Source of the DNA: Sulfuritalea sp.
Lineage (GTDB): Bacteria; Pseudomonadota; Gammaproteobacteria; Burkholderiales; Rhodocyclaceae
Direction: 5' to 3'
DNA: 64,000 nucleotides
Assembly: GCA_030651305.1 (NCBI GenBank)
Contig: JAUSCI010000073.1
Span: 5,155 to 69,154, forward strand
The position numbers and the translations under genes were made by a program. This document shows positions 1 to 64,000 of the stretch, piece by piece. The notes under the pieces are model-generated. The model saw nothing but the letters and a program-made list of their open reading frames with translations, had not been told where the DNA came from and searched no databases. Each line of letters starts with the position of its first letter. Positions within the stretch are counted from its first letter, which is position 1.

Positions 1-349
1 CAGCCAGCGGAAGCTCGTGCGCTTCTTTTACGCCCGGCTCAAGAAAGGCGATGCGTTCGCCGTCGCAGCGCAGGAAGAGAACAAAGCCGAGGTCCGCATC
101 CGGCACATCGCCGGCAGCGACGGCGAGAAAGGCCGGCCCGGAAAGTTGCGCCAGGGCATGCGTCGGCAGCGCGGTCAATGCGACCTTGAAGCCCAGGGCC
201 TGAAAGGCCTCGATGACCGTTGTCCGGGTCTGCGGCGGAGGGAACTGCTGGGCCAGCAGGCGTGGATCGAAAGGCACGCGAAAAAGCTGGCAGGCGGCAC
301 CCGCCAGCCAGACGAACCCGCCCGCATCCAGAATCCCCTTTCCCGGCAC
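1..349 (-). CDS. N-terminal part of a peptidase(C39-like)-domain type I secretion ABC transporter (HlyB-like); runs off the window edge
   Basis: Not in the ORF track. GTG at 349 with GGAGG 5 nt upstream; open frame reads MPGKGILDAGGFVWLAGAACQLFRVPFDPRLLAQQFPPPQTRTTVIEAFQALGFK..., resembling the 'CQL.R.PFD..L..QQFPPP' N-terminus I recall from betaproteobacterial HlyB-like transporters. The ABC domain is outside the window. Confidence 0.55.
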   Translation of the reverse strand, partial: MPGKGILDAGGFVWLAGAACQLFRVPFDPRLLAQQFPPPQTRTTVIEAFQALGFKVALTALPTHALAQLSGPAFLAVAAGDVPDADLGFVLFLRCDGERIAFLEPGVKEAHELPLA

Positions 350-498
350 TGCTTCCTCCCCAAAGCTTCACTGCAGATTGCCTATCCATGCTTTTATGCA
401 AGCATTTTCTATTGTTATGATACGAATAGTGAAGGAGCGCGAATCGCCTGTCAATGACCATGAGCCGAAAGGGGTGTGGCGAGTGTCATGGCAACAAC

Positions 499-533
499 AA
501 AAAACCCGCAAAGCCTGTGGCAGTGCGGGTTTC
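499..533 (-). terminator. Rho-independent terminator downstream of tRNA-Pro
   Basis: Inverted repeat AAACCCGCA / TGCGGGTTT followed by a T-run on the minus strand, about 90 nt past the tRNA 3' end. Confidence 0.6.
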
Positions 534-625
534 TGTTTAGCAAGCGACTGCCGGCAACACAGTCGCGTTCGCCTGAGGTGCCTCACCTGCGAGCACGGCG
601 GAAAACGGACTTTCGGAAATGGAAT

Positions 626-702
626 TGGTCGGGGTGGAGGGATTCGAACTCTCGACATCTTGCTCCCAAAGCAAGCGCGCTACCGGGCTGCGCCACACCC
701 CG
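626..702 (-). tRNA. tRNA-Pro (anticodon UGG)
   Basis: Minus strand CGGGGTG TG GCGC AGCCCGGTA GCGC G CTTGC TT-TGG-GA GCAAG ATGTC GAGAG TTCGAAT CCCTC CACCCCG A CCA: 77-nt cloverleaf with encoded CCA. Confidence 0.97.
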
Positions 703-711
703 AACCGTGCG

Positions 712-741
712 ATTTTACCGAACCGGACAGGTCGCGGTCAA
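712..741 (-). promoter_or_regulatory. sigma70 promoter of tRNA-Pro
   Basis: TTGACC-18 bp-TAAAAT followed by a GC-rich discriminator (CGCACG), about 10 nt before the tRNA. Confidence 0.5.
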
Positions 742-838
742 TCACAGAACGCGCCACAGTATCGAAAATCGGGTTTCATTGGCGACCGGGTCCGGTCCTG
801 TCGAGTCAAGCGCCATGGCGGTCGCCGAAAACCAAGAC

Positions 839-867
839 TTGCGGTGATCCCTTGTTTCGTTTATAAA
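839..867 (+). promoter_or_regulatory. putative sigma70 promoter of dksA
   Basis: TTGCGG-17 bp-TATAAA, 31 nt upstream of the ATG. Confidence 0.4.
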
Positions 868-898
868 GCCGGTTCTCCGAAATTACGGACTCGTCGCA

Positions 899-1327
899 AT
901 GACTGAAGATCTGCTGCACAAGAAGCTCTTCCCCTCCTATACGCCGAAGAAGGGTGAGGCCTACATGAGCGCGAAACAGTTCGCTCACTTTCGCTCGATT
1001 CTGGCTTCACTCAAGGACGAATTGAGCGAGGATATCGAGCGCACCGTACATACCATGCAGGACGAGGCCACCGTGTTCGCCGATCCGAATGACCGCGCCA
1101 GCCAGGAGTCCGACATTGCACTCGAATTGCGCAACCGCGACCGCGAGCGCAAACTGATCAAGAAGATTGACGAATCGATTGCCCGCATCGAAAGCGGCGA
1201 GTACGGCTACTGCGATTCCTGCGGGGTCGAGATCGGCCTCAAGCGTCTTGAGGCGCGTCCCACCGCCACGCTGTGCATCGACTGCAAGACGCTGGAAGAA
1301 CACCGCGAAAGGCAAGTCGGCAAGTAG
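899..1327 (+). CDS. dksA: RNA polymerase-binding transcription factor DksA
   Basis: DPNDRASQE coiled-coil tip and C4 zinc finger (CDSC...CIDC). Confidence 0.96.
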   Translation: MTEDLLHKKLFPSYTPKKGEAYMSAKQFAHFRSILASLKDELSEDIERTVHTMQDEATVFADPNDRASQESDIALELRNRDRERKLIKKIDESIARIESGEYGYCDSCGVEIGLKRLEARPTATLCIDCKTLEEHRERQVGK

Positions 1328-1348
1328 GCAATCGGCAAACGCAGCCAC

Positions 1349-1384
1349 CAACAAAAAGGGACGCCGCGGCGTCCCTTTTTGTTG
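1349..1384. terminator. Bidirectional terminator between convergent dksA and pnp
   Basis: Perfect 36-bp palindrome CAACAAAAAGGGACGCCG-CGGCGTCCCTTTTTGTTG with T-runs on both strands. Confidence 0.85.
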
Positions 1385-1399
1385 CCTGCAAACGGAGGC

Positions 1400-3517
1400 C
1401 TATTCGGCCACGGCGGCGGGCGCCGCCGGTGCTGCAGCGATGGCCTTCATCGACAGCCGCACACGCCCCTTGTCGTCGGTCTCGATGACCTTGACCTTCA
1501 CTATCTGGCCTTCCTTGAGGTAATCGGCGACGGCATTCACCCGCTCGTTGGCGATCTGCGAAATGTGCAGCAGGCCATCCTTGCCCGGCAGCAGGCTGAC
1601 GATGGCGCCAAAATCCAGCAGGCGCAGCACCGTGCCTTCGTAGATGCGACCGACTTCGACTTCGGCGGTGATGTCTTCGATGCGCTTCTTGGCTACTTGC
1701 GCGGCATCGGCATTGACCGAGGAAATGGTGATCGAGCCGTCGTCTTCGATATCGATCACGCAACCGGTTTCTTCGGTCAGCGCACGGATCACGGCGCCGC
1801 CCTTGCCGATCACGTCACGAATCTTTTCCGGGTTGATCTTGATGTGGATCATGCGCGGCGCGAAGGTGGACACTTCTTCGCGATGACCGGTCATGGAGGC
1901 CTTCATTATTTCCAGGATATGCAAACGCGCTTCCTTGGCCTGGGCCAGCGCCACCTGCATGATTTCCTTGGTGATGCCCTGAATCTTGATGTCCATTTGC
2001 AGGGCGGTGATGCCGTTTTCGGTGCCGGCCACCTTGAAGTCCATGTCGCCGAGGTGATCCTCGTCGCCCAGAATGTCGGTCAGCACGGCAAAGCGCGGGC
2101 CGTCCTTGATCAGGCCCATGGCGATGCCCGCCACGTGCGCCTTGAGCGGTACGCCGGCATCCATCAGGGCCAGCGATCCGCCGCAGACGGAAGCCATCGA
2201 CGACGAACCGTTCGACTCGGTGATTTCGGAGACGATGCGCATCGAGTAGCCAAAGTCCTCCGGCGAGGGCAGCACTGCCAGCAGTGCGCGCTTGGCGAGG
2301 CGACCATGGCCGATTTCGCGGCGCTTCGGCGTACCGACGCGGCCTGTCTCGCCGGTGGCATAGGGAGGCATGTTGTAGTGAAGCATGAAGCGATCGCGAT
2401 ACTCGCCCTGCAGCGCGTCGATGATCTGCTCGTCGCGCCCGGTGCCGAGCGTGGCGACCACCATTGCCTGCGTTTCGCCGCGCGTGAACAACGCCGAACC
2501 GTGAGTACGCGGCAGGACGCCGTTGCGGATGACAATCGGGCGCACGGTGCGCGTATCGCGGCCGTCGATGCGCGGTTCGCCGTTGAGAATCTGGCTGCGG
2601 ACAATCTTCGCTTCCAGATCGAATACGGTATTGCCGACGAGGTTGGAGTCCGGTGCGTTCTCGATACCTTCAGTCAGCGCCGCAATGGTCTTCTTGGTGA
2701 TTTCGCGGGTCTTGACGGTGCGGGCCTGCTTGCTGGTGATGCGGTAGGCCTCGCGCAGTTCGGCCTCGGCCAGTTCGGCCACCTTCGCGATCAGCGGCTC
2801 GTTCTTGGCCGGCGGCTGCCAGTCCCATTCGGGTTTGCCGGCAACTTCCACCAGTTCGTTGATGGCCTTGATCGCGGCCTGCATCTGGTCGTGGCCAAAC
2901 ACCACGGCGCCCAGCATGATTTCTTCGGAAAGCTGTTGCGCCTCGGACTCGACCATCAGCACGGCGCCTTCGGTACCGGCAACCACCAGATTCAGTTGCG
3001 CGCTTTCCAGTTGGGTCTTGGTCGGGCACAGCACGTACTTGCCATCGATGTAGCCGACACGGGCGGCACCGATCGGGCCGCTGAACGGAATGCCGGAAAT
3101 CGCCATCGCGGCCGATGCGCCGAGCATCGCCGGAATATCCGGATCGATTTCCGGGTTGCACGACATCACGGTGCACACCACCTGTACTTCATTGTAGAAA
3201 GCGTCGGGAAACAGCGGGCGCAGCGGACGATCGATCAGGCGGCAGGTGAGAATTTCCTTCTCGGACGGACGTCCTTCGCGCTTGAAGAAGCCTCCGGGGA
3301 TGCGGCCGGCGGCGTAGGAGCGCTCCTGATAATCGACGGTCAGCGGGAAAAAATCCTGTCCCGGCTTGGCGTTCCGTGCGCCGACCACGGTGGCCAACAC
3401 GACAGTGTCATCCATGGTGACCATGACGGCACCACCCGCCTGGCGGGCGATTTCGGCTGTTTCAAGGGTAACCGTATGGTCACCGTAGGCAAAACTCTTC
3501 TTGATTGGATTCAGCAC
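1400..3517 (-). CDS. pnp: Polyribonucleotide nucleotidyltransferase (PNPase)
   Basis: Two RNase PH domains ([22 protein letters not shown]), KH and S1 domains. Start placed at GTG 3517 behind an AAAGGA SD rather than TTG 3535. Confidence 0.97.
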
Positions 3518-3536
3518 AATATTTCCTTTCGGCAAT

Positions 3537-3573
3537 AAATAAAAGCCGGCACAGCCATCATGGCTGTGCCGGC
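3537..3573 (-). terminator. Terminator/attenuator-like hairpin between rpsO and pnp
   Basis: 13-bp stem GCCGGCACAGCCA / TGGCTGTGCCGGC with a 3-nt loop, then TTTTATTT on the minus strand. Confidence 0.65.
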
Positions 3574-3653
3574 CTGTTCAGCATGCCTGCGCAGTATCTG
3601 AAGCAAAGCGCATAGCGCGTTTTGGATAAGCTGGGGCGGCGCCTGATAAAAAA

Positions 3654-3923
3654 CTACTTGCGCAGGCCAAGACGCTCGATCAGCGAGCGATAGCCGTCGA
3701 CATTCCTGCGTTTCAGGTAATCCAGCATCTTGCGGCGCTGGCTGACCATCATGAGCAGGCCGCGACGTGAATGGTGATCCTTGGTATGCGCCTTGAAATG
3801 ACCCGTCAAGTCGTTGATGCGGGCGGTGAGAAGCGCCACCTGGACTTCGGGGGAGCCGGTGTCACCCTGCGCGCGCTGGTAGTCGGTGACGATCTTGGCT
3901 TTGTCGGTTGTGGAAATTGCCAT
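3654..3923 (-). CDS. rpsO: 30S ribosomal protein S15
   Basis: [13 protein letters not shown]...[10 protein letters not shown] motif; 89 aa; position upstream of pnp. Confidence 0.98.
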
Positions 3924-4024
3924 TATGGGTTCCTTGCTGATCCTGTGATATTGGGCTCTTGGAGAACCATGGATTATAGCGTTCCAATTGCATTCTAATC
4001 AAGCATTAAGAGCTATTTCGTCGC

Positions 4025-4954
4025 TCAGGGGCCGGCGACAAGCCGTTGCGGTTGCAGCCATCCGTCCGCAGCTTGCCGGCAAACACCGATGAAGCGGTGT
4101 TCAGGGTCAAAAACGCGCAGACGGGACCCTTCCTCGGCCGACCAGCGAACCGCCTGCCCATGCCTCAAACGCGTCGCATCGGCGATGTCCAGCCGGACTT
4201 CGGCCAGCCCGTCCAACAGGGAATCGGGTGGCAACAGCAAGGCATCGCGCGCTTCGCCTGTCAGTACTTCGAGCGCTGCCAGCGAATGGGCATCGGCGAC
4301 ATCAAGCTCGCCGATGCCGGTGCGGCGCAAGGCGGCCAGATGCGCGCCGCAGCCGAGGCGATCGCCAATGTCGGCGGCCAGAGTTCTGACGTAGGTTCCC
4401 TTGCTGCACCGGACCTCAAAAACAAAGCGCCCATGGCTCAGGTCATCACCCCCGTCAAGCAAGCGCGACTCGTGGATATGAATGCGACGCGGCGCCCGCT
4501 CCACTTCGATGCCGGCACGGGCGTATGCGTAGAGAGGTTTGCCATCGCGCTTCAATGCCGAATACATCGGCGGCACTTGTTCAATTTCGCCGACGAAGGC
4601 AGCCAGCGCAGCCTCGACATCCGAGCGAACGACCTCTACCGGACGAGACTCCAGCACGGCGCCTTCGGCATCAGCCGTGTCGGTGGTGACGCCGAGTTGC
4701 ACCGTCGCCACATAACGCTTGTCGGCATTGAGCAACTCGCCGGAGAACTTGGTCGCCTCGCCAAAACACAGGGGCAGAAGTCCGGTCGCGAGGGGGTCGA
4801 GCGTTCCGGTATGTCCGGCCTTTTCGGCACGATAGAGACTGCGGGCGGCTTGCAGCGCACGATTCGACGAGAGGCCGAGAGCCTTGTCCAGCAGCAGCAC
4901 GCCGTCGAGCGGGCGCCGCAAGATCTTGACAGCTTGGCGACGCGGCGCCTTCAC
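4025..4954 (-). CDS. truB: tRNA pseudouridine(55) synthase
   Basis: KAGHTGTLDPLATGLL and CSKGTYVRTLA motifs; follows rbfA. Confidence 0.96.
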   Translation of the reverse strand: MKAPRRQAVKILRRPLDGVLLLDKALGLSSNRALQAARSLYRAEKAGHTGTLDPLATGLLPLCFGEATKFSGELLNADKRYVATVQLGVTTDTADAEGAVLESRPVEVVRSDVEAALAAFVGEIEQVPPMYSALKRDGKPLYAYARAGIEVERAPRRIHIHESRLLDGGDDLSHGRFVFEVRCSKGTYVRTLAADIGDRLGCGAHLAALRRTGIGELDVADAHSLAALEVLTGEARDALLLPPDSLLDGLAEVRLDIADATRLRHGQAVRWSAEEGSRLRVFDPEHRFIGVCRQAADGWLQPQRLVAGP

Positions 4955-4962
4955 TCGCGCCT

Positions 4963-5364
4963 TCAGTCTTCTTGCGGCTTTTTGTCGGATTCGACCGCCT
5001 CGTCGATCAACTTCGAGAGGCGCGCGCCCTCCTGCACAGAGGGATCGAAGACAAAATGCAGTTCGGGAATATGATGAATGCGGATCCGGCGACCCAGCTC
5101 GCGACGCAGGAAACTGGCGGAATGCTTGAGCCCCTCGTCGATCATCTGGTTGGCAGCGGGGTCCGCCAGCGACGTGTAGAAGACCTTGGCATGCGCATAG
5201 TCGGCAGTAACTTCGACACCGGTCAGCGTCACCAGCGTCAGCTTGGGCGCGATGCGCAAGTCCTTGAGATGAAACCGCAGCAGATCCGCCAGTTCGCGGC
5301 GGATCTGCTCCGAAACGCGGTCAGCGCGCGAGTAACCATGACCTGCGCCGCGCTTCATTGCCAT
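4963..5364 (-). CDS. rbfA: 30S ribosome-binding factor RbfA
   Basis: RADRVSEQIRRELA...IPELHFVFDPS; between infB and truB. Confidence 0.95.
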   Translation of the reverse strand: MAMKRGAGHGYSRADRVSEQIRRELADLLRFHLKDLRIAPKLTLVTLTGVEVTADYAHAKVFYTSLADPAANQMIDEGLKHSASFLRRELGRRIRIHHIPELHFVFDPSVQEGARLSKLIDEAVESDKKPQED

Positions 5365-5371
5365 TACCGGA

Positions 5372-8065
5372 TCAGAGCAGCGACCGGGCGATTTCCTGGA
5401 TCTCGAACACTTCGAGTTGATCGCCTTCGTTGATGTCGTTGAAGTTCTTCAGGCTCAATCCGCACTCAAAGCCTTCCTTGACCTCGCGCACGTCGTCCTT
5501 GAAACGCTTGAGCGAATCCAATTCGCCGGTGTGCACCACGGTATTGTTGCGCAGCAGTCGCACCGAGGCATTGCGCTTGACGAGGCCGGACAACACCATG
5601 CAGCCGGCGACAGCGCCAATCCGGGAAATGCGGAATACCTGGCGAATTTCGACCAGGCCGAGAATGACCTCTTTCTTCTCCGGCGCCAGCATGCCGGACA
5701 GGGCGGCCTTCACCTCATCCACCACCGCATAGATGATGTTGTAGTAGCGGATATCGACACCGAGGCTTTCGGCAGCCTTGCGCGCGCCGACGTCGGCACG
5801 GGTATTGAAGCCGATGACCACGGCCTTCGAGGCAGCGGCCAGGTTGATGTCGGATTCGCTGATGCCGCCGACGCCGGCGTGAACCACCATGACCTTGACT
5901 TCGCCGGTCGACAGTTTGTTGAGGGACTGCACCAGGGCTTCCTGCGAACCTTGCACGTCGGCCTTTATGATCAGCGGCAGGGTCCTGACCTCGCCTTCGG
6001 CCATCTGCTCGAACATGTTCTCCAGCTTTGCCGCCTGCTGCTTGGCCAGTTTGACGTCGCGGAACTTGCCCTGGCGGAACAGTGCGATTTCGCGCGCCTT
6101 GCGCTCGTCGAGGAGGACCATGCCTTCGTCGCCGGCAGCCGGCACATCAGTGAGGCCCTGAATCTCCACCGGAATCGAGGGGCCTGCCGAATCGACCGGC
6201 TTGCCGTTCTCATCGAGCATGGCGCGGACGCGGCCGAACACGGCGCCCGCCAGCAGCACGTCGCCGCGGCGCAGCGTTCCGGACAGCACCAGAATGGTCG
6301 CCACCGGGCCACGGCCCTTGTCCAGACGCGCTTCGATCACCAGACCCTTGGCGGGAGCCTCCACCGGAGCCACAAGCTCCAGCACTTCGGCCTGCAGCAG
6401 CACCTGCTCCAGCAAGGCGTCGATGCCTTCTCCGGTCTTGGCCGAGACACCGACAAAGGGCGCGTCGCCACCGTATTCTTCCGGTACCACACCTTCGGCA
6501 ACCAGTTCCTGCTTCACCCGTTCCAGATTCGCATCGGGCTTGTCGATCTTGGTCACCGCCACAATCAGCGGCACGTTGGCCGCCTTGGCATGGGCAATGG
6601 CTTCCTTGGTCTGCGGCATCACGCCGTCATCGGCCGCCACCACCAGAATCACCAGGTCGGTCGCCTTGGCGCCGCGGGCGCGCATCGCCGTGAAGGCCTC
6701 GTGGCCCGGAGTGTCGAGGAAGGTGATCATGCCGCGCGGCGTTTCGACGTGATAGGCGCCGATGTGCTGCGTGATGCCGCCGGCCTCGCCGTGTGCGACG
6801 CGACTCTTGCGGATGTAGTCGAGGAGGGATGTCTTGCCGTGGTCGACGTGACCCATGACGGTAACCACAGGAGCGCGCGGCAGCTGCACTGCATCCTTGT
6901 GCTCGCCTTCGTCGGCGAGGAATGCATCCGGATCGTCGAGCTTTGCCGCGAAAGCCAAATGGCCCATTTCCTCGACCACGATCATCGCCGTTTCCTGATC
7001 GAGCACTTGATTGATGGTGACCATCGATCCCATCTTCATCAGCGTCTTGATGACTTCCGTGGCCTTGACGGTCATTTTGTGCGCCAATTCGGCCACCGAG
7101 ATCGTCTCCGGCACATGCACTTCGCGAACGATAGCCTCGACCGGCTGCTGCACCGGCGCGTCCTCGGCATGACCGTGACGGCCATGACGTCCACCCCCCT
7201 TGGAACCGCGCCAGCCCGACGTGCCCGCATCGCCACGGGTCTTGATCGCACGCCGCTTGGCGGCGTCATCCTTCCATGCATCCTTCTTCGCTGCTTTGGC
7301 TTTGCCGTCTTCCGGCTTGGCTGCCGGCTTGTGGATGGTGCCGGACACACCGGCAGCCGCAGCGGCCTCCTTGGCCTTCTTTGCCTCGGCAGCAACCAGT
7401 GCCGCCTGTGCCTCGGCCACGCGCGCATCGGCCTCGGCACGAACCCTGGCTTCGCGATCGGCCTTCTCCTTGAACTCGGCCGCCTGAATCGCGGAGAGCT
7501 TGCCCTGACGCTTGGTTTCCGCCTCACGCAATGCCCGCTGCGCCGGATCAATCACCGACTTCGGCGCTGTCACCGGCTTCACGGCCGGCGCTTCAACCAC
7601 GGCAGCCACCACCATCGGGGCCTCTACAGGCGGAAGCTCTGCCACCGCCGCAACCGCGGCAACGGGCGCCGCTTCGGCAACAGGAGCGGGAGCCACGACA
7701 ACGGCAGGTTCAACCACGGCAAGCTCAGCCTGCACTTCAGCGGCGGTTTCTGACGCCAATTCATTGGGATCGCGCTTGACGAATACACGCTTCTTGCGTA
7801 CTTCGACCTGGATCGTGCGCGCCTTACCGGTGGAGTCCGAGGCCCTGATCTCGCTGGTTTTCTTTCGCGTCAGGGTGATCTTGGCTTTGGGCGCGGCATC
7901 GCCGTGCGACTTGCGCAGATAGTCAAGCAACCGTGTCTTGTCCTGCTCCGACACGGGATCATTGGACTCCTGCTTGCTGACGCCAGCCTTGGCCAGTTGC
8001 TCCAGCAGGGTCGGCGCCGGCATTTTCAGCTCGGTCGCGAATTGGGAAACAGTCATCAAAGCCAT
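5372..8065 (-). CDS. infB: Translation initiation factor IF-2
   Basis: [20 protein letters not shown] and KIDK GTPase motifs. Start placed at ATG 8065 (GAGG SD) to avoid overlap with nusA. Confidence 0.97.
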
Positions 8066-8075
8066 GCCGTACCTC

Positions 8076-9557
8076 TCATTCTTCTTCGGCGAACCAATGG
8101 GCACGCGCAACAGTGATCAGCGCCGTCGCCCGTCCGACATCGATGCCGGTCATTTCAGTCAACTCGTCGGTCGCCAGGTCCGCCAGCGAATCGCGGTCGG
8201 TAACGCCGTTCTTGGCCAGTTTCGCCGCCAGCGACTTGTCCATGCCCTCGAGCGACAGCAAATCATCGGCGACCTTGTCCATCTGTTCTTCATCGACGAT
8301 GGCTTCGGTCAGCAAGACGTTGCGTGCGCGCTCGCGCAACTCGGTCACCGTCGCCTCGTCGAAGGCGTCGATTTCGAGCATTTCCGCGAGCGGAACGTAG
8401 GCGATTTCCTCAAGCGAGGAGAAACCTTCCTCGATCAGGATGTTGGCAACTTCCTCGTCGACGTCGAGCTTGGCGATGAACAGGGCGCGGATCGAACCAT
8501 GTTCGGATTCCGACTTCGTCTGCGACTCTTCGATGGTCATCAGATTGATCGTCCAGCCGGTCAGCTCGGAGGCCAGACGCACATTCTGTCCGCCGCGACC
8601 AATGGCGATGGCCAGGTTGTCCTCATCGACCACCACGTCCATGGCGTGCTTCTCTTCGTCGACGACGATGCTCTGCACCTCGGCCGGCGCCAGGGCGCCG
8701 ATGACGAACTGGGCCGGGTCGGCGGACCACAGAATGATGTCCACGCGTTCGCCGGAAAGCTCGTTGGTCACGGCCGTGACACGCGAACCACGCATGCCGA
8801 CGCAAGTGCCGATCGGATCGACGCGCGGATCATTCGACTTGACGGCAATCTTGGCGCGCATGCCGGCATCGCGGGCGGCGGCCTTGATTTCGAGCAGGCC
8901 GTCCTCTATTTCGGGCACTTCCAGTTCGAACAGCTTCATGATGAACTCGGGCGCGGTGCGCGACAGGATAAGTTGCGGGCCTCTCGCCTGACGATCGATT
9001 TTCATCAGCCAGGCTCGCACGCGGTCGCCGGGGCGCAGGTTTTCCTTGGGGATCATCTGATCGCGCGGCAAGAGGGCCTCGATACGCCCGGCCTCGATAA
9101 TGGCGCTGCCGCGCTCCATGCGCTTGACGGTGCCGCTGACGAGGAACTCCTTGCGGTCCAGAAAATCATTCAGCAACTGCTCGCGCTCGGCATCGCGAAT
9201 CTTCTGCAGGATCACCTGCTTTGCCGCCTGCGCGCCGATGCGCCCGAAATCGATGGGCTCAAGCGCCTCCTCGATGAAGTCTTCGAGCACGATGTCAGGA
9301 ATCTGCTGTTGCGCGCCAGTAAGGCTGATCTGCTGTTCCGGATTCTCGACCATGTCATCGGCGACCACCAGCCAGCGGCGGAACGACTCGAATTCCCCGG
9401 TCTCGCGATCTATGTCCACGCGCACATCGGCTTCGTCGTTGGTGCGCTTTTTTGTCGCGGACGCCAACGCCATTTCAAGGGCGCCAAAGACGATGTCCCG
9501 CGGAACATTCTTCTCGCGGGCCAGGGCATCGACCAACAGCAGCAATTCACGGCTCAT
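8076..9557 (-). CDS. nusA: Transcription termination/antitermination factor NusA
   Basis: [19 protein letters not shown]-terminus, S1/KH domains ([24 protein letters not shown]), acidic C-terminal repeats. Confidence 0.97.
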
Positions 9558-9576
9558 GTGAGTCCTCCAGCATTAA

Positions 9577-10032
9577 TCAGAACTTAGGCACCAGGCGCGC
9601 CCGATCGATATTCTCGAGCGCGAACTGCTGCAGTGTTTCATTCATTCGCAGACACACGACTTCAATTCCACCTTCTTCCCGCAATCCTTCCAGCACGCCG
9701 CTGAAATTGCGCTGGTTTCCCAGCGGAACGCGCAGCTTCAGCTGTACTTCCTGCCCGGCGAAACGCCGGTAGTCGGCAGGCTTGACGAGCACGCGATCGA
9801 GTCCGGGAGAAGAGACTTCAAGACGGTCATAGTCGACGTTCTCGACCATGAACACGCGGCTGAGCTGGCTGCTCACCGCCGCACAATCTTCGACGCTGAT
9901 GCCGCTTTTTGGCGCATTTTCCGGCTTGTCGATAAAGACGCGCAGCAGCCGGGCGCGCGGACTGGTCTCGAATTCCACCAGTTCGTATCCCAAGCCAGCA
10001 ACAGTCGTCTCAATCAAATCAATCAGTTGCAT
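9577..10032 (-). CDS. rimP: Ribosome maturation factor RimP
   Basis: LRVFID...ISVEDCAAVS...LEVSSPGLDR; first gene of the nusA-infB operon. Confidence 0.95.
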   Translation of the reverse strand: MQLIDLIETTVAGLGYELVEFETSPRARLLRVFIDKPENAPKSGISVEDCAAVSSQLSRVFMVENVDYDRLEVSSPGLDRVLVKPADYRRFAGQEVQLKLRVPLGNQRNFSGVLEGLREEGGIEVVCLRMNETLQQFALENIDRARLVPKF

Positions 10033-10069
10033 GAAAACTCACAAACTCGCCACACAAATACAGCGCACA

Positions 10070-10097
10070 AATAGAAAATGGGCCAAAAAGCCCATTC
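10070..10097 (-). promoter_or_regulatory. rimP-leader-type short attenuator hairpin
   Basis: Minus strand AATGGGC-TTTTTG-GCCCATT-TTCTATTT about 40 nt before the rimP ATG; matches the GGGC...GCCC + U-run leader known upstream of rimP-nusA. Confidence 0.6.
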
Positions 10098-10140
10098 ATT
10101 TCTTCTCTGTCCCGAGAACGGTGCCAACCAAAACCAGAAG

Positions 10141-10170
10141 ATTATAGCAGAGGCATCATTTCTCTGCCAA
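10141..10170 (-). promoter_or_regulatory. sigma70 promoter of the rimP-nusA-infB operon
   Basis: TTGGCA-18 bp-TATAAT with an extended -10 (TGc-TATAAT). Confidence 0.6.
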
Positions 10171-11283
10171 ATCAATTCGATTGCCGTCGTCGTCATCGCC
10201 GGCAAACTCGTCGTCGTCACCCGCAGGGGAGCCTGATCCCGACGCGACGCCGGACTTTTGCTCCGGCGGCAGCAGCTTCAGCAGTTCCTGCACCTCTCCT
10301 GGCTCCAGATCGCGACACTGGCCACGCTTGAGGCGCGGCGACAGGTGCACCGGCCCGTAACGTACCCTCATCAAGCGGCTGACCATCAGGCCTACCGCCT
10401 CGAACATGCGCCGCACTTCGCGATTGCGTCCTTCTGCCAGCACCACGCGATACCAGCGGTTGGCGCCTTCGCCGCCGGCTTCCGCGATAAGGCTGAAGCT
10501 GGCCAGGCCGTCTTCGAGCTGGATGCCAGTGCGCAAACGCGCCAGCATTTCCGGCGTTGCCTCACCCAGAATGCGCACAGCGTATTCGCGCTCGATTTCG
10601 TAGCGCGGATGCATCATGCGATTGGCCAGGACACCATCGTTGGTGAACAGCAGCAGGCCGCAGGAGTTGAAATCCAGTCGACCGATGGAAATCCAGCGCC
10701 CACTCTTGAGTCGCGGCAGCTTGGCAAACACGCTGGGACGGCCGTCCGGATCGTCCCTGGAAACAATCTCGCCCTCGGGCTTGTGATAGACCAGTACCCG
10801 CGGCAAGCGCAAGCCGAACCTGAGCTGCACCAGCTTGCCATTGACGCGAATCTTGTCTTCGGGGCCGACGCGCTGGCCGACGTGCGCCGGCTGGCCGTTG
10901 ACGCTGACGCGCCCGGCGACGATCCACTCCTCGAGTTCGCGCCGCGACCCATAGCCGGCATCGGCCAGCGCCTTGTGCAACTTGGGCGGATCAATGAAAA
11001 CCGGATCGTTGCGGCGTTTGGCGTGCGCCGGCAGAGCCGAGCCGCCGCGCACGCGCGGAGCATCGCCCTGAGGCCGTGGCGGCCCTTGCGGCGACCGGAA
11101 CGGACTAGCCTTGCGCGCCGAACGGGGAGGACTCGCCCGCTTCCCTTGCGGGGAAGTCGAGTTGCCCGCTGGCGAGGTCGGCTGGCCGCTGCTCTGACGG
11201 TTGCCCTGATTCTGCGTGCTCGGCGCCCGACTCTTCAGCCCACGCCTGGACCGGGGAGGCTTCGGGGATTGCGGATTGTCCAA
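10156..11283 (-). CDS. rluB: 23S rRNA pseudouridine(2605) synthase RluB
   Basis: S4 domain (KLHKALADAGYGSRRELE), IGRLDFNS catalytic motif, EGRNREVRRMFE; follows scpB. Confidence 0.9.
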   Translation of the reverse strand: MDNPQSPKPPRSRRGLKSRAPSTQNQGNRQSSGQPTSPAGNSTSPQGKRASPPRSARKASPFRSPQGPPRPQGDAPRVRGGSALPAHAKRRNDPVFIDPPKLHKALADAGYGSRRELEEWIVAGRVSVNGQPAHVGQRVGPEDKIRVNGKLVQLRFGLRLPRVLVYHKPEGEIVSRDDPDGRPSVFAKLPRLKSGRWISIGRLDFNSCGLLLFTNDGVLANRMMHPRYEIEREYAVRILGEATPEMLARLRTGIQLEDGLASFSLIAEAGGEGANRWYRVVLAEGRNREVRRMFEAVGLMVSRLMRVRYGPVHLSPRLKRGQCRDLEPGEVQELLKLLPPEQKSGVASGSGSPAGDDDEFAGDDDDGNRIDLAEK

Positions 11284-11289
11284 GGTCCA

Positions 11290-11997
11290 TCACCCTTTAG
11301 TTACGGCCGCTTCGCTTAACGCCATAATGCCGGCGTTAGCCTCCACTGAAACAGAAGGTTTAAGTTCCGGCATAACGCCGATTAGGCTGGCGTTAGCCTC
11401 CACTGAAACAGAAGGTTTTGGTTCCGGCATAACGCCGATGAGGCTGGCGTTAGCCTCCACCGAAACTTCGTTTTCAATTTCAGTCAACGGCGGCAGTTCA
11501 GTGAGGCTGCGCAGGCCGAGGTCGTCGAGAAACTTTCGCGTGGTTGCATACAGCGCGGGTCGCCCCGGCGCATCACGATGCCCCACGGCATCTATCCAGC
11601 CACGCCCTTCAAGGGTCTTCAGAATGTTCGGCGACACTGCCACGCCACGAATGTCTTCAATGTCGCCGCGCGTCACGGGTTGACGATAGGCGATGATCGC
11701 CAGCGTTTCCATCACCGCACGCGAATATTTCGGCGGCTTGTCGTTTTTCAGTCGGTCTATGTAGAACTGGTACTCGGGGCGGGTCTGGAAGCGCCAGCCG
11801 GAGGCCAGTTGCACCAGTTCCACGCCCCGCTCGGACCAGTCGCGGCGCAGGTCATCGAGCAGCGTGCGCCAGGTGTCGTCGTCGAACTCCTGGTCGAAGA
11901 GCTTCTTCAGTTCGGCCAGGGGCAGCGGCTCGGCAGCCACCAGCAGCGCGGTTTCCAGCACGCGCTTGTAGTCGTCGGGCTTATACAGCGGCAGCAT
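11290..11997 (-). CDS. scpB: SMC-Scp complex subunit ScpB with a repeat-containing C-terminal tail
   Basis: [28 protein letters not shown] and [10 protein letters not shown] motifs. Confidence 0.94.
11332..11466. repeat. 57-bp in-frame tandem repeat (about 2.4 copies) in the scpB 3' end
   Basis: GGCGTTAGCCTCCAC(T/C)GAAAC starts at 11332, 11389 and 11446; encodes [16 protein letters not shown](P/L)KP. Confidence 0.95.
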
Positions 11998-12823
11998 CGG
12001 GCAGTTTCACGTAAATGGGCGCCATGGCCTCGTTCTGGGTAATTTCGATCAGCGATTCGCGCGCCAGTTCGAGCAGGGCGAGAAAACTCACCACCAGGCC
12101 CTGGGCGCCCAGCGTCAGATCGAACAACTGGTCGAATACCACGTAGCCACCTCCCTGCAGGCGACGCAGGATGATGCTCATGTGTTCACGCACGGACAGT
12201 TCCTCGCGATGAATCTTGTGGTGCTGATGCACTCTGGCCTGTTTCATCAGCGAAAGCCAGGCCACCTGCAGATCATGCAAGCTTACCTCGGGCTGGCGTT
12301 CGATTACCTTGTCGGCGATCCACACTGTGATCCATTCGTAGTCGCGCCCTGCCTGCGGCATTTCGTCCAGTTTTGCCGCCGATGCCTTCATGCGCTCGTA
12401 TTCGATCAGGCGGCGCACCAGTTCGGCGCGCGGATCTTCCGGCTCGCCGTTGTCGGCCCTGGGTGGACGCGGCAGCAGCAGGCGCGACTTGATCTCGATC
12501 AGCATGGCCGCCATCAGCAGGTATTCCGCCGCGAGTTCGAGGTTGCCCTTGCGCATCGCCTCGACATACACCAGATATTGCGCCGTCAGCGGCGCCATCG
12601 GGATGTCCAGGATATTGATATTGGCGCGGCGAATCAGGTACAGCAACAAATCGAGCGGGCCCTCGAAGGACTCGAGGATGATCTCCAGCGCATCCGGCGG
12701 GATGTAGAGGTCGCGCGGCATTTCGGCCATTACCTCGCCGTAGACGCGAGGCAGATGGGCAGCAGCCACCACAGGAGTCGGCGCTGGCGGCACGCCAAAA
12801 TGGGTGCCGGACTGATCCGGCAT
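11981..12823 (-). CDS. scpA: Segregation and condensation protein ScpA
   Basis: [14 protein letters not shown] and [23 protein letters not shown] motifs. The ORF-track extension to 13117 overlaps trpS, so the start is placed at ATG 12823. Confidence 0.92.
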
Positions 12824-12834
12824 GGCGTTTTCGA

Positions 12835-14037
12835 TCACGAGTAGTCGAGCCCGATCGCTTCTCGCACGTCGCGCATGGTCTCCTGCGCCAGCTTGCGCGC
12901 CTTTTCGCAGCCGTCCGCAATGATGTTCTTGACCAGTTGCGGATCTTCCTCGTACATCTTCGCCCGTTCGCGCATCGGCTCCTGTTCCTTCAACACGCCC
13001 TCGATCACCGGCTGCTTGCATTCGATGCAGCCGATGCCGGCCGAGCGGCAGCCAGTTTGCACCCAGCCCTTCACGTCTTCGCTGGAATAGATCAGGTGGA
13101 ACTGCCATACCGGGCACTTGTCCGGATCACCGGGATCCGTGCGCCTTACCCGCGCCGGATCGGTCTGCATGGTACGAATCTTCCGCGTCACTTCGCCAGC
13201 ATCTTCGCGCAGGCTGATCGCGTTGCCGTAGGACTTGGACATTTTCTGTCCATCCAGTCCCGGCATGCGCGAGGCGTGGGTGAGCAGCGCGTCGGGTTCC
13301 ACCAGAATCATCTTGCGCGTACCTTCGAGCCAGCCGAACAGGCGCTCGCGGTCGCCCAGGGAGAGGCTCTGTGCCTCGTTCAGCAGTTCGTGCGCCTGCT
13401 CCAGCGCGTCGTCTTCGCCTTTTTCCTGATAGCGGGTGCGCAACTCGTCGTAGAGTTTTGCACGCTTGCTGCCGAGTTTCTTGACCGCCACGCGCGCCTT
13501 GTCCTCGAAGCCCGACTCGCGGCCGTACAGGTGGTTGAAGCGGCGCGCAATCTCGCGCGTGAACTCGACGTGAGGCACCTGATCATCACCCACCGGCACG
13601 CGGTTGGCGCGATAGATGAGAATGTCCGCCGCCTGCAGCAAGGGATAGCCGAGAAAACCGTAGGTCGTCAGATCCTTGTGCGTCATCTTTTCCTGCTGGT
13701 CCTTGTAGGTCGGCACGCGCTCCAGCCAGCCCAGCGGCGTCATCATCGACAGCAGCAGATGCAGTTCGGCGTGCTCCGGCACCTTGGACTGGATGAAGAT
13801 GGTTGCCTGCGACGGATCGACCCCGGCCGCCAGCCAATCGATGATCATGTCGCTGGTGTTATCGGTGATCGTACCCGGCTCGTCGTAGGCCGTAGTCAGC
13901 GCATGCCAGTCGGCGACGAAGAAAAGGCAGGGATACTCGTGCTGGAGCTTGATCCAGTTGGCAAGCACGCCATGATAGTGGCCGAGATGGAGGCGCCCGG
14001 TGGGACGCATGCCGGAAAGAACTTTTTCTGCGTACAT
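12835..14037 (-). CDS. trpS: Tryptophan--tRNA ligase (long betaproteobacterial form)
   Basis: SGMRPTGRLHLGH (HIGH-like) and KMSKS motifs, YPLLQAADIL. Confidence 0.96.
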   Translation of the reverse strand: MYAEKVLSGMRPTGRLHLGHYHGVLANWIKLQHEYPCLFFVADWHALTTAYDEPGTITDNTSDMIIDWLAAGVDPSQATIFIQSKVPEHAELHLLLSMMTPLGWLERVPTYKDQQEKMTHKDLTTYGFLGYPLLQAADILIYRANRVPVGDDQVPHVEFTREIARRFNHLYGRESGFEDKARVAVKKLGSKRAKLYDELRTRYQEKGEDDALEQAHELLNEAQSLSLGDRERLFGWLEGTRKMILVEPDALLTHASRMPGLDGQKMSKSYGNAISLREDAGEVTRKIRTMQTDPARVRRTDPGDPDKCPVWQFHLIYSSEDVKGWVQTGCRSAGIGCIECKQPVIEGVLKEQEPMRERAKMYEEDPQLVKNIIADGCEKARKLAQETMRDVREAIGLDYS

Positions 14038-14038
14038 G

Positions 14039-14695
14039 TCAAAAACCGAAAAGGGTTCGAATCAGGGTGTTGAACACCCGCAACAAGGGCCGCAGGATGG
14101 TATCCAGCACCCCCAAAAAAAGCAACGCCAGCAGGATCGGGAAACCCCACCGTTCCAATTGCGAAAACTTCCAGGCGGCACGATGAGGCAACAGGCTTGC
14201 CACGATGCGCCCGCCATCCAGCGGCGGCAAGGGCAGCAGGTTAAGCACCATCAAAACGCCATTGATGCTGATGCCGACCAGTGCCATTTCCCTCAACGCT
14301 TCCGAGTAGCCGTACGCGGAACCACCGATGGTCAACTTCAAGACCAGGGCCCAGGCCAGCGCCATAATCAGGTTCGCCCCCGGCCCGGCCGCCGCCACCC
14401 AGAGCATGTCCTGCTTGGGGCGGCGCAGGCGGGAGAAGTCTACCGGCACCGGCTTGGCCCAACCGAACAACATGCCGCTGCCACCGCCCATGGTGCTCAG
14501 TACCAGGATCACCGCAGGAACGATGAGGGTCCCCACCATATCCACATGCCGCAGCGGGTTCAGGCTGATGCGTCCCATCTGCCATGCCGTCGGATCGCCG
14601 AAGTGCCGTGCCGCATAGCCGTGCGCCGCCTCGTGCAGCGTGATGGCAAATATGATCGGCAGGGCGGAAATCGCCAGCGTCTGGATGAAATTCAT
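14039..14695 (-). CDS. Site-2 protease family (M50) membrane metalloprotease
   Basis: HEAAH zinc motif, NLLPLPPLDGG motif, hydrophobic segments. Confidence 0.92.
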   Translation of the reverse strand: MNFIQTLAISALPIIFAITLHEAAHGYAARHFGDPTAWQMGRISLNPLRHVDMVGTLIVPAVILVLSTMGGGSGMLFGWAKPVPVDFSRLRRPKQDMLWVAAAGPGANLIMALAWALVLKLTIGGSAYGYSEALREMALVGISINGVLMVLNLLPLPPLDGGRIVASLLPHRAAWKFSQLERWGFPILLALLFLGVLDTILRPLLRVFNTLIRTLFGF

Positions 14696-14722
14696 GGGAG
14701 GCGCCGATTTTAACAGACCGGG

Positions 14723-15349
14723 TCATTCCAGCCCGAAAGGAGCCAGCGGCCCCTGCCCGGCCCGAACCAGTTCGGGCTGGGCGCCGGTCAGATTGATCAC
14801 CGTCGTCATCTCCGTGCCGCAACGACCGGCATCGATCACCAGGTCGATCTGTTTTTCCAGGTGCTCGCGTATCTCGTCGGCACTCGCCAGCGGCGCCTTG
14901 GAGCCCGGCAGAATCAGCGTCGATGTCAGCAGCGGCTCATTCAGTTCTTCCAGCAGCGCGAGCGCAAGGGGGTGGTTGGGCACGCGCAGACCGATGGTCT
15001 TGCGCTTGGGATGCAGCAAGCGCCGCGGCAACTCCCGGGTGCCTTCCAGAATGAAGGTGTAGCCGCCCGGCGTGGTGGCCTTCAGCAGGCGATACTGGCT
15101 GTTGTCCACCCGGGCATAGGTGGCGATCTCGGACAAGTCGCGGCACATCAGTGTGAAGTGGTGGCGCTCATCGACGCCGCGTATGCGGCGAATCCGGTCC
15201 AGCAAGGGCGCGTAGCCTGCCACGCCGGCCAGCGAATAGGCGGCGTCGGTGGGCAGCGCGATGAGTCCGCCGCTCCTCGCGATCTCGGCGGCCTGCCTGA
15301 TCAGGCGCGGCTGCGGATGTTCAGGATGGATATGAAATAGCTGTGCCAT
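14723..15349 (-). CDS. Sua5/YciO/YrdC-family protein (YciO-like)
   Basis: IHPEHPQPRLI...ALPTDAAY...PGGYTFIL...KRKTIGLRVP; position next to a PHP gene. Confidence 0.88.
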   Translation of the reverse strand: MAQLFHIHPEHPQPRLIRQAAEIARSGGLIALPTDAAYSLAGVAGYAPLLDRIRRIRGVDERHHFTLMCRDLSEIATYARVDNSQYRLLKATTPGGYTFILEGTRELPRRLLHPKRKTIGLRVPNHPLALALLEELNEPLLTSTLILPGSKAPLASADEIREHLEKQIDLVIDAGRCGTEMTTVINLTGAQPELVRAGQGPLAPFGLE

Positions 15350-15376
15350 GCGTGATCCGAAAAAACGGCCGCCGGC

Positions 15377-16219
15377 TCAGATCAACCGAGACCAGACCGG
15401 CGTCAGATCCTCTGGCAAATCGGGCATTTTGCCCAGATCGATCCAGCTCTCTCCCGGCCCGTGAAAATCCGAGCCGCGTGACGCGAGAAAACCGAACTCG
15501 CGCGCGATGCGCGAGAACTCGCGCACCTCGTCATCCTTGGCGGAACCCGACAGCACTTCGATGCCGAGGCCGCCGAGTTCCTTGAAGGCGACGAACAACT
15601 CGCGCCGTTGCACGGACGACAGCCGGTAGCGACCCGGATGCGCTATCACCGCCGTACCGCCAGCGCCGACTATCCAGCGCAGGGCGTCTTCCATGCTCGC
15701 CCAGGCATGCTCGACATAGCCCGGCTTGCCCTTGGCCAGCCAGTAGTCGAACACCGATTTGACATCCTTGGCGTGCCCCTGTTCGGCGATATAGCGGGCG
15801 AAGTGCGAGCGGCTGACCAGCGCCGGATTGCCGGCGTGGCGCAACGCGCCCTCGTAGGCGCCGTGAATGCCCACCTTGTCCAGTTCCGCCGCCATGCGCC
15901 CGGCGCGCGCATCGCGCCCGCTCCTGACCTGATGCAACCCCTCCATCAGCGCCGCATTGGCGGGATCGATGCCGAGTCCCACGATGTGCACCGTCTGGTC
16001 GTCGCCCCAGGAGATCGACACTTCGACTCCATCGACAAAGCGCAAGCCGACCGCATCGGCCGTCGCCCTGGCTTCGGCCAGACCGCCGAGTTCGTCGTGA
16101 TCGGTCAGTGCCAGCAGTTCCACGCCATTGGCATGGGCGCGGCGCACGATCTCGGCCGGCGCCAGCAGGCCGTCGGAAACTGTCGAATGACAGTGCAGGT
16201 CGGCATTCAGCGGCTTCAT
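15377..16219 (-). CDS. PHP-domain phosphatase/nuclease (YciV/TrpH-like)
   Basis: DLHCHSTVSDG, ALTDHD, IAHPGRY and GSDFHG motifs. Confidence 0.9.
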   Translation of the reverse strand: MKPLNADLHCHSTVSDGLLAPAEIVRRAHANGVELLALTDHDELGGLAEARATADAVGLRFVDGVEVSISWGDDQTVHIVGLGIDPANAALMEGLHQVRSGRDARAGRMAAELDKVGIHGAYEGALRHAGNPALVSRSHFARYIAEQGHAKDVKSVFDYWLAKGKPGYVEHAWASMEDALRWIVGAGGTAVIAHPGRYRLSSVQRRELFVAFKELGGLGIEVLSGSAKDDEVREFSRIAREFGFLASRGSDFHGPGESWIDLGKMPDLPEDLTPVWSRLI

Positions 16220-17085
16220 CGGACAAAGAACTCCTCGATCAGGCCCGCCACCCGTTGCGGCTGGTCATGCTGCATATTGTGTCCGCACTCTTCCAGCGCC
16301 ACCTCCCGCACGTCCTTGAAACAGGCGATCCGGTTGTGATAGTCCGCCGAATCGACGGCGAACAACTGCTTGAAGATGAAGGAATCCGCCGCCGTCACCC
16401 AGAGTACCGGCGCCGTCACCCGGCGCCAGATCGCCATCGCCTCTTCGACGCGATAGATGATCGGATTCACCCAGCGATGGAAGGGATCGGCCGCCAGATG
16501 GATGCCGCCGGCGCCGTCGTCTTCACCCATGTGCTGGGCTAGGAAGCGCGCCTTTTCGTCGGACAGGCGCGGATTGTCCTTCTGCAGCCGCGCAGCGAAT
16601 TCCTGCCGATCGGCATACGAACGAAAAGTCGGCGTGTCGCGCAGTTGCGCAAGCCAGTTGGCATAGCGTTCCGGCGCCTCGTCCGGCTGGTAGCGGCGCA
16701 AACCCAGTCCCTCCAGATTCACCAGGCCCATCACGCGCTCGGGTCGAATCCCCGAATATAGGCAGACCGCGTTGCCACCCAGAGAGTGCCCGACCAGGCG
16801 CACCGGCGACTGCGGCGAGTAGTGTTCGAGCAGGGCATCCAGGTCGGCGATGTAGTCGGGAAACCAGTAAACATCGTTATTCCACTCGGACAGCCCGAAG
16901 CCGCGCCAGTCGGGCGCCAGCACGCGCCAGTCGCGCGCCAGAGCATCGACGACGAACTGCCAGGAGGCCGAGACATCGCACCAGCCGTGCAGCAGCACCA
17001 GCAACGGCGCCGATTCGTCGCCCCAGATGCGTACATGCAGGCGCCGGCCGCGAATCTGGAGGAATTCCGAATGACAAGCTTTCAT
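16216..17085 (-). CDS. Alpha/beta-fold hydrolase
   Basis: LLHGW oxyanion segment, GHSLGG nucleophile elbow, GHNMQHDQP catalytic His. Confidence 0.88.
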   Translation of the reverse strand: MKACHSEFLQIRGRRLHVRIWGDESAPLLVLLHGWCDVSASWQFVVDALARDWRVLAPDWRGFGLSEWNNDVYWFPDYIADLDALLEHYSPQSPVRLVGHSLGGNAVCLYSGIRPERVMGLVNLEGLGLRRYQPDEAPERYANWLAQLRDTPTFRSYADRQEFAARLQKDNPRLSDEKARFLAQHMGEDDGAGGIHLAADPFHRWVNPIIYRVEEAMAIWRRVTAPVLWVTAADSFIFKQLFAVDSADYHNRIACFKDVREVALEECGHNMQHDQPQRVAGLIEEFFVR

Positions 17086-17130
17086 GCCGACAGTTTATCA
17101 GCCGGGCCGGCGCACATCGTAAAACCGGTG

Positions 17131-17583
17131 TCAGTCGGGAATAATTGCCGTCGCCTCGATCTCGACCCGGGCGGCATCTTCCATCAAGCCCGTGACCTGC
17201 ACCGCCGTCATCGCCGGAAAATTGCGCCCGATAACCTCGCGATAGGCACGGCCCAGTTGCGGATAGGCGGCCAGGTATTCGCGCTTGTCGATCACGTACC
17301 AGGTCATGCGAATGATGTGCTCGGGCTTGCCGCCGGCCTCGGCCAGCACGGCGACGATGTTCTGCAAGGCCTGTCTGGCCTGGGCGGCAAAGTCGCTGGT
17401 ATGAAAGCGGCACTGGCCATCCCAGCCGATCTGGCCGCCGATGACCACCGTGCGGCCGCGCGCTGCAATGCCGTTCGAGTAACCCTTGGGCGCGGCCCAT
17501 CCGGCGGGCTGCAGGATCTGGATGTCGGCGCGGGGTGTGGCTTCTTGCGGGCGGTTCACGTGAGTCTCCTCGGGATCGGTCAT
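17131..17583 (-). CDS. RidA/YjgF/YER057c family protein
   Basis: PKGYSNG...GGQIGWD...FPAMTAVQV...VEIEATA, typical of RidA homologues in abm-like clusters. Confidence 0.88.
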
Positions 17584-18767
17584 GGTTTGGCCGTCGCGGC
17601 AACGTCCTTCAATAGTTCACGGGCGATGATCAGCTTCTGCACTTCCGTCGCTCCTTCGTAAATGCGCAGTGCGCGAATGTCACGGTAAAGACGCTCGACC
17701 GGTGCCTCGCTGACTACGCCGAGGCCGCCGAAGAGCTGCACGGCGGCATCGATTACCTGCTGCGCCGACTCGGTGGCGACCATCTTCGCCATCGCCGCCT
17801 CCTTCGTCACGTTCGCGCCCTGATCGCGCAGCCATGCGGCGCGATACACCAGCAGCGCTGCGGCATCGATGGCGGCCGCCATGTCCGCCAGTTTGGCCTG
17901 CGTCAGCTGAAAATCGGCCAGCGTGTGATTGAACATCCGGCGCGTGACAGCGTGCTGCAAGGCTTCATCCAGAGCACGACGGGCGAAACCCAGCGCGGCG
18001 GCGGCTACCGAGGTGCGAAAGATGTCGAGGGTGCGCATTGCCACCTTGAAGCCCTGGCCCGCATCGCCGACGCGCCGGGTTTCTGGAATGCGGCAGTGGC
18101 TGAAGCGCAGGCGGGCCAGCGGATGCGGCGCGATGACTTCGATGCGCTCGGCGATTTCCAGACCCGGCGTACCGGCGTCGACGATGAAGGCGGTAATGCC
18201 CCGCGCTCCCGGCGCTTCGCCGGTGCGGGCAAACACCACATAGAAATCGGCAATGCCGCCGTTGGAAATCCAGGTCTTCTCGCCGTTCAGCACATAGCCG
18301 TCGCCATCCCGATGCGCCCCACACTTCATCGCCCCGACGTCGGAACCGGCGTCAGGTTCCGATAGCGCAAAGGCAGCGATGGCCGAACCGGCCGCCACGC
18401 GCGGCAAATAGTTGCGCTTCTGCTCGTCCGTTCCGTGCAGCGTGATGGCGCCACTGCCCAGGCCCTGCATGGCAAAAGCGAAGTCGGCCAATCCCGAATA
18501 ACGCGCCAGCGTCTCGCGGATCAGGCAGATGCCCCGCGTATCGATGGCCTCGGCACTGCCGCCATAGGCCGTACCGCCGACGGCGTAGCGGACCCAGTCG
18601 GCAGCGCCGAGTTTGCGCACCAGCGCGACACAGGCGTCGTCGGTTTCCTGTCCGCGCGCATGCGGTGCATCATCGATGTTTTCATGCGCCCAGCGGTCGA
18701 GGGAAAGCGCCAACTCCTTGTGGTGCGGCTCCAGAAACGGCCAGTCGAGATATTTCGTGTCGGCCAT
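17580..18767 (-). CDS. Acyl-CoA dehydrogenase
   Basis: [23 protein letters not shown] and [11 protein letters not shown] motifs. Confidence 0.92.
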
Positions 18768-18769
18768 GT

Positions 18770-19624
18770 TCAGTCCCCTTCGAATACGGGCTTCTGTTTG
18801 GCGACGAAGGCGTGATAGGCACGGTGAAAGTCATTGGTCGCCATGCAAATGGCCTGAGCCTGGGCTTCGGCCTCGATGGCCTGATCGACGTCCATGCTCC
18901 ATTCCTGCTGCAACATCTTTTTGGTCATGGCGTGGGCGAAAGTCGGGCCACTGGCCAAGTCCTGCGCGAGCTTCAAGGCCTCGGCAAGAAGATCATCCGG
19001 CGCGCATAGACGATTGAAAAAGCCCCAGCGTTCGCCTTCCTCGCCACCCAGGGCACGGCCGGTGGTCAACAGTTCGGTGGCGCGGCCCTGGCCGATCATG
19101 CGCGGCAGCATGGCGCAGGCGCCCATGTCGCAACCGGCCAGACCGACGCGGGAAAAGAGGAAAGCGGTCTTCGAGCGCGCGGTGCCCAGACGCATGTCCG
19201 AACCCAAGGCCAGCAGCGCACCGGCGCCGGCGCAGATGCCGTCGATGGCGGCGATCACCGGCTGCGGGCAGGCGCGCATGGCCTTGATCACGTCGCCGGT
19301 CATGCGCGTGAAAGCAAGCAGGCCGGGCATGTCGAGCTGCGTCAGCGGGCCGATGATGTCGTGCACATCGCCGCCGGAGCAGAAGTTGCCGCCTTCGCCG
19401 GTCAGCACCACGGCATGAACGTCAGTGGCATACACCAAGTTACGAAATAGATCGCGCAATTCGGCGTAGGAATCGAAGGTGAGTGGGTTCTTGCGCTCGG
19501 GCCGGTTGAGGCTGATCACCGCCACCGCGCCCTCCATGCGATAGCTGAAGTGGCGCGCCTGATAGGCCTGGAGGCTCTGCCGGTTGCCAGGCAGTTGGTG
19601 GGGTTTTCCCGCAAGATGTTTCAT
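18770..19624 (-). CDS. Enoyl-CoA hydratase/isomerase family protein
   Basis: [15 protein letters not shown] and GICAGAG crotonase motifs. Start at ATG 19624 after AAGGAG. Confidence 0.9.
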
Positions 19625-19655
19625 CTGCTTCTCCTTACCCTGTTTCGCCGCGATC

Positions 19656-21959
19656 TCACGCGTTGAGCGCCAGTTGTGCCGCACGTTCGAGGTTGCGTTC
19701 CAGTTGCAGCTTGCCGCCCTGATACTGCTGCGGCCACGGCATCTCCTTGTAGCCCTGCTCGGCCGCCGCATGCAGCGTCCAGGCCGGGTCGGCCAGGTGC
19801 GGACGGGCCAGCGCGCACAGGTCGGCACGGCCGGAGGCGATGATGGTATTGACGTGGTCGGCCTCGAAAATGTTGCCGACTGCGATGGTCGGCACATCCA
19901 GTTCGTTGCGGATCTGGTCGGAGAACGGCACCTGGAACATGCGGCCATAGACCGGCGCCTCCTCCTTGCTGACCTGACCTGAAGAAACGTGAATGATGTC
20001 GGCGCCGGCCTCCTTGAACAGTCGCGAGACAGCCACCGAGTCGTCGGGCGCAATGCCGCCCGGTACCCAGTCGTGGGCGGAAATGCGTACCGACATCGGC
20101 TTCGCTGCCGGCCAGACTTCGCGCATGGCACGAAACACTTCCAACGGATAGCGGCAGCGATTGTCCAGGCTGCCGCCGTACTCGTCCTGACGCTGATTGG
20201 TCAGCGGCGAGATGAAAGACGACATCAGGTAGCCGTGGGCGGCGTGGAATTCGACCATGTCAAAGTCGGCGCTGGCGGCACGGCGAGTAGCCGCGACGAA
20301 GTCGGCCTTGATGCGGTCCATGTCGGCGCGATCCATTTCCTTCGGCACCTGCGAGGTGCCGCGGATGTAGGGCAGCGGCGACGGTGCCAGCAAGGACCAG
20401 CCGCCCGACTGCAACGGCATGTCGATGGCGTCCCAGGCCAGGCGCGTGGCCCCCTTGCGTCCGGCGTGACCGATCTGCAGCGCGACTTTCGCCGTGCCGT
20501 TGGCGTGGACGAAGTCGACAATGCGCTTCCAGGCTTGCTGCTGGGCGTCGTTCCAGAGGCCGGTACAACCCGGCGTGATGCGCGCAGCGGCGGACACGCA
20601 GGTCATCTCGGTGACAATCAGCGCCGCGCCGCCCAGGCCGCGGCTGCCATAGTGGACCAGATGAAATTCCCCCGGCACGCCGTCCGCCGCCGAGTACATG
20701 CACATCGGCGAAACCACGACGCGGTTGGCCAGCGTCATGCCGCGCAGTTTGAACGGAGTAAACATCGGCGGCACCGGCGTCGTTCCGGAAAGCGCCGGCA
20801 GGCCGCACTTTCCGGCGAACCAGCGGTCGAGATCTTCCGTATAGGCGGGATCGCGCAGCTTCTGGTTGGCATGGCCGACACGCTGGCTGCCGGTGAGCAC
20901 AGCGAAAGCAAACTGCTCCGGCTCCATGCCGACATAGCGTTCGACATCCTCGAACCAGGTCATGCGATTGCGCGCCGCGCTCTGCAGCTTGAGCGCCTCG
21001 ATTTCGCGCTCGGCCTGATAGCGGGCCAGACGCGTCGGCACGTCACCCTCGGTGCTGTTCAACACCTTGACCAGCGCCCTGGCGTCTTCCATCGCCAGCT
21101 TGGTGCCCGAGCCAATGGTGAAGTGCGCCGTATGCGCCGCGTCGCCGAGCAGCACGATGTTGTCCTTGAACCAGTGCTCGCAGAGCACGCGGTTGAACTT
21201 CAGCCACACCGCCGAGCCGCGCAAGTGGCGGGCATTGGAAATCAGGCGGCTGCCGTCCAGCATGTCGGCAAACAGGTTTTCGCAGAAGGCAATCGACTGA
21301 TCGGGGTCCATCTTGTCGATGCCTGCCTTGAGCCAGGTTTCTTCCGGAGTTTCGACAATGAACGTGGCCCATTCCTCGTTGAACTGGTAGGCGTGGAGAT
21401 TGAACCAGCCCCACGGCGTTTCCTTGAAGGAAAAAGTGAAGGCGTCGAGCTTCTTCTTCGTCCCGAGCCAGATGAAACGGTTCCTGCGCACGTCAATGCG
21501 CGGATTGAAGTGGCTCTGGTATTTGGTCCGCGTCGTCGAATTGACGCCGTCGGAACCGATGACCAGGTTGTATTCCCTGGAGTAGTCATCCGGATCCTTG
21601 AACTCGGTCTCGAACTTGAGCTTGACGCCAAGTTCCCTGGCGCGGGCCTGAAAGATCTGCAGCAGCTTCAGTCGCCCGATGCCGCAGAAACCATGTCCCC
21701 CGGACACCATTCGCCGGCCCTTGAAGAAGACATCGACATCGTCCCAGTGATGGAAGTTGCGCTCGATTTCGGCAACCACTGCGGGATCGTCCTGGCGGAA
21801 GCCGTCCATGGTCTTGTCGGAGAACACGATGCCCCAGCCGAAGGTGCTGTCGGCCTGGTTGCGCTCGATCACGGTAATGTCGCAGGCCGGGTTGGCCTGC
21901 TTCATCAGTATCGAAAAGTACAAACCGGCGGGACCTCCGCCCAAACAAACGATGCGCAT
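19656..21959 (-). CDS. abmA: Bifunctional FAD monooxygenase / OYE-like reductase (2-aminobenzoyl-CoA monooxygenase/reductase or salicylyl-CoA 5-hydroxylase type)
   Basis: N-terminal GGGPAG and [23 protein letters not shown] monooxygenase domain fused to [13 protein letters not shown]...EFHAAHGYL flavin reductase; 767 aa. The substrate cannot be determined from sequence alone. Confidence 0.8.
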
Positions 21960-22002
21960 GGGAGTTTCCTCGGGTGTTCTAAACTAGCATGTGATTTAAT
22001 AT

Positions 22003-22031
22003 TTTATATCTAAACGATTATTTGATGTCAA
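22003..22031 (-). promoter_or_regulatory. sigma70 promoter of the abmA cluster, with a dyad over the -10 box
   Basis: TTGACA-17 bp-TATAAA in an AT-rich patch; TTTA-N4-TAAA dyad at 22003-22014. Confidence 0.65.
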
Positions 22032-22188
22032 GCGCCCGGATACCGTGCCTGCACCGATCGCACGATCCGACGACCGGCTCTATCGCAGCTCGGCCATTAT
22101 GATCGAATAGAATATCTCCGCAGTGAGCCGCATCATCCTCTTTCACCCACCCATGCCGCCAGCGAATCGGCCCGAGTCCTGACCTGAA

Positions 22189-23256
22189 ATGAAAACCCTC
22201 TTCATCACCGGCGGCGCCGGCTTCATCGGTTCGGCGCTGATACGACTGCTGATCGCCGAGAGCGACTGGCGCATCGTCAATGTCGACAAGCTGACCTACG
22301 CCGGCAATCTGGAATCCCTCGCCTATCTAGGCGATCATCCGCGCCACGTCTTCAGCCGCACCGACATTTGCGACCGCGAGGCGCTGGACGCCCTGTTCCT
22401 CGAGCATCAGCCGGCCGGCGTGATTCACCTCGCCGCCGAATCGCACGTGGACCGATCGATCCACGGCCCCGGCGACTTCATCGAGACCAACATCAGCGGC
22501 ACCTATACCCTGCTCGAAGCGGCCCGCGCCTGGTGGTCGCCGCTCGATCCCGCCGCCAAGGCTGTATTCCGCTTCCATCACGTGTCGACCGACGAAGTCT
22601 TCGGCTCGCTCGGTGAAACCGGCCTTTTCGTCGAGACCAGCGCCTACCAGCCGAATTCGCCCTACTCCGCCTCAAAGGCCGCCTCTGACCACCTGGTGCG
22701 CGCATGGCATCACACCTACGGTCTGCCGACCGTGATCACCAACTGTTCGAACAACTACGGTCCCTGCCAGTTCCCGGAAAAGCTCATTCCCCTGATGATC
22801 CACAACGCCGTTTCGAACAAGCCTTTGCCTATCTACGGCAAGGGCGACAATGTGCGCGACTGGCTCTACGTCGATGACCACGCCCGCGCCCTGCGCCTGG
22901 TCTTCGAGCGCGGCATGCCCGGTGAAACCTACAATATCGGCGGCCACAACGAGAAGACCAATCTCGACGTCGTCGATACGCTGTGCGCCCTGCTCGACGA
23001 ACTCAAGCCGCGGCACGACGGCCACGGCTACCGCGAGCAAAAAATCACCGTTGCCGACCGCCCCGGCCACGACAAGCGCTACGCCATCGATGCGACGAAA
23101 ATCGAACGCGAGTTGGGCTGGAGGCCGCAGGAAAGTTTCGAGTCCGGCATGCGGAAAACGGTGCAGTGGTATCTGGACAACCCTGCCTGGGTCGCCCATG
23201 TCGTCTCCGGCGAATACCGGCAATGGATGGATCGCAACTACGGAGATCGCACGTGA
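22189..23256 (+). CDS. rfbB: dTDP-glucose 4,6-dehydratase
   Basis: [25 protein letters not shown] and NCSNNYGP motifs (RmlB). Confidence 0.96.
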
Positions 23257-24149
23257 ACCCGCTGCACAGCACCCGCGGCATCATCCTCGCCGGCGGCTCC
23301 GGCACCCGGCTGCATCCGGTGACGCTGGCGGTGTCCAAGCAGTTGCTGCCGATCTACGACAAGCCAATGATCTACTACCCGCTGACCACTCTGATGCTGG
23401 CGGGCATCCGCGAAATCCTGCTGATCTCGACGCCACTGGATACGCCGCGCTTCGAACAACTGCTGGGCGATGGTTCGCAGTGGGGCATAGCGATCAAGTA
23501 CGCCGTGCAACCCAGCCCCGATGGCCTGGCGCAGGCTTTCATCATCGGCCGCGATTTCGTCGGCGACCACCCTTCGGCCCTGGTGCTCGGCGACAACCTT
23601 TTCTACGGCCATGATTTTGCCGAGCAGTTGCAGCATGCCTCAAGAGTCGGCTCCGGCGCCACGGTGTTCGCCTATGCGGTAAGCGACCCGGAGCGCTACG
23701 GCGTGGTCGAGTTCGACGCGACGGGACGCGCCATCAGCATCGAGGAAAAGCCCAAGACGCCAAAGTCGCGCTACGCCGTCACCGGCCTGTATTTTTACGA
23801 CACGCAGGTCTGCGACATTGCCGCCCGCTTGAAACCCTCCCCGCGCGGCGAACTGGAGATTACCGACCTCAACCGGATCTATCTCGAAAAGGGCCAACTC
23901 AAGGTCGAAATCATGGGCCGCGGCATGGCCTGGCTCGACACCGGCACCCACGAATCGCTGCTCGAAGCCGCCCAGTTCATCGAGGTCATCGAAAAGCGCC
24001 AGGGCCTCAAGGTCGCCTGCCCGGAAGAAGTCGCCTGGCGACAGAAATGGATAGACGACGCACAACTGGCGAAGCTGGCCGAACCGCTGGCCAAGAGCCA
24101 GTATGGGCGCTATCTGCAGAACCTTCTGACACACGGGGTGCAGGGATGA
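23253..24149 (+). CDS. rfbA: Glucose-1-phosphate thymidylyltransferase
   Basis: [14 protein letters not shown]...[16 protein letters not shown]; GTG start overlapping the rfbB stop (GTGA). Confidence 0.96.
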
Positions 24150-24688
24150 AAGCCATTCCCACCGCAATCCCGGAAGTGCTGCTGCTGGAGCCGAAGGTAT
24201 TCGGCGATGACCGCGGCTATTTCTATGAAAGCTGGAACAAGCGGACCTTTGCCGAGCTCGGCATCGATGCCGACTTCGTTCAGGATAACCACTCCAAGTC
24301 GCAACAGAAAGTGCTGCGCGGCCTGCACTACCAGATCCAGCATGCCCAGGGCAAGCTGGTCCGCGTCACTGCCGGTGCGGTGTATGACGTGGCCGTGGAC
24401 CTGCGCCGTTCCTCGCCGAGCTTCGGACTATGGGTCGGCTTCACCCTGTCCGCCGAGAACAAACGCATGGCCTGGATTCCGCCGGGTTTTGCCCACGGCT
24501 TTTGCGTCACATCGGACTCCGCCGAGTTCCTTTACAAGACCACTGATTACTGGAGCCCGGCACACGAGTGCACGCTGTTGTGGAACGATCCGCAACTCGC
24601 CATTCCCTGGCCGCTGACGGGCGAACCGCTGCTGGCGGCCAAGGATGTTGTCGGCACGCCATTCGGCCAGGCCGAAACCTTCGCATGA
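24146..24688 (+). CDS. rfbC: dTDP-4-dehydrorhamnose 3,5-epimerase
   Basis: [26 protein letters not shown] and PPGFAHGF; ATGA overlap with rfbA. Confidence 0.96.
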
Positions 24689-25584
24689 ACGAAACGATGC
24701 CATCGGCCAAAATCCTGCTTGCCGGTTGCGCCGGGCAACTTGGCCGCGAATTGAAGCGGTCGCTGGCCTGCCTCGGCAATGTTATCGCCTGCGACCGGCA
24801 CCAGCTTGATCTCGCCCAGGCCGATGCCCTGCGCGAGGCCGTGCGTACCATCGCCCCCACGGTAATCGTTAACGCCGCCGCCTACACCGCCGTGGACAGG
24901 GCCGAAGCCGAGCCGGCCGTGGCCGACACGATCAATGCCGTGGCGCCCGACATCCTCGCCGGGGAAGCGAAGCGGCTGGGCGCGCTGCTGATCCACTATT
25001 CGACCGACTACGTTTTCGACGGCAGCAAGGCAACGGCCTACACGGAAGACGACAACCCTGCGCCCCTGTCAGCTTATGGCCGCAGCAAGCTCCGCGGCGA
25101 ACAGGCCATCGCCGCCTCGGGTGCCCGGCACCTGATTTTCCGCACCAGCTGGGTGTACGGCCTGCATGGCGCCAACTTCATGAAAACCATGCTGCGCATG
25201 GGCCGCCGCAGTTGCGAGACGAGCGATGAACTGCGCGTTATCGGAGACCAGATCGGCGCGCCGACGTGGACGCGCCATCTGGCCGATGTCACGGCCCTGG
25301 TCATCGCCCGCCGCGATATTCCCGGCGGTCTGTATCACCTGACCGCGGCCGGCGAGACCAGTTGGCACGGCTATGCCGAAGCCATTTTCGCCGCGGCGCG
25401 AGCTGCCGGATTGCTGGACAAATCGCCCGTGGCGCGCCGTATCACCAGCGCCGACTATCCACTGCCCGCGGCGCGACCGGCCAACTCGCGGCTTGACTGC
25501 TCGCGTTTCAGGCGCGACTTCGGCCTGGCCCTGCCCGACTGGCGCATCGGATTGATCGATTGCCTCGCCGACGCGCACTTCTAA
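24685..25584 (+). CDS. rfbD: dTDP-4-dehydrorhamnose reductase
   Basis: GQLG, VNAAAYTAVDRAE, YSTDYVFDG and YGRSK; ATGA overlap with rfbC. Confidence 0.95.
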   Translation: MNETMPSAKILLAGCAGQLGRELKRSLACLGNVIACDRHQLDLAQADALREAVRTIAPTVIVNAAAYTAVDRAEAEPAVADTINAVAPDILAGEAKRLGALLIHYSTDYVFDGSKATAYTEDDNPAPLSAYGRSKLRGEQAIAASGARHLIFRTSWVYGLHGANFMKTMLRMGRRSCETSDELRVIGDQIGAPTWTRHLADVTALVIARRDIPGGLYHLTAAGETSWHGYAEAIFAAARAAGLLDKSPVARRITSADYPLPAARPANSRLDCSRFRRDFGLALPDWRIGLIDCLADAHF

Positions 25585-25594
25585 AATGCAGTTG

Positions 25595-25675
25595 GACGCA
25601 AAGACGCAAAGGCGCAAAGGAATTCAAGAACAGAATTCGCCGTTGGTCTACTTTGCGTCTTTGCGCCTTTGCGTC
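25595..25675. repeat. Intergenic inverted repeat with arms of three tandem 8-bp (A/G)CGCAAAG units (element A)
   Basis: Left arm GACGCAAAG-ACGCAAAG-GCGCAAAG (25595-25619), 31-bp spacer, right arm CTTTGCGT-CTTTGCGC-CTTTGCGTC (25651-25675). Confidence 0.92.
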
Positions 25676-25701
25676 GAAAGCACTTAGGATCAATCCCCGA
25701 T

Positions 25702-27678
<1,977 letters not shown>

Positions 27679-27704
27679 AGAACCATGAAATTCAGAATCG
27701 ATTC

Positions 27705-27819
27705 AGCCACAGAGATCACAGAGGACACAGAGAAAAACCCTCGTGTCATCGACACGACTCTATTGTCACAGCTGAAATGGAATTGCTTTATCTCTGTGAG
27801 CTCTGTGTCCTCTGTGGCT
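27705..27819. repeat. Intergenic inverted repeat with arms of three tandem 9-bp NN-CACAGAG units (element B)
   Basis: CACAGAG at 27708/27717/27726 and CTCTGTG at 27792/27801/27810; outer AGC/GCT; the 57-bp spacer contains the hairpin TCGTGTC-ATC-GACACGA. Confidence 0.93.
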
Positions 27820-27833
27820 AAAAGGTTTTCGGC

Positions 27834-30218
<2,385 letters not shown>

Positions 30219-30296
30219 TGCTAGAATCTTCACAAAATTGGCCAATCGGTATTCAGCTGTCGCTTCCCCGGATGGTTAACTCCCACGGAGAATAAA

Positions 30297-30434
30297 ATGC
30301 TTTTCATCCTCTACTACCTGATCGCCATCGTTGTGCTGGTAATGCATTTCACCGGGTTTCTGGCCCGCTACAACGCGGAATGGCTGGTACTCGTGTTGGC
30401 CGTGACCGTATTCCCGGCGGTCATCTACCTGTAG
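30297..30434 (+). CDS. Unannotated 45-aa small membrane protein (two hydrophobic helices)
   Basis: MLFILYYLIAIVVLVMHFTGFLARYNAEWLVLVLAVTVFPAVIYL*; GGAG SD, GC-rich third positions, extended -10 (TGc-TAGAAT) at 30219-30227. Below the ORF-track length cutoff. Confidence 0.7.
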   Translation: MLFILYYLIAIVVLVMHFTGFLARYNAEWLVLVLAVTVFPAVIYL

Positions 30435-30491
30435 TTCGCCGGCCGCTCTCCTCCGCTTCATCGACGCCGGCCTTCTGTCGCCGGCACCGCA

Positions 30492-31916
30492 TCAGCACTC
30501 GCGAATGATGATGCGCTTGACCTGATCCACGGTAGCATCGACCAGTTCGACACGCTGCGGCAGGTTTTCCAGACCTTCAAGTTCTGCCGGCCGCACCGGA
30601 TCACGACCCAGCGCTTCGCGTATCGTGTCGCCGAATTTCACCGCCTGCGCCGTCTCCAGCACGATCATCGGCATGCCTGCAACGCGATGCTCGCGCGCCA
30701 CCTTGACCCCATCGGCGGTATGCGTGTCGATCATCAGCCCGTAACGCTGCCAGACGTCGCGTATCGTTGCCAGGCGATCGGCGTGTGAACTGCAGCCGGA
30801 GACGAAGCCATAGTCCGGCAGGCGTGCGGCAAGCGGTCCGTCGGCGAGACTGAAACTGCCGCCGGCATCGACCTTGCGCCACAACTGGCGCACCATGGCA
30901 GCATCACGGCCGGTCAGATCGAAGATGAAACGCTCGAAGTTGGAAGCCCTGGAAATGTCCATCGACGGACTCGACGTAACGTGCGTTTCCGCCGTGGTTC
31001 TGGGCCGATAGACACCGCTGCGGAAGAACTCGTCAAGCACGTCGTTCTCGTTGGTCGCCAGCACCAGACTGGCGATCGGCAAGCCCATCATGCGCGCGAC
31101 GTGGCCGGCGCAGATGTTGCCGAAGTTTCCCGACGGCACGCAGAAAGCCACCTCCTCGTCATCGGACCGGGTGGCCTCGAACCAGCCCTTGAAGTAGTAC
31201 ACGATCTGGGCCATCACCCGCGCCCAGTTGATCGAATTCACCGCGCCGATCTTGTACTTCGCCTTGAATTCGGCATCGTTGGACACGGCCTTGACGATGT
31301 CCTGGGCATCATCGAACATGCCGCGCACGGCGATGTTGAAAATGTTCGCATCCGGCAGGGAGTACATCTGCGCGCGCTGAAACGCGCTCATCCTGCCTTC
31401 CGGCGAGAGCATGAAAACGCGCACACCATGTTTTCCGCGCATCGCATATTCTGCCGCCGAACCGGTGTCACCCGAGGTCGCACCGAGGATATTGATGGTC
31501 TCGCCGCGCCGCTCCAGAACGTATTCGAACAGATTGCCGAGCAACTGCATGGCCATGTCCTTGAAGGCCAGCGTCGGGCCGTTGGACAGCTCCAGCAGGT
31601 GGAAATCCGGTTCCAGCGAAGTCAACGGCGTGATGTCAGTCGCCTTTGCCGTGTCGCGACTCCAGCGATAGGTCTGCGCGGTGTAGGTCTTGTCGCAGAT
31701 CTCCTTCAAATCCGCCGCAGGGATGTCGTCGACATAGAGCGAGAGAATCTCGAAGGCCAGGTCGGCGTAGGAAAGCTGGCGCCACTCCGCAAGGCGCTCA
31801 GCCACCTGCGGATAGCTGTCAGGCAGGTAGAGTCCGCCGTCGGGCGCGAGACCGCCGAGCAAAATGTCGGAGAAGGACTCGGCCGGAGACTGGCCGCGGG
31901 TGGAGACGTACTTCAT
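30492..31916 (-). CDS. thrC: Threonine synthase
   Basis: MKYVSTRG, GLAPDGGLY, GPTLAFKD (PLP lysine), GATSGDTG and PSGNFGN. Confidence 0.96.
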   Translation of the reverse strand: MKYVSTRGQSPAESFSDILLGGLAPDGGLYLPDSYPQVAERLAEWRQLSYADLAFEILSLYVDDIPAADLKEICDKTYTAQTYRWSRDTAKATDITPLTSLEPDFHLLELSNGPTLAFKDMAMQLLGNLFEYVLERRGETINILGATSGDTGSAAEYAMRGKHGVRVFMLSPEGRMSAFQRAQMYSLPDANIFNIAVRGMFDDAQDIVKAVSNDAEFKAKYKIGAVNSINWARVMAQIVYYFKGWFEATRSDDEEVAFCVPSGNFGNICAGHVARMMGLPIASLVLATNENDVLDEFFRSGVYRPRTTAETHVTSSPSMDISRASNFERFIFDLTGRDAAMVRQLWRKVDAGGSFSLADGPLAARLPDYGFVSGCSSHADRLATIRDVWQRYGLMIDTHTADGVKVAREHRVAGMPMIVLETAQAVKFGDTIREALGRDPVRPAELEGLENLPQRVELVDATVDQVKRIIIREC

Positions 31917-31917
31917 G

Positions 31918-33228
31918 TCAACCCAGTTCTTCCATCCGCAGCCGGATCACCTTCTTCTTCACCACCGGCAGCGCTTCGATTTTCGCCATCGCGGCATCCA
32001 TATTCTTCTCGCGCGTGATATGGGTCAGCATGATGATATCGGTCTGCGACTCCCCCTCGCCCGGCTCGCGCTGGATCATGGCGTCGATGGAAATCTGCTG
32101 GTCGGCGAGGATGCGCGTGATGTCGGCCAGCACACCGGGTTTGTCCTCCACCCGCAGCCGCAGGTAGTAGCCGGTTTCCACCTCGGACAGCGGCAGGATC
32201 GGAATGTCCTCTACCGAACCGGGCTGGAAAGCCAAGTGCGGCACACGGTGCTCGGGATCGGCCGTGTGCATGCGGGTGACATCGACCAGATCGGCGATGA
32301 CCGCCGAGGCGGTCGGTTCGGCACCCGCGCCCTTGCCGTAGTACAGCGTGGCGCCGACGGCGTCGCCCTGCACCAGCACCGCAGTCATCGCGCCTTCGAC
32401 GTTGGCGATCAGGCGCTTGGTCGGGATCAGCGTCGGATGGACGCGCAGCTCTATCCCATCCGGGCGACGGCGGGTAATTCCCAGCAGCTTGATGCGGTAG
32501 CCCAACTGCTCGGCATACTTGATGTCATCGGCAGCGAGCCGGCTGATGCCTTCGACGTGCGCCTTGTCGAACTGCATGGGAATGCCGAAGGCCAGCGCCG
32601 ACAGAATGGTGATCTTGTGCGCGGCGTCGATGCCCTCGATGTCGAAGGTCGGATCGGCTTCGGCATAGCCCAGGCGCTGCGCCTCCTTGAGCACAACGTC
32701 GAAAGCCAGGCCCTTGTCGCGCATTTCGGACAGGATGAAGTTGGTGGTGCCGTTGATGATGCCGGCGATCCACTGGATGCGGTTGGCCGTGAGGCCCTCG
32801 CGCAGCGCCTTGATGATCGGGATGCCGCCCGCCACCGCCGCCTCGAAAGCGACCATGACGCCTTTCTCGTGCGCGGCGGCAAATATCTCGTTGCCATGGA
32901 TCGCCAGCAAGGCCTTGTTCGCCGTCACCACGTGTTTGCCGTTGGCGATGGCCTTCAGCACCAGTTCCTTGGCGATGCCGCAGCCGCCGATCAGTTCAAC
33001 GACAATGTCGATGTCGGGATCGGTGACCACCGAAAATGCGTCGTCGGTCACCTGCGCCCGGCCCGCAGTCACTTGCCGCGCCAGTTCGATATTTTTGTCC
33101 GCCACCCTGGTAATGCGGATCGGACGTCCGGCACGGCGGGTGATCTCCGCTTCGTTGCGCGCAAGGACCGTAAAGGTTCCGCCGCCGACGGTACCGATGC
33201 CGAGGAGTCCTACGTTGATGGGTTTCAT
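31918..33228 (-). CDS. hom: Homoserine dehydrogenase
   Basis: GLLGIGTVGGG, HVVTANKAL, FEAAVAGGIP, GIINGTTNFIL and a C-terminal ACT domain. Confidence 0.96.
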   Translation of the reverse strand: MKPINVGLLGIGTVGGGTFTVLARNEAEITRRAGRPIRITRVADKNIELARQVTAGRAQVTDDAFSVVTDPDIDIVVELIGGCGIAKELVLKAIANGKHVVTANKALLAIHGNEIFAAAHEKGVMVAFEAAVAGGIPIIKALREGLTANRIQWIAGIINGTTNFILSEMRDKGLAFDVVLKEAQRLGYAEADPTFDIEGIDAAHKITILSALAFGIPMQFDKAHVEGISRLAADDIKYAEQLGYRIKLLGITRRRPDGIELRVHPTLIPTKRLIANVEGAMTAVLVQGDAVGATLYYGKGAGAEPTASAVIADLVDVTRMHTADPEHRVPHLAFQPGSVEDIPILPLSEVETGYYLRLRVEDKPGVLADITRILADQQISIDAMIQREPGEGESQTDIIMLTHITREKNMDAAMAKIEALPVVKKKVIRLRMEELG

Positions 33229-33677
33229 TTCAAGGTTTTCCTAAAGCTGAACGCGGGAATTACCAGACCTTCCCGAAAGTAAAAACGATGCGCGTCGGTG
33301 CGCTGGGTTCCCGAGTCGAGTGCCAGCACATCGCACTTCAATTTCCGCGCATGTCGTTCCAGATGCTGCAGCAAGGTCCTGCCGACACCTCGCGAGCGAT
33401 GTGCCTGATCGGTCACCAGATCATCCACGTAGAGCCGGCGACCCTCCCAGGTATTTTCGATCACGCGCCAAAGCGCGACACCGCGCACGGCAGTGCCTTC
33501 GGTGGCGACGCTCATGCACGCGCCGTTGGCGAACACCGAACGCAGACGTGCTGCGTAATCGGCCGGCAAGCCCGGACGCAACTGACGGTGCACCGGCTCG
33601 GCGCGGCCGAGCCAGGCCGGCTCGACCACGCTGCCATCGTCGCCGGTAACGTCGATCACCAGAAACTCAGGTGCCAT
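33225..33677 (-). CDS. GNAT family N-acetyltransferase
   Basis: LYVDDLVT...RSRGVGRTLL acetyl-CoA motif, LDSGTQRTDAHRFY; start placed at ATG 33677. Confidence 0.88.
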   Translation of the reverse strand: MAPEFLVIDVTGDDGSVVEPAWLGRAEPVHRQLRPGLPADYAARLRSVFANGACMSVATEGTAVRGVALWRVIENTWEGRRLYVDDLVTDQAHRSRGVGRTLLQHLERHARKLKCDVLALDSGTQRTDAHRFYFREGLVIPAFSFRKTLK

Positions 33678-34893
33678 GGCGTTTGCGATAAGCATCGAGA
33701 AAACGCGCGATGCGGCCGATCGCCTCGCGCAGGTCGTCCTCATGCGGCAGGAAGACCAGGCGGAAATGATCGGGATGCGGCCAGTTGAATCCCGTGCCCT
33801 GCACCAGCAGAACCTTCTCCGCCATCAGCAATTCTTCAATGAAGGCCTGATCGTCGGTGATCGGGTACATTTTCTGATCAAGCCGCGGAAACATGTACAG
33901 CGTTGCCTGGGGCTTGACGCAACTGACGCCGGGAATGGCGTTGATCAGGTCAAAGGCGACATCGCGCTGGCGGCACATGCGCCCGCCCGGCGCGACCAGG
34001 TCGTCGATGCTCTGATAGCCGCCCAGCGCCGTCTGGATGCCCCACTGGCCGGGAACATTGGCGCACAGGCGCATCGAGGCCAGCATGTCGAGGCCGTCGA
34101 TGTAATCGCGCGCATGTTTCTTTTCGCCGGAAACGATCATCCAGCCGGACCGGTAGCCGCAGGACCGGTAGTTCTTCGACAGGCCGTTGAAGGTAATCGT
34201 CAGCACGTCTTCCGACAATGCCGCGATCGAGGTGTGGATAGCGCCGTCGTAGAGCACCTTGTCATAGACCTCGTCGGCATAGATGATCAGGTCATTCTGC
34301 CGGGCGATTTCGATGATCTCTTTCAGCACCTCGTCGGGATACAGGGCCCCGGTCGGATTGTTGGGGTTGATGACCACGATCGCCCGCGTCTGGGGCGTGA
34401 TCCTGGCGCGGATGTCGGCCAGATCGGGCAGCCAGCCGGCGCCTTCGTCGCACAGGTAGTGACGCGGCGTACCACCGGAAAGACTCACGGCGGCAGTCCA
34501 TAGCGGATAGTCGGGTGCCGGCACCAGGACTTCATCGCCGGTATCGAGCAGAGCATTCATGGCCATCACGATCAGTTCCGAAACACCGTTGCCGATGTAG
34601 ATGTCTTCTATCGTCACGCCCTTGATATGTTTCTGCTGCGTGTAGTGCATCACCGCCTTGCGCGCGGAAAAAATGCCCTTCGAATCGACATAACCGGCGG
34701 CGTTGGGCAGGTTGCGGATCATGTCCTGCTGGATTTCTTCGGGGGAATCGAAGCCGAAAGCGGCGAGGTTGCCGATGTTCAGCTTGATGATCTTGTGGCC
34801 CTCCTCTTCCATCTGCCGGGCACGGGCGAGCACGGGCCCGCGAATGTCGTAGCAGACGTTATTGAGCTTGGCGGATTTGTTTACGGGCTGCAT
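33667..34893 (-). CDS. alaA: Alanine transaminase (class I PLP aminotransferase)
   Basis: NVCYDIRGPV N-terminus, INPNNPTG, DEVYDK and NGLSKNYR; conserved position upstream of hom. Confidence 0.88.
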   Translation of the reverse strand: MQPVNKSAKLNNVCYDIRGPVLARARQMEEEGHKIIKLNIGNLAAFGFDSPEEIQQDMIRNLPNAAGYVDSKGIFSARKAVMHYTQQKHIKGVTIEDIYIGNGVSELIVMAMNALLDTGDEVLVPAPDYPLWTAAVSLSGGTPRHYLCDEGAGWLPDLADIRARITPQTRAIVVINPNNPTGALYPDEVLKEIIEIARQNDLIIYADEVYDKVLYDGAIHTSIAALSEDVLTITFNGLSKNYRSCGYRSGWMIVSGEKKHARDYIDGLDMLASMRLCANVPGQWGIQTALGGYQSIDDLVAPGGRMCRQRDVAFDLINAIPGVSCVKPQATLYMFPRLDQKMYPITDDQAFIEELLMAEKVLLVQGTGFNWPHPDHFRLVFLPHEDDLREAIGRIARFLDAYRKRHGT

Positions 34894-35082
34894 GTGCAAC
34901 GATCCTTTCTGCATGATGCCGGCCCGGCCGGGCAACATCGGTAAAGGTATAATGTTAAACGAAGCTTATGCTGCACCGCAAATCCAGATGTGATGCGGCT
35001 TTCAGCCACTCATGGTTCTGCTCGCTCTTTGTTGGCTTATTGCCAACTTCATTGACAACTTCGCGCCACCCAGCCGCCCCGA

Positions 35083-35463
35083 ATGAAGCTGCATTCACCT
35101 GCCACCGTCGGTCTGCTTGCAATCACGTCCTACGATGCCGGGCACATCGCCGTGAACGGCCGCCGATTGACGAAAAGCTTTCTCCTGACACCGCATCGCC
35201 TGATCGAAGACTGGCCGCCGGACTCACTCGACAACGTGACTGCATCCGACCTGCAAGCGCTTGCCGACCTCAACTGCCCGATCGTCCTGCTCGGCACCGG
35301 GGCACGCCAGCGTTTCCCGGCTCCCGCCCTGTTGCGCTCGCTGACCGAACGCCGCATCGGCATCGAGGTGATGGACAGCGGCGCGGCCTGCCGCACCTAC
35401 AACGTCCTCATGGCGGAAGGACGCGACGTCGCCGCGGCACTGATCATCGAATGCGCAAGCTGA
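35083..35463 (+). CDS. Mth938-like (DUF498) protein
   Basis: IVLLGTG...GIEVMDSGAACRTYNVLMAEGRDVAAALI. Confidence 0.9.
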   Translation: MKLHSPATVGLLAITSYDAGHIAVNGRRLTKSFLLTPHRLIEDWPPDSLDNVTASDLQALADLNCPIVLLGTGARQRFPAPALLRSLTERRIGIEVMDSGAACRTYNVLMAEGRDVAAALIIECAS

Positions 35464-37115
35464 TTGAACTGCGTCGCGGGCCTTTGCTCGCACTGCTGCT
35501 GGTTTTTGTGCTGGTCTGGTTCGGCACGCTGCAACAGCGCCGCCTGATCAACCCCGACGAAGGCCGCTATGCGGAGATTCCGCGCGAAATGGTCGCCACG
35601 GGCGACTGGCTGACGCCGCGCCTGAACGGCATCAAGTACTTCGAAAAGCCCGCGTTGCAGTACTGGGCTACAGCCACCGCCTTCACCATTTTTGGCGAAC
35701 ATCACTGGACAGCAAGACTGTGGCCGGCGCTCACCGGCTTCCTCGGCGTGCTCGCTGCGGCTTTCGCCACGGCCAGGCTGTTCGGCCCCCAGGCCGGACT
35801 GATCGCCGGCGCGGTGCTGGCTGGCAGCGTGCTGTGGAATGTAATCGGCCACGTCAATACCCTGGACATGGGCGTCAGCTTCTTTCTGGCCAGCGCGGTA
35901 TTCGCCCTGTGCCTGGGGCAACGCGATGAGGCGAGTTTGCGTGAAAACTCGAATGAAAGTCGGCGCTGGCAGGACGCCGCATGGGTACTGCTGGCGCTGG
36001 CCATTCTCTCCAAGGGCCTGATCGGCCTGGTGCTGCCCGCAGCAACCGTCGTCGCCTACGCCCTGTGGCAGCGCGACTGGGGCTTGATCCTGCGCATCCG
36101 CCCGCTGCGCGGCCTGCTGATCCTGCTCGCCATCACGGCACCCTGGTTCATTGCGGTGTCATGGGCCAACCCGGAGTTCGCCCGCTTCTTCTTCATCCAC
36201 GAGCATTTCGAGCGCTTCCTGACCAAGGCTCACGGCCGCTATCAGCCGATGTGGTACTTCATCCCCATCTTGCTGCTCGGCATGCTGCCGTGGCTCGGCA
36301 GTCTTGCGCAAGGCATTGCCGCCGGCTTTCGCACGGACGCCGGTCGCCACTTCCAGCCACGCCGCTTCCTGCTGGTGTGGATCGCCGTGGTCTTCGTCTT
36401 TTTTTCGGCCTCCAGTTCCAAACTGGCCTCCTACATCCTGCCGATTTTCCCGGCACTTGCCGCATTGATCGGACTGCATCTGGCGAGTTATTCCGCTTCC
36501 CGCCGCATCGAATGGCATGCCCTGCCCGCCATCATCATTGGCGGCGTTTGTCTGTTCCTGGTGCCCTACGTCACCCGATTCGCCAACGAAACCGTTCCGA
36601 CCGCACTCTACCAGGCCTACCAACCCTGGCTGTATGGAGGGGCTGCCGCACTGCTGCTGGGCGGCCTGGTCGGCTTCTGGCTGGGACGGCGGGGACACAG
36701 CGTGGCCGCCGTATTCGCCCTGGCCTTCGGCGGATTCGCCTTCGGTCAGGGTTTTCTGCTGGGCCACGACAGCCTCGGATCGGTCAATTCGGCACACGAT
36801 GTGGCTGCGGCCATCCGCGAGCAGGTGAAGCAGGATGCGCCGTTTTTTAGCGTTAACACCTACGATCAGAGCTTGCAGTTCTACTTGAAGCGCACCACCA
36901 CCATGGTCGCCTATCGCGACGAACTGGGCTTCGGCATCGATCAGGAACCCGACAAATTCATTGCCGACGTCGCCGGCCTCGAGAAAGCATGGAACGCCGC
37001 GCCCGTCGCCTGGGCGCTGATGTCGCCAGGCACCTGGAAGGAAATGACTGCCAAAGGAGTACCCATGACCGAAGTCATCCGCGACAGCCGTCGCGTCATT
37101 GTGAGAAAGCCATGA
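35451..37115 (+). CDS. arnT: ArnT-like lipid A L-Ara4N transferase (PMT/GT83 family)
   Basis: PDEGRYAEIPREMVATGDW...YFEKP, LSKG, FFIHEHFERF; many TM helices. Start at ATG 35451. Confidence 0.85.
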   Translation: MRKLIELRRGPLLALLLVFVLVWFGTLQQRRLINPDEGRYAEIPREMVATGDWLTPRLNGIKYFEKPALQYWATATAFTIFGEHHWTARLWPALTGFLGVLAAAFATARLFGPQAGLIAGAVLAGSVLWNVIGHVNTLDMGVSFFLASAVFALCLGQRDEASLRENSNESRRWQDAAWVLLALAILSKGLIGLVLPAATVVAYALWQRDWGLILRIRPLRGLLILLAITAPWFIAVSWANPEFARFFFIHEHFERFLTKAHGRYQPMWYFIPILLLGMLPWLGSLAQGIAAGFRTDAGRHFQPRRFLLVWIAVVFVFFSASSSKLASYILPIFPALAALIGLHLASYSASRRIEWHALPAIIIGGVCLFLVPYVTRFANETVPTALYQAYQPWLYGGAAALLLGGLVGFWLGRRGHSVAAVFALAFGGFAFGQGFLLGHDSLGSVNSAHDVAAAIREQVKQDAPFFSVNTYDQSLQFYLKRTTTMVAYRDELGFGIDQEPDKFIADVAGLEKAWNAAPVAWALMSPGTWKEMTAKGVPMTEVIRDSRRVIVRKP

Positions 37116-37116
37116 G

Positions 37117-37484
37117 ATGAATGCCATCAGCTTTTCCCTGGTCCTCACCGGCGTACTGTTGAACGCCGCCGCGCAACTGTTCCTCAAGGCCGGCACCAAC
37201 GTGGTCGGACACTTCGAGTTTCATGCCGATAACATTGTGCCGATCGGCCTCAAGCTGGCCTTCCAGCCCTTCATCATGGGCGGCATGGCCTGCTACGCGG
37301 TCAGTCTGGTGGTCTGGATCATGGCGCTGTCGCGGGTTCCCGTGTCGATCGCCTATCCGATGCTGTCGATCGGCTACGTGATCAATGCCTTCGTTGCCTG
37401 GCAGTGGTTCGGCGAGGCGCTGGCGGCGCAAAAGCTGTTGGGCATCGGATTTATCGTCGTTGGCGTGTTTCTCGTCGCCCGGTC

Positions 37485-37488
<4 letters not shown>
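37117..37488 (+). CDS. SMR/EamA-family flippase subunit (ArnE/ArnF-like)
   Basis: 123 aa, four hydrophobic helices, LSRVPVSIAYPMLSIGY motif; inside the arn operon. Confidence 0.8.
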
Positions 37489-38894
<1,406 letters not shown>

Positions 38895-38895
<1 letters not shown>

Positions 38896-39323
38896 TGCTT
38901 TATCTGGATACATCCGTCGTCCTGGCCTTGTTCGTTCGCGAGCCGATGTCAGAGTCCATCGGCAAATGGATCGCGTCCCGCCGCCAGCCCCTGGCCTTCA
39001 GCGACTGGGGACTGACGGAATGCGCCTCGGCGCTCGGCATTCGGCTACGCCGCGGCGAACTTGGCAATGACGCAGCCACCCGCGCCCTCGGTGCGATGAC
39101 GACTTTCACCAACGAATCCTGCGAACTCATTGCCGGCGCCGGCCACCACCAAAAGGAAGCGCAAAGACTGCTGGCGCGCTTCGACCTGCCCTTGCGCTCT
39201 GGCGATGCCTTGCATCTGGCGATCAGCCAGCATGTTCAAGCCACCTTGGTGACCTGCGACAAACAACTGATGGCTGCCGCCAAAGCGATTGGAGCCAAAG
39301 CCCGCGATCCGCTAGCACTTTAA
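38895..39323 (+). CDS. vapC: VapC PIN-domain toxin
   Basis: LYLDTSVV N-terminus, conserved acidic residues, LRSGDALHLA...LVTCDKQL. Confidence 0.9.
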
Positions 39324-39351
39324 ACAATCAGACCCTGGCCCCTTTAATAGT

Positions 39352-39627
39352 ATGTTCAAGTTTGAGTGGGACAATCGAAAGGCAACGAGCAACTTGAAAA
39401 AACACGGCATCTCGTTTGACGAGGCCATCAGCGTTTTTGTGGACGAAATGGCATTGACATTTGCCGACACGGATAACTTCGAGTCCGAAGATCGAAGCCG
39501 GACCTACGGCATGTCAAACAGAGGGCGCCTTCTCGTGGTGGTTCACACGGAGCGCCGCAACAGTGTTCGAATCATCAGCGCGCGAAAGGCGACTCGATAT
39601 GAAAAAGGCATCTACAGCAAGGTCTGA
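39352..39627 (+). CDS. brnT: BrnT-family toxin (DUF497)
   Basis: FEWDNRKATSNLKKHGISFDEA...EDR...RIISARKAT. Confidence 0.92.
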   Translation: MFKFEWDNRKATSNLKKHGISFDEAISVFVDEMALTFADTDNFESEDRSRTYGMSNRGRLLVVVHTERRNSVRIISARKATRYEKGIYSKV

Positions 39628-39862
39628 TCAGGACATCCCTGAATTGAAGCGCGAGCAACTCGGCTCCGGCGTGCGCGGCAAATATCTCAAGCACTTCGCA
39701 CAAGGGAGTAATGTAGTTATCCTGAACCCGGAAATACAAAAGGCATTCCCGACCTCGGAAGCCGTCAACAAGGCGTTGGCAAGCATGCTGGCCTTTGCGC
39801 AAGAAACGCGTGGCCTGACGGCGCACTCAACGAGAACGCCCCGCAAGCGGGCCACCGCTTAG
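39599..39862 (+). CDS. BrnA-like antitoxin
   Basis: 87 aa overlapping brnT; GVRGKY...VILNPEIQKAFPTSEAVNKAL segment resembles BrnT-partner antitoxins. Confidence 0.75.
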   Translation: MKKASTARSDQDIPELKREQLGSGVRGKYLKHFAQGSNVVILNPEIQKAFPTSEAVNKALASMLAFAQETRGLTAHSTRTPRKRATA

Positions 39863-39876
39863 TTTTGAAGTTGTCT
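39813..39876 (+). mobile_element. Degenerate integron attC-like site (orphan)
   Basis: GCCTGAC (R''-like, AAC changed to GAC) - GGCGC - ACTCAAC (L''-like) - central CCCGCAAGCGGG hairpin - GCTTAG (L') - TTTTGAA - GTT (R'); 64 bp overlapping the antitoxin 3' end. Confidence 0.5.
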
Positions 39877-39882
39877 CCCCCC

Positions 39883-40821
39883 ATGCCGACACCCGTCCTC
39901 TCCATCGTCATCCCCGTCTACAACGAGGAAGCCACACTCGCCACCTTGTTCGCCCGCCTTTATCCGGCGCTCGACGCACTCGGCGACACCTACGAAGTGG
40001 TCTTCATCAACGACGGCAGCCGCGATCGCTCGGCGGCGATCCTGCGCGAGCAATACGAGGTGCGGCCGAACGTCACCCGCGTCATCCTTTTTTCCGCCAA
40101 CGCCGGTCAGCACATGGCGATCATGGCCGGCTTCGAGCATTGCCGCGGCGACATTGTCGTCACACTGGACGCCGACCTGCAGAACCCGCCCGAGGAAATC
40201 GGTAAGCTGGTTGCCAAGATGCGCGAAGGCCACGACTACGTCGGCAGCATCCGCCGCAAGCGTCAGGACAGCCTGTTCCGCACCTGGGCCTCGAAGGCGA
40301 TGAACCGGCTGCGCGAGAAGATCACCCATATCAAGATCACCGACCAGGGCAACATGCTGCGCGCCTATTCGCGCGGCGTGGTGAATGCCATCAACAGTTG
40401 CAAGGAAGTCGCCACCTTCATTCCGGCGCTGGCCTACACGTTTGCACGCAGTCCGGCCGAAGTGGTGGTCGAACATGAGGAACGTGCCGCCGGCGAATCG
40501 AAGTATTCGCTCTACAGCCTGATACGCCTCAACTTCGATTTGATGACCGGCTTTTCGCTGGTGCCGCTGCAATGGTTTTCCATGCTCGGCATCCTCGTCT
40601 CGCTCGGCTCGGCCGCATTATTCGTGCTGCTGATCGCACGACGCCTGATCCTCGGTCCGGAAGCCGAGGGCCTGTTCACCCTCTTCGCGCTGATGTTCTT
40701 CCTGATCGGGCTCGCCCTGTTCGGCATCGGGCTGCTCGGCGAATACATCGGCCGCATTTACCAGCAGGTGCGTCACCGACCGCGCTATCTGATAGAGGCG
40801 ATCCTGGAACAAAAGGAATGA
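39883..40821 (+). CDS. arnC: Undecaprenyl-phosphate L-Ara4FN transferase (GT2)
   Basis: SIVIPVYNEE, NDGSRD, LDADLQNPPE, two C-terminal TM helices. Confidence 0.85.
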   Translation: MPTPVLSIVIPVYNEEATLATLFARLYPALDALGDTYEVVFINDGSRDRSAAILREQYEVRPNVTRVILFSANAGQHMAIMAGFEHCRGDIVVTLDADLQNPPEEIGKLVAKMREGHDYVGSIRRKRQDSLFRTWASKAMNRLREKITHIKITDQGNMLRAYSRGVVNAINSCKEVATFIPALAYTFARSPAEVVVEHEERAAGESKYSLYSLIRLNFDLMTGFSLVPLQWFSMLGILVSLGSAALFVLLIARRLILGPEAEGLFTLFALMFFLIGLALFGIGLLGEYIGRIYQQVRHRPRYLIEAILEQKE

Positions 40822-41756
40822 GCCGCGCCGTTGTTTTTGCCTACCACAATGTAGGCGTGCGCTGCCTGTCGGTGCTGCTGGCGCATGGGGTGGATGTGGT
40901 CCGCGTGGTGACGCACCAGGACAGCCCGAGCGAAACCATCTGGTTCGACAGTGTCGCCGAACTGGCGGCACGTCACGACATTCCCGTGATCGCACCCGAG
41001 GATCCCAACGATCCCGCAGTAGTCGCCGAACTGGCCGCGCTGCGACCCGATTTCCTGTTTTCCTTCTACTACCGGCTGATGCTGAAGGCACCGCTGCTGG
41101 CGCTGCCGAAACTCGGCGCCTGGAACATGCACGGCTCGTTGCTGCCCAGATATCGCGGCCGCGTACCGGTAAATTGGGCAATCATCCACGGCGAGCGGCA
41201 AACCGGCGCCACCCTGCACCGGATGCTGGAAAAACCCGATGCCGGTGGCATCGTGGCGCAGCAGGCAGTGCCCATCCTGCCCGACGACACGGCGCTGGAG
41301 GTGTTCAACAAGGTCACGCTGGCGGCCGAAATCGCCCTGGACCGCGTGCTCCCCGATCTGCTGGCGGGTCGTGCGGTCGCCAAACCACAGGACCTCGCGG
41401 CAGGCAGCTACTTTGGTGGTCGCAAGGCGGAAGACGGACGCATCGACTGGACTCAGCCGGCTACTGCGGTGCATAACCTGATCCGTGCCGTAGCCCCGCC
41501 TTATCCGGGCGCCTTTTCAGACACCGCAATGGGTCGCCTCAGGGTTCTGCGCACGCTGCATGCAACGCCCCGGCCCGGCAAGCATTTCGGTCGCCCCACC
41601 CTGTTCGCAGCAGATGGCCGCCTGTATGCCGAGTGCGGTGACGGGGGCATTTTGCGGCTCCTCGCGGTAGAATTGGGGGCTTCACCACTGGTCCCATCCA
41701 CAGCAGGCGATCAGATCAACGCAATTCTTGGAACCTCGGCACTCTCCCTGTCATGA
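40818..41756 (+). CDS. Formyltransferase (stand-alone ArnA N-terminal domain)
   Basis: AVVFAYHNVG, FSFYYR and NMHGSLLPRYRGRVPVNW. Confidence 0.88.
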   Translation: MSRAVVFAYHNVGVRCLSVLLAHGVDVVRVVTHQDSPSETIWFDSVAELAARHDIPVIAPEDPNDPAVVAELAALRPDFLFSFYYRLMLKAPLLALPKLGAWNMHGSLLPRYRGRVPVNWAIIHGERQTGATLHRMLEKPDAGGIVAQQAVPILPDDTALEVFNKVTLAAEIALDRVLPDLLAGRAVAKPQDLAAGSYFGGRKAEDGRIDWTQPATAVHNLIRAVAPPYPGAFSDTAMGRLRVLRTLHATPRPGKHFGRPTLFAADGRLYAECGDGGILRLLAVELGASPLVPSTAGDQINAILGTSALSLS

Positions 41757-42796
41757 AGAAGATCCTCATTCTCGGCGTCAATGGCTTCATCGGCCACCAC
41801 CTTTCCCAGCGCATCCTGAACACCACCGACTGGGAAGTCTATGGCATGGACATGAACTCCGAGCGTGTCACCGAGTTGATGCAGAACCCCCGCTTTCATT
41901 TCTTCGAAGGCGACATCATGATCAACAAGGAGTGGATCGAGTACCACGTCAGGAAATGCGATGTGATCCTGCCGCTGGTTGCCATCGCCACGCCGGCCAC
42001 CTACGTCAAGGAACCCTTGCGCGTTTTCGAACTCGACTTCGAGGCCAACCTGCCGATCATCCGCCAGACGGTGAAATACAAGAAGCGCGTGATTTTTCCG
42101 TCGACCTCCGAGGTCTACGGCATGTGCAAGGATCCGGAATTCGATCCGGAGAACTCCGAACTCGTCCTCGGCCCGATCAACAAGCCGCGCTGGATCTACT
42201 CCTGCGCCAAGCAGATGATGGATCGCGTGATCCACGCCTACGGCCAGCAGGAAGGCCTCGATTACACGCTGTTCCGCCCCTTCAACTGGATCGGTCCCGG
42301 CCTCGATTCGATTTATACGCCGAAGGAAGGCTCAAGCCGCGTCATCACCCAGTTCCTCGGCCACATCGTCCGTGGCGAACCGATTAAGCTGGTCGACGGC
42401 GGCGCGCAGAAGCGCTCCTTCACCTATGTCTCTGACGGTATCGACGCGCTGATGAAGATCATCGAGAACAAGGATGGCATCGCCAACAGCAAGATTTACA
42501 ACATCGGCAACCCTAAGAACAACTACTCCATCCGCGAACTCGCCACGCTGATGCTCGATCTGGCAAAGCAGTATCCCGAATATGCCGAGGGTCTGGCCAA
42601 GGTGAAGATTCTGGAAACAACGTCGGGCGAGTATTACGGCAAGGGTTATCAGGACACGCAGCATCGCGTGCCGAAGATCACCAACACCATGAGTGAGCTC
42701 GACTGGGAACCCACGGTTACTTTTGAGGACGCCCTGCGCAGCATCTTCGAGGCCTATCGCAACGACGTGGCCGAAGCGCGCAAACTGATGGATTGA
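41753..42796 (+). CDS. arnA: UDP-glucuronate dehydrogenase/decarboxylase (stand-alone ArnA C-terminal domain)
   Basis: ILGVNGFIGHHL, PLVAIATP, FPSTSEVYG and RWIYSCAKQ. Confidence 0.88.
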   Translation: MKKILILGVNGFIGHHLSQRILNTTDWEVYGMDMNSERVTELMQNPRFHFFEGDIMINKEWIEYHVRKCDVILPLVAIATPATYVKEPLRVFELDFEANLPIIRQTVKYKKRVIFPSTSEVYGMCKDPEFDPENSELVLGPINKPRWIYSCAKQMMDRVIHAYGQQEGLDYTLFRPFNWIGPGLDSIYTPKEGSSRVITQFLGHIVRGEPIKLVDGGAQKRSFTYVSDGIDALMKIIENKDGIANSKIYNIGNPKNNYSIRELATLMLDLAKQYPEYAEGLAKVKILETTSGEYYGKGYQDTQHRVPKITNTMSELDWEPTVTFEDALRSIFEAYRNDVAEARKLMD

Positions 42797-42804
42797 GCTT
42801 CGAC

Positions 42805-43755
42805 ATGAAGCTCGCCCTGAAGATCGATGTCGATACCTGGCGCGGCACCCAGCAGGGCGTGCCGCGGCTGGTGGAAATTTTGCGTCGCCAGCGCGCTGAC
42901 GCGAGCTTCCTCTTCTCGCTCGGCCCCGATCACACCGGCCGCGCCATCAAGCGCGCCTTTCGCCCCGGCTTCATGAAAAAGGTGCAACGCACCTCCGTGG
43001 TTTCCCATTACGGCATCAAGACCCTGATGTACGGCACCCTGTTGCCCGGCCCGGACATTGGCCGTCGCGGCGCTGACATCATGCGCGCCACCCGCGACGC
43101 GGGATTCGAAACGGCGATCCACTGCTGGGATCACGTCAAGTGGCAGGACGGTGTCGAAAAAGCCAAGGCTCCCTGGACCGAGATCGAAATGCGCCGGGCC
43201 CACCAGCGCTATGCCGATATCTTCGGCGACGAGGCGCCCGGTCACGGCGCCGCCGGCTGGCAGATGAACGCTCATGCGCTGCGCATGACGCAGCGGCTGG
43301 GCTACCGCTGGGCCTCGGACTGCCGCGGGAGTCATCCCTTCGTTCCGGTGTGGAATGGCGAAATCGTGGCCTGCCCGCAATTGCCGACCACCCTGCCGAC
43401 ACTGGACGAACTGATCGGCACCGGCGACCTCACGGCGGACAACGTACACCTGCACTTGCTGCGCCTCACCGCGCAGACGACACCCGAATCGAACGGAACC
43501 GACAATTGCGGCGACCACGTTTTCACCCTGCATGCCGAACTCGAAGGTCTCAAGTTCGGCGATACCCTGGAGCGCCTGCTGACGGGCTGGCGCGAACAGG
43601 GGTACGAAATGGTATCGCTGGGCAAGATGCGCGACGCGCTCGACCCGGCGTTGCTGCCTCGCCACGAAATGGTTTGGGGCGAAATCCCCGGCCGCGCAGG
43701 CCTGTTGATGCTGCAGGGCGAGGAATTTCTGTCAACCTGGAAGGAAGCTGCATGA
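42805..43755 (+). CDS. arnD: L-Ara4FN deformylase (polysaccharide deacetylase family)
   Basis: LKIDVDT, GPDHTGRA, WDHVKWQD, PTTLPTLDE and FTLHAELEG. Confidence 0.85.
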   Translation: MKLALKIDVDTWRGTQQGVPRLVEILRRQRADASFLFSLGPDHTGRAIKRAFRPGFMKKVQRTSVVSHYGIKTLMYGTLLPGPDIGRRGADIMRATRDAGFETAIHCWDHVKWQDGVEKAKAPWTEIEMRRAHQRYADIFGDEAPGHGAAGWQMNAHALRMTQRLGYRWASDCRGSHPFVPVWNGEIVACPQLPTTLPTLDELIGTGDLTADNVHLHLLRLTAQTTPESNGTDNCGDHVFTLHAELEGLKFGDTLERLLTGWREQGYEMVSLGKMRDALDPALLPRHEMVWGEIPGRAGLLMLQGEEFLSTWKEAA

Positions 43756-44243
43756 CCGAAACCTCAATCTTCAACCCGCCTGCGCCCTCCGCGATCGGGC
43801 TGCGTGTTCCCGACTTCACCGTGCCCGCCACCGGCGGCGAGTTCACCCTTTCCGCCTTTCGCGGCAAGCCTCTGGTGCTGTATTTCTACCCGAAAGACAA
43901 CACGCCCGGCTGCACCACCCAGGCGCAGCAGTTCCGCGACCTGCATGCCGAATTCATCAAGGCCGGCTGTGTGGTGGTCGGTGTCTCGCGTGACTCACTG
44001 AAGTCGCACGAAAGTTTCAAGGCCAAGCTGGGGCTGCCCTTCGAACTTATTTCCGACATAGAAGGCGTCCTCTGCCGCGTCTTCGACGTGGTCAAGAACA
44101 AGATGCTGTACGGCAAAAAGGTGCTCGGCATCGAGCGCAGCACTTTCCTGATTGACGCCAGCGGCGCTCTGCGCCAGGAATGGCGCTCCACCAAGGCTGA
44201 CGGCAACGCCGCCATCGTGCTGGAAGCCGCGCGCAAGCTGTAA
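43752..44243 (+). CDS. bcp: Peroxiredoxin (Bcp/PrxQ)
   Basis: LYFYPKDNTPGCT motif and ERSTFLID. Confidence 0.92.
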   Translation: MTETSIFNPPAPSAIGLRVPDFTVPATGGEFTLSAFRGKPLVLYFYPKDNTPGCTTQAQQFRDLHAEFIKAGCVVVGVSRDSLKSHESFKAKLGLPFELISDIEGVLCRVFDVVKNKMLYGKKVLGIERSTFLIDASGALRQEWRSTKADGNAAIVLEAARKL

Positions 44244-44360
44244 GCCGGCGCCGTAATCCGGAACAGGGCCCGTATTCGGCCCTTTCCTTCCACCTTTCGA
44301 AACGGGGCGGCTGGCTATCTTGAGCATGGTCTCCCTCGTCACTCCTGCCTTGAGGTTTTC

Positions 44361-45812
44361 ATGAACGCCAAGCGCGCCAAGACTCCGAAGAACTCTGCCA
44401 CCAAACTGTTCGTGCTCGACACCAATGTGCTGATGCATGATCCCTTGAGTCTCTTCCGTTTCGAAGAGCACGACATCTACGTGCCGATGATGACGCTGGA
44501 GGAACTCGACGCCAACAAGAAAGGCATGTCGGAAGTCGCGCGCAATGCCCGCCAGACCAGCCGCCTGCTCGATGAGATCGTCACCGGCGCCGAACATAAC
44601 ATGGCCAAGGGCATAGATCTCACCGGCCCTTCGCGCGCACTGGCAACCGGCCGCCTGTTCCTGCAGACCGAGGCCATCAACGGCATCCTGCCGAGTTCGC
44701 TGCCGACCGCCAAGGCCGACAACCAGATCATCGGCGTGGTCATGTATCTGGGCCAGAAGTTCCCCAAGCGGCCGGTGATCCTGGTCACCAAAGACATCAA
44801 CATGCGCATCAAGGCCCGCGCGCTGGGCCTCGAAGCACAGGACTATTTCAACGACAAGGTGCTGGAGGATACCGATCTCCTCTATACCGGCACCCTCGAA
44901 CTTCCGCCGGATTTCTGGGATAGCCACGGCAAGGGCCTGGAGTCGTGGAAGAAGGAGAGCCGCACCTATTACCGTATCAAAGGCCCGCTGTGCCCGGACC
45001 TGCTGGTCAACGAGTTTGTCTGGCAGGAGGGTCCACAACCACTTCAGGCCTGGGTGAAAGTCGGCTCTGGCAGGACGGCGGAACTCGAAACCATCATCGA
45101 CTACAGCCACGCCAAGAACGCCGTGTGGGGTATCACCGCACGCAACCGCGAACAGAACTTCGCCCTCAACTTGCTGATGAATCCCGACATCGACTTCGTC
45201 ACGCTGCTCGGTCAGGCCGGCACCGGCAAGACGCTGCTGACGCTTGCCGCCGCCCTGACGCAGACACTGGAGACCAAGCTCTTCGCTGAAATCATCATCA
45301 CCCGCGTCACCGTTCCCGTCGGTGAGGACATCGGTTTCCTGCCCGGCACGGAGGAGGAGAAAATGACGCCGTGGATGGGTGCGCTGGAAGACAATCTGGA
45401 AGTGCTCAACAAGCCCGCCGAAACCCCGACCGGCGGCCCCGCTGCCGGCGCTGGCAGCTACGGCGGCGACTGGGGCCGCGCCGCGACGATGGACCTGATC
45501 CGCAACCGGATCAAGATCAAGTCGCTCAACTTCATGCGCGGCCGCACCTTCATGAACAAGTTCCTCATCATCGACGAGGCGCAGAACCTGACGCCGAAAC
45601 AGATGAAAACCCTGATCACCCGCGCCGGTCCGGGCACCAAGGTGGTTTGCCTCGGCAACATTGCCCAGATCGACACGCCCTACCTCACCGAAGGCAGTTC
45701 AGGCCTGACCTACGTGGTGGATCGCTTCAAGGGTTGGTCGCACTCTGGCCACGTCACGCTGCAGCGCGGCGAGCGGTCAAGGCTCGCCGATCACGCGGCG
45801 GAGGTTCTGTAG
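44361..45812 (+). CDS. PIN-PhoH family protein (PhoH2/YlaK-like)
   Basis: N-terminal PIN domain (VLDTNVLMHD...DNQI...TKDINMR) plus PhoH ATPase (GQAGTGKT, MRGRT, IIDEAQN). Confidence 0.92.
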   Translation: MNAKRAKTPKNSATKLFVLDTNVLMHDPLSLFRFEEHDIYVPMMTLEELDANKKGMSEVARNARQTSRLLDEIVTGAEHNMAKGIDLTGPSRALATGRLFLQTEAINGILPSSLPTAKADNQIIGVVMYLGQKFPKRPVILVTKDINMRIKARALGLEAQDYFNDKVLEDTDLLYTGTLELPPDFWDSHGKGLESWKKESRTYYRIKGPLCPDLLVNEFVWQEGPQPLQAWVKVGSGRTAELETIIDYSHAKNAVWGITARNREQNFALNLLMNPDIDFVTLLGQAGTGKTLLTLAAALTQTLETKLFAEIIITRVTVPVGEDIGFLPGTEEEKMTPWMGALEDNLEVLNKPAETPTGGPAAGAGSYGGDWGRAATMDLIRNRIKIKSLNFMRGRTFMNKFLIIDEAQNLTPKQMKTLITRAGPGTKVVCLGNIAQIDTPYLTEGSSGLTYVVDRFKGWSHSGHVTLQRGERSRLADHAAEVL

Positions 45813-45864
45813 CGACCACACCAGCCCGGTCGCCCGACGAACCAATCCTGGAATTCAAGACCAA

Positions 45865-45959
45865 TTAGCCACAGAGCACACAGAGAGCACAGAGAAAAGC
45901 ATGTGGTATTGCTCTGTGTCCTCTGTGATCTCTGTGTCCTCTGTGTCCTCTGTGGCTAA
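45865..45959. repeat. Intergenic inverted repeat of 9-bp NN-CACAGAG units, 3 left and 5 right (element C)
   Basis: CACAGAG at 45870/45879/45888; CTCTGTG at 45912/45921/45930/45939/45948; outer TTAGC/GCTAA; 17-bp spacer. Confidence 0.93.
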
Positions 45960-46001
45960 CGGTTTTGCATTTCGCACGTTGACCTGCACTGAAATTTTGC
46001 T

Positions 46002-47405
46002 TCAGTTTCTGTAGGACGAGCCTGAAGCGAAATTCTCAAACTTGGCGTATTCCGCGATGAAGGTCAGCGGCACCATGCCGACCGGGCCATTGCGGTGCTT
46101 GCCGATGTTCGCCTCGGCCTTGCCCTTGTCCTGCGTGTCGGGCTTGTAGTACTCCTCCCGATACATCATCACGATGATGTCGGCGTCCTGTTCGATGGCG
46201 CCCGACTCGCGCAGATCGCTCATCAGCGGGCGCTTATCGTTGCGTTCCTCGACCTTGCGCGAGAGCTGTGACAGGGCGACGATCGGCACCTGCAATTCCT
46301 TGGCCAGCGCCTTGATCGAGCGCGATATCTCGGAAATTTCCGTGGCGCGGTTTTCACCATCGCGGTTGGAACTCATCAACTGCAGGTAGTCGATGATGAT
46401 CAGGCCGAGCTTGCCGAACTGCCGGTGCAGACGCCGGGCGCGGGCGCGCAGGTCGGTCGAGTTGATGGCGCCGGTCTCGTCGATATGGATCGGCGCTTCG
46501 TGCAGTTTGCCCAGCGCCACGGTCATGCGATCCCACTCGTCATCGGTCAGGCGACCGGTGCGCAGCTTGCTCTGGTCGATGCGGGCGACCGACGAAAGGA
46601 AACGCGTGGCGATCTGCGGACCGGACATTTCCAGGCTGAAGATCGCCACCGGCAGCCTCAGTTCGACGCCGACATGCTCGGCGATGTTGAGCGCAAATGC
46701 GGTCTTGCCCATGGACGGGCGGCCGGCGACGACAATCATGTCGCCCGGCTGCAGGCCCGAGGTCATGCGATCGAGGTCGACGAAGCCCGTGGCTACGCCG
46801 GTAATGTCGGATTGGCTGTCGCGCGCCAGCAGGGATTCCATGCGCTCGACGACTTCACCCAGCAAGGGCTGAATCGCGACGAATCCATTGTTGCTGCGAT
46901 TGCCTGCTTCGGCGATCTGGAAGATGCGCTGCTCGGCATCGTCGAGCAGCGTCTTGACATCGCGCCCGGCGGGATTCAGCGCATTGCCGGCGATTTCGTC
47001 ACCCACGGTGACCAACTGACGCAGGATGGCGCGCTCGCGCACGATTTCGGCGTAGCGGCGAATGTTTGCCGCCGAGGGCGTGGCGTTGGCGATCTCGCCG
47101 AGATAGCCGAGGCCGCCGGTCTGATCGACTTCGTTCGACTGTTCGATGGATTCATACACCGTCACCACATCGGCGGGCCGACCCTGCTGTATCAGTTTGC
47201 CGATGTGGCGAAAAATCCGGCGGTGGTCATCACGATAGAAATCGGTTTCGCGCACCACATCGCCAATGCGGTCCCAGGCCACGTTGTCGATCAGCAGGCC
47301 GCCGATCAGCGACTGTTCTGCCTCGATGGAATGCGGGGGAAGTTTGAGCGCGGCGACTTGTGAATCGACCGGCTGCGGGGGATTAAAGGCACGGACCTGG
47401 GCCAT
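46002..47405 (-). CDS. dnaB: Replicative DNA helicase
   Basis: LPPHSIEAEQS, AGRPSMGKT (Walker A), IDYLQLM, LSQLSR and DLRESGAIEQDAD. Confidence 0.97.
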   Translation of the reverse strand: MAQVRAFNPPQPVDSQVAALKLPPHSIEAEQSLIGGLLIDNVAWDRIGDVVRETDFYRDDHRRIFRHIGKLIQQGRPADVVTVYESIEQSNEVDQTGGLGYLGEIANATPSAANIRRYAEIVRERAILRQLVTVGDEIAGNALNPAGRDVKTLLDDAEQRIFQIAEAGNRSNNGFVAIQPLLGEVVERMESLLARDSQSDITGVATGFVDLDRMTSGLQPGDMIVVAGRPSMGKTAFALNIAEHVGVELRLPVAIFSLEMSGPQIATRFLSSVARIDQSKLRTGRLTDDEWDRMTVALGKLHEAPIHIDETGAINSTDLRARARRLHRQFGKLGLIIIDYLQLMSSNRDGENRATEISEISRSIKALAKELQVPIVALSQLSRKVEERNDKRPLMSDLRESGAIEQDADIIVMMYREEYYKPDTQDKGKAEANIGKHRNGPVGMVPLTFIAEYAKFENFASGSSYRN

Positions 47406-47429
47406 CGCTGTCTCCGAATTGAAGCGCAG

Positions 47430-47510
47430 AGTCTACCCCGCACGGCAGCGGATGGTAAGTGGACAAGCTGTGGAAATGTTGTGGAGAAACTGTGTAAATG
47501 CAGTGGAGCA
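47430..47510 (-). promoter_or_regulatory. Predicted dnaB promoter with an adjacent phased array of five DnaA-box-like 9-mers
   Basis: -10 TAGACT (47430-35), 17 bp, -35 TTACCA (47453-58). Plus-strand AGTGGACAA, TGTGGAAAT, TGTGGAGAA, TGTGTAAAT and AGTGGAGCA start at 47458, 47469, 47480, 47491 and 47502. Confidence 0.6.
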
Positions 47511-47533
47511 AGTTCACGCACCGCAATACAAAA

Positions 47534-47560
47534 CGGGCCGCTGATTTTGTCAGCGGCCCG
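47534..47560. terminator. Terminator after rplI (T-runs on both sides)
   Basis: 11-bp stem CGGGCCGCTGA / TCAGCGGCCCG with a 5-nt loop. Confidence 0.8.
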
Positions 47561-47584
47561 CCTTTTTTTGGCTTGCAGTCGGGC

Positions 47585-48034
47585 TTACTGTTCGCCGAGC
47601 ACGGACACCGTCACCGTCACCACGACGTCGGTATGCAGAGCAATCTGGACCGGCGTATCGCCAACAGCCTTGAGCGGACCGTCGGGCAGGCGGATCGCCG
47701 ACTTCTCGATCTGGAAACCCTGTGCGGCAATCGCCTCGGCGATGTCGTGAGCCGACACGGACCCGAACAGGTGGCCATCAATGCCGGTCTTGCGGGTAAT
47801 TTGCAGCATCAGCCCTTCCAGCTTGTCGGCTTGGGCCTGGGCGGCAGCAACCACCTCGGCGTGGATACGTTCGAGTTCAGCGCGCTTTTCCTCGAATACC
47901 TTGCGGTTGGCTTCCGTCGCGCGCTTGGCCTTGCCTTGCGGAATCAGGAAATTGCGGGCATAGCCGTCCTTGACCTTGACCACATCGCCGAGGCCACCGA
48001 GGTTCACGACTTTTTCCATCAGAATGATTTGCAT
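47585..48034 (-). CDS. rplI: 50S ribosomal protein L9
   Basis: [34 protein letters not shown]; GHLFGSV. Confidence 0.97.
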
Positions 48035-48110
48035 GGGATTCTCCTTCGCAGGGCCGCCCCAAGAAGGAGCAGCCAAAAATATGGAGCGGGCACAGCCCGC
48101 GAACAACTGT

Positions 48111-48147
48111 CACCCCCTTCCCCGGGAAGGGGGTTGGGGGGAAGGGC
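48111..48147. repeat. BoxC-like purine/pyrimidine-skewed palindromic element
   Basis: ACCCCCTTCCC-C-GGGAAGGGGGT hairpin followed by TGGGGGGAAGGGC; the minus strand reads GCCCTTCCCCCCAACCCCCTTCCC..., the CCCTCACCC-AACCCTCTCCC pattern of BoxC-like repeats. Confidence 0.6.
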
Positions 48148-48161
48148 TAGATTGTCCTCGC

Positions 48162-48440
48162 TTACTGGTGCAGGTCGGTGTAGGGCAGCAGCGCCAGGAA
48201 ACGCGCGCGCTTGATGGCGGTCGACAATTGCCGCTGATAGCCGGTCTTGGTGCCGGTAATGCGCGCCGGCATGATCTTGGCGTTTTCAGCGATGAAGTCC
48301 TTGAGGATTTCGACGTCCTTGTAGTCAATCTCTTCAATCTTCTCTGCCGTAAAGCGGCAGAACTTGCGGCGCTTGAACAGGCTGCGGCCCTTGTCGTCCT
48401 TGCGCTTTACACCGGTCTTGCTCTTAGGTTTGAATGCCAT
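48162..48440 (-). CDS. rpsR: 30S ribosomal protein S18
   Basis: RRKFCRF...IDYKDVEIL...PARITGT...[13 protein letters not shown]. Confidence 0.97.
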
Positions 48441-48762
48441 TTTCAGTTCCTTCCACGAATTCGACTGTATTCACATGCAGCATCGGACTGCGTCGCTTGA
48501 GGCTCCTGGCGGCGAGAAAACCAGCCACCCTGATTCCATCCCCCGGCTTGGCTGCAAGCAGCACTTGCGCCGGCCGGCCCATTGCTACACAGGCCATCTC
48601 GCATTCCACCTTGCGCTCGACGTCGGCTTCGACCTGGGTCGAGACATGCGCGAGGAGAAATTCAAGAACCGGTATCCCGGCGGGGGTGCGACGCAATGCG
48701 CCGCGCTCAAGCAAGCGCCCCGACAACTGCGTCAGGTTGCCCGGCTTGTCCTCAGGCGGCAA
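48424..48762 (-). CDS. priB: Primosomal replication protein N (PriB)
   Basis: [13 protein letters not shown]...Q.EA...R.VE...GFLAARS; between rpsF and rpsR. Exact start uncertain. Confidence 0.9.
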
Positions 48763-49135
48763 CGGCAGCAGCCGGAGCCTCCACCTTGACTTCGCCCTGG
48801 GTCAACGAACGCGACTTCTCTTCCTTCATCATCGGCGAAGGAGTCACCACCGCCTTGCGCGTCTTCACCGTCAGGTGGCGCAATACGGCATCGTTGAACT
48901 TGAAAGCGTGTTCGAGTTCATCCAGGGTTTCGCCATCGCACTCGATGTTCATCAGCACGTAGTGGGCTTTATGCACCTTCTGGATCGGATAGGCCATCTG
49001 GCGACGCCCCCAGTCTTCGAGGCGATGGATGGCTCCGTTGCGGCCGGTGACCAGCGTCTTGTAACGCTCGATCATCGCCGGCACCTGCTCGGATTGGTCC
49101 GGGTGGACGATAAATACAATTTCATAATGGCGCAT
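48752..49135 (-). CDS. rpsF: 30S ribosomal protein S6
   Basis: [18 protein letters not shown]...[13 protein letters not shown]...FKFNDAVLR. Confidence 0.98.
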
Positions 49136-49140
49136 GCAAT

Positions 49141-49197
49141 CTCCTTGTGGTTAGAGTTTCAGCCCCCCCGCATGCGTAACGGGTGGAGCAAGGGAAG
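49141..49197 (-). promoter_or_regulatory. S6:S18-responsive rpsF leader RNA
   Basis: Minus strand TTCCCTTGCTCCACCCG...CGGGGGGGCTGAAA...CAAGGAG: the CCTTG segment can pair with the CAAGG SD, matching the architecture of the known rpsF leader. Confidence 0.6.
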
Positions 49198-49363
49198 CCT
49201 GCCATTCTACCAAGCCGGATGGCTTGAAGCAATGTCCGGCTTATGGGTTGTCTCGCACCAAGCGGTCACCTGACCCAGCAACGCGCCTGCCGGGCGCCCC
49301 TCATTTTCGCCAATGGCGGCGCCAGCGACGATCAAGGGGCGGCAAGTCAGCCGCGACGGGCAA

Positions 49364-49813
49364 TCAACTGCGCTCGGCCTGCTTGGCGTAGAGGCGTACC
49401 AGCGCGAGTTGAACCGCATCCGAATGATGGCGAAAGTTCTTCTTGAGCGAATCGCTCGCGGCGGCGGTATTGCCGTCGTGAGCATCACTGAGAATACTGC
49501 CGGCGCAAATATGGAAATCGGAGTGAACCTTGCGCAATTGCGCATACTCGGGATAACCGGCAAATTCGTTTTTGGCAGCACCGTGAATCCATTTTCCCAA
49601 CGCACAATTGGAGTCGGCGGCTACAGTCGCCACATTCAAAGTCTCCCCGGCATCGCCTCGAATCTGGGCCTCCAGCCTGGTCTTCCATGCAGCATGCGCC
49701 TCAAGCGCCGCCTTCATGTCGAGCCCGTGGAGATGCTGCTCATTTTGTGTGAATTCCATTTTGTCCGGGGCTTCGCCGATCATCGTAGCTTTTAGCCATC
49801 CAAGAATGCTCAT
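49364..49813 (-). CDS. Stand-alone CZB (chemoreceptor zinc-binding) domain protein
   Basis: HAAWK...CALGKWI...HSDFH (3His/1Cys) signature; 149 aa with no other domain; visibly more AT-rich than its neighbours. Confidence 0.82.
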   Translation of the reverse strand: MSILGWLKATMIGEAPDKMEFTQNEQHLHGLDMKAALEAHAAWKTRLEAQIRGDAGETLNVATVAADSNCALGKWIHGAAKNEFAGYPEYAQLRKVHSDFHICAGSILSDAHDGNTAAASDSLKKNFRHHSDAVQLALVRLYAKQAERS

Positions 49814-49952
49814 CTTGTTTTCTCCCCTGAAAAAAAGAAATTCTAAAGGTCAGGCATGCACAATAACAATAATAATGCCCTAGGCTTACTAATTCCTTAC
49901 ATATCATAAGGTTAAATTAACCAATGGCAAACCGGGGCGATACGTGACGACG

Positions 49953-50138
49953 CTAGCCGCAGTAGCGCAAGCCCATCAGGTTCAGCAGCAATTCGGGCTG
50001 TCGATAGGCGCCAAAAGCCAGCACGGCGACCATAGCCGCCGCTATCAGGGTAATGGTCCACAAGGCCCGGCGTGAGCGATCCATCCGTGGCGACGAGGGC
50101 GTCTCGGGCTTTTCGGCGATTTCCTTGGTCACGTCCAT
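49953..50138 (-). CDS. Small single-pass membrane hypothetical protein (61 aa)
   Basis: MDVTKEIAEKPETPSSPRMDRSRRALWTITLIAAAMVAVLAFGAYRQPELLLNLMGLRYCG; the longer ORF-track start overlaps the upstream gene. Confidence 0.55.
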   Translation of the reverse strand: MDVTKEIAEKPETPSSPRMDRSRRALWTITLIAAAMVAVLAFGAYRQPELLLNLMGLRYCG

Positions 50139-50200
50139 CCGCACATACTCGGCAAGCTTGCCCGCCAAGTCAAGCCCGCTGGCCGACTTGCGCCAAAGCC

Positions 50201-50935
50201 CTAGAAGTTCTCGTTTTCCCGCAGGAAGCGCCACTGCCCCAAGGGCAGGTCGCCCAGACGCACGCGACCGATGCGCACCCGCTTCAATCCCGTTGCCCGC
50301 AGGCCGACCAGTTCGCACATGCGCCGGATTTGCCGCTTGCGGCCTTCTGTAAGCACAAAACGCAGTTGTTCGGGATTCGCCCAGGCCACCTGGGCCGGTC
50401 GCAGCTTTTTTCCATCCAGTTCGAGACCGTGGTTGAGCAGGGCGAGACCGCGCGGATCGAGCGCGCCTTCGACACGCACCAGATATTCCTTCTCGACCTT
50501 CGAATCATCGCCGATCAACTGACGCGCGACGCGGCCGTCCTGTGTCAGGACCAGCAAGCCGGTGGAATCGATGTCGAGCCGGCCGGCCGGCGCCAGGCCT
50601 TTCAGGTGCGAAAGCTGAAAGCGCTGATGATCCCCGGCCATCTGGGTTTTCGGCGAAATCAGGCTCACCGCCGGCTGGTGGCCGTCTTCGGCCTGGCCGG
50701 AGACATAGCCGATCGGCTTGTGCAGCAGGATCGTCGCCTGCCGCGCCTGCGTCGCGCGCGCCTCGGGGGCCAGGGTAATCACCGCATCGGCCGCGGCCCG
50801 GGTGCCCAGTTGCGTCACACGCTGGCCATCGACGAACACCAGTCCGCGCTCGATGAAGGCATCCGCCTCGCGCCGCGAGCACAGCCCGCGCTCGGCCAGA
50901 AGTTTGGAAACCCGGATTCCCTGCGTATCATTCAT
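50201..50935 (-). CDS. RsuA-family rRNA pseudouridine synthase with S4 domain (RluF-like)
   Basis: [30 protein letters not shown] and [12 protein letters not shown]. Confidence 0.88.
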
Positions 50936-50959
50936 GGTCGCTCATTCTATCTTGCACCC

Positions 50960-51832
50960 ATGCTCAGCTATCGCCACGCCTATCACGCCGGCAACCACGC
51001 CGATGTCCTCAAGCACCTCGTGCTGATGCTTTGCATCGAGCACATGAACAGCAAGGACAAGCCCTATACCCTGGTCGATACCCACGCCGGCGCCGGTTTC
51101 TACGCCCTCGATGCGGAACACGCCAAACGCACCGGCGAGTATGTCCAGGGCATCGGGCGGCTGTGGGAGCGCGGCGACCTGCCGCCGCCACTGGCCGAGT
51201 ATGTGGCGCTGGTGCGCGCACTCAACGGCAGCGCCACGCTGCGTCGTTACCCTGGATCGCCGCGCATCGCCTCGAATTTGATGCGGGACACCGCCCAGGT
51301 GCGCGACACCCTGCGACTTTGCGAATTGCACTCGACCGACTTCGCCCTGCTGCGACGCCAGTTCAAGGATGCCGGCCGGCGCGTCACCGTGGAACAGGCC
51401 GACGGCTTCGAGGTGCTGAAGGCCGCGCTGCCGCCGCCCTCGCGGCGCGGACTGGTGCTGATCGACCCGTCCTACGAAATCAAGAGCGACTACATGAAAG
51501 TCGCCGCCGCGCTCAAGGATGCGCTGAAGCGATTTGCCACCGGCACCTATCTGGTCTGGCATCCGATGCTGCCCACAATTGAAGCCAACCATTTGCCCGA
51601 CAAGCTGAAAAAGTCCGGCGCCGGCCACTGGCTGCACGCCACGCTGAGCGTACGTGCGCCGGCTACCAAAGGCCGCGGCATGCACGGCAGCGGCATGTTC
51701 GTGGTCAACCCGCCATGGACGCTGGCCGCCACGCTGGAGGGCTGTCTGCCCTACCTCGCCACCACGCTGGGCCTCGACGATGGAGCGAACTGGAGCATCG
51801 ACCAGTTCGAGCAGGGCACGAAAAAGGACTGA
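50960..51832 (+). CDS. rlmJ: 23S rRNA m6A2030 methyltransferase
   Basis: MLSYRHAYHAGNHADVLKH, DTHAGAG, YPGSP and LIDPSYE. Confidence 0.95.
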   Translation: MLSYRHAYHAGNHADVLKHLVLMLCIEHMNSKDKPYTLVDTHAGAGFYALDAEHAKRTGEYVQGIGRLWERGDLPPPLAEYVALVRALNGSATLRRYPGSPRIASNLMRDTAQVRDTLRLCELHSTDFALLRRQFKDAGRRVTVEQADGFEVLKAALPPPSRRGLVLIDPSYEIKSDYMKVAAALKDALKRFATGTYLVWHPMLPTIEANHLPDKLKKSGAGHWLHATLSVRAPATKGRGMHGSGMFVVNPPWTLAATLEGCLPYLATTLGLDDGANWSIDQFEQGTKKD

Positions 51833-51844
51833 GGCTCCCGTTCA

Positions 51845-53836
<1,992 letters not shown>

Positions 53837-53860
53837 GATGTATTCCAGTTCTCCGGGCGA

Positions 53861-54268
53861 CTACAGACAGCTTGCGCGCATGGCTTCGGGCAGGGGAATC
53901 GACTTCCCCGCCGAGGGATTGATCCACACCAGCTTGGCGGCGCCTTCGGCGAACAAGCGCTCGTCGCCGACAATGCGTATTTCATAATAGGTCGGCACGC
54001 TGCTGCGTCCCGGCGTGCCACAGAACATGCGGCATTCGATGGTGCCTGGATAGGTCGCCGGAATCAGAAACGTGCAGCTGGCATTGACGATAACCGGACC
54101 TTGGTTCTGCTCTGCCGAAGGACCGTATCCGAGTGACTCCATCCACTCGATGCGCGCCTGCTCCATGTAACGAAAATAGACTGTGTTATTGACGTGTCCC
54201 ATGGCGTCCTGATCGCCCCAGCGGATGGGCATCCGGTTGCTGTAGACGAGTTTGCGGTGGTGTTCCAT
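53861..54268 (-). CDS. Acyl-CoA thioesterase (4HBT/YbgC hotdog fold)
   Basis: IRWGDQDAMGHVNNTVYFRYMEQAR motif. Confidence 0.9.
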   Translation of the reverse strand: MEHHRKLVYSNRMPIRWGDQDAMGHVNNTVYFRYMEQARIEWMESLGYGPSAEQNQGPVIVNASCTFLIPATYPGTIECRMFCGTPGRSSVPTYYEIRIVGDERLFAEGAAKLVWINPSAGKSIPLPEAMRASCL

Positions 54269-54343
54269 CGGGATGATGTCGGCAGGGTTGAGAGGGAGTT
54301 CGCGATTATAATCTTGCGATCAATCCAATCGATCGAGGTCAGC

Positions 54344-55975
54344 ATGCAGCGCGAAGCCATGGAATTCGACGTCGTGATCGTGGGCGGTGGCCCGGCCGGA
54401 CTTTCGGCCGCGATCCGCCTCAAACAGGTCAATGCCGATATCAACGTCTGCCTGATCGAAAAGGGCTCCGAAATCGGCGCCCACATCCTCTCCGGCGCAG
54501 TCATGGATCCACGCGCGCTGACCGAGTTGATCCCCGACTGGCAGGCGCTGGGCGCGCCGGTGGACACACCGGTCACCCGCGACCGTTTCGCCTTCCTGAC
54601 GCAACACGGCTTTGTCGATCTGCCCACCATCCTTCTGCCGAACTGCTTCCAGAATCACGGCAACTACGTCATCAGCCTGGGTCAGCTTTGCCGCTGGCTG
54701 GGCGCGCAGGCCGAGGCGCTGGGCGTCGAAATCTATCCCGGCTTCGCCGGCGCCGAGGTGCTCTACGACGACAAGGGCGCGGTGCGCGGCGTCGCCACCG
54801 GCGACATGGGCGTCGGTCACGATGGCAAGCCCACCGCGAGCTATGCGCCGGGCATGGAACTGCTGGCCAAATACACGCTGTTTGCCGAAGGCTGTCGCGG
54901 CCACCTCGGCAAGCAGATCGAGGAACGCTTCAATCTGCGCGCCGAATCCGATCCCCAAACCTACGCCATCGGCATCAAGGAGCTGTGGGAGGTCGATCCC
55001 GAGCAGCACGAGAAGGGCCTGGTGATGCACACCTTCGGCTGGCCGATGAAATCCGACACCTACGGCGGCGGCTTCATCTACCACTTCGGCGAAAACCTGG
55101 TGTCGATCGGCCTCGTCGTCGGCCTCGGCTACAAAAATCCCTTCCTCGCGCCCTTCGAGGAAATGCAGCGCATGAAAACCCATCCGCAGGTGGCACCCCT
55201 GTTCAAAGGCGGCAAGCGCCTCGCCTACGGCGCTCGCGCGCTGGCGGCGGGAGGGCTGCAGTCCCTGCCAAAGCTGGATTTTCCCGGCGGCGCGCTGCTC
55301 GGCGACGACGCCGGCCTGCTGGTTGCTTCGCGCATCAAGGGCACCCACGCCGCTATCAAGAGCGGCATGCTGGCCGCCGAAGCAGCGGCTACGGCGCTGG
55401 CCGCCGGCCGCGCCAGCGACGCGCTGACGGACTATCCCGAAACCCTGCGCGACTCGTGGCTGTACCAAGAACTGCACACCGCGCGCAACTTCAAGCCGTG
55501 GATGGCAAAAGGCTTGTGGACCGGCTCGGTCATGTTCGGCATCGATCAGGTGCTGCTGCGCGGCAAGGCACCGTGGACGCTGCACAACACCGCGGATCAC
55601 CTGAAGCTCAGGCCGGCCGCCGAATGCAAGCCGATCGATTACCCGAAGCCCGACGGCGTGCTGACCTTCGACCGGCTTTCTTCCGTCTTCCTCTCGAATA
55701 CCAATCACGAGGAAGACCAGCCCTGCCATCTGCAACTGAAAAACGCCAACGTGCCGATTCTCACCAACCTGGCGCTCTACGACGCCCCCGAGCAGCGCTA
55801 CTGCCCGGCTGGCGTGTACGAAATCCTGCGTGATGATGACGGCAGCAATCCGCGCCTGCAGATCAACGCGCAGAATTGCGTGCACTGCAAGACCTGCGAC
55901 ATCAAGGATCCGACGCAGAATATCAACTGGGTGGTGCCGCAAGGCGGCGAGGGACCGATCTACCAGCAGATGTAG
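54344..55975 (+). CDS. Electron transfer flavoprotein-ubiquinone oxidoreductase
   Basis: DVVIVGGGPAGLSAA FAD site; C-terminal 4Fe-4S motif CPAGVYE...NCVHCKTCDIKDP. Start at ATG 54344. Confidence 0.95.
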   Translation: MQREAMEFDVVIVGGGPAGLSAAIRLKQVNADINVCLIEKGSEIGAHILSGAVMDPRALTELIPDWQALGAPVDTPVTRDRFAFLTQHGFVDLPTILLPNCFQNHGNYVISLGQLCRWLGAQAEALGVEIYPGFAGAEVLYDDKGAVRGVATGDMGVGHDGKPTASYAPGMELLAKYTLFAEGCRGHLGKQIEERFNLRAESDPQTYAIGIKELWEVDPEQHEKGLVMHTFGWPMKSDTYGGGFIYHFGENLVSIGLVVGLGYKNPFLAPFEEMQRMKTHPQVAPLFKGGKRLAYGARALAAGGLQSLPKLDFPGGALLGDDAGLLVASRIKGTHAAIKSGMLAAEAAATALAAGRASDALTDYPETLRDSWLYQELHTARNFKPWMAKGLWTGSVMFGIDQVLLRGKAPWTLHNTADHLKLRPAAECKPIDYPKPDGVLTFDRLSSVFLSNTNHEEDQPCHLQLKNANVPILTNLALYDAPEQRYCPAGVYEILRDDDGSNPRLQINAQNCVHCKTCDIKDPTQNINWVVPQGGEGPIYQQM

Positions 55976-56023
55976 GCGATGCGGCCCACGCCCGAAGCAG
56001 GACCGGCGAGCAGCTAACCGTCC

Positions 56024-57271
56024 CTAAAAGCGCAAGCCTGCGGGCGGCAGAATTTCCTCGCGCTCGTCCGGCATATCTTCAAAGACGGACGGCATTGGCG
56101 GCGCGGCTTGTACTGACTCAGGAGTCGGCGCTGGCGATACGGCGGCAAGCGGAATTACGGCTGCCGATTCCTTTCGACGCGATATCCAGCTCAGCGTCCA
56201 GGCGCCGGCAAGGCCGCCCAGCAAAATCGCCAGCAGCAACTGAATCGTGCCGCTGCGCTCCACCGCTTCGCGTTCGGCCTTGAGATCGGCTTCGAGTTTC
56301 GCGGTACGCACTCTTTCCGCAGCGACCTGACGCTTCAATTCGGCCAGTTCCGCCTCGACCGCCTTGACGCGCTCGGTCATGGCGATCTGCACCAAGACCT
56401 GCTGGTTCATGACCTCGACCAATCGATCGATGGACTCATTCAGTTCAGCGGTGCTCGGCCCGGGCGCTGCCGACAAACCCGCGCTACCAACGATCAGCCG
56501 GCCACGCCCGGCGCCAGTTGCCTTCCCTGGCTTGCCCACAGCCAGAGGCGCCGCGGGCGCACTTCGCGTTGCGCCCGATCCCGGCGCCCGTGCTGCGACC
56601 GATCCGGCACGCGGGAGCACCGGCAGGCCCGGAGGCATCAGCAGTCTGGTGCCCGCAGCCAGGCGCTGATCGAACGCAGCCTCTTCGCTGGCGAACAACT
56701 CCGGATTGGCCGCCGCCAGTTGCCGGATGAAACGCACCCGGGCTCTGGAATCTCCCGGGTAGCGCTGACGCGAAAGCATGCGCAGGGAGGTGCTTGATGC
56801 CAGGACAATACCCGGTTGCCCGGACGTCGACGGCAATCCCGCCGACGGCATTCCTTTGGGCAAGACGGGTGGCGTATCGACTTCCTCGCGCAGGGCTGTG
56901 TCCACCCTGGGAAGGCTTACCGCGACAGGAGTTTCCGGCGGTTCGGAAAGCACGACATAGCTGCGCTCAAAGCTGCTGCCGCAGCCGACGCGAACACGAA
57001 ACTGGAGGACCGGCTGGGTCAGCCCCAGAGACGTGGATAGATGCATGCGGTCGCCCTCGACCCTGATGCTGATCCTGTCGCGACCATCGTCATCGCTCCC
57101 GGGCAACACAGCGGCGCAACCCGTTTGCACGGCATTGTCGAGATCGCCCAGGATCGGAATGGCGATATTCAAACGCTGCCCGATTACCGCTCGCCCCTCG
57201 ACCTCGCCCAAACCCAGCGCGAAGACCGAACTCGCGCAGGAAAAAGCCGCCAGCGCTGCAAGCCAATACAT
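56024..57271 (-). CDS. FimV-like secreted/membrane protein (FimV N-terminus, degenerate LysM-like segment, coiled coil, one TM helix)
   Basis: Signal peptide then ALGLGEV...IGQRLNIAIPI; RQLAAANPELF...RLAAGTRLLMP; TM LLLAILLGGLAGAW; no TPR tail. Start ATG 57271 (alternative 57322). Confidence 0.55.
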   Translation of the reverse strand: MYWLAALAAFSCASSVFALGLGEVEGRAVIGQRLNIAIPILGDLDNAVQTGCAAVLPGSDDDGRDRISIRVEGDRMHLSTSLGLTQPVLQFRVRVGCGSSFERSYVVLSEPPETPVAVSLPRVDTALREEVDTPPVLPKGMPSAGLPSTSGQPGIVLASSTSLRMLSRQRYPGDSRARVRFIRQLAAANPELFASEEAAFDQRLAAGTRLLMPPGLPVLPRAGSVAARAPGSGATRSAPAAPLAVGKPGKATGAGRGRLIVGSAGLSAAPGPSTAELNESIDRLVEVMNQQVLVQIAMTERVKAVEAELAELKRQVAAERVRTAKLEADLKAEREAVERSGTIQLLLAILLGGLAGAWTLSWISRRKESAAVIPLAAVSPAPTPESVQAAPPMPSVFEDMPDEREEILPPAGLRF

Positions 57272-57290
57272 CACGGCCGCGTCGCCGATA

Positions 57291-59081
57291 TCAAAACATC
57301 GCTTCGTCGAGCGATAGCGCACTCATGCCACCCTGCACCACTTCCTGCGCCAGTCCGGCCGCTGCGGCCATGACGTGGTCCGCGTAGAAATGCGCGGTGG
57401 CGATTTTCGCCGGGAAGAAGGGATCGGCATCGCCCGCCGCGATCTTGCCCTGCGCCACCAGTGCCGCACGCGCCATCATCCAGCCGCCGGAAACAATACC
57501 CATCAGCTTGAGGAAAGGCACGGCGCCGACCGCCACGGCGCGGACGTCGCTGCCGTAGTTGGCCACGATATGGTCGGTGGCCTGCTGCAGCGCCTCGATG
57601 CCGCGTCCGAGCGCCGCGGCAATGGCCACAAACTCTGTCCCCGCCTGCTTCGTCACCTCGGCCCGGGTCTGCTGCATCATGCCCAGTACCGCCTTGATCG
57701 TGGCGCCTCCTTCGCGGGCGATCTTGCGCCCCATCAGGTCATTCGCCTGTATCCCCGTGGTGCCTTCGTAGATCGTGGTGATGCGGGCATCGCGCATGAA
57801 TTGCGCGGCGCCGGTTTCCTCGATGAAGCCCATGCCGCCATGCACCTGCACGCCGAGGTACGCCAGGTCGTTGCCTGTCTCGGTGCTCCAGCCCTTGACC
57901 ACCGGAATCATCAGATCGACATAGGACTGATTCTGCGCACGCTCCGCGGCGTCGGGATGGCGCGCCGCAGCGTCATGCGCGGCCGCCACCGAATAGGCCA
58001 GCGCGCGCATCGCTTCAACTTGCGAACGCATCAGCATCAGCATGCGGCGGATGTCCGGATGCTGGATGATGGGCACACCGCTCGCCGAGCCTTCGATGGC
58101 GCGGCCCTGAACGCGATCACGGGCATAGGCCACTGCGTGCTGATACGCACTCTCGCCGATCGCCAGGCCTTCGAGGCCGACCGCGAAACGCGCGGCGTTC
58201 ATCATGACGAACATGTACTTGAGGCCGTGGTTCTCCTTGCCCACCAGGGTACCGATCGCGCCGCCGCTGTCGCCCAGCGCCATGACGCAGGTCGGACTGG
58301 CGTGGATGCCGAGCTTGTGTTCGATGGAGACGCAATACGCATCGTTGCGTTCCCCCAGTGAGCCATCCGGCTTGACCATGAACTTGGGCACCACGAACAG
58401 CGAAATGCCCTTGACGCCCTCCGGTGCATCCGGCGTGCGGGCGAGCACGAGATGGATGGTGTTCTCCGCCATGTCGTGATCGCCGTAGGTGATGAAAATC
58501 TTCTGGCCGAAGATGCGGTAGGTGCCGTCGCCCTGCGGCACGGCACGCGAGCGGATGGCCGCCAAATCGGAGCCGGCCTGCGGCTCGGTGATGTTCATGG
58601 TGCCGGTCCACGTGCCCGAAACCATGTTGGGCAGGTACATCGCCTTCTGCGCGTCGGTGCCGGCCAGTTCCAGCGCCTCGATGGCGCCGAGCGTCAGCAG
58701 GGGACACAGCGAGAACGCCATGTTGGACGACTTCCACATTTCCTGTACCGCCGCCGAGACCACCTTGGGCAAACCCTGTCCGCCATATTCCGGATTGCCC
58801 GAGAGGGCGTTCCAGCCGTTGTCGACAAACTGCCGGTAGGCGTCCTTGAAACCTTTGGGCACGGTCACGACTTTTTCAGCCCATTGCGCACCTTCCACAT
58901 CGCCGCTGAAGTTGAGCGGCGCCAGGACGCCCCCCGTAAATTTGGCGGACTCGCCGAGAATCGCTTCGACCACATCGGCCGACGCTTCCTCGTAACCCGG
59001 CAAGGCGGCGACCTTGTCTATGCCGGCCAGTTCGGTCAATACGAACTGCATGTCCTTCAGGGGGGCGGTATAGCTGCTCAT
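57291..59081 (-). CDS. Acyl-CoA dehydrogenase (long, about 600-aa family)
   Basis: YTAPLKDMQF, TMNITEPQAGSDL, KIFITYGDHD and ITTIYEGTTGIQANDL. Confidence 0.93.
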   Translation of the reverse strand: MSSYTAPLKDMQFVLTELAGIDKVAALPGYEEASADVVEAILGESAKFTGGVLAPLNFSGDVEGAQWAEKVVTVPKGFKDAYRQFVDNGWNALSGNPEYGGQGLPKVVSAAVQEMWKSSNMAFSLCPLLTLGAIEALELAGTDAQKAMYLPNMVSGTWTGTMNITEPQAGSDLAAIRSRAVPQGDGTYRIFGQKIFITYGDHDMAENTIHLVLARTPDAPEGVKGISLFVVPKFMVKPDGSLGERNDAYCVSIEHKLGIHASPTCVMALGDSGGAIGTLVGKENHGLKYMFVMMNAARFAVGLEGLAIGESAYQHAVAYARDRVQGRAIEGSASGVPIIQHPDIRRMLMLMRSQVEAMRALAYSVAAAHDAAARHPDAAERAQNQSYVDLMIPVVKGWSTETGNDLAYLGVQVHGGMGFIEETGAAQFMRDARITTIYEGTTGIQANDLMGRKIAREGGATIKAVLGMMQQTRAEVTKQAGTEFVAIAAALGRGIEALQQATDHIVANYGSDVRAVAVGAVPFLKLMGIVSGGWMMARAALVAQGKIAAGDADPFFPAKIATAHFYADHVMAAAAGLAQEVVQGGMSALSLDEAMF

Positions 59082-59106
59082 CGGCTTGCTCCGTGATGAT
59101 TTCCTG

Positions 59107-60039
59107 TCAAAGTGCGGCGACCAGTTCCGGCACTGCCTGGAACAGATCGGCGACCAGGCCGTAGTCGGCGACCTGGAAGATCGGCGCATCGGGATCCTTG
59201 TTGATCGCCACGATCACCTTCGAATCCTTCATACCCGCCAGATGCTGGATCGCCCCCGAAATGCCGATGGCGATATACAACTGCGGGGCGACGATCTTGC
59301 CGGTCTGGCCAACCTGGTAGTCGTTGGGCACGAAGCCGGCGTCGACCGCGGCACGGGACGCGCCCAGTGCGGCGCCCAGCTTGTCGGCCAGGGGTTCCAG
59401 CAGCGCATGATAGTTCTCGCCGCTGCCCATGCCGCGACCGCCCGAGACGATGATCTTGGCCGCTGCCAGTTCAGGCCGCGCCGACTTGGTCAGTTCGCGG
59501 CCGATCAGCTTTGCGTGCCCCAGATCAGGGCCGGCAGCGAGGGCCTCGACCGCTGCGCTGCCACCCGAATTTGCGGCAGCATCGAAACCCGTCGTGCGTA
59601 CCGTGATGACCTTGGTCGCATCGGAGGATTTCACCGTCGCCAGGCCGTTGCCGGCATAGATCGGACGGACGAAGGTATCGGCATCGACCACCGCGATGGC
59701 TTCCGAGATTTGCGCCACGTCCAGCAGGGCCGCCACGCGCGGCAGGGTATTCTTGCCGTTGCTGGTCGCCGCCGCGATGATGTGGCTGTAGCCGGACGCA
59801 TTGGCGACGATCAGCGCGGCGAGATTTTCCGCGGTCTGGTCGCCGTAGTGGGCGGCATCGACCACCTTGACCTTGGCCACACCAGCGACCTTGGCCGCCT
59901 GTTCGGCGACGGCGCCGCAGTTGGCGCCGGCGACGAGGATGTGTACTTCACCCCCGATCTTTGCCGCCGCAGTGACGGCATTGAGGGTCGCCGCCTTGAG
60001 GGCGGCATTGTCGTGTTCTGCTATGACGAGGAGGCTCAT
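59107..60039 (-). CDS. etfA: Electron transfer flavoprotein alpha subunit
   Basis: [29 protein letters not shown] and [11 protein letters not shown]. Confidence 0.96.
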
Positions 60040-60788
60040 GCGATCACCTTGGCTTCGTTCTTGAGTTTGTCGATCAGGGTTGCGACATCGGCTACCTTGA
60101 TGCCGGCACTGCGCTTGGGCGGCTCTACGACGCTGAGCGTGGCAAGACGCGGGGCAGGGTCGACACCGAGGTCGGCCGGCTTGACGATCTCCATCGGCTT
60201 CTTCTTCGCCTTCATGATGTTGGGCAGCGTGGCGTAGCGCGGTTCATTGAGGCGCAGGTCCGCGGTGATCACGGCCGGCAGGCTGACTTCGATGGTTTCG
60301 AGACCGCCATCGACCTCGCGGGTGACGGTGGCTTTGCCATCGGCAATCACCACCTTGGAGGCGAAGGTGGCTTGCGACCAGCCCAGCAGCGCGGCGAGCA
60401 TTTGCCCGGTCTGGTTGGCGTCATCATCGATGGCCTGCTTGCCGAGGATGACGATCTGCGGGGCTTCCTTCTTCACCACCGCAGCGAGCAATTTGGCCAC
60501 CGCCAGCGGTTGCAGTTCGACGTCGGATTCAACCAGGATGGAGCGATCGGCGCCGATGGCCATCGCCGTGCGCAAGGTTTCCTGGCAGGCCGTAACGCCG
60601 CAGGAGACGGCGATGACTTCCGTCGCCACGCCGGCTTCCCGCAGGCGTATGGCTTCTTCCACCGCGATTTCGTCGAAGGGATTCATCGACATCTTTACAT
60701 TCGCCAGATCGACACCACTGCCGTCTGCCTTGACGCGAATCTTGACGTTGTAGTCAACCACGCGCTTGACCGGAACGAGGATTTTCAA
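60036..60788 (-). CDS. etfB: Electron transfer flavoprotein beta subunit
   Basis: [33 protein letters not shown] and [17 protein letters not shown]; TTG start after AAGGAG. Confidence 0.96.
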
Positions 60789-60853
60789 GCGACTCTCCTT
60801 AAGTTTGGCGGATCAAAAAAGAAACATTCTAGCGGCTATTCAAAACTGCGCGC

Positions 60854-60923
60854 CCATACGGATGCGTATGGTTTGTGCGATACTACCCCAGCTCCGAAAA
60901 AACTTCAATACCTTACCGTATGG
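60854..60923. promoter_or_regulatory. Two copies of a C(C/A)ATAC-N6-GTATGG operator between divergent etfB and the TetR gene
   Basis: CCATAC-GGATGC-GTATGG (60854-71) and CAATAC-CTTACC-GTATGG (60906-23). Confidence 0.65.
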
Positions 60924-60930
60924 AAACCAC

Positions 60931-61506
60931 ATGGTAAATGCAGCCGCCAAACCTCCCCGCGCCGCGCTGGATCGGGACGCCTGGATCAAGGGCGCGATCG
61001 CCATTCTTGCCGAACACGGCGCCGAGCGCCTGCGCGTGGAAGTCCTGGCCAAGCGCCTCGGCGTGACCAAGGGCAGCTTCTACTGGCACTTCAAGAATCG
61101 CCGCGACCTGCTCGACGCGGTGCTGGATTTCTGGAAGGAAGGCCGCATCCGCGACATCCGCAAACAGACCCAGGCCGAGCCGGGCGGCGAAGTCGCGGCC
61201 CTGCTCCACACCATCGAAGTTTATGGTTCGGCCCGCAACCGCAAGGGCATTTCGATCGAAGCCGCGGTACGCGACTGGGCGCGGCGCGACGCGCAGGCCG
61301 TGGCCGTTGTCGAGGAAGTCGACGCCGAACGGCTGGCCTGCTCCTGCCGCCTGTTCCTCGCCTGCGGGCTGGATGCCGAAGAAGCCCAGGCGCGCAGCGT
61401 CATGCTCTACGCTTACGTCTTCGGCGTCAGCCTGATGCACTGCGGCGGCTTCACAGCCGACTTGGCAACCCTGAAAACCTGGATCGCCCAGCGCATTGCG
61501 CGCTGA
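60931..61506 (+). CDS. TetR/AcrR-family transcriptional regulator
   Basis: HTH LRVEVLAKRLGVTKGSFYWHFKNR; start at ATG 60931. Confidence 0.93.
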   Translation: MVNAAAKPPRAALDRDAWIKGAIAILAEHGAERLRVEVLAKRLGVTKGSFYWHFKNRRDLLDAVLDFWKEGRIRDIRKQTQAEPGGEVAALLHTIEVYGSARNRKGISIEAAVRDWARRDAQAVAVVEEVDAERLACSCRLFLACGLDAEEAQARSVMLYAYVFGVSLMHCGGFTADLATLKTWIAQRIAR

Positions 61507-61594
61507 TCGGGGCCTGCCGCCCATTGCAAAAGTCCGCAAGAGTCGACGCTGGTGGTACGGCGAAGGTCCGCAGTCGACCGCAAGCGCCGATCGT

Positions 61595-61663
61595 TCAGTG
61601 TCCGGCGGAAATCAGCCAGAAAGCAAACCGGCGAGGAAGCTGGGCATCAACAAGAAACTTCAC
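61595..61663 (-). pseudogene. Truncated DUF5615 PIN-like toxin (first 22 codons only)
   Basis: GTG overlapping the DUF433 stop, reading MKFLVDAQLPRRFAFWLISAGH*; no PIN-like continuation in any frame downstream. Confidence 0.75.
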
Positions 61664-61884
61664 GCAGCCAACCGGCCGAGCCGCTTGACATGGGTGAGGC
61701 GAGCGGCGAATGACAGCGCCGCCAGGATGTCTTCCCGCTCCAGATCTTCGTAGTCGACAAGTATCTGATCGATACTCATGCCACCGGCAAGCCATTCCAG
61801 AATATTCTCAACGGGATAGCGCAAGCCCCGAATGCAAGGCTTGCCGTGGCAAATTGCCGGGTCGATGGTCACTCTGTCGTCCAT
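61660..61884 (-). CDS. DUF433 antitoxin (VapB45-like)
   Basis: TIDPAICHGKPCIRGLRYPV...ILVDYEDLEREDILAAL; GGAGG SD; 74 aa. Confidence 0.9.
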   Translation of the reverse strand: MDDRVTIDPAICHGKPCIRGLRYPVENILEWLAGGMSIDQILVDYEDLEREDILAALSFAARLTHVKRLGRLAA

Positions 61885-62106
61885 GTCCAATCCTCCAGTC
61901 GATGAGCCCATTCTACACAGCAGAGTTGGCGCCGGCGACACGGCGACAGGCCATGCAGGCAGGCGACTACACCCCGGAAGCCGCCTGATGACCTGCGGGG
62001 TGGGTATACTTGCCAGCGATGCAACGTGGCAAGCAAACCCTCCGGCTCATGCAAAGTTTCCGCCGGCCGCGAGCTGCGTTGGCGAATCCACAATTGAAGG
62101 ATAACG

Positions 62107-62802
62107 ATGGCCGACTCATCCCTTCGCGGAAACATCAAGCTCATAAATAGTTCAGCGCACATCTGCGTTTCCCGCCATGGCGAAACGGATTGGAACATTT
62201 CAGGGATTCTGCAAGGCTGGACCGATGTCCTGCTCAACGACCTGGGCCGCCGGCAGGCGTATGAACTCGCCGAGGCCGTTTCCTGTTGCCGTATCTCCAG
62301 CGTCTACTCAAGCCCCTTGCGGCGCTCGCTGGAAACGGCGGAGATCATCGCCCGCGAGTTGGGGCTTGATCCGCCGACATGCCATGAAGGCTTGAAGGAA
62401 AGGAATTTCGGAGTCATTCAGGGCATTCCGAAAGCCGAGATGAATCCAGAGTTCCTGGAGCAAATCGTGAAGCGGAATCCGGCGTGTTATTTCGATCACG
62501 GCGAGACCATGGAAGGATTTGCGAGCCGGGTACTCGATGCGATCGCGAGCATTGCCAAAAACCATCCTGGCGAGCGCGTGCTGGTGATTACGCATGGCTG
62601 GGTCATGGATGTCATCACCCGGCACATCCTGGGCCTGCCGCCCAGCGCAATCCTGAACATGAAGCGCAAGAACGGCGAATGCCTGTCGCTGAGCGCAACA
62701 GAAGATTCCATCCGCCTCCTGTCGGAGGACGGAGACCTGCCCGGCTTCGGTACGTGCAGTTGCTCGGAAAAGCAGCAACGAATCCTGTGCCGCTCGGCAT
62801 AG
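62107..62802 (+). CDS. Histidine phosphatase family protein
   Basis: RHGETDWN catalytic motif, SSPLRRS, LKERNFG and VITHG. Confidence 0.9.
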   Translation: MADSSLRGNIKLINSSAHICVSRHGETDWNISGILQGWTDVLLNDLGRRQAYELAEAVSCCRISSVYSSPLRRSLETAEIIARELGLDPPTCHEGLKERNFGVIQGIPKAEMNPEFLEQIVKRNPACYFDHGETMEGFASRVLDAIASIAKNHPGERVLVITHGWVMDVITRHILGLPPSAILNMKRKNGECLSLSATEDSIRLLSEDGDLPGFGTCSCSEKQQRILCRSA

Positions 62803-62859
62803 GGATTTTTTTGCGGATTTTCAGTCGGCACAGGTGGCGCCAGTGGCCGCTTTTCGTGG

Positions 62860-63156
62860 CTATCCGTGCAGTGACCTGAGCGCCAATTCCGGGGCCGTCG
62901 ATACGATCTTGAGTAATGCAGCAGCGGGTCCGGTCGGGTTGCGGCGGTGCTGTTCCCAATTCTGGAGCGTCTTGATGCTCACCCGCATCAGCTTGGCAAA
63001 ATCACTTTGCGACAGCCCGATTTGTTCCCGAACGGCTTTTACGTCCGGCGACATTATCTCGAAGCGGCGGGAAGCCTTGGCCTTGCCTTTGGAAATATCC
63101 CTGGCTTCCTTCAGGCTTTGCACCAAATCATCAAACAGTGCTTTTTCCATACTCAT
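62860..63156 (-). CDS. Xre/HTH antitoxin (HigA-2/NadS-like)
   Basis: LFDDLVQSLKEA...VKAVREQIGLSQSDFAKLMRVSIKTLQNWEQHRRNPTGPAAALL; ATGA overlap with the toxin stop. Confidence 0.88.
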   Translation of the reverse strand: MSMEKALFDDLVQSLKEARDISKGKAKASRRFEIMSPDVKAVREQIGLSQSDFAKLMRVSIKTLQNWEQHRRNPTGPAAALLKIVSTAPELALRSLHG

Positions 63157-63568
63157 AGCTCCTTAACGAATTCGCGCAGAATGGCTGTTTCCTTGTCGGT
63201 CAGATCATCCTTTTTCGACTTTGGATACGCCACCAGCATGTAATTCGGTTTCCAGATCATTCGTGACGCGAAGACGAGCCGCAGACAGTGCGAATAGCAC
63301 GGCAAGGTGAAGTCGACAAAGTCATGGATGGTCTGGAAGCAGAATAAATCAGGTGATTGTCCTTGACCCAGTAGTAAATCACCCGAATCCCGCCACTCTT
63401 GCCGCGTCCCTGCAAGCCATAGCGTAGCTTGCGAATACCGCCACCACCCTTGATGAGATCACCGCGCTCCGGATCTTCGACTATTTCGTTTTGAAGTTCC
63501 CTGAATTCATCGTCGGACAGCAACGATGTAATCAGGCGAGTGAAGGTTGGCGTTTCAATGAATTCCAT
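63153..63568 (-). pseudogene. RelE/HigB-2-type toxin gene split by a MITE
   Basis: The 5' part MEFIETPTF...GGIRKLRY...GKSGGIRVIYYWVKDNHLI and the 3' part YMLVAYPKSKKDDLTDKETAILREFVKEL* join in frame (103 aa) after removing 104 bp. Confidence 0.88.
63244..63344. mobile_element. 101-bp MITE with 24-bp imperfect terminal inverted repeats and TAA target duplication
   Basis: Left TTCGGTTTCCAGATCATTCGTGAC versus reverse-complemented right TTCTGCTTCCAGACCATCCATGAC (19/24); TAA at 63241-43 and 63345-47; no ORF inside. Confidence 0.85.
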
Positions 63569-63575
63569 AGGCGCA

Positions 63576-63604
63576 AGAATATACGCCAATGGCGGATAGC
63601 GCAA
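63576..63604 (-). promoter_or_regulatory. Promoter for a probably leaderless toxin mRNA, with operator dyad
   Basis: TTGCGC-17 bp-TATTCT, 7 nt before the ATG, with no SD; the dyad TAT-A-CGCCA-A-TGGCG-G-ATA (63580-98) fills the spacer. Confidence 0.55.
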
Positions 63605-63801
63605 GGAGTATCTCTACAGACCCAAATGATTCGACCAAGGTAAGAATTCCCTTGAGGCAATGGCCGAACAACCGGCGTATCGCCAGCGCCGACTTTCAGC
63701 ATTGGATAGAACCGGGGTTGAATGCCTGCTGCTCATTCTTGGCAATGTGCACTTCGTGCCCTGAGCGGACGTAGACGGGTTTAAGAAGCGGCCGCTCAGG
63801 A

Positions 63802-63829
63802 AACGTTCAAGGCGATCGCCGAGTTAGGT
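63802..63829 (-). mobile_element. Possible centrally deleted attC remnant
   Basis: One base after the stop codon: ACCTAAC (RYYYAAC) TCGGCG ATCG | CC TTGAAC GTT; both attC ends are present and the L boxes and loop are missing. Confidence 0.35.
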
Positions 63830-63830
63830 T

Positions 63831-64000
63831 TCACTTTGCGCCATCATGGTCAATTTTGCGCAGAAGGACATGAATCGTCGATAGGTAGAAGTAAAACATC
63901 CAACTGAGCCAGAGACTGGCGTCATACGCTGTCTTCTGTTTATCGTTGTGATGTCGTACGCCGAAATTGTTAGCGATGTTGAACAGGTCTTTATCGTCGG
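63831..64000 (-). CDS. C-terminal 55 aa of an uncharacterised protein entering from the right edge (possible HEPN/Abi-like)
   Basis: Open frame DDKDLFNIANNFGVRHHNDKQKTAYDASLWLSWMFYFYLSTIHVLLRKIDHDGAK*; AT-rich codons; absent from the ORF track. Confidence 0.6.
   Translation of the reverse strand, partial: DDKDLFNIANNFGVRHHNDKQKTAYDASLWLSWMFYFYLSTIHVLLRKIDHDGAK

Follow-up and report, generated by a model that had tools for sequence, protein, structure and literature searches.

A tandem-unit hairpin between rmlD and parE in a Sulfuritalea genome is probably a gene-less relic of a GxxExxY-linked cassette family

The 64,000-nt stretch of Sulfuritalea sp. DNA analysed here (contig JAUSCI010000073.1, positions 5,155 to 69,154; hereafter the window) carries rmlD, also named rfbD, followed by parE and parC, with gene identities assigned by NCBIfam (parE as parE_Gneg, 2e-213). 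Between rmlD and the parE start codon (ATG at 25702) lies element A (25595-25675), an inverted repeat with three NCGCAAAG units in each arm, and two further inverted repeats, elements B and C, lie downstream. The features are as follows.

24568 to 25584, forward strand: rmlD open reading frame (TIGR01214 rmlD, 1e-96), with its TAA stop codon at 25582 to 25584.
25585 to 25596, no strand assigned: left outer terminus of element A, AATGCAGTTGGA; its outer limit is approximate, and the 14-25-nt spacers of 21 congeners lack it.
25597 to 25619, no strand assigned: left arm of element A, with CGCAAAG cores at 25597-25603, 25605-25611 and 25613-25619, linkers A and G, and a period of 8.
25620 to 25650, no strand assigned: loop of element A, 31 nt, with a sequence peculiar to this copy.
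25651 to 25673, no strand assigned: right arm of element A, with CTTTGCG cores at 25651-25657, 25659-25665 and 25667-25673, and linkers T and C.
25674 to 25680, no strand assigned: right outer terminus of element A, TCGAAAG, which recurs at the ends of other cassettes and paralogues.
25681 to 25701, forward strand: probable native rmlD-parE spacer, CACTTAGGATCAATCCCCGAT, sharing CAATCC and a rough length with the empty spacers of congeners.
27680 to 27829, no strand assigned: element B, between parE and parC, with CACAGAG cores at period 9 and the direct repeat ATGAA on its flanks.
45841 to 45966, no strand assigned: element C, with CACAGAG cores in arms of 3 and 5 units.

The 25-nt left arm (25595-25619) reads GA followed by CGCAAAG A CGCAAAG G CGCAAAG, and the 25-nt right arm (25651-25675) reads CTTTGCG T CTTTGCG C CTTTGCG followed by TC; the two are complementary at 23/25 positions in register, and both mismatches are linker bases. 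An earlier reading of the letters without database searches (the sequence-only reading) had described three units per arm, 23/25 complementarity and a 31-nt spacer, with the element starting 10 nt past the rmlD stop and ending 26 nt before the parE ATG, all of which we reproduced. The inverted repeat extends to 28 nt at 89% in a repeat search (25592-25619 / 25651-25678), a shift of the arms by one unit gives two perfect registers of 15-17 nt, and both 8-bp arrays are detected by Tandem Repeats Finder. The two-unit pattern CGCAAAGNCGCAAAG has 4 matches in the window, while 0.08 are expected and 0/100 shuffles equal this count. Folded as RNA, the 117-nt rmlD-parE spacer reaches -49.9 kcal/mol (z = -6.2, with 0/200 shuffles as stable), and as DNA -32.7 kcal/mol; inside the loop, two GAATTC words (25620-25625, 25633-25638) form an inner mini-hairpin. 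The three-core inverted repeat at rmlD-parE is a genuine DNA hairpin.

Its position between two genes and its strong fold are compatible with a host regulatory element for parE or rmlD, be it a terminator or attenuator, a promoter in the right arm, or an operator array. The sequence-only reading had proposed a hybrid parE promoter from TTGCGC (25661-25666) standing 18 nt before TAGGAT (25685-25690); the spacing is correct, but a sigma-70 scan does not call this pair, and TAGGAT more plausibly holds the parE Shine-Dalgarno sequence, given the SD-like AGGA at 25686-25689, 12 nt upstream of the ATG. There are no terminator-like sites in 25300-26000 and no U/T tract after the stem, which continues CGAAAGCAC, and element A is not an intrinsic (Rho-independent) terminator. 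Rfam at E <= 1 places nothing on element A, not even an rRNA match, and on element B only two chance plant-miRNA matches (E = 0.3-0.5).

The rmlD-parE synteny is kept across the genus, which allowed the site to be compared between species. We read the spacers of 29 congeners: 21 measure 14-25 nt, and the other 8 contain unrelated inserts of 100-230 nt. Element A was found in the sister genome G071 alone among 52 congeners searched (48 matched), where the filled site aligns as one block with 91% identity over 339 nt, the arms being identical at 50/50 positions and the loop at 29/31. The site is thus polymorphic for presence and absence, and these comparisons show that element A is inserted DNA, shared with G071, where the other congeners have a spacer of 14-25 nt or an unrelated insert. 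The inserted DNA starts within a few bases of the rmlD stop, and a by-eye alignment indicates that 25681-25701 is the probable native spacer. Whereas the sequence-only reading had allowed for a single-copy oddity fixed across distant relatives as an ordinary terminator, element A, although single-copy in this genome, is not a terminator and is missing from every matching congener except G071. The words GCACTT on either side (25575-25580, 25680-25685) were considered as a target duplication and rejected; since G071 reads ACGCTT on the left, this flanking repeat is not ancestral, and no target duplication was found for element A.

Short or unrelated spacers in congeners indicate that parE needs no such element, and its arms recur at unrelated sites, both in relatives and in other phyla, as described below. 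One further observation would favour host regulation: between this genome and G071, element A differs at 2 of 81 nt and its flanks at 13 of 113 nt (chi-square ~5.4, P ~0.02, calculated by hand), which suggests either constraint or homogenisation. Weighed together with the missing U-tract, the absence of a terminator call and the uncalled hexamers, a regulatory role for the host seems to us highly improbable.

Some of the unrelated inserts have relatives elsewhere. An unrelated repeat of ~110-190 nt (…gatgaaacaCGCGAAAg…cgcccctcccatcctcccctcgcggggagg…gctcgcttcgctcga…) occupies rmlD-parE spacers of congeners (L028, L030, L040, L043 and L051) and is present in this genome at C56:28917-29203 and C47:82360-82685, spacers that CGCAAAG hairpins fill in other species; several families of small elements appear to use the same intercistronic sites. 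At 11317-11466 the window contains a 57-bp tandem repeat (2.6 copies, 91% matches; TAACGCCGATAAGGCTGGCGTTAGCCTCCACTGAAACAGAAGGTTTAAGTTCCGGCA), and a piece related to it (gtttcagtggaggctaacgcc…ggcgttaagc) is nested in the rmlD-parE insert of G017 (L043).

A generic scan of the 3.9-Mb assembly that looked for tandem units accompanied by their reverse complement returned three sets: 44 paired CACAGAG elements of period 9, including elements B and C; 15 paired GTGAAAN elements (GTGAAA cores, period 7); and, for CGCAAAG at period 8, element A alone. The 44 and the 15 share an identical design with element A, so that A is of the same element type as B and C, as the sequence-only reading had held. 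The purine-rich arm always comes first, the opposite order being absent, and the modal arrangement is 3 + 3 units (25/44 CACAGAG elements) within a range of 2 to 8 units per arm. With few exceptions, an element has a gene end within ~30 nt on either side, and the neighbouring genes usually run in the same direction. The CACAGAG set has ~13 conserved outer bases (AAAACCnnTTAGC) with no conservation beyond them. Linker bases of the two arms are not compensatory (complementarity of 0.31 within elements vs 0.33 between elements). Cores kept in phase and conserved ends, rather than a perfect helix, point to sequence-specific recognition rather than to structure alone.

Two individual elements meet their neighbouring genes closely. 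Element B reads …aaccATGAA|attcagaatcgattcagc-CACAGAG … CTCTGTG-gctaaaaggttttcggc|ATGAAcaac, with the right ATGAA containing the parC start codon, and this repeat agrees with the 5-bp duplication of a subfamily in G025 and G036 described below. The GTGAAAN element at C47:26013-26083 parts two genes that in G019 (L183) share TAATG as overlapping stop and start; the upstream gene now ends at a TGA within the first GTGAAAC unit, and three GTGAAAN heptamers put TGA in all three frames.

The sequence-only reading had also linked A to C through GAATTCAAGA, which opens the loop of element A (25620-25629) and does recur near element C. This link is weak, because coding DNA contains the word often: the genome has 15 occurrences of the 10-mer and 65 of the 9-mer GAATTCAAG, the latter mostly as Glu-Phe-Lys codons. 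Finding it at both places therefore counts for little, and GAATTCAAGA was rejected as a family signature. Separately, GGAATTCAAG stands directly beside or inside 4 hairpins of three core types, where ~0.2 would be expected from the space occupied; these are 4 of the 65 GAATTCAAG sites (C9:30774, C9:51005, C64:25181 and C81:37379), and the word may be a variant outer terminus or may occur there by chance in AT-richer spacers.

Genes lie within the loops of two cassettes of this genome. The CACAGAG arms at C57:269-682 enclose a GxxExxY gene (TIGR04256, 1e-38; PF13366, PDDEXK_3), and the GTGAAAN arms at C55:20704-21104 enclose a gene for a four-helix-bundle protein (TIGR02436; PF05635, '23S rRNA intervening sequence protein'). 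GxxExxY proteins have ~125 aa and belong to the PD-(D/E)XK nuclease family, with an invariant catalytic D67 and E77-x-K79 (D...ExK). The AlphaFold (AF2) model (pLDDT 90.6) finds its best matches, which are weak (E ~1e-3, TM ~0.5), among Cas4 and lambda-exonuclease folds, and a sequence search of the PDB gave no match. Every intact GxxExxY gene examined has tandem-unit arms on its flanks. PDDEXK_3 is a very large family whose function is listed as unknown (PMC3424549). Our literature search found no paper that prints these repeat strings or ties GxxExxY to repeats; a reverse-transcriptase paper that mentions GxxExxY was set aside as irrelevant to the repeats. The four-helix-bundle cargo in heptamer-armed cassettes shows that the nuclease is not always present, and since this second cargo in the same architecture is non-enzymatic, the nuclease need not be the mobilising enzyme. 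One could accordingly suppose that the hairpins are mobile and both cargo genes mere passengers, with the arms read by some other enzyme such as an unlinked transposase, or by host recombination or repair acting on cruciforms.

Loops are not shared between copies in this genome, and they have no similarity to the resident GxxExxY gene beyond ~9 nt. The idea that they are deletion remnants of that gene was therefore rejected, and copying and pasting of whole elements fails to account for most copies here. The loop peculiar to each copy, the non-complementary linkers and the range of unit numbers per arm would all fit a different history, in which no unit moves, the arms form or are refreshed in place through slippage, through gene conversion among dispersed copies or through the decay of full cassettes formerly inserted at each site, and element A is the scar of such a cassette at rmlD-parE; the lack of similarity to the resident gene speaks against such a history, to which we return with the evidence on insertion.

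The cores CGCAAAG, CGCAGAG, CACAGAG, CACGGAG and CACAAAG make up a continuum in steps of one substitution, with periods of both 8 and 9, and hybrid arrays occur, one arm of G071 being CGCAAAG-CACAAAG-CGCAGAG. G002 combines CGCAGAG/CGCGGAG at period 8 with CGCAAAG, G036 has CACAGAG at period 8, and G011 holds mixtures. Taking an arm to be at least two tandem CRCRRAG units at an 8-9-nt period, inverted and with the purine-rich arm 5' on either strand, element A has 3 + 3 units at period 8. From the continuum and the hybrid arrays it follows that the different unit and period of element A are variation inside one family; the sequence-only reading had made it a second sequence class of the same element type, of which the shared type is supported, as is a unit with several copies in relatives, but a separate class is not, as cores and periods grade into one another.

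Three-core CRCRRAG arrays were counted in 41 congeners and range from 0 to 85+84 per genome, with a reversed-pattern control near zero (~0). The GxxExxY gene is present in 18/41, and the median array count is 65 in genomes with the gene vs 3 in those without (Mann-Whitney P = 2.6e-4); no gene-bearing genome lacks arrays (0/18), vs 8/23 of the gene-less genomes (Fisher P = 0.006). This correlation argues against the cargo being a passenger. Conversely, three genomes are rich in arrays with no gene detected (G006, G021 and G036), and G053 has ~15 CGCAAAG loci with no GxxExxY gene found, as one would expect if another enzyme read the arms; the first three, however, are assemblies that are 78-86% complete, and gene-less genomes of this kind are incomplete MAGs.

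Element A is the sole intact CGCAAAG copy in this genome. A genome-wide search for the unit, which the sequence-only reading had suggested, recovered element A alone, and comparison with the sites of G071 copies revealed one collapsed remnant at C13:69099-69358, outside the window (cttcga-CGCAAAG-a-TTGCGTC-cgggaatcac), which is loopless and has a single unit in each arm. Relatives carry the unit in several copies, with 4 CGCAAAG loci in G002, at least 9 in G071, and ~20 in G039, which like G053 belongs to another family of the same order. The at least 8 further copies in G071 have the same ends and a loop of their own each, and two of them are orthologous to G002 copies; the loops of the G002 and G071 paralogues are unrelated to that of element A. 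The left terminus is conserved in the G071 orthologue and in the G071 and G002 paralogues, TTGGA / CTCGA precedes the first core in every copy of the CGCAAAG subfamily examined, and TCGAAAG also ends G071 paralogues and the trpE-trpG GxxExxY cassettes of congeners G017 and G007. At the C13 site, G071 and G002 carry a full 3+3 copy, which shows a decay route of these hairpins. At other sites of G071 copies, this genome has plain short spacers (C42, C59), no element (C68) or the unrelated repeat (C56, C47). These data show that the CGCAAAG subfamily is older than the split of these species and is now being lost in this genome. No cognate GxxExxY gene for CGCAAAG arms is present here, the only GxxExxY gene having CACAGAG arms; with one intact copy, one collapsed remnant and no cognate gene, element A is thus a relic of a decaying subfamily.

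Full cassettes also occupy the same sites across species. Between trpE and trpG, one cassette lineage is found in six species (G015, G025, G027, G011, G017 and G007), with arms of CACAGAG, CGCAGAG or CACGGAG depending on the species, and both arms change together. Its ends in G017 and G007 (TTTCAA|...|TCGAAAGAGG) resemble those of element A (TTGGA|...|TCGAAAG). The trpE-trpG site of this genome is empty, with 13 nt between the genes. Full GxxExxY cassettes with different arm cores are likewise seen between ribF and ileS in G002 and G039, which belong to different families. Either these cassettes are old and vertically inherited, their arms having changed in concert, or the same sites have been targeted more than once.

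Evidence for insertion comes from several sources. For CACAGAG and GTGAAAN elements of this genome, some 20 orthologous sites in congeners are empty, with divergence obscuring the junctions, and direct repeats flanking this genome's elements are not above permuted controls in either fixed-offset or flexible searches. A 165-nt subfamily (CACAGAG, period 8, with a conserved loop) is more informative: it has at least 10 near-identical copies in G036 and at least 12 diverged ones in G025, and 9/14 copies with two flanks carry perfect 5-bp direct repeats where ~2.6 are expected by random pairing (ATGAA five times, TTGAT twice, ATAAA and TTTAT once each). Matching empty sites with one pentamer and no element were found in G003, G018, G001, G013 and G020, the clean pairs coming from G025 copies; for G036 copies there was only one spanning empty-site match, without a usable alignment. 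From the 5-bp duplications and the orthologous empty sites we conclude that whole gene-less units insert precisely, at a 5-bp staggered cut, and, since these precise insertions with target duplications occur in a sister subfamily, that the hairpin family transposes. Many of the 165-nt insertions fall on ATGA(A), a word containing TGA and a downstream ATG. Judging from these junctions, the left copy of the word could keep the upstream stop and the right copy the start codon, and the element end GAGGTTTTTAGG would be positioned where a ribosome-binding site is needed.

These insertions bear on both remaining alternatives. A purely local origin of the arms would also agree with the concerted arm changes at trpE-trpG and with the collapse of one element here to a single unit per arm. 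Yet the near-identical whole copies in G036 and the precise filled/empty pairs with 5-bp duplications show that whole gene-less units transpose, and we regard a history in which no unit moves as rather improbable. The supposition that the cargo genes are passengers, for its part, gains from the length of the duplication, which is typical of several classical transposases; 5-bp target duplications are made by those of Tn3, Tn7 and Mu.

The arm type of element A is not confined to the Burkholderiales. Across species, with one genome per species, a scan for three tandem CGCAAAGN units returned at least 120 loci, with Acidobacteriota, Chloroflexota, Cyanobacteriota, Verrucomicrobiota, Planctomycetota, Chlamydiota, Bacteroidota, Myxococcota and Proteobacteria among the matches listed. 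Clear hairpins with recurrent ends (tCA|CGCAAAG...CTTTGCG|TGa) account for 28 of these loci. GxxExxY genes were found in 7/80 CGCAAAG loci of 8 kb that were examined: in Nostoc sp. 106C (L130) the gene lies directly within CGCAAAG arms, and it adjoins such arms in MAGs of Spartobacteria (Verrucomicrobiota), Alphaproteobacteria and Deltaproteobacteria (L121, L072 and L070). G039 (L055) has a GxxExxY gene inside CGCAAAG/CGCAGAG arms at its ribF-ileS junction. The arm type of element A therefore does enclose GxxExxY genes, at L130 and L055, and in no instance within this genome. We also observed CGCAAAG arrays in Nostoc, Anabaena, Dolichospermum and Calothrix. At three loci of G053 (L006, L014 and L231), CGCAGAG, CACAGAG, CGCGAAG and CGCAAAG arrays are nested in one another, which suggests compound elements, one hairpin having inserted into another's loop or arm.

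To place these genes, a maximum-likelihood tree was built from 23 GxxExxY proteins. One clade (98/97 support) unites proteins from five phyla, four of which have clear CGCAAAG/8 arms; for the fifth member, a Chloroflexota locus, this arm type is a provisional assignment. Outside the clade, at a position without support, is the G039 protein, which has mixed CGCAAAG and CGCAGAG arms. When the 11 arm types are mapped onto the tree, 10 changes are required, which is the minimum possible, while shuffled labels require 16.9 and 0/200 shuffles are as low. The cross-phylum loci were sampled through the repeat and are biased accordingly; the clade still excludes Burkholderiales proteins with other cores. 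On this phylogeny, GxxExxY proteins group by arm type and not by taxonomy. A match between protein clade and arm core across phyla is at odds with cargo that merely travels along, as are the correlation with array number and the arms on the flanks of every intact gene examined, and we consider it unlikely that an enzyme other than the cargo does all the reading, notwithstanding the two cargo families in one architecture.

Taken together, we propose that element A is probably, in identity and history, a gene-less, non-autonomous copy of a hairpin cassette family and a relic. The full-length form carries a ~125-aa GxxExxY PD-(D/E)XK gene in its loop, and each arm repeats a 7-nt core (consensus CRCRRAG) about three times at a period of 8-9, the 5' side being purine-rich. 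The cores would serve as recognition sites for the cassette's own nuclease or a partner enzyme, gene-less copies would be mobilised in trans through a staggered 5-bp target cut, and element A would now be immobile and merely inherited. A direct role of GxxExxY, acting by itself or together with a partner, both in core recognition and in moving gene-less copies in trans is a plausible reading that we would put at a little under even. We hold more tentatively the full proposal, in which GxxExxY cassettes would make up a class of their own, not described before, of autonomous mobile elements of very small size (~0.45 kb). Under that proposal, the ~125-aa protein would read phased 7-nt cores in two inverted arms and catalyse 5-bp staggered insertion, alone or with host factors; insertion would often fall exactly on ATGA stop/start overlaps, leaving the neighbours unharmed; protein and cores would co-evolve into specificity types that cross phyla; and gene-less hairpins like element A would be dependants that decay after loss of the cognate gene. 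If this were true, ORF-bearing intervening sequences in 23S rRNA would be accounted for along the same lines.

Several known systems resemble this one. REPIN or REP elements with a RAYT gene are reportedly found in Pseudomonas and Enterobacteria. Like them, the present family combines dozens of gene-less intergenic hairpins with one or two small genes that have these repeats on their flanks; among related genomes the number of repeats follows the presence of the gene, and repeat type and protein co-vary. Unlike them, its partner is a PD-(D/E)XK GxxExxY or four-helix-bundle protein and not a Y1 HUH transposase: genes within the arms match PF13366/TIGR04256 and PF05635/TIGR02436 only, and none is of the IS200/IS605-like type. 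The arms are also tandem 7-nt cores at an 8-9-nt period instead of a single ~25-nt REPIN palindrome, and the loops are unique. To our knowledge, 5-bp target duplications such as those of the sister subfamily have not been described for REPINs.

Miniature inverted-repeat elements (MITEs) such as Correia/NEMIS of Neisseria, RUP and ERIC are similarly short and intergenic, with terminal inverted repeats and no transposase, and share with the present elements a presence/absence polymorphism; the burst of near-identical copies with target duplications in G036/G025 is a further likeness. The arms here differ in being internally periodic, and in most genomes each copy has its own loop. Genes inside matching arms are only GxxExxY or four-helix-bundle genes, neither of them an established transposase. 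Correia elements duplicate TA and have 26-bp repeats, neither of which applies to this family.

Intervening sequences of 23S rRNA (IVS; Leptospira, Coxiella) likewise consist of a long stem around a small ORF of the same two protein families, and the four-helix-bundle family (PF05635) is confirmed here in a GTGAAAN-armed cassette. Element A, by contrast, lies between rmlD and parE and not in rRNA helices 9, 25 or 45 of a 23S rRNA, and it has no ORF; we know of no description of tandem-unit arms for IVS stems. RNase III excises IVS-type stems from rRNA. By analogy, element A may be co-transcribed in an rmlD-parE message and fold into an RNase III-type stem, a possibility that we rate as somewhat doubtful; RNase III might cleave this ~25-bp RNA stem, or the stem might lend stability to the rmlD 3' end. 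The STRR heptamers, reportedly a feature of heterocystous cyanobacteria, are also tandem 7-nt units dispersed in intergenic DNA, and CGCAAAG arrays occur in the same organisms; compared by description, STRRs are plain tandem arrays and not inverted arms around a loop or gene. Overall, the system works like REPIN-RAYT or a MITE and is set apart by its non-HUH gene and periodic arms. 'GxxExxY-linked tandem-unit hairpin cassette, gene-less form' is our working definition from the present analysis, as no published one was found.

Element A itself is an ordinary relic member, and the interest lies with its family. Hairpins of this kind fill the spacers of housekeeping operons (here rmlD-parE-parC), assemblies break at such repeats, and the hairpins are open to misannotation as terminators, promoters or regulatory sites. 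Based on our findings, GxxExxY/PDDEXK_3 and '23S rRNA IVS protein', two families previously without biological context, are now tied to one DNA architecture, which acts as a mobile element according to its filled and empty sites, 5-bp duplications, copy bursts and correlation between gene and repeat number, and which crosses phyla with repeat type still matched to protein clade. This leads to a testable hypothesis, that of a minimal nuclease that would read phased 7-nt words.

Follow-up and report, generated by a model that had tools for sequence, protein, structure and literature searches.

Element B, located between the topoisomerase IV genes parE and parC, is probably a gene-less (MITE-like) copy of a hairpin cassette whose full form carries a GxxExxY nuclease gene between the same arms, a reading to which we assign a probability of about 0.6. 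B lies in a window of 64,000 nucleotides (the whole stretch of DNA analysed) from a Sulfuritalea-like genome of 3.9 Mb in 82 contigs with 61.6% GC, hereafter G000, whose parE finds its best matches among Sulfuritalea MAGs. We regard B as a gene-less derivative because another copy in G000, on contig C57, holds a GxxExxY gene between the same arms and flanks. In view of this full-length copy, 'empty cassette', the term applied to B in an earlier note made from the window sequence, is the right description.

Direct reading of the sequence places the arms and spacer of B at 27708-27816 in the parE-parC gap, which contains the following features.

25669-27678, plus strand: parE, topoisomerase IV subunit B (Pfam DNA_gyraseB, Toprim, HATPase_c and DNA_gyraseB_C), with the stop codon TGA at 27676-27678.
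27684-27689, plus strand: left copy of CATGAA, a candidate target-site duplication, 18 nt 5' of the left arm.
27690-27707, plus strand: left outer flank of B, ATTCAGAATCGATTCAGC, a diverged form of the family flank (G)AAAACCtTTTAGC, as seen in the logo of 95 arms and the listing of all copies.
27708-27732, plus strand: left arm of B, three 7-bp CACAGAG cores at a 9-bp period, with the linkers AT and GA.
27733-27791, no strand assigned: loop of B, 59 bp, containing a small hairpin; it begins with AAAAA, finishes with TTTAT and is inverted in genomes G005 and G019.
27792-27816, plus strand: right arm of B, three CTCTGTG cores with the linkers AG and TC, from sequence reading.
27817-27832, plus strand: right outer flank of B, GCTAAAAGGTTTTCGG, in agreement with the family consensus.
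27833-27838, plus strand: right copy of CATGAA, 16 nt 3' of the right arm, including the parC start codon at 27834-27836.
27834-30218, plus strand: parC, topoisomerase IV subunit A (Pfam DNA_topoisoIV, E 3e-132).

AGC (27705-27707) directly precedes the left arm, and GCT directly follows the right one. The arms had been described in the earlier note as AGC followed by three CACAGAG cores with variable linkers, together with their inverse, and this description is confirmed. The 7-bp hairpin assigned to the spacer is also present (GUGUCAUCGACAC), but the spacer measures 59 bp between cores and not the 57 bp given there. The window contains 10 matches to CACAGAGNNCACAGAG, where 0.03 would be expected from 100 shuffles, and every one of them falls within B or a second element, C. 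With 3 + 3 inverted units at the 9-bp period, B belongs to the CACAGAG family, which is defined by at least two units. Compared with the family outer flanks (AAAACCtTTTAGC / GCTAAaaGGTTTT), the right flank of B is complete, whereas the left one is diverged, with ATTCAGC kept and AAAACC displaced. The inner ends AAAAA / TTTAT are the counterparts in B of the family inner ends AAAA(G)C / G(C)TTTT. A CRISPR array, with direct repeats of 24-48 bp alternating with unique, similarly long spacers, is ruled out by units that abut at a 9-bp period and by the inversion of the two arrays, and the statement that B is neither a CRISPR nor a plain terminator stands. In an Rfam search of the window, also run at permissive thresholds, B has no match and C only chance matches to miRNA precursors below the gathering score.

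The genome-wide search for CACAGAG arrays proposed in the earlier note reveals many copies and one enclosed gene. G000 contains about 45-50 CACAGAG hairpins, with 50 forward (left) and 45 reverse (right) arrays forming 44 clean pairs. Most elements have 3 + 3 units (range 2-8), and their loops of 16-80 bp are mutually dissimilar. The family consensus is aAAACC(t)TTTAGC-[arms]-AAAAgC...GcTTTT-[arms]-GCTAAaaGGTTTT, in which the arm consensus, aAAACC(t)TTTAGC-(CACAGAG-NN)2-CACAGAG-AAAAgC, was derived from 95 arms aligned on the outermost core. Across the genome the linkers are GA (46%), AT (19%), GG (11%) and GT (10%), with a purine almost always at the first base. Within one element the linkers of the two arms are independent: at the outer position they are equal in 20/43 cases (18.6 expected) and at the inner one in 2/29 (4.5 expected). 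Hence neither arm is a copy of the other, and pairing between linkers is not maintained. The second family member in the window is the following.

45870-45954, no strand assigned: element C, of the same family as B, with 3 units, a 17-bp loop and 5 units, between convergent genes.

C is occupied in G005 (3/4 units) and empty in G018. The similarity between B and C beyond the arms, pointed out previously, is real and forms part of the family consensus, and the view of both as dispersed copies with conserved arms and flanks around unrelated loops is supported by the 45-50 relatives in G000.

The G000 elements are located between co-directional genes in 25 cases, convergent genes in 12 and divergent genes in 5, according to gene calls from a crude ORF/GC3 filter. 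They almost fill the intergenic gap, the median distance of the arm being 19 nt to the start codon and 21 nt to the stop codon. Of 25 start codons next to an element, 17 have a Shine-Dalgarno-like tetramer no more than 16 nt away, usually the AAGG of the flank. In B, the AAGG of the right flank is located 9 nt 5' of the parC ATG, the position expected of a Shine-Dalgarno motif.

The full-length copy, C57:269-682, is a CACAGAG element whose 364-bp 'loop' is a 121-aa ORF on the minus strand. The encoded protein matches TIGR04256 ('GxxExxY protein', E 1e-38) and PF13366 (PDDEXK_3, E 5e-39), and a tblastn search of G000 finds no GxxExxY gene besides this one. The C57 copy shares with the gene-less copies the arms, the outer flanks (GAAAACCtaTTTAGC / GCTAAgaGGTTTT; also GAAAACCTATTTAGC / GCTAAGAGGTTTT) and the inner AAAAGC / GCTTTT. 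From this comparison, B and its approximately 44 siblings look like the C57 cassette minus its gene, and the AAAAA / TTTAT ends of the B loop are evidently remnants of the inner AAAAGC / GCTTTT that abut the gene in the full-length copy. CACAGAG-armed GxxExxY genes are also found next to serS in G005, G018 and G009 (orthologues L095, L097 and L098).

Among 44 GxxExxY proteins from the loci inspected, G23, E26, Y29, Y54, D65, E75, K77, Q89, Y93, N106, F107 and R118 are invariant. The invariant E26, D65, E75 and K77 constitute what is, to judge from the alignment, an intact E...D...ExK nuclease site. In the AlphaFold model (pLDDT 95.5), the protein adopts a core resembling Cas4 and lambda exonuclease, and as modelled it is a minimal PD-(D/E)XK nuclease. 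Among solved structures, a fold search places it closest to Cas4 SSO0001, lambda exonuclease, AF1548, an archaeal Holliday-junction resolvase and a splicing endonuclease. As all of these matches are weak (E >= 1.5e-3, TM about 0.5), no precise functional analogue can be named. A sequence search of the PDB gives no homologue. PF13366 is listed as a family of unknown function (PMC3424549), and a literature search on 'GxxExxY' returned nothing on arm-bracketed cassettes.

A scan of G000 for any tandem unit with an inverted partner identifies parallel families. About 14 hairpins are built of GTGAAAN units at a 7-bp period, and one GTGAAAN-armed copy, C55:20704-21104, encloses a four-helix-bundle ("23S rRNA IVS") gene (TIGR02436, E 5e-35, with a weak Avd match). 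The suggestion in the earlier note that such arms sometimes bracket GxxExxY or four-helix-bundle genes therefore holds twice over in G000, with the GxxExxY gene in CACAGAG arms (C57) and the four-helix-bundle gene in GTGAAAN arms (C55). Literature searches by sequence of the CACAGAG and GTGAAAC arrays returned unrelated primer matches only. A third type of unit is present in the window.

25597-25673, no strand assigned: element A, (CGCAAAG-N)x3 at an 8-bp period with a 31-bp loop, an insertion specific to G000.

Element A is the sole CGCAAAG-type hairpin in G000, and no gene with CGCAAAG arms is found in the G000 assembly; in G027, CGCAAAG arms enclose a GxxExxY gene (L100). The remark that two of three copies flank parE provides only a weak special link to topoisomerase IV, because A has a different unit and is specific to G000, B is older and found in four species, and the two are separate insertions among many at operon junctions.

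The association of arms and gene extends across Proteobacteria. All 47 GxxExxY loci inspected, 17 in 41 relatives and 30 from a sample of 301 Proteobacteria across the phylum, carry inverted tandem 8-9-bp arms of CRCRRAG-type units. The cores vary with locus and lineage; at the 17 loci of relatives they are CACAGAG(A), CGCAGAG, CACRGAG, CGCAGAT, CGCAAAG, CACGAAGG and CACGGCGA. The 30 phylum loci are situated at recurrent operon junctions, namely trpD-trpC, trpE-trpG, ribF-ileS, sufB-sufC and serS. Their gene-bearing cassettes typically have ATGAA(n)ACC at the left end and GGT(t/g)AAAGGnTTT-ATG at the right end, ends consistent with an element that leaves the stop codon before it and the start codon after it intact and contributes a Shine-Dalgarno motif.

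Within the genus, all 12 genomes with a GxxExxY gene have CRCRGAG arrays (4-165 arms), and all five genomes without arrays also lack the gene. No gene was detected in the remaining eight, seven of which have arrays (4-103 arms) while the eighth, G019, has one arm; four of these eight are incomplete MAGs. Many arms with no detected gene are found in G006 (103 arms), G021 (68) and G020 (23; 99% complete). CACAGAG arms are most numerous in G005 (124) and G018 (64), with 11 in G009. In G002, CGCAGAGG is the unit both of approximately 12 empty hairpins and of the arms around the resident GxxExxY gene. A given arm type is associated with a single gene family, and no instance was seen of the exchangeable cargo proposed earlier; the loops differ through divergence and flipping, not cargo swap.

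This phyletic pattern bears on the nature of the partner protein. Being palindromic, intergenic and multi-copy, B could be taken for a REP/REPIN element mobilised by a RAYT (Y1/HUH) transposase, and G000 has a Y1_Tnp-like gene at C68:44737-45069. However, B has no GTAG head, G005 with the most CACAGAG arms (124) has no PF01797 (Y1_Tnp) match at 99% completeness, and genuine GTAG-type REP palindromes occur separately in G018. We find this explanation barely credible, and a RAYT/Y1 transposase is rejected as the partner because PF01797 does not track the arrays.

The parE-parC junction was compared in sister genomes, as the earlier note had suggested, and presence, absence and inversion of B are all found. 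B is present only in G000, G018, G005 and G019, which is four of approximately 25-30 congeneric genomes, with a gap of 155 bp in G005 and 140 bp in G019. About 20 other parE-parC junctions of the genus measure 5-21 bp and typically read TGA-tgagc-ATGAAC. This comparison shows B as an insertion, made in the ancestor of the four species, into a junction originally of 5-6 nt. The CATGAA on both sides of B fits an insertion with duplication into an ancestral TGA-n5-CATGAAC junction. Relative to G000 and G018, the interior of B (arms, linkers and loop) is reverse-complemented in G005 and G019, between unchanged outer flanks. Among orthologous copies, the comparison of G000 with G005 gives six inverted and 10 with unchanged orientation, and that of G000 with G018 gives two inverted and about 10 unchanged. 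The aligned copies thus show an interior that flips between the inverted arms.

Turnover was followed using the flanks of all 44 G000 elements as probes in G005 and G018. Most G000 sites are also filled in one or both of these genomes, and 14 element/species combinations are empty. In the 40 kb of synteny around the window, A occurs in G000 alone, C occurs in G000 and G005 but not in G018, and G005 has one extra copy. This G005-only copy exhibits the cleanest target duplication, 8 bp in length: the filled site reads cccATGAA-[element]-cccATGAAgatc with the repeat CCCATGAA, and the empty site in G018 is an overlapping stop/start (ATGA), ...cgcATGAgaatc. Moreover, the element at C39:58336 is flanked by ATGACCC(AG), copied from the first codons of the downstream gene, and both copies of this sequence are kept in G018 around a 23-bp remnant. 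Direct 7-mers flank 8 of the 44 elements, versus 2.3 expected from mismatched flank pairs, and most of them contain ATGAA or TTCAT. Empty-site alignments of three G000-specific insertions (A, C20:160532 and C68:31459) give no clean target duplication. A 7-9-bp duplication at ATGA-type junctions is supported by these site comparisons, but we do not treat it as general, because many copies, including the three youngest in G000, are without a clean one.

A frame of 50 codons runs from the ATG at 27685-27687, inside the left CATGAA, through the hairpin to the TGA at 27835-27837. B might therefore encode a 50-aa peptide (27685-27837) that couples parE to parC translation, as described for MIRU-type insertions. 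The frame begins with an ATG 6 nt past the parE stop and closes with a TGA that overlaps the parC ATG; it stays open in G018 and, though inverted, in G005, and the G005-only copy has the same ATG...TGA bridge. In G019, however, the frame is broken (ATA, early stop), and most other copies have no suitably placed start. Open frames are expected by chance, since the arms are almost stop-free in all frames on both strands. We consider the coupling peptide very improbable, and for the same reasons bridging ORFs are rejected as a general feature of the family.

The unit number, which varies from 2 to 8 among copies and orthologues, could also arise from simple-sequence repeats grown in place by slippage, a reading made of the GGGAATC arrays of Xanthomonas, to which it ascribes non-B DNA structures. 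In each Xanthomonas genome, Rehm et al. 2015 report 70-75 convergent pairs of GGGAATC arrays at conserved intergenic sites and treat them as simple-sequence repeats with G-quadruplex potential (PMC4692102). Some 'empty' 21-bp parE-parC junctions indeed look like one flank plus one unit. Slippage leaves unexplained the conserved non-repetitive flanks on both sides, the inverted pairing, the duplicated host sequence at the borders and the gene-bearing copy with identical ends, which makes growth in place exceedingly improbable as the origin of B.

The gene-less cassette reading is further supported by the constraint on the arm units. We made 34 pairwise comparisons of orthologous gene-less copies between G000 and G005 or G018, re-inverting the interior where needed. 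The proportion of differing positions is 1.4% in the cores (18/1316), 18.9% in the linkers (46/243), 19.9% in the loops (213/1073), 13.5% in the 16-nt outer flanks and 13.3% in the next 44 nt, which are mostly coding. The cores thus change 14 times more slowly than linkers and loops, an estimate somewhat helped by the choice of G000 copies with perfect cores and by possible sliding of units by the aligner (112 core positions gapped). Such a contrast between positions 1-7 and positions 8-9 of one 9-mer would be hard to explain by descent alone. The simplest reading is that each heptamer may be recognised sequence-specifically by a protein, because the sequence rather than its pairing is kept, and conversion tracts would homogenise the linkers too. 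The slower change of the cores fits the earlier suggestion that arm units are recognition sites.

The same data bear on whether B could be a plain MITE that a conventional IS transposase mobilises in trans, with the GxxExxY and four-helix-bundle genes as passengers of the loop. The 7-9-bp target duplications would be typical of a DDE transposase, two unrelated small proteins, one of them non-enzymatic, occur in one design, and the arms persist where the gene is not detected. Chance passengers are nevertheless hard to reconcile with a gene and arms that recur together at 47/47 loci in many genera with lineage-specific units. In addition, a transposase that reads terminal repeats predicts the reverse of what is found, namely conserved internal heptamers beside outer flanks that have drifted by 13.5%. 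An IS-driven origin thus appears unlikely.

At the RNA level, positions 27676-27840 are predicted to fold at -62.4 kcal/mol (z = -6.5 versus shuffles) into a stem of 10 bp, a 2x2 loop, 7 bp, a 2x2 loop and 8 bp, the 2x2 loops coinciding with the linkers. Sense and antisense folding energies of the 25 co-directional copies show no difference (-1.0 +/- 1.1 kcal/mol; 13 vs 11), which means that there is no positive sign of selection at the RNA level. An RNase III gene is present in G000. The stable predicted fold could suggest an RNA element retained by host selection, whether as a hairpin that directs processing or stabilises the mRNA or as an insulator of translation; B would then regulate parE/parC and other operons and would no longer be mobile. 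The filling of short gaps beside stops (median 21 nt) and starts (median 19 nt), mostly of co-directional or convergent genes, the retention of B in four species and the precedent of RNase III cutting IVS and Correia stems are in line with this possibility. On the other hand, sequence and not pairing is kept, with invariant cores and no compensatory changes; opposite linkers pair at chance level (20/43 vs 18.6; 2/29 vs 4.5); the sense strand has no energetic advantage in the 25 co-directional copies; the interior flips freely; and in sister species the same junctions are empty or carry unrelated REP-like palindromes. We therefore judge a host RNA element quite unlikely.

Taking B as a gene-less copy of the GxxExxY cassette, we propose the following mechanism. 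The cassette would integrate at or near ATGA/ATGAA stop-start junctions of operons, duplicating 7-9 bp, and its right end would supply the AAGG Shine-Dalgarno motif to the downstream gene. The upstream stop and the downstream start would both survive because integration duplicates the junction. The tandem heptamers are candidate sequence-specific sites, most likely for the cassette's own protein, which may act in trans on empty copies and keep them mobile or maintained. The 121-aa nuclease alone is unlikely to be a complete transposase. Since the GTGAAAN family has a non-enzymatic four-helix bundle in the same design, the enclosed protein may be a cargo or a binder rather than the mobilising enzyme. 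In the parE-parC mRNA, the interrupted stem (approximately 25-45 bp) may be a substrate of RNase III, by analogy with 23S IVS and Correia elements, and a cut there would split the parE RNA from the parC RNA without ending transcription. The effect on topoisomerase IV mRNA that had been raised before is plausible on this analogy.

More broadly, the GxxExxY and the four-helix-bundle (S23p/Avd-like) proteins might each recognise the heptamers of their own arms and together form one widespread, unrecognised class of selfish 'foldback cassettes'. Such cassettes would insert themselves at stop/start junctions while duplicating 7-9 bp, provide the downstream gene with a ribosome-binding site, give rise to dozens of gene-less copies constrained in sequence by the protein, and be the source of the 23S rRNA IVS. 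This proposal is tentative, and we hold it to be possible but doubtful. Under it, three puzzles may be one system, namely the function of PF13366/TIGR04256, the origin and mobility of ORF-bearing rRNA IVS (a question since about 1990), and the inverted heptamer arrays, hitherto described only as simple repeats. G000 offers a clean test bed, with one nuclease gene and about 45 empty hairpins, and one four-helix-bundle gene and about 14 hairpins. The 14-fold slower cores provide the GxxExxY protein with a specific candidate substrate. The apparent ATGA targeting, whereby both codons would be duplicated and a ribosome-binding site supplied, would if true represent an elegant selfish life inside operons. 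The hairpins are also relevant for annotation, as they shift the start and stop codons of neighbouring genes.

No description of the CACAGAG hairpin family was found in the searchable literature, and several known systems share part of its design. Like integron attC sites, the hairpin cassettes have imperfect inverted repeats with a variable centre, bounding small promoterless genes, and in attC both structure and sequence are recognised. Unlike attC sites, which are arrayed beside an integrase with one site per cassette, they have two symmetric arms per gene, are dispersed as single copies and have no associated integrase. The GGGAATC arrays of Xanthomonas and the GGGGAYT arrays of Nostoc are likewise tandem heptamers, and two arrays often converge to form an inverted repeat; some 90% are intergenic, for the most part with co-directional neighbours, near an ORF and at conserved loci. 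However, their units are G-rich and follow a 7-bp period without linkers, and no conserved flanks, enclosed genes or insertion polymorphism are reported for them (PMC4692102).

REP/REPIN-RAYT systems resemble the hairpins in that tens to hundreds of palindromes occupy intergenic sites, are accompanied by one or a few copies of a small cognate gene per genome and differ in sequence between lineages, whereas the CACAGAG hairpins have no GTAG, no HUH/Y1 protein and arms made of tandem units. MITEs in operons, such as Correia of Neisseria and Chunjie of Geobacter, are also short non-coding sequences with inverted ends, occur in many copies and insert between cistrons while leaving the operon intact; they have target duplications, of which a minority of the CACAGAG hairpins show clean examples. 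The terminal inverted repeats of Correia elements are cut by RNase III in mRNAs (PMC10969869). As derivatives of IS elements, MITEs retain the terminal repeats of the IS and have an interior conserved by descent, whereas in the CACAGAG hairpins the internal heptamers are conserved with free linkers and the loop is unconstrained. Moreover, the sole gene-bearing relative of these hairpins encodes a 121-aa nuclease and no transposase of a known family.

Of the systems described so far, ORF-bearing 23S rRNA intervening sequences come closest. The 23S IVS of Coxiella burnetii contains an S23p (four-helix-bundle) ORF within a 28-bp terminal inverted repeat, its stem carries 2-3 tandem GACAGAT heptamers in strain-variable number, and RNase III cuts the stem (PMC4990558). 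The sporadic distribution of ORF-bearing 23S rRNA IVS (Coxiella burnetii, Leptospira) points to horizontal spread (PMC4990558). The IVS and the hairpin cassettes both place a small ORF in the loop of a long inverted repeat whose stem has tandem heptamers; in the IVS, the ORF starts directly after the last heptamer unit, and its four-helix-bundle family is that of the protein inside the GTGAAAN arms of G000. In contrast to the IVS, which occupy rRNA helices 25/45, B and its relatives are located between protein-coding genes (parE and parC in the case of B), and the CACAGAG family has a PD-(D/E)XK nuclease in place of the four-helix bundle and dozens of gene-less copies per genome.

Element B, the hairpin between parE and parC (window 27708-27816), is spanned entirely by a 50-codon frame (window 27685-27837), which begins 6 nt past the parE stop and closes with a TGA that overlaps the parC ATG. 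The frame is open in the genome holding the window (G000), in the congeneric genome G018 and also in G005 despite its inverted interior, and is broken in G019. A copy unique to G005, at the site matching window 24689-24709, forms the same ATG...TGA bridge. The open frame is probably due to chance, because the hairpin arms contain no stop codons, but it could keep translational coupling.

Three relatives contain a 21-bp parE-parC junction without the hairpin:

L138 (G008): GAACCTGTTTCTGCAGAAGAC
L142 (G011): GAAACCGTTGCTGCAGAGATC
L144 (G340): GAACCTGATTCAAGAGAAGAG

These short junctions resemble a single outer flank plus one degenerate unit, and could represent either an excision footprint or a proto-site.

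Comparison of G000 with G018 revealed that the G018 junctions orthologous to CACAGAG hairpin sites often hold another palindrome instead, several of these being GTAG-headed and REP-like (TGTAGGAGCGAGCTTGCTCGCGAA ... TTCGCGAGCAAGCTCGCTCCTACA). The loci concerned are as follows:

G018 loci: L208, L209, L211-L212 and others
Orthologous G000 sites: C18:494, C29:88819, C33:156806, C36:23375, C68:34917, C70:38483

Unrelated palindromic elements seem to reuse these operon junctions. Locus L178 of G018 (contig C27), the orthologue of G000 C39:58336, lacks a hairpin, yet retains the 9-bp duplication twice (ATGACGCAG ... ATGACCCAG), the two copies bracketing a 23-bp remnant. This locus looks like the scar left by a lost element. 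The hairpins can also rewrite the termini of adjacent genes. At G000 C56:47186-47246, the GCTA end of the element itself forms a TAG, which is now the stop of the upstream gene, and the final few residues of this gene are unlike those of its G018 orthologue (L179).

Two matches to Y1_Tnp (PF01797) are present in G000, neither of which is associated with CACAGAG hairpins:

C9:2499-2693, ~2.5 kb ahead of the window start, interrupted by a TGA
C68:44737-45069

Two further hairpin types are built from other arm units:

Window 25597-25673: element A, inverted (CGCAAAG-N)x3 arms, period 8 bp
G000 C55:20704-21104, outside the window: GTGAAAN hairpin enclosing a four-helix-bundle protein gene (TIGR02436, E 5e-35)
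G000, ~14 further GTGAAAN hairpins: e.g. C20:80901-80964, C47:81266-81340, C81:37399-37498

Element A is missing from the orthologous rmlD-parE junction in both G005 and G018, and is therefore an insertion specific to G000. Few CGCAAAG arms occur elsewhere in the genus (G002, G019), and in G000 they enclose no gene, so that element A is an orphan copy there; in G027, a genome of another family, they bracket a GxxExxY gene (L100). The GTGAAAN hairpins constitute a second family in G000, with a period of 7 bp, and all copies other than that on C55 are gene-less and located immediately 5' of start codons in operons. The four-helix-bundle family found inside the C55 copy is the one encoded within 23S rRNA intervening sequences.

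Follow-up and report, generated by a model that had tools for sequence, protein, structure and literature searches.

A non-coding hairpin between phoH and dnaB of Sulfuritalea sp. as a probable satellite of a cassette carrying a GxxExxY nuclease gene

INTRODUCTION

REP and REPIN sequences are high-copy extragenic palindromes mobilized by a RAYT, a Y1 HUH transposase whose gene is present once per genome, bracketed by the same repeat, at a fixed and vertically inherited locus. REPs carry a conserved GTAG at their 5′ end. Classical MITEs are short, non-coding deletion derivatives of DDE-type insertion sequences. They end in inverted repeats, duplicate a target site of fixed length and occur in many copies that are present or absent between relatives. 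In ORF-bearing intervening sequences of 23S rRNA genes, the loop of a long stem exactly accommodates a small ORF, and the stem would be an RNase III substrate if transcribed. Bidirectional terminators, finally, combine a stable stem with an A-tract upstream and a U-tract downstream, alike on both strands, between convergent genes.

Hairpins built from short tandem units have been described in Geobacter metallireducens as "class 2 predicted global regulator binding sites" (Aklujkar et al. 2009, PMC2700814). In these, TCTCCGTS[Y] units stand three in tandem and form pairs on opposite strands at a variable distance, with about 21 pairs per genome, some of them between genes of a single operon. 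They were taken to bind a regulator of the IHF/HU type, and no link with a nuclease or with mobility was made (PMC2700814). The PDDEXK_3 family, for its part, had its function given as "Unknown" in a 2012 survey of the nuclease superfamily (PMC3424549). Our literature search for GxxExxY or PDDEXK_3 after 2012 found no functional paper, and a search with GxxExxY, PDDEXK_3 and CACAGAG repeats found no description of a nuclease-hairpin system.

Here we analyze element C, a hairpin between a phoH-like gene and dnaB in a 64,000-nucleotide stretch of DNA from Sulfuritalea sp. (the window). It resembles a MITE in being short and non-coding, with inverted ends and many copies that are present or absent between relatives, and a bidirectional terminator in its stable stem, flanking tracts and convergent neighbors. 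The family would resemble 23S rRNA intervening sequences in having a small ORF within the loop of a long stem, and differs from them in that element C lies between protein-coding genes, the associated ORF belongs to another family and most copies are gene-less. Comparative sequence analysis suggests that element C is probably a non-coding satellite of a hairpin cassette whose full form carries the gene of a GxxExxY (PDDEXK_3) nuclease of the PD-(D/E)XK type.

RESULTS AND DISCUSSION

Element C belongs to a genome-wide hairpin family

Element C is a 110-nt palindrome without a gene (Table 1). From left to right it is composed of AAGACCaaTTAGC, three CACAGAG cores, a 17-nt loop, five CTCTGTG cores and GCTAAcGGTTTT, and Tandem Repeats Finder detected a period of 9 in both arms. 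The sequence-only reading had given the cores, period, (TT)AGC/GCT(AA) ends, 17-bp spacer and 3-versus-5 asymmetry exactly. It had placed the element at 45841-45966, of which the right end holds, but the left end was 16 nt too generous according to the position matrix of the flanks. The AAGACC variant of the left end is present in five further copies. Within the window, the pattern CACAGAGNNCACAGAG has 10 matches, all in elements B and C, against 0.03 expected from shuffled sequences. The RNA of element C folds with -67.3 kcal/mol (z = -8.0) and the DNA with -30.5 kcal/mol (z = -5.3); in the RNA fold, the left arm pairs with the outer three units of the right arm, which leaves the inner two looped out. 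An Rfam scan of the element returned no rRNA or other family above threshold, and only plant-miRNA-like hairpins below it.

Table 1. Features of the phoH-dnaB locus and of the sister copy of element C in the window.
Feature	Position	Strand	Basis
PIN + PhoH-like ATPase gene	44361..45812	+	Pfam PF13638 2e-34, PF02562 1e-46
Element C, whole gene-less hairpin	45857..45966		Sequence; ends from flank position matrix; RNA and DNA folds
Left outer end, AAGACC-AA-TTAGC (family consensus AAAACCwwTTAGC); TTAGC at 45865-45869	45857..45869	+	Flank matrix
Left arm, 3 CACAGAG cores (starts 45870, 45879, 45888), period 9, spacers CA, AG	45870..45894	+	Sequence, pattern scan, Tandem Repeats Finder
Loop, 17 nt, AAAAGCATGTGGTATTG	45895..45911		Sequence
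Right arm, 5 CTCTGTG cores (starts 45912, 45921, 45930, 45939, 45948), period 9, spacers TC, AT, TC, TC	45912..45954	+	Sequence, Tandem Repeats Finder, fold
Right outer end, GCTAA-C-GGTTTT; GCTAA at 45955-45959, C-GGTTTT at 45960-45966	45955..45966	+	Sequence, flank matrix
Remnant like the 3′ part of a second, unrelated intergenic repeat (..CCTGCACTGAAATTT)	45967..46001		Spacer comparison among species, including G018
dnaB replicative helicase gene	46002..47405	-	Pfam PF03796 1e-108, PF00772 1e-34
Element B, sister copy, 3+3 units, 59-nt loop, between parE and parC	27695..27829		Pattern scan, ortholog comparison

The genome to which the window belongs (G000) is a draft of 3.9 Mb in 82 contigs with 61.6% G+C. 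It contains 183 matches to the pattern, and none to a reversed-pattern control. Chaining of the cores yielded 51 paired elements, every one with CACAGAG on the left and CTCTGTG on the right; element C is one family copy of about 51. The distribution of units per arm over these copies is centered on a modal 3+3 form (n = 32) and includes a range of unequal forms, namely 3+2 (n = 9), 2+3 (n = 3), 4+3 (n = 3) and, among forms seen once each, 3+5 (element C), 8+3 and 4+2, the fourth such form being 2+2. The period is 9 in 199 of 200 unit steps, and the core sequence is exact in 278 of 302 instances. In the spacers, the first base is R and the second D, and C almost never occurs. A position matrix built from 102 half-elements shows that conservation outside the first core is confined to positions -14 to -1, with the consensus AAAACCwwTTAGC. 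Loop lengths range from 12 to 75 nt, plus a single one of 364 nt. Each loop is unique, in that those of at least 28 nt have no second match in the genome.

One family copy carries a GxxExxY nuclease gene in its loop

The copy with the 364-nt loop (G000:C57:256-695) encodes a 121-aa protein and is the sole such gene in the genome. It is flanked on both sides by TTAGC-(CACAGAG NN)x3, with the ATG 6 nt past the upstream arm and the TGA inside the first core of the downstream arm. The protein matches NCBIfam TIGR04256, "GxxExxY protein" (1e-38), and Pfam PF13366, PDDEXK_3 (5e-39), and in addition, weakly, Cas4. Its catalytic residues D65, E75 and K77 and the motif residues G23, E26 and Y29 are invariant in an alignment of GxxExxY proteins of the genus. 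In a 50-sequence alignment that covers many phyla, G23, E26, Y29, D65 and K77 are again invariant, and E75 is at least 90% conserved. The AlphaFold model (pLDDT 95.6) has a minimal Cas4/RecB-like fold, and its best fold matches in the PDB, all with TM below 0.5, are Cas4 SSO0001, alkaline exonuclease and restriction-endonuclease-like proteins. A sequence search of the PDB found no solved relative of the protein, a PHROGs search returned nothing, and PADLOC gave weak Cas4 matches only. By homology and predicted fold, the protein is a putative minimal PD-(D/E)XK nuclease. This link to a nuclease gene is absent from the sequence-only reading.

The loop of element C begins with the 9 nt found at the arm-to-ATG junction of the copy with the gene; the match is weak (E = 0.014). 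A comparison of the loops of the G000 family with the nuclease gene revealed no similarity. A phage-borne nuclease was considered and rejected, as the exact arm occurs in 65 IMG/VR stretches, none of which encodes a GxxExxY homolog.

Hairpin type follows the resident nuclease gene, with exceptions

Of 25 genomes sampled from the genus, 12 have a GxxExxY gene. Every such gene is bracketed by inverted arrays, whose core and period vary among the gene lineages. In G000, G005, G009 and G018, the arms are composed of CACAGAG with period 9 and TTAGC ends, and the gene occupies one shared locus upstream of a serS-like gene. Genes at the trpE-trpG junction have CACAGAGA arms of period 8 in G015, G010 and G003, arms that mix CACAGAG and CACGGAG with periods 9 and 8 in G017 and G007, and CGCAGAGG arms of period 8 in G011. 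At other loci, the arms are CGCAGAGG with period 8 in G002 and of the CGCAGAT type in G002 and G008.

Genome by genome and with some exceptions, hairpins without a gene have the core and period seen in the arms of the resident nuclease gene. Period-9 CACAGAG matches number 183 in G000, 274 in G005, 139 in G018 and 24 in G009, where period-8 matches number 0-1; CACGGAG likewise has 0-1 matches in G000, G005 and G018. The CGCAGAG-armed genomes G002 and G011 have 30 and 39 CGCAGAG matches, respectively, and this core is absent from G000, G005 and G017, while G002 has no CACAGAG match. In G017 the gene-less copies are mixed like the arms of its gene (75 period-9 CACAGAG, 68 period-8 CACAGAG and 47 CACGGAG). 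The GxxExxY proteins of G011 and G017 are 74% identical, and their cores are unlike. Among the exceptions, the gene is present and hairpins are few in G008, G010 and G015, and hairpins occur without a detected gene in G006, G021, G024 (incomplete), G020 (99% complete) and G013. In the three 99%-complete genomes in which no gene was detected, repeat populations are small (G012 and G019) or intermediate (G020). Across the genus the distribution of the hairpins is patchy, ranging from 0 to 274 matches. The co-occurrence of gene and arms could reflect linkage, with the gene lodging in loops rather than recognizing the arms.

The association extends beyond the genus. In a sample of GxxExxY loci from many phyla, 31 of 80 are bracketed by inverted tandem arrays with a period of 8-9, compared with about 3 of 80 in a shuffled control in which flanks were paired across loci. 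A GxxExxY copy from Hydrogenedentota, whose protein is 70% identical, has identical TTAGC-CACAGAG ends. A metagenome scan with one pattern gave no match, and a second pattern detected a single contig, which shares 3984 nt at 100% identity with the G005 locus and does not represent an independent sample.

Heptamers are conserved and spacers drift

We compared cores and spacers among orthologous copies of G000, G005 and G018, using only pairs of confirmed orientation. Interspecies identity amounts to 97.5% for the cores (389/399) and to 77% for the spacers (57/74). As the third codon positions of phoH and dnaB are 77-81% identical between G000 and G005, the 2-nt spacers drift neutrally, and conservation of the heptamers is as strict as that of first and second codon positions. 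The notion that spacers and loops evolve faster than neutral was discarded, being partly an artefact of copies flipped in place; the orientation-confirmed spacers are neutral.

We found no covariation between the spacers of the two arms. Outer spacers match between arms in 67% of cases versus 68% under permutation, and inner spacers in 16% versus 39% by chance. The inner spacers match below chance because many copies retain one "GG" arm and one "AT" arm. This {GG, AT} asymmetry, which is also that of the gene-bearing copy, was counted by hand in 11 of the 32 3+3 elements versus about 3 expected, and it speaks for descent from a master-like unit. As the cores are conserved, the spacers are neutral and the arms do not covary, the constraint acts on the heptamer word and not on pairing. 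This supports the view that each core is a recognized word rather than mere stem material, with a putative reader. The sequence-only reading had suggested that each 9-bp unit is a binding site, and the difference in identity between cores and spacers indirectly bears out such putative sites.

Placement of the hairpins and possible roles for the host

Gene context was determined with a crude, home-made gene caller (3272 genes, 88% coding). The flanking genes are co-oriented at 44 (86%) of the 51 copies, convergent at 6 and divergent at 1, compared with 74%, 13% and 13% of background gaps. The divergent class is depleted (P = 0.007 per gap, 4e-5 per intergenic base). The earlier proposal of insertion regardless of gene orientation is only partly borne out, as placement is biased. 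Element C itself shows the arrayed arms, the match of those arms with the GxxExxY gene of its own genome, and the conserved cores and drifting spacers of the family. It does not lie at a tight co-oriented junction, which is a family tendency and no strict rule. Its placement is atypical, between convergent genes whose stop codons lie 44 nt before and 35 nt after it.

The family might serve the host, the nuclease gene being an incidental lodger. In one form of this explanation, the heptamers would be sites for a nucleoid protein or global regulator, as was proposed for the like-built sites of Geobacter metallireducens (PMC2700814). The strong constraint on the cores is consistent with such a role, and so are the numerous copies that G000, G005 and G018 have in common at orthologous sites. 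The Geobacter class 2 unit is the complement of a CACGGAGA-like unit of 8-9 nt, and the element C family has the same architecture, with a core that differs by one base (CACGGAG versus CACAGAG). Judging from these sequences, the class 2 sites are very probably the same kind of element as the CACAGAG hairpins. A host regulator is possible, but it leaves unexplained why the family is patchy within the genus, why the core type tracks the arms of the nuclease gene and why copies lie at translationally coupled junctions.

In its other form, the explanation assigns the role to the RNA hairpin, which would terminate transcription in both directions, block 3′ exonucleases or offer a site to RNase III. 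The very stable fold of element C and the GGUUUU that follows the stem in both directions are terminator traits. However, the tract is short, with four U only, and partly paired, the stem exceeds 40 bp, and a simple terminator scan makes no call at the element. The 44 co-oriented copies lie in operon-like junctions, where a terminator would be harmful. Nor is the site conserved. In other species of the genus, the phoH-dnaB spacer either measures only 4-12 nt or is occupied by a REP-like repeat with a GTAG head or by an unrelated repeat (..TTAGTTCCGGCC..CCTGCACTGAAATTT) that is present once or twice. Because its contents vary across species, this spacer is a landing strip for several repeat families and not a conserved terminator, and the notion that the hairpin is solely the conserved bidirectional terminator of this locus in all relatives fails. 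A service to the host, in either form, appears unlikely to us as the reason for the family. Element C looks like a passenger copy of an apparently mobile element, not a purpose-built terminator.

Hairpins usually lie at stop/start junctions

Both ends are within 16 nt of the flanking genes in 36 of the 51 elements, with a median residual spacer of 12 nt, and a stop and a start codon are usually found no more than about 10 nt from the ends of the element. Genome G002, which lacks the period-9 CACAGAG type, has empty sites at all seven comparable loci, including parE-parC. The empty-site junctions are ATGA or ATGTCTGA overlaps, TGAATG, or TGAtgagcATG, with spacers of at most 5 nt; the last of these corresponds to the site of element B. 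Several filled sites have a duplicated overlap, with one copy on each flank (ATGACCC, GTTCATT, TTTCATT, CATGAA, TGAAsGC); the stop codon is kept in one of these copies and the start codon in the second. The two flanks have an ATGA-containing 6-mer in common at five elements, compared with 0.9 expected (P = 0.002).

A search for empty sites in relatives had been suggested as a means to define the true ends and any target duplication. A general target duplication was not found over the family, the longest shared flank word averaging 4.59 nt versus 4.57 nt in shuffled flanks; duplicated ATGA junctions are confined to a subset of copies. No clean empty site for element C was found among the species compared, as their spacers at this locus have diverged too far.

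Duplications of 7-9 nt at a few copies (ATGACCC, GTTCATT, TTTCATT), inverted ends and presence or absence of copies between species are what a classical MITE, derived by deletion from a DDE-type insertion sequence, would show. The family nevertheless lacks both a fixed target duplication and a parent transposase element. Its interiors are mutually unrelated and none is of transposase size, the sole long-loop copy holding the nuclease gene, and its ends are tandem arrays. We therefore regard a MITE origin as very unlikely.

Parallels with REPIN-RAYT and a proposed nuclease-hairpin cassette

The organization of the family is reminiscent of REPIN-RAYT systems in several respects. Both comprise a population of short intergenic hairpins and one protein gene per genome bracketed by the same repeat. 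The gene occupies a fixed, vertically inherited locus, here the one upstream of the serS-like gene. The repeat type fits the resident gene, genome by genome, and the small to intermediate repeat populations of the 99%-complete genomes with no gene detected are a further likeness. Patchy, lineage-specific expansion of a high-copy extragenic palindrome would even be compatible with true REPINs, as G000 has a Y1_Tnp gene (C68:44371-45102, 57.5 bits). No CACAGAG arms were found near that gene, however, and the arms flank another gene, that of the GxxExxY nuclease. Moreover, the half-element consensus has no GTAG head, the arms are tandem arrays of phased heptamers unlike REPs, and the interiors are not alike, each loop being unique. 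Mobilization by a RAYT is thus highly improbable. The likeness is one of organization, and the differences lie in the enzyme, a 121-aa PD-(D/E)XK nuclease instead of a Y1 HUH transposase, and in the location of the gene within the hairpin loop.

We propose the following for the nuclease-hairpin cassette of which element C would be a satellite. It consists of two inverted arms around a loop, each arm composed of AAAACCwwTTAGC and three CACAGAG, one per 9 bp. The loop contains the nuclease gene in one G000 copy and 12-75 nt of unique sequence in about 50 others, element C among them. By analogy with RAYT and REPINs, the nuclease, alone or with host factors, may read the phased heptamers and spread or maintain copies; we infer this mobilization from sequence comparisons. 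Element C would have no required function at the phoH-dnaB site. As a strong hairpin flanked by GGUUUU both ways, it may incidentally stabilize or partly terminate both convergent transcripts.

A broader proposal, to which we give less than even weight, is that GxxExxY nucleases and phased-heptamer hairpins might together form an undescribed, pan-bacterial intragenomic replicator, run by a minimal PD-(D/E)XK nuclease and not by a transposase. The nuclease would read a 7-nt word every 8-9 bp, and copies would preferentially be put at operon stop/start junctions with duplication of about 7-9 bp, such that both genes survive. They would subsequently flip, slip and decay in place, element C being one such copy between convergent genes. 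If true, PDDEXK_3 / GxxExxY, a "function unknown" family, would gain a concrete candidate substrate. Widespread intergenic hairpins, including the Geobacter "global-regulator sites", would be accounted for as satellites of a selfish or domesticated nuclease cassette, and the system would parallel REPIN-RAYT with another chemistry. The hairpins split translationally coupled pairs, such as parE-parC or ABC-transporter subunits, put very stable RNA structures into operon transcripts, and vary in unit number, orientation and presence among sister species. They therefore matter for operon annotation and strain typing.

Copies are gained or lost, flip and change their unit number

Empty sites were found in G005 or G018 at no fewer than six loci. 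The sites concerned are C29:94119 and those of A10 and A13 in G005, C39:58323 and those of A8 and A9 in G018, and that of A12 in both. No fewer than three copies have flipped as a whole at their site when species are compared (element B and s5 in G005, A11 in G018), and nine loop pairs have no recognizable relation. Copy-and-paste in a simple form does not explain the flips, the unrelated loop pairs or the unique loops. Since the loops are unique and unlike the nuclease gene, neither simple copy-and-paste of whole hairpins nor simple internal deletion of the cassette is demonstrated.

Element C has an ortholog only in G005, the closest relative of G000, at the same phoH-dnaB site and in the same orientation, with 3+4 units and a loop identical at 15 of 17 positions. 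The four units of the G005 right arm are separated by spacers TC, AT and AT. The inner three units of the right arm are identical between the two genomes (spacers TC, AT), but the outer ones differ (TC, TC versus AT), and therefore at least two unit-level events occurred since the split. Element C would have entered the spacer in the common ancestor of the G000 species and G005, and its right arm may then have gained units by slippage in the 9-bp array, to 4 in G005 and 5 in G000. Unit numbers differ at five further orthologous sites (8+3 versus 3+4, 3+3 versus 3+4, 3+3 versus 5+3, 3+3 versus 2+3, and 3+2 versus 3+3). These six sites support the earlier claim that unit number changes and the core is kept. 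Element C represents a clean unit-number change at an orthologous site, and shows that the family tolerates a gap between convergent genes. Although G000 is a draft in many contigs, it is hardly credible that faulty assembly made an element with 3 versus 5 units out of a symmetric 3+3 one, since the 5-unit array of about 43-45 nt is shorter than a read, the G005 assembly has an expanded arm at the same site, and arms are unequal at 19 of the 51 G000 loci and at orthologous loci in two other assemblies.

Relationship of the arms to the nuclease gene

In the CACAGAG copy that carries a gene for a 121-aa GxxExxY (PDDEXK_3) nuclease, the open reading frame (ORF) exactly fills the loop between the inverted arms of tandem heptamers. 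Only 6 nt separate the upstream arm from the ATG, and the ORF ends inside the downstream arm, whose first core contains the gene's last codons and stop, TTT TCT CTG TGA. The same ORF ending was found in copies from Hydrogenedentota, Acidobacteriota, and Brocadiaceae (L079, L080, L082).

Six further species of the genus have a GxxExxY cassette at the trpE-trpG junction (L001, L005, L006, L009, L010, L016), with three distinct arm types: CACAGAGA, CAC[AG]GAG, and CGCAGAGG. This diversity may reflect divergence of the arms in place or repeated hits on the junction. Element A, a CGCAAAG hairpin of period 8, is the sole copy of that type in G000, the genome of the window; in the more distant genome G027, one GxxExxY gene (L013) is flanked by a similar CGCAAAG/CGCAGAG core. 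Element A may be left over from a different lineage of the cassette.

CACAGAG arms flank neither the Y1_Tnp gene nor the Y1_Tnp fragment of G000. The exact AGC-(CACAGAG NN)x3 arm was found in 65 viral-classed stretches in total, none of which bears a GxxExxY homolog; at least 12 such arms are present on the 44.5-kb viral-classed contig IMGVR_UViG_3300031565_000084 (L160, L193, L207).

Coordinates and loci of the features described
Feature	Position or loci	Remarks
Gene-bearing CACAGAG copy	G000:C57:256-695	
Element A	window 25595-25675	
Y1_Tnp (IS200/RAYT-like) gene	G000:C68:44371-45102	
Second Y1_Tnp, a fragment	G000:C9:2499-2693	in-frame TGA; shortly upstream of the window
Largest unit expansion	G000:C29:94119-94274	
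Second phoH-dnaB spacer repeat	L019, L021, L026, L035, L038, L041, L044; G018 via L043	GAAATTTTAGTTCCGGCC..hairpins..TTAGCCTGCACTGAAATTT; ~75 nt
3' part of the second repeat	window 45967-46001	adjoins element C
GTAG-headed REP-like palindrome, phoH-dnaB spacer	L022 (G047), L025 (G053), L039 (G050)	GTAGGGCGGACTTCAGTCCGCC...
TTACCTGCCCGCGAAGCGGAATCCCAGGTACGCA member nested in CACAGAG arms	G000:C27:54542-54578; G005 L008; G005 L058	

Inversion, expansion, and possible loss of copies in place

In G005, the closest relative, the arms and loop of element B, the hairpin between parE and parC (L066/L069), are inverted as one piece relative to G000 (window 27695-27829) and to G018, another compared genome. 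Two further elements are inverted whole in the same way: G000:C27:54462 when compared with G018, and G000:C39:58323 when compared with G005. The copy with the largest unit expansion has a left arm of eight CACAGAGGA units, all identical, and a right arm of three; its ortholog in G018 has 3+4 units, and the G005 site is empty. The G018 site orthologous to G000:C39:58323 (L049) is without the hairpin and shows a direct duplication of about 15 nt of the ATGAC.. junction, 17 nt apart, which is possibly the footprint of a lost element.

Other repeat families at the same sites

Repeats of several families concentrate in the phoH-dnaB spacer, a hot spot that in G000 holds element C. A second intergenic repeat, unrelated to element C, occupies this spacer in at least eight species. 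The spacers of G009 and G049 carry two copies of this repeat, and the window retains its 3' part alone. A GTAG-headed REP-like palindrome is found there in three other species, with three tandem copies in G050.

One CACAGAG arm of G000 is interrupted by a 37- to 40-nt member of another REP-like family, TTACCTGCCCGCGAAGCGGAATCCCAGGTACGCA, of which G000 has about 25 copies. In three different arms, including the downstream arm of the gene-bearing copy of G005, a nested member sits between the outermost and the second core, each time at a matching relative position.

Follow-up and report, generated by a model that had tools for sequence, protein, structure and literature searches.

A rigid, phased array of DnaA-box-like sites, probably a DnaA operator, at the dnaB promoter of Sulfuritalea sp. 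and related Rhodocyclaceae

DnaA is best known as the protein that opens the replication origin, and to our knowledge its action as a transcription factor has been documented in only a few model species. Some of the described cases concern dnaB, the gene for the replicative helicase. In Mycobacterium tuberculosis and M. smegmatis, passages of one study place bound DnaA upstream of this gene ("Rv0057, upstream of dnaB"; Hicks et al. 2020, PMC7738170), list the region among only five that are strongly bound by DnaA in IDAP-seq and ChIP, and report that a DnaA mutant with weaker binding under-expresses dnaB, which implies positive control. In Caulobacter crescentus, dnaB belongs to the DnaA regulon, has predicted upstream boxes, and its expression follows DnaA availability (Hottes et al. 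2005, as summarized in passages of PMC8203912). At the E. coli nrdAB and dnaA promoters, the nucleotide state of DnaA and its level decide between activation and repression (PMC8203912). For the geometry of binding, the closest described systems are the low-affinity arrays of E. coli oriC, R5M-tau2-I1-I2 and C3-C2-I3-C1 (Rozgaja et al. 2011, cited in passages of PMC6070618). An earlier reading of the Sulfuritalea sp. locus, made from the letters of its DNA (the sequence-only reading), had known of no description of DnaA at dnaB; that statement does not stand, given the mycobacterial reports (PMC7738170) and the Caulobacter account (PMC8203912). We found no description in the literature of a DnaA array at dnaB in Betaproteobacteria.

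The locus lies in a 64-kb window (C9:5155-69154), which is the whole stretch of DNA that was analyzed, within a 3.9-Mb assembly that we scanned in full on both strands. The features that follow are all on the minus strand. The dnaB gene (46002-47405) encodes a replicative helicase of 467 aa (Pfam DnaB_C, 1.3e-108; DnaB N-terminal domain, 1e-34). Upstream of it is a cluster of rpsF, a priB-like SSB_1 gene, an 18-kDa ORF (rpsR) and, last, rplI (47585-48037), which encodes ribosomal protein L9 (150 aa, beginning MQIILMEKV; Pfam Ribosomal_L9_N and Ribosomal_L9_C); the cluster ends at 47585. The spacer of 179 bp between rplI and dnaB holds, in order toward dnaB, a terminator, a conserved block, five array units, a promoter, a leader and the ATG. 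The intrinsic terminator of rplI (47524-47570) is formed by a GC-rich hairpin (47534-47560), conserved in the genus, with T-runs on both strands. The conserved block TTGCGGTGCGTGAA (47513-47526; genus consensus TTGCRSTGCRnGAAwT) is just upstream of the most distal unit, is not a DnaA box, and persists within the genus also in those spacers in which a variable GC-rich hairpin insert lies between it and the terminator.

The predicted promoter consists of a -35 hexamer, TTACCA (47453-47458), and a -10 hexamer, TAGACT (47430-47435), with four of six matches to TTGACA and TATAAT, respectively, and a spacer of 17 nt. A simple sigma-70 scan did not call TTACCA-17-TAGACT (score 8/12), and we accepted it instead on its conservation: the -35 reads TTA(C/T)CA throughout the genus, the -10 has 96% mean pairwise identity there, TA(G/A/C)ACT is found at the same place in ~36 loci of the family, and the spacer is constant in length within the genus, with a sequence that is only 57% identical in the mean of pairs. 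Transcription of dnaB would start near 47423, ~7 nt after the -10, and the short conserved leader carries the Shine-Dalgarno sequence GGAGA (47411-47415; CGGAGAC is conserved in the genus). Both the rplI terminator and the TTACCA-N17-TAGACT promoter are where the sequence-only reading had put them. We also looked for an RNA element near the promoter, but no Rfam family came near threshold and folding of the transcript was no better than that of shuffles (z = 0.48).

The array itself occupies 47458-47510 and is composed of five 9-mers in one orientation (AGTGGACAA, TGTGGAAAT, TGTGGAGAA, TGTGTAAAT and AGTGGAGCA; starts at 47458, 47469, 47480, 47491 and 47502), with a start-to-start interval that is exactly 11 bp for all five in repeat searches, including TRF, just as had been claimed. 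Read on the dnaB (minus) strand, it is TGCTCCACT-gc-ATTTACACA-gt-TTCTCCACA-ac-ATTTCCACA-gc-TTGTCCACT. We number the units from the promoter outward: U1 (47458-47466, TTGTCCACT) has two mismatches to the DnaA box TTWTNCACA; U2 (47469-47477, ATTTCCACA), U3 (47480-47488, TTCTCCACA) and U4 (47491-47499, ATTTACACA) each have one; and U5 (47502-47510, TGCTCCACT), distal and weakest, has three. Counted against TGTGNAWAA from 47458 to 47502, the mismatches are likewise 2, 1, 1, 1 and 3, in agreement with the earlier statement that the middle three units are one mismatch from such a consensus. None of the five units in Sulfuritalea sp. is a perfect consensus box, the central three all being off at position 1 or 3, and units of relatives reach the consensus.

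The array does touch the -35, as the sequence-only reading held: the -35 hexamer begins with the last base of U1, and U1 starts 31 nt upstream of the start of the -10. The same reading had suggested a weaker sixth unit at 47447, and this we do not retain, since that stretch is the -35 hexamer plus the promoter spacer, which is poorly conserved in relatives and contains no conserved box. Its comparison to the geometry of the E. coli oriC low-affinity arrays was confirmed (PMC6070618); like them, the dnaB array consists of same-orientation 9-mers with gaps of 2 bp. It is also placed as DnaA-controlled promoters have their boxes, on or next to the promoter of the regulated gene, here a predicted promoter that is footprinted by phylogeny and bears a fixed lattice. 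The reading that we favor, and that we hold to be probably correct, is that the array is a DNA-level operator for DnaA within the dnaB promoter.

Such an array is found only once in the genome. Across the 3.9-Mb assembly, there are 65 perfect DnaA boxes and 2013 with one mismatch; because boxes with no more than one mismatch occur at a frequency of 2.7e-4 per position, only ~1.5e-4 triples of such sites at 11-bp spacing are expected per genome. The dnaB array is the sole place, on both strands, at which three sites of at most one mismatch follow each other at 11-bp spacing, and also the sole place in the 3.9 Mb at which the mismatches of five sites add up to no more than 8, whichever spacing between 9 and 33 is taken. 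Nowhere in the genome outside it do good boxes form an 11-bp tandem pair, and a position weight matrix made from its units found no second array in the genome. A chance origin of the array is excluded. A repeated or mobile element, which we also considered, was ruled out, as the array is single-copy in the genome.

The genome-wide count of boxes also bears on the possibility that DnaA binds here mainly for management of the DnaA pool, by titration, datA-like ATP hydrolysis or DARS-like nucleotide exchange. A head-to-tail array favors ATP-DnaA oligomers, as used by datA, and any cluster will titrate some DnaA, but beside the 65 perfect and 2013 one-mismatch boxes of the genome, five weak sites count for next to nothing. 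Moreover, datA, as Kasho and Katayama reportedly showed in 2013, has an IHF-binding site among its essential DnaA boxes, while the spacer has no IHF consensus: neither WATCARNNNNTTR nor the relaxed ATCA-N5-TT has a match on either strand of 47406-47585. In the DARS core, three boxes occur, with I and II pointing in opposite directions and 5 bp apart (PMC6868365); in contrast, all boxes of the dnaB array have a single orientation, and DARS-core geometry is instead present at two separate loci in the same genome. Finally, a pure sink gives no reason for the exact 11-bp register with the -10 that is seen across dozens of genera (below), nor for the co-travel of the array with dnaB. The suggestion in the sequence-only reading of a datA/DARS-like titration locus was thus not upheld, with IHF consensus absent and all boxes pointing one way, and we consider pool management as the main function quite unlikely.

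We examined the DnaA protein of the organism and its putative origin. The native DnaA, encoded on contig C43, has an AAA+ domain with a score equal to that of a complete same-genus genome, and its domain IV aligns with the crystal entry of E. coli domain IV, 1J1V (E = 9e-33), with the contact stretches ARPRQ and GGRDHTTVxHA identical in the two, which lends indirect support to DnaA as the binder. A second dnaA, 56% identical to the native copy, is on contig C79; since seven relatives (four of the same genus) each have one full-length dnaA, C79 is probably a contaminant contig. The native dnaA-dnaN spacer, with canonical TGTGGATAA and TTATCCACA boxes beside an AT-rich stretch, is likely oriC. 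In another family of the order, the predicted oriC has 4 + 8 tandem TTATCCACAgg units between dnaA and dnaN, and thus a 9 + 2 lattice is a genuine DnaA-array geometry in this order.

In favor of the dnaB array as part of a replication origin, secondary or remnant, this lattice is the predicted oriC architecture of that other family, and several phased triples elsewhere in the order do adjoin dnaA. However, the GC skew is essentially of one sign across the 64-kb window (negative, with a few weakly positive 2-kb bins), the cumulative skew falls throughout without a turning point, and in a complete same-genus genome dnaA is at ~1 and dnaB at 1.54 Mb of 3.8 Mb. Thus, proximity to oriC is excluded, both by the GC-skew analysis that the sequence-only reading had proposed, there being no turning point, and by the 1.54 Mb between dnaB and dnaA in the same-genus genome. 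In addition, the array is flanked by a GC-rich terminator and a GC-rich promoter spacer and has no AT-rich unwinding element, whereas the native dnaA-dnaN spacer has a box cluster and an AT-rich stretch of its own. We give an origin at dnaB almost no credence.

If the units are DnaA boxes, evolution should have kept those positions that a DnaA box requires. We searched for DnaB in 30 relatives and excised the rplI-dnaB spacers, and 16 same-genus species were comparable (DnaB 93-98% identical). In 15 of the 16, the five units, the -35, the 17-nt spacer and the -10 are kept without an indel; the sixteenth (L020) has the three proximal units only. Unlike the indel-free array, the stretch from terminator to array takes variable GC-rich hairpin inserts in these species. 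Mean pairwise identity within the genus is 0.95 at box positions 2, 4 and 6-9, 0.81 at positions 1 and 3, and 0.67 at position 5, compared to 0.66 in the 2-bp spacers, 0.57 in the promoter spacer and 0.96 in the -10; although these species are close relatives, the adjacent non-functional columns have clearly diverged. Since position 5 is the N of TTWTNCACA, the footprint mirrors the information content of a DnaA box, and this comparison supports the view that the units behave evolutionarily as such boxes.

The individual units bear out the pattern. U1 has the genus-wide form TTGTNCACT, with its sole variation at box position 5; U2 (ATTTCCACA) is identical in all 15 same-genus species analyzed; in U4, variation is confined to position 5 (A or G); and in U5, T(C/G)CAC(T/C) is the sole conserved part. 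The sequence-only reading had proposed alignment of rplI-dnaB spacers as a check on the phase, and the 11-bp phase is indeed conserved, in 15 of 16 same-genus species and in other Rhodocyclaceae.

This footprint also helps to decide whether a different repeat-binding protein might read the array, for instance an OmpR/PhoB-type response regulator, or a MraZ-like protein on the GTGG cores. Regulators of the OmpR/PhoB type bind direct repeats with a periodicity of 10-11 bp, beside or in place of the -35. Direct repeats of one helical turn that abut a weak -35 are typical of such winged-helix response regulators, GTGGA/GTGGAG cores are present on the plus strand, and a perfect DnaA consensus box is absent among the five units. 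Thus, the geometry is compatible with boxes of the OmpR/PhoB type, but the conserved bases are those of a DnaA box: conservation falls on exactly the columns that TTWTNCACA specifies, T2 and T4 among them, and leaves position 5 free. Furthermore, perfect TTATCCACA occurs at homologous units of relatives, and dnaB, as the target, is a replication gene for which there are precedents with DnaA. For a MraZ-like protein, the base after GTG varies (G, T, C, A) in relatives, which a GTGGG site would not tolerate, and in the mraZ promoter of the organism itself, GTGGG occurs three times with a period of 10 bp, a pattern that differs in both motif and period. As a MraZ operator, with at least three GTGGG-type repeats at a 10-bp period, the array was accordingly rejected, its period being 11 bp and the fourth base of GTGN variable. 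We regard another regulator as unlikely.

An element that needs no protein is a further alternative, in which T-tracts every 11 bp produce curved, UP-element-like DNA that boosts the weak promoter. Upstream DNA curvature is known to stimulate promoters, and a TTT/ATTT run is present in every unit, in helical phase and just upstream of the -35. The conservation, however, is strongest at C6-A7-C8 rather than in the T-runs, and curvature does not require CAC cores, a single orientation, or the consensus DnaA boxes of relatives. This alternative appears to us very unlikely.

Support for the DnaA operator reading also comes from more distant relatives. Among named records, DnaB is most similar to that of a Rhodocyclaceae MAG (97% identical), with Methyloversatilis at 81%. 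In three other genera, with DnaB ~80% identical, we found four to six phased units at dnaB, including the near-consensus boxes TTATCCACG, CTATCCACA and TAATCCACA. In two of these three genera (L035 and L037), rplI is absent upstream and the array is still at dnaB; thus the array goes with dnaB. Consensus-grade homologous units are common in other genera, for example TTATCCACA/C/G and CTATCCACA; U2 ATTTCCACA is common at the 42-nt lattice position, and the homologue of U3 is frequently TTATCCAC(A/C/G) or CTATCCACA.

With dnaB located in 148 of 151 genomes of the family, we retrieved the upstream regions of 80. Where DnaB was at least 71% identical (50 loci), there were on average 3.1 forward boxes per locus, compared to 0.24 reverse boxes, and spacings between forward boxes peaked at 11, 22, 33, 44 and 55 bp. 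Chains of at least three phased boxes occurred in 17 of these 50 loci and in none of 200 shuffles per locus. In contrast, the 30 family loci with DnaB below 71% identity had no array boxes. Forward boxes on an 11-bp lattice anchored on the -10 were found in about 45 further Rhodocyclaceae genera; in ~36 loci of other genera, box starts are 30-31, 42, 53, 64, 75 and 86 nt upstream of the conserved TA(G/A/C)ACT -10, and the lattice is therefore promoter-anchored. In many of the other genera, U1 retains TTGT(T/C)C and has lost the CAC core, such that the conservation of U1 in those genera may have a cause other than DnaA.

We then asked how specific this arrangement is to dnaB with the strict pattern TNCACW-N5-TNCACW-N5-TNCAC, using the reversed pattern as control. 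In the whole genomes of 151 Rhodocyclaceae, 23 genomes matched, compared to ~17 matches for the control. In 13 of the 23, the match is directly upstream of dnaB, and one more is probable, dnaB being undetected there; thus, nearly all of the whole-genome signal above chance is at dnaB. Among 78 dnaB loci from many phyla, only four, all of Rhodocyclaceae type, had two or more forward boxes, and we saw no array at dnaB in Paraburkholderia, Undibacterium or Achromobacter.

In the wider order, the strict pattern matched in 41 of 301 genomes, compared to ~12 for the control, and none of the 30 matching loci that we fetched from outside the Rhodocyclaceae was at dnaB. Five of the 30 adjoin dnaA; one further locus (L199) has the phased triplet immediately before an ORF that encodes a DnaA N-terminal domain. 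At five loci outside the Rhodocyclaceae, the gene directly downstream encodes an ATP-cone ribonucleotide reductase, and NrdR-box-like palindromes lie alongside; nrdA of these sister families was identified by the ATP-cone domain only and the triplets were checked at the level of sequence only. The ribonucleotide reductase gene of Sulfuritalea sp. itself lacks the N-terminal (ATP-cone) region that nrdA has in the sister families; an NrdR-like box accompanies it, but no array. From the triplets at the dnaA, ATP-cone reductase and dnaB promoters, it thus appears that there is a recurrent module, which has dnaB as its target in one subclade of the Rhodocyclaceae; phased DnaA triplets at promoters of replication-supply genes look like a theme that recurs in this order.

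How might the operator work? We infer, rather than observe, that DnaA is the binder, as well as the sign of the regulation, the dependence on ATP-DnaA and the start site. In the scheme that we propose, DnaA would bind first at U2-U4, the central and better boxes with a single mismatch to the consensus in each, and would then spread cooperatively to the weak outer boxes, since head-to-tail boxes with 2-bp gaps provide the geometry in which the AAA+ domains of DnaA oligomerize at oriC. U1, the promoter-side box and in this scheme the weakest, abuts the -35 of a weak sigma-70 promoter (8/12 matches). If transcription starts ~7 nt past the -10, the protomers would share one face of the helix, centered at about -39, -50, -61, -72 and -83, with the distal three units close to the classical positions of class I activators. 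RNA polymerase would most likely be recruited or stabilized, by a proposed contact from U1 and U2. The promoter is weak (TTACCA and TAGACT, four of six matches each) yet conserved, which suits dependence on an activator.

Thus a DnaA oligomer probably activates the dnaB promoter, and the precedents in mycobacteria and Caulobacter agree with positive control. A site that abuts the -35 could instead repress. Very high occupancy by DnaA may partly occlude the -35, in which case control would be biphasic, like that of E. coli nrdAB. The geometry makes a dependence on ATP-DnaA plausible. With activation, dnaB transcription would rise with the level of DnaA, such that helicase supply is coupled to initiation potential; most likely, then, DnaA tunes the supply of helicase.

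A more specific version is doubtful, but we think it worth stating. Conceivably, in this Rhodocyclaceae subclade, the dnaB promoter is read by a DnaA filament, and not by single molecules, with the rigid lattice of five to six units, kept in helical register with the -10 throughout the history of dozens of genera, acting as a threshold sensor, in which the weakest unit, on the -35 side, would fill only when ATP-DnaA is abundant; helicase synthesis would switch on at peak initiation potential, and the module may have been rewired in evolution between nrdA/dnaA, in sister families, and dnaB.

Whichever version applies, the locus provides a very clean and deeply conserved case of putative promoter control by DnaA in Betaproteobacteria, in a family that is important in wastewater and denitrifying communities. 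The architecture is unusually rigid and well conserved and would make a good experimental model: the boxes are fixed in number, orientation, spacing and register with the promoter, and the locus is thereby a convenient natural test bed. Work on it could reveal whether DnaA controls promoters through the same head-to-tail oligomer with which it opens origins, and how helicase supply is matched to initiation.

No new category is opened by this case, since the reports cited above already describe DnaA at the dnaB of Caulobacter and of mycobacteria; the described systems that come closest are like it in some respects and unlike it in others. The mycobacterial site, as given in passages of its report, is like that of Sulfuritalea sp. 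in having dnaB as target and in being downstream of the rplI region, but it belongs to a different phylum, and binding was measured there, while the array here is known from its letters. Similarly, Caulobacter crescentus dnaB has predicted DnaA boxes upstream, according to the passages that describe it, but in an alphaproteobacterium. The E. coli oriC arrays, in the cited passages, resemble the dnaB array in having four to five same-orientation, off-consensus 9-mers with 2-bp gaps, those of oriC being filled cooperatively. In contrast to oriC, the dnaB array has no unwinding element, no perfect anchor box and no GC-skew turning point, is separated from dnaA by ~40% of the chromosome, and abuts a promoter. 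The E. coli nrdAB promoter differs in its target gene and in having three boxes compared to the five-unit 9 + 2 lattice of the array; yet nrdAB and dnaA of E. coli share with Sulfuritalea sp. dnaB the arrangement of DnaA boxes on, or immediately upstream of, the promoter of a replication-supply gene.

Just upstream of the array of DnaA-box-like sites at the dnaB promoter lies a conserved block (TTGCGGTGCGTGAA; window 47513-47526, minus strand) with the genus consensus TTGCRSTGCRnGAAwT and a quasi-palindromic middle (GCAGTGC or GCACTGC variants). The block is not a DnaA box, and a second factor may bind there. In many same-genus species (L005-L008, L011, L012, L017, L033 and L034), the stretch separating the rplI terminator from the array contains an inserted GC-rich hairpin of about 40 bp (e.g., GTCCCGCCCGGGAACGGGCGGGACGGTATCCCCTGGTGGGA), which is present in two copies in L012 and absent from the rplI-dnaB spacer of the source genome itself. 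The insert resembles a REP-like mobile repeat and leaves the array boundary intact.

Outside the window, two DnaA-box triplets are arranged like the E. coli DARS core: a box is followed after 3 bp by a perfect box and after another 5 bp by an inverted one. We regard them as candidate DnaA-reactivating sequences. One is in the hemE-priA spacer (C47:99713-99747; TTACTCACAaagTTATCCACAgatttTGTGGGTAA), with the primosome gene priA directly downstream; the other is between xseA and an exbB/tolQ-like gene (C73:3723-3757; TGATCCACAaacTTATCCACAgattcTGTGGATAA). These gene names were assigned only from the ORF translations.

In other families of the order, head-to-tail phased DnaA-box triplets (e.g., TTCACAaaTTATCCACAgcTTGTCCAC) were found around locus position 1500 in five loci (L211, L212, L213, L221 and L222), directly 5′ of an ATP-cone ribonucleotide reductase gene, which is probably nrdA. 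Since these triplets adjoin NrdR-box-like palindromes (ACACTAGATGTAGTG), the sequences suggest dual control of the reductase genes by NrdR and DnaA. In the source genome, outside the window, the only large-subunit reductase gene found, on contig C32, lacks the ATP-cone region that sister-family nrdA genes have at their N-terminus (tblastn gave no match); an NrdR-box-like palindrome (ACATACTATATCTAGTAG) precedes this gene, upstream of 4957.

Also outside the window, the assembly carries two full-length dnaA genes that are only 56% identical to each other, one in a dnaA-dnaN arrangement (C43, about 2275-3678) and one in an rpmH-dnaA arrangement (C79, about 11.9-13.4 kb). Seven relatives, including four from the same genus, each have a single full-length dnaA, and the C43 copy is the one that matches theirs; C79 is therefore probably a contaminant contig. 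The CheckM-type contamination is 3.4%, although C79 is no outlier in tetranucleotide composition. A strikingly regular predicted oriC occupies the dnaA-dnaN spacer of a genome from another family of the order (L227:1750-1900; G239:C6): it is built of 4 + 8 perfect TTATCCACAgg repeats in tandem, with an 11-bp period, and lies in very AT-rich surroundings.

Finally, and again outside the window, the mraZ promoter, in the region of about 270 bp upstream of the gene (C20, near 269500-269966, minus strand), has three GTGGG repeats with a period of exactly 10 bp, immediately following a TTGACC-type promoter, the same layout as the classical MraZ operator.

Follow-up and report, generated by a model that had tools for sequence, protein, structure and literature searches.

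A Correia-Superfamily Miniature Transposon in a RelE/HigB-2 Toxin Gene of Sulfuritalea

The interrupted toxin gene and its empty site

A stretch of 64,000 nucleotides of DNA from Sulfuritalea sp. (the window) contains a toxin–antitoxin pair in which 101 bp of unrelated sequence separate the start of the toxin gene from its end. What kind of sequence is this, what could have moved it and does it have a role of its own? The parts of the locus, in the coordinates of the window, are as follows.

62860..63156, minus strand: antitoxin gene, intact, 98 amino acids, XRE-type helix-turn-helix (HTH_3, 32.8 bits)
63153..63243, minus strand: 3' portion of the toxin gene, from the remainder of Y75 through L103 and the TGA stop, separated from its start
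63241..63243: left copy of the target-site duplication, 3 bp (TAA on the plus strand, TTA on the gene strand)
63244..63344, plus strand: Correia-superfamily miniature transposon, 101 bp; the foldable strand is the plus strand, with the core GCCGCAGACAGUGC..GCACGGCAAGG on it
63345..63347: right copy of the target-site duplication, 3 bp (TAA)
63345..63568, minus strand: 5' part of the RelE/HigB-2 toxin gene (ATG at 63568-63566; codons 1-74 complete, then bases 1 and 2 of codon 75)
63257..63568, minus strand: present toxin frame, 75 native residues and 28 element-derived residues, with its stop within the element

The original prediction had described a 101-bp insert with 24-bp ends (19/24 matching), a duplicated TAA and a 53-bp middle, and all of these are present. 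It had also held that removal of 104 bp would rebuild a toxin of 103 residues. Indeed, with 104 bp deleted the frame reads MEFIETPTF...DNHLIYMLVAYPKSKKDDL...VKEL, and its junction is identical to that of intact homologues. The restored frame matches the RelE family of Pfam (PF06296) with 41.7 bits (residues 8-102), as compared to 22.8 bits for the present frame and a cut-off of 27, and has 2120 homologues at E<=1e-10, the best of which are 92% and 91% identical over 100% of the length. The assignment of the gene to the RelE/HigB-2 type and its translational coupling to the antitoxin were likewise upheld. The toxin TGA overlaps the antitoxin ATG (ATGA), and the whole-length RelE match and the adjacent coupled helix-turn-helix gene fit a type II pair, a function that is predicted from the sequence. 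A toxin paired with a helix-turn-helix antitoxin is likewise present in intact loci. All nine aligned homologues were collinear across the junction, seven of them showing HLIYMLV and two HQIYMLV or HQIYLLV; uninterrupted LIYML prevails among them, as the original prediction had expected, and none of the relatives has the 104 bp as coding sequence.

The empty site itself was found in the DNA of a relative. No toxin homologue among the genus's species representatives exceeds 44% identity, and the site was taken from metagenome contigs instead: DNA from groundwater metagenomes that encodes an intact, 91%-identical toxin homologue reads CACCTGAT-TTA-CATGCTGG. On the gene strand the window has GAT TTA [101 bp] TTA CATG, as compared to GAT-TTA-CAT in the intact homologue, and the junction of its joined flanks without the element (the empty allele) is CACCTGATTTACATGCTGG. 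The element integrated at TTA (gene strand), within codons I74-Y75 of the 103-residue RelE/HigB-2 toxin gene, and integration copied those 3 bp on both sides.

The native residues lost from the toxin are its last 28, and 16 positions of this tail are invariant among close homologues; therefore, the toxin is very probably dead. As judged from the sequence, then, the insertion very probably inactivated the toxin and left the antitoxin gene unaffected. (An exact look-up found no identical record for the antitoxin protein.) [quoted passage not shown]

We also note that the neighborhood of the pair differs among loci. In intact homologous loci the toxin–antitoxin pair lies between metK and ahcY. 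Here, it is adjoined at 62107-62802 (plus strand) by a gene of the histidine-phosphatase superfamily (His_Phos_1, 170 bits), and therefore the pair itself has moved.

Kinship with the Correia elements of Neisseria

The insert was rightly described at the outset as non-autonomous, with inverted repeats at its ends and a duplicated target. It has no coding capacity, it occurs in several copies and it differs in presence and absence among relatives, all of which are properties of a MITE. The designation as a new MITE, in contrast, was not sustained: the element is homologous to the Correia element of Neisseria (CREE/NEMIS), as judged by a common directional core, a size of ~105 bp and full-length matches to a model of the family. 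Taken together, the evidence makes it highly likely that a non-autonomous, miniature inverted-repeat transposon belonging to the Correia superfamily has inserted in the toxin gene with a 3-bp duplication.

The genome has exactly six copies, five of them outside this locus. Five copies are 91-99% alike; the copy in the window is 96% identical to its nearest sister and has private substitutions. In a copy in contig 42, CTGG replaces CCAG in both arms, and the sixth copy, in contig 43, keeps its central 60 nt (~90%) but has arms that are different yet complementary. Of 40 relatives, 22 have 1-6 copies, and many of the matches are limited to the core. Thus, the middle is conserved and the ends are variable, the reverse of an ordinary MITE. 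Lengths in the family cluster at 101-105 nt.

Several copies depart from this form. The orthologue of the contig 43 copy in one species (L061, at G017:C108) has only the 5' arm and the core, its 3' arm being replaced by unrelated sequence; six other species have the full element. Four copies at separate loci in relatives and in Sulfuritalea sp. records (L018, L065, L070 and L138) have the same insert of ~70 extra nt, AAACACAGTTTCAGTGAAGGCTAATGC...GGCCGGAACTA, placed after ...GGCAAGGCGCAGTCGA and before the normal CAAAGTAT..., and recall the 153-157-bp long form of the Neisseria elements. A subclass in Polaromonas and relatives (L095, L110, L081, L140, L147 and L190) has the same core within longer arms, GAGAGC-GCTCACAAAACCC...GGGTTTTGTGAGC-GCTCTC; its members are ~112-116 nt long and have no evident TNA flanks, the same core apparently being joined to a different kind of end.

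The link to Neisseria emerged from a BLAST search of a plasmid collection with the element, which matched two N. gonorrhoeae chromosomes at 16-17 positions each. The retrieved locus is a textbook 105-bp Correia element, TATAGTGGATTAACAAAAATCAGGACAAGGCGACGAAGCCGCAGACAGTACAAATAGTACGGCAAGGCGAGGTAACGCC...CTACTATA. A covariance model (R1) built from 16 copies of this genus's type only found the copy in the window (63242-63346, plus strand, 85.4 bits, E 1.8e-18), matched the Correia locus end to end (35 bits, E 2e-5) and matched Neisseria-type genomes with E ~1e-13. Core identity with the Neisseria copy is 41/57 for the copy in the window and 50/58 for a second subclass (B). The core common to this branch and to Neisseria is GCCGCAGACAGU(G/A)C-loop-G(C/U)ACGGCAAGG, and the apical hairpin, GUGC/GCAC here versus GUAC/GUAC in the Neisseria element, differs by a compensated change.

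The family reaches well beyond these two groups. A scan for the exact pattern AGACAGTGC-N3-7-GCACGGCAAGG returned at least 119 loci, and the matches listed include Polaromonas, Acidovorax, Variovorax, Rhodoferax, Azonexus, Dechloromonas, Sulfuritalea, Methylotenera, Duganella, Herbaspirillum, Formivibrio, Rivihabitans and others. A scan of the order with the model found matches in 69 of 401 genomes and in 48 of the 168 genera sampled (about three in ten), and in one of the matching genera the sequences are classic Correia elements. In a phylum-wide sample, four genomes outside the order keep the core and compensated flanking helices. The core is thus spread through the Betaproteobacteria and a few other Proteobacteria. 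One of the four genomes, of the same phylum and a different class, outside the Betaproteobacteria (G625), has at least eight copies (L300 among them) of a ~125-nt variant with ends ATTCCAATTTGC...GCAAATTGGAAT, TCA flanks and the diverged core AGACAGTACATGTTGGTACGGTGAGG.

Correia elements were the first bacterial MITEs to be described, in 1988; those of Neisseria have promoters at their ends, and the long form has an IHF site. CREE are 104-108 or 153-157 bp long, have a conserved directional core and insert at TA and sometimes CA; they disrupt coding sequences, and RNase III cuts or binds transcribed copies (PMC2649163; PMC10969869). Their mobilizing mechanism has "not been determined" (PMC2649163; PMC10969869), and in the papers we searched they are treated as a feature of Neisseria (PMC2649163; PMC10969869). 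No paper on relatives of Correia elements outside Neisseria was found in the limited literature that we searched.

The element described here resembles the Neisseria elements in its homologous directional core (..GAAGCCGCAGACAGU(G/A)C-loop-G(C/U)ACGGCAAGGCGA..), in its size (101 bp plus the 3-bp duplication, against 104-108 bp for the short form; PMC2649163), in long terminal inverted repeats that form one hairpin and in lying between genes, and sometimes inside them, with no known mobilizer (PMC2649163). It differs in its arms (TTCGGTTTCCAGATC...), which bear no likeness to the 26-bp Correia repeat (TATAGTGGATTAA...), and there are several further end classes within the superfamily. Because its ends are not the Correia repeat, the element is a relative of the Correia element and not a Correia repeat in the narrow sense. 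It differs further in its copy number (6, versus >100 per Neisseria genome), in its host, a free-living betaproteobacterium, and in its duplication, which is related to that of Neisseria (short and ending in A, TA or CA there) but not identical to it: a 3-bp TNA here, as compared to a 2-bp TA in nine Neisseria copies. From this last difference it follows that the branches may have different movers and have only the core in common. The element is not of a new kind but forms a new branch within the Correia superfamily, one whose arms differ and whose duplication is of 3 bp.

Target duplication, a burst of copies and the search for a mover

The ends of the insert can also be read as a 2-bp TA duplication around 102 bp, an alternative that the original prediction had left standing. 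To define the duplication we compared the base triplets before TTCC and after GGAA in 52 independent dispersed loci, all with ends of the ATTCC type. The flanks were identical in 29 of the 52 (shuffle mean 14.2; none of 5000 shuffles reached 29), and where both flanks were TNA the middle base agreed in 29 of 34. Fresh insertions were found in a non-Neisseria genome of the order (G085, 4.6 Mb) that has undergone a burst: 104 + 99 perfect 23-nt end matches correspond to ~100 elements, and the copies (e.g., L241-L280) have a mean identity of 98.2%. In 40 of 44 burst copies the 3-nt flanks were identical, and the targets of the 44 were TTA (16), TAA (12), TGA (10) and TCA (6), so that the duplicated TNA ends in TA, AA, CA or GA. 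The burst flanks establish that the duplication is 3 bp, that the target is TNA and that fresh insertions have no orientation preference (22:22). The reading as TA plus 102 bp was rejected, since young copies never lack the first T of the left flank.

Old copies present a different picture. Among the old dispersed copies TTA or TCA flanks outnumber TAA or TGA flanks by 42 to 9, and to the right of the element coding sequence lies on the opposite strand in 78 cases versus 22. Survivors are thus placed right at the stop codon of a gene, a codon that the duplication restores, and their foldable strand is antisense to that gene. New copies insert either way round, and those that last are found at stop codons and in one orientation, which is how such elements become fixtures; the orientation bias must arise after insertion, by selection. 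The copy in the window is oriented to the toxin gene as the old copies are to theirs, a single case that is uninformative.

What enzyme might be responsible? We infer that the element is mobilized in trans by a cut-and-paste-like enzyme, which would make 3-bp staggered cuts at TNA and would insert the element with no preference for orientation. The original prediction had looked to an insertion sequence (IS) elsewhere in the genome, and the strongest alternative to the Correia reading is of this kind: an ordinary lineage-specific MITE, a deletion derivative of an IS resident in the genome or genus and moved by its transposase. Inverted ends and a 3-bp TNA duplication are indeed as in the IS1031 group of the IS5 family, which makes 3-bp TNA duplications, and the genome has two IS427/IS1031-like transposase genes. 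However, no IS with matching ends was found there. The two IS427/IS1031-like copies have ends (GAACTCATCCGTAAATA...) that are unrelated to the element, seven other DDE_Tnp_1 genes in the genome have no matching ends and no ends like those of the element were found in the genome beyond its six copies. Moreover, the conserved part of the element is its core and not its ends, the opposite of an IS-derived MITE, and this core is held in common with Neisseria Correia elements. Transposase families tell against the idea as well: PF13586 (IS427/IS1031-type) is absent from four copy-rich genomes, including that of the burst with its ~100 fresh copies, PF01609 is missing from one copy-rich genome, and three, a Neisseria among them, lack PF13358 (IS630-type). 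Thus, no single one of the three families is present throughout the copy-rich genomes, and we consider descent from a resident IS improbable.

The two IS427/IS1031-like elements of the genome (C45:78310-79240 and C33:96451-97396) are ~930-950 bp long with ends TTAGAACTCATCCGTAAATA..., and one of them has a TAG in its transposase frame.

Among the unpaired end matches of the burst genome there was no autonomous element; they are contig ends, have degenerate partner arms or have another IS inserted into an arm. The burst genome is the best place to seek the enzyme that moves Correia-like elements.

Other small elements share some of these features. Tourist-type MITEs (e.g., mPing, moved by PIF/Harbinger transposases) and the IS1031 group are alike in their 3-bp T-N/W-A duplication and, like the element, the MITEs are small and non-coding. 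They have no sequence relation to the element, however, and their ends are conserved and match a transposase-bearing partner, whereas here the ends vary and the core is conserved, and copy-rich genomes lack IS427/IS1031-type transposases. The ERIC (IRU) sequences of enterobacteria are imperfect palindromes of ~100-127 bp that are kept across genera, are found within transcribed spacers close to gene ends, are flanked by TA and have no known mobilizer (PMC3184786); they differ in having no sequence relation, in belonging to another bacterial order and in their reported flank, TA as opposed to TNA here. REPINs (paired REP sequences, mobilized by RAYT transposases) are likewise hairpin-forming, non-coding and intergenic, and in them, too, one folded strand matters. 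Yet REPINs have conserved ends and a variable middle, the reverse of what is seen here, and they have a RAYT gene and no target duplication, again the opposite.

The foldable strand and the conserved core

The element proper, with ends TTCCNTTTCC...GGAAANGGAA, consists of two arms and a core.

63244..63267, plus strand: left arm (terminal inverted repeat) TTCGGTTTCCAGATCATTCGTGAC, 24 nt
63268..63320, plus strand: directional core, 53 nt; helices GAC/GUC and GCC/GGU, internal loop GCAGACA/GGCAA, apical hairpin GUGC-GAAUA-GCAC
63283..63307, plus strand: nearly invariant center AGACAGTGC-GAATA-GCACGGCAAGG, the search pattern, invariant in a 60-sequence alignment
63321..63344, plus strand: right arm (terminal inverted repeat) GTCATGGATGGTCTGGAAGCAGAA, 24 nt

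Counted with one TAA base each, the arms (63243-63267 and 63321-63345) are 25 nt long, 80% complementary and separated by 53 nt, and the five mismatches between left and right arm are all G·U on the plus strand. The plus strand folds with -49.6 kcal/mol (z = -7.6; none of 200 shuffles was as stable), as compared to -27.2 kcal/mol for the opposite strand, which has the sense of the toxin mRNA. It is also the better folder in 123 of 147 copies. (Minimum-free-energy folding was not continued with long flanks, which produced spurious outer pairs. From 60 diverse copies aligned with MAFFT alone, RNAalifold recovered only the apical hairpin, with the arms out of register, and a covariance-model alignment was used instead.)

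In the covariance-model alignment of 103 distinct copies, standard pairs occupy 93.4% of cells, as compared to 64.8% for shuffles and 28-40% for slid controls; 30 of the 33 pairs have changes on both sides; and the covariation score is 0.62, as compared to 0.15 for shuffles and <0.1 for slid controls, all of these counts coming from an alignment that is fitted to the model and leans towards it. Complementary changes in the arms can also come about without selection on a fold, through template switching in a quasi-palindrome or because both ends must fit one transposase, and covariation alone is therefore no proof of a folded strand. Since the alignment leans to the model and complementary ends are expected of inverted-repeat transposons, the asymmetry between the strands weighs more. 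In gapless comparisons of the outer 20 bp of 118 distinct copies, arm mismatches on the plus strand were G·T in 183 cases versus A·C in 39, a ratio that overstates the number of independent events because copies are related by descent; taken copy by copy, 80 lean towards G·T and 12 the other way. The bias is present in each flanking transcription context and in both orientations relative to the neighboring gene (64:12 and 17:6). Strand-biased mutation was rejected as its source: if the coding or leading strand were deaminated, the bias would have the contrary sign, and the one observed tracks the polarity of the element in both orientations. In addition, orthologous copies across species of the genus show compensatory changes in place. 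Thus, one strand of the element, the plus strand, is kept foldable, as the asymmetry follows the element and not its surroundings and as changes at orthologous loci are compensated.

Could the sequence then be a fixed gene for a structured non-coding or regulatory RNA, not mobile, whose place in the toxin gene is ancestral? Its strong covariation, constant length and nearly invariant core would suit such a gene, as would a strand asymmetry tolerant of G·U and the retention of copies at orthologous loci across species. Against this stand the empty site in intact homologues, the duplicated 3-bp flanks and the ~100 nearly identical copies in one genome, and a search of Rfam with 63100-63500 found no family even at E<=10, only chance snoRNA matches. 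The target duplications and the burst refute a fixed RNA gene as the sole explanation, which we hold to be very unlikely, although a mobile element can still carry a functional fold.

We give scarcely any credence to the idea that the toxin continues to be produced, the insert being an intervening sequence that is excised from the mRNA or skipped: removal of 104 nt does restore the frame exactly, but exact restoration is expected of any insertion with a target duplication, there is no match to an intron or ribozyme family, the stable fold is on the strand opposite the toxin mRNA (-49.6 versus -27.2 kcal/mol) and sister copies lie outside genes, beside stop codons. An assembly artefact in which a repeat was wrongly joined into the toxin gene might be expected of a draft of 82 contigs with 3.4% estimated contamination, but it is just as hard to credit given the clean 3-bp duplication at both junctions, the private substitutions of a copy 96% identical to its nearest sister and a contig that extends on both sides.

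The reading of the insert as a mobile Correia-like element raises the matter of what its core does. The core is carried by miniature transposons with interchangeable arms, whose insertion is at TA in Neisseria and at TNA here, with other ends in other subclasses. The outer helix is long and free to vary in sequence as long as its two sides stay complementary, the core is asymmetric and nearly invariant, and the element has a length of ~101-103 nt. The core presumably serves either the spread of the element or an RNA or DNA function of the host. A more speculative proposal, which we put forward tentatively and regard as possible but somewhat doubtful, is that selection acts on the nearly invariant asymmetric core itself, as a module of which one strand folds, in the form of RNA or of single-stranded DNA. 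If so, movement could depend on the core, through an enzyme (perhaps host-encoded) that recognizes structure over end sequence, or the core could benefit the host once inserted. Either way, differences in copy number among hundreds of genomes could name the Correia mover through gene content. The main interest of the element lies in the reach of its family and in its strand-specific conserved core, which bear on two old questions about Correia elements, how they are moved and what the core does. Its free complementary arms, its one-strand fold, its different duplication and a burst of ~100 copies outside Neisseria provide comparative handles on the mover and on the role of the core.

Finally, we note that the arms are themselves insertion sites. 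In the burst genome, three different IS ends (...CCGGACGCTACTG, ...GACCGGACACTAGTG and ...GGTCGCTATGTTTAA) lie inside an element arm and abut one identical spot, TTTCTA^AATCATT (L227:1-150, L228:1-150, L229:1-140, L230:1-110, L233:380-460 and L234:290-427 of G085). REP and attC hairpins are preferred targets of IS110-family elements, and the hairpin arm of Correia-like elements seems to be a preferred target of other IS elements.
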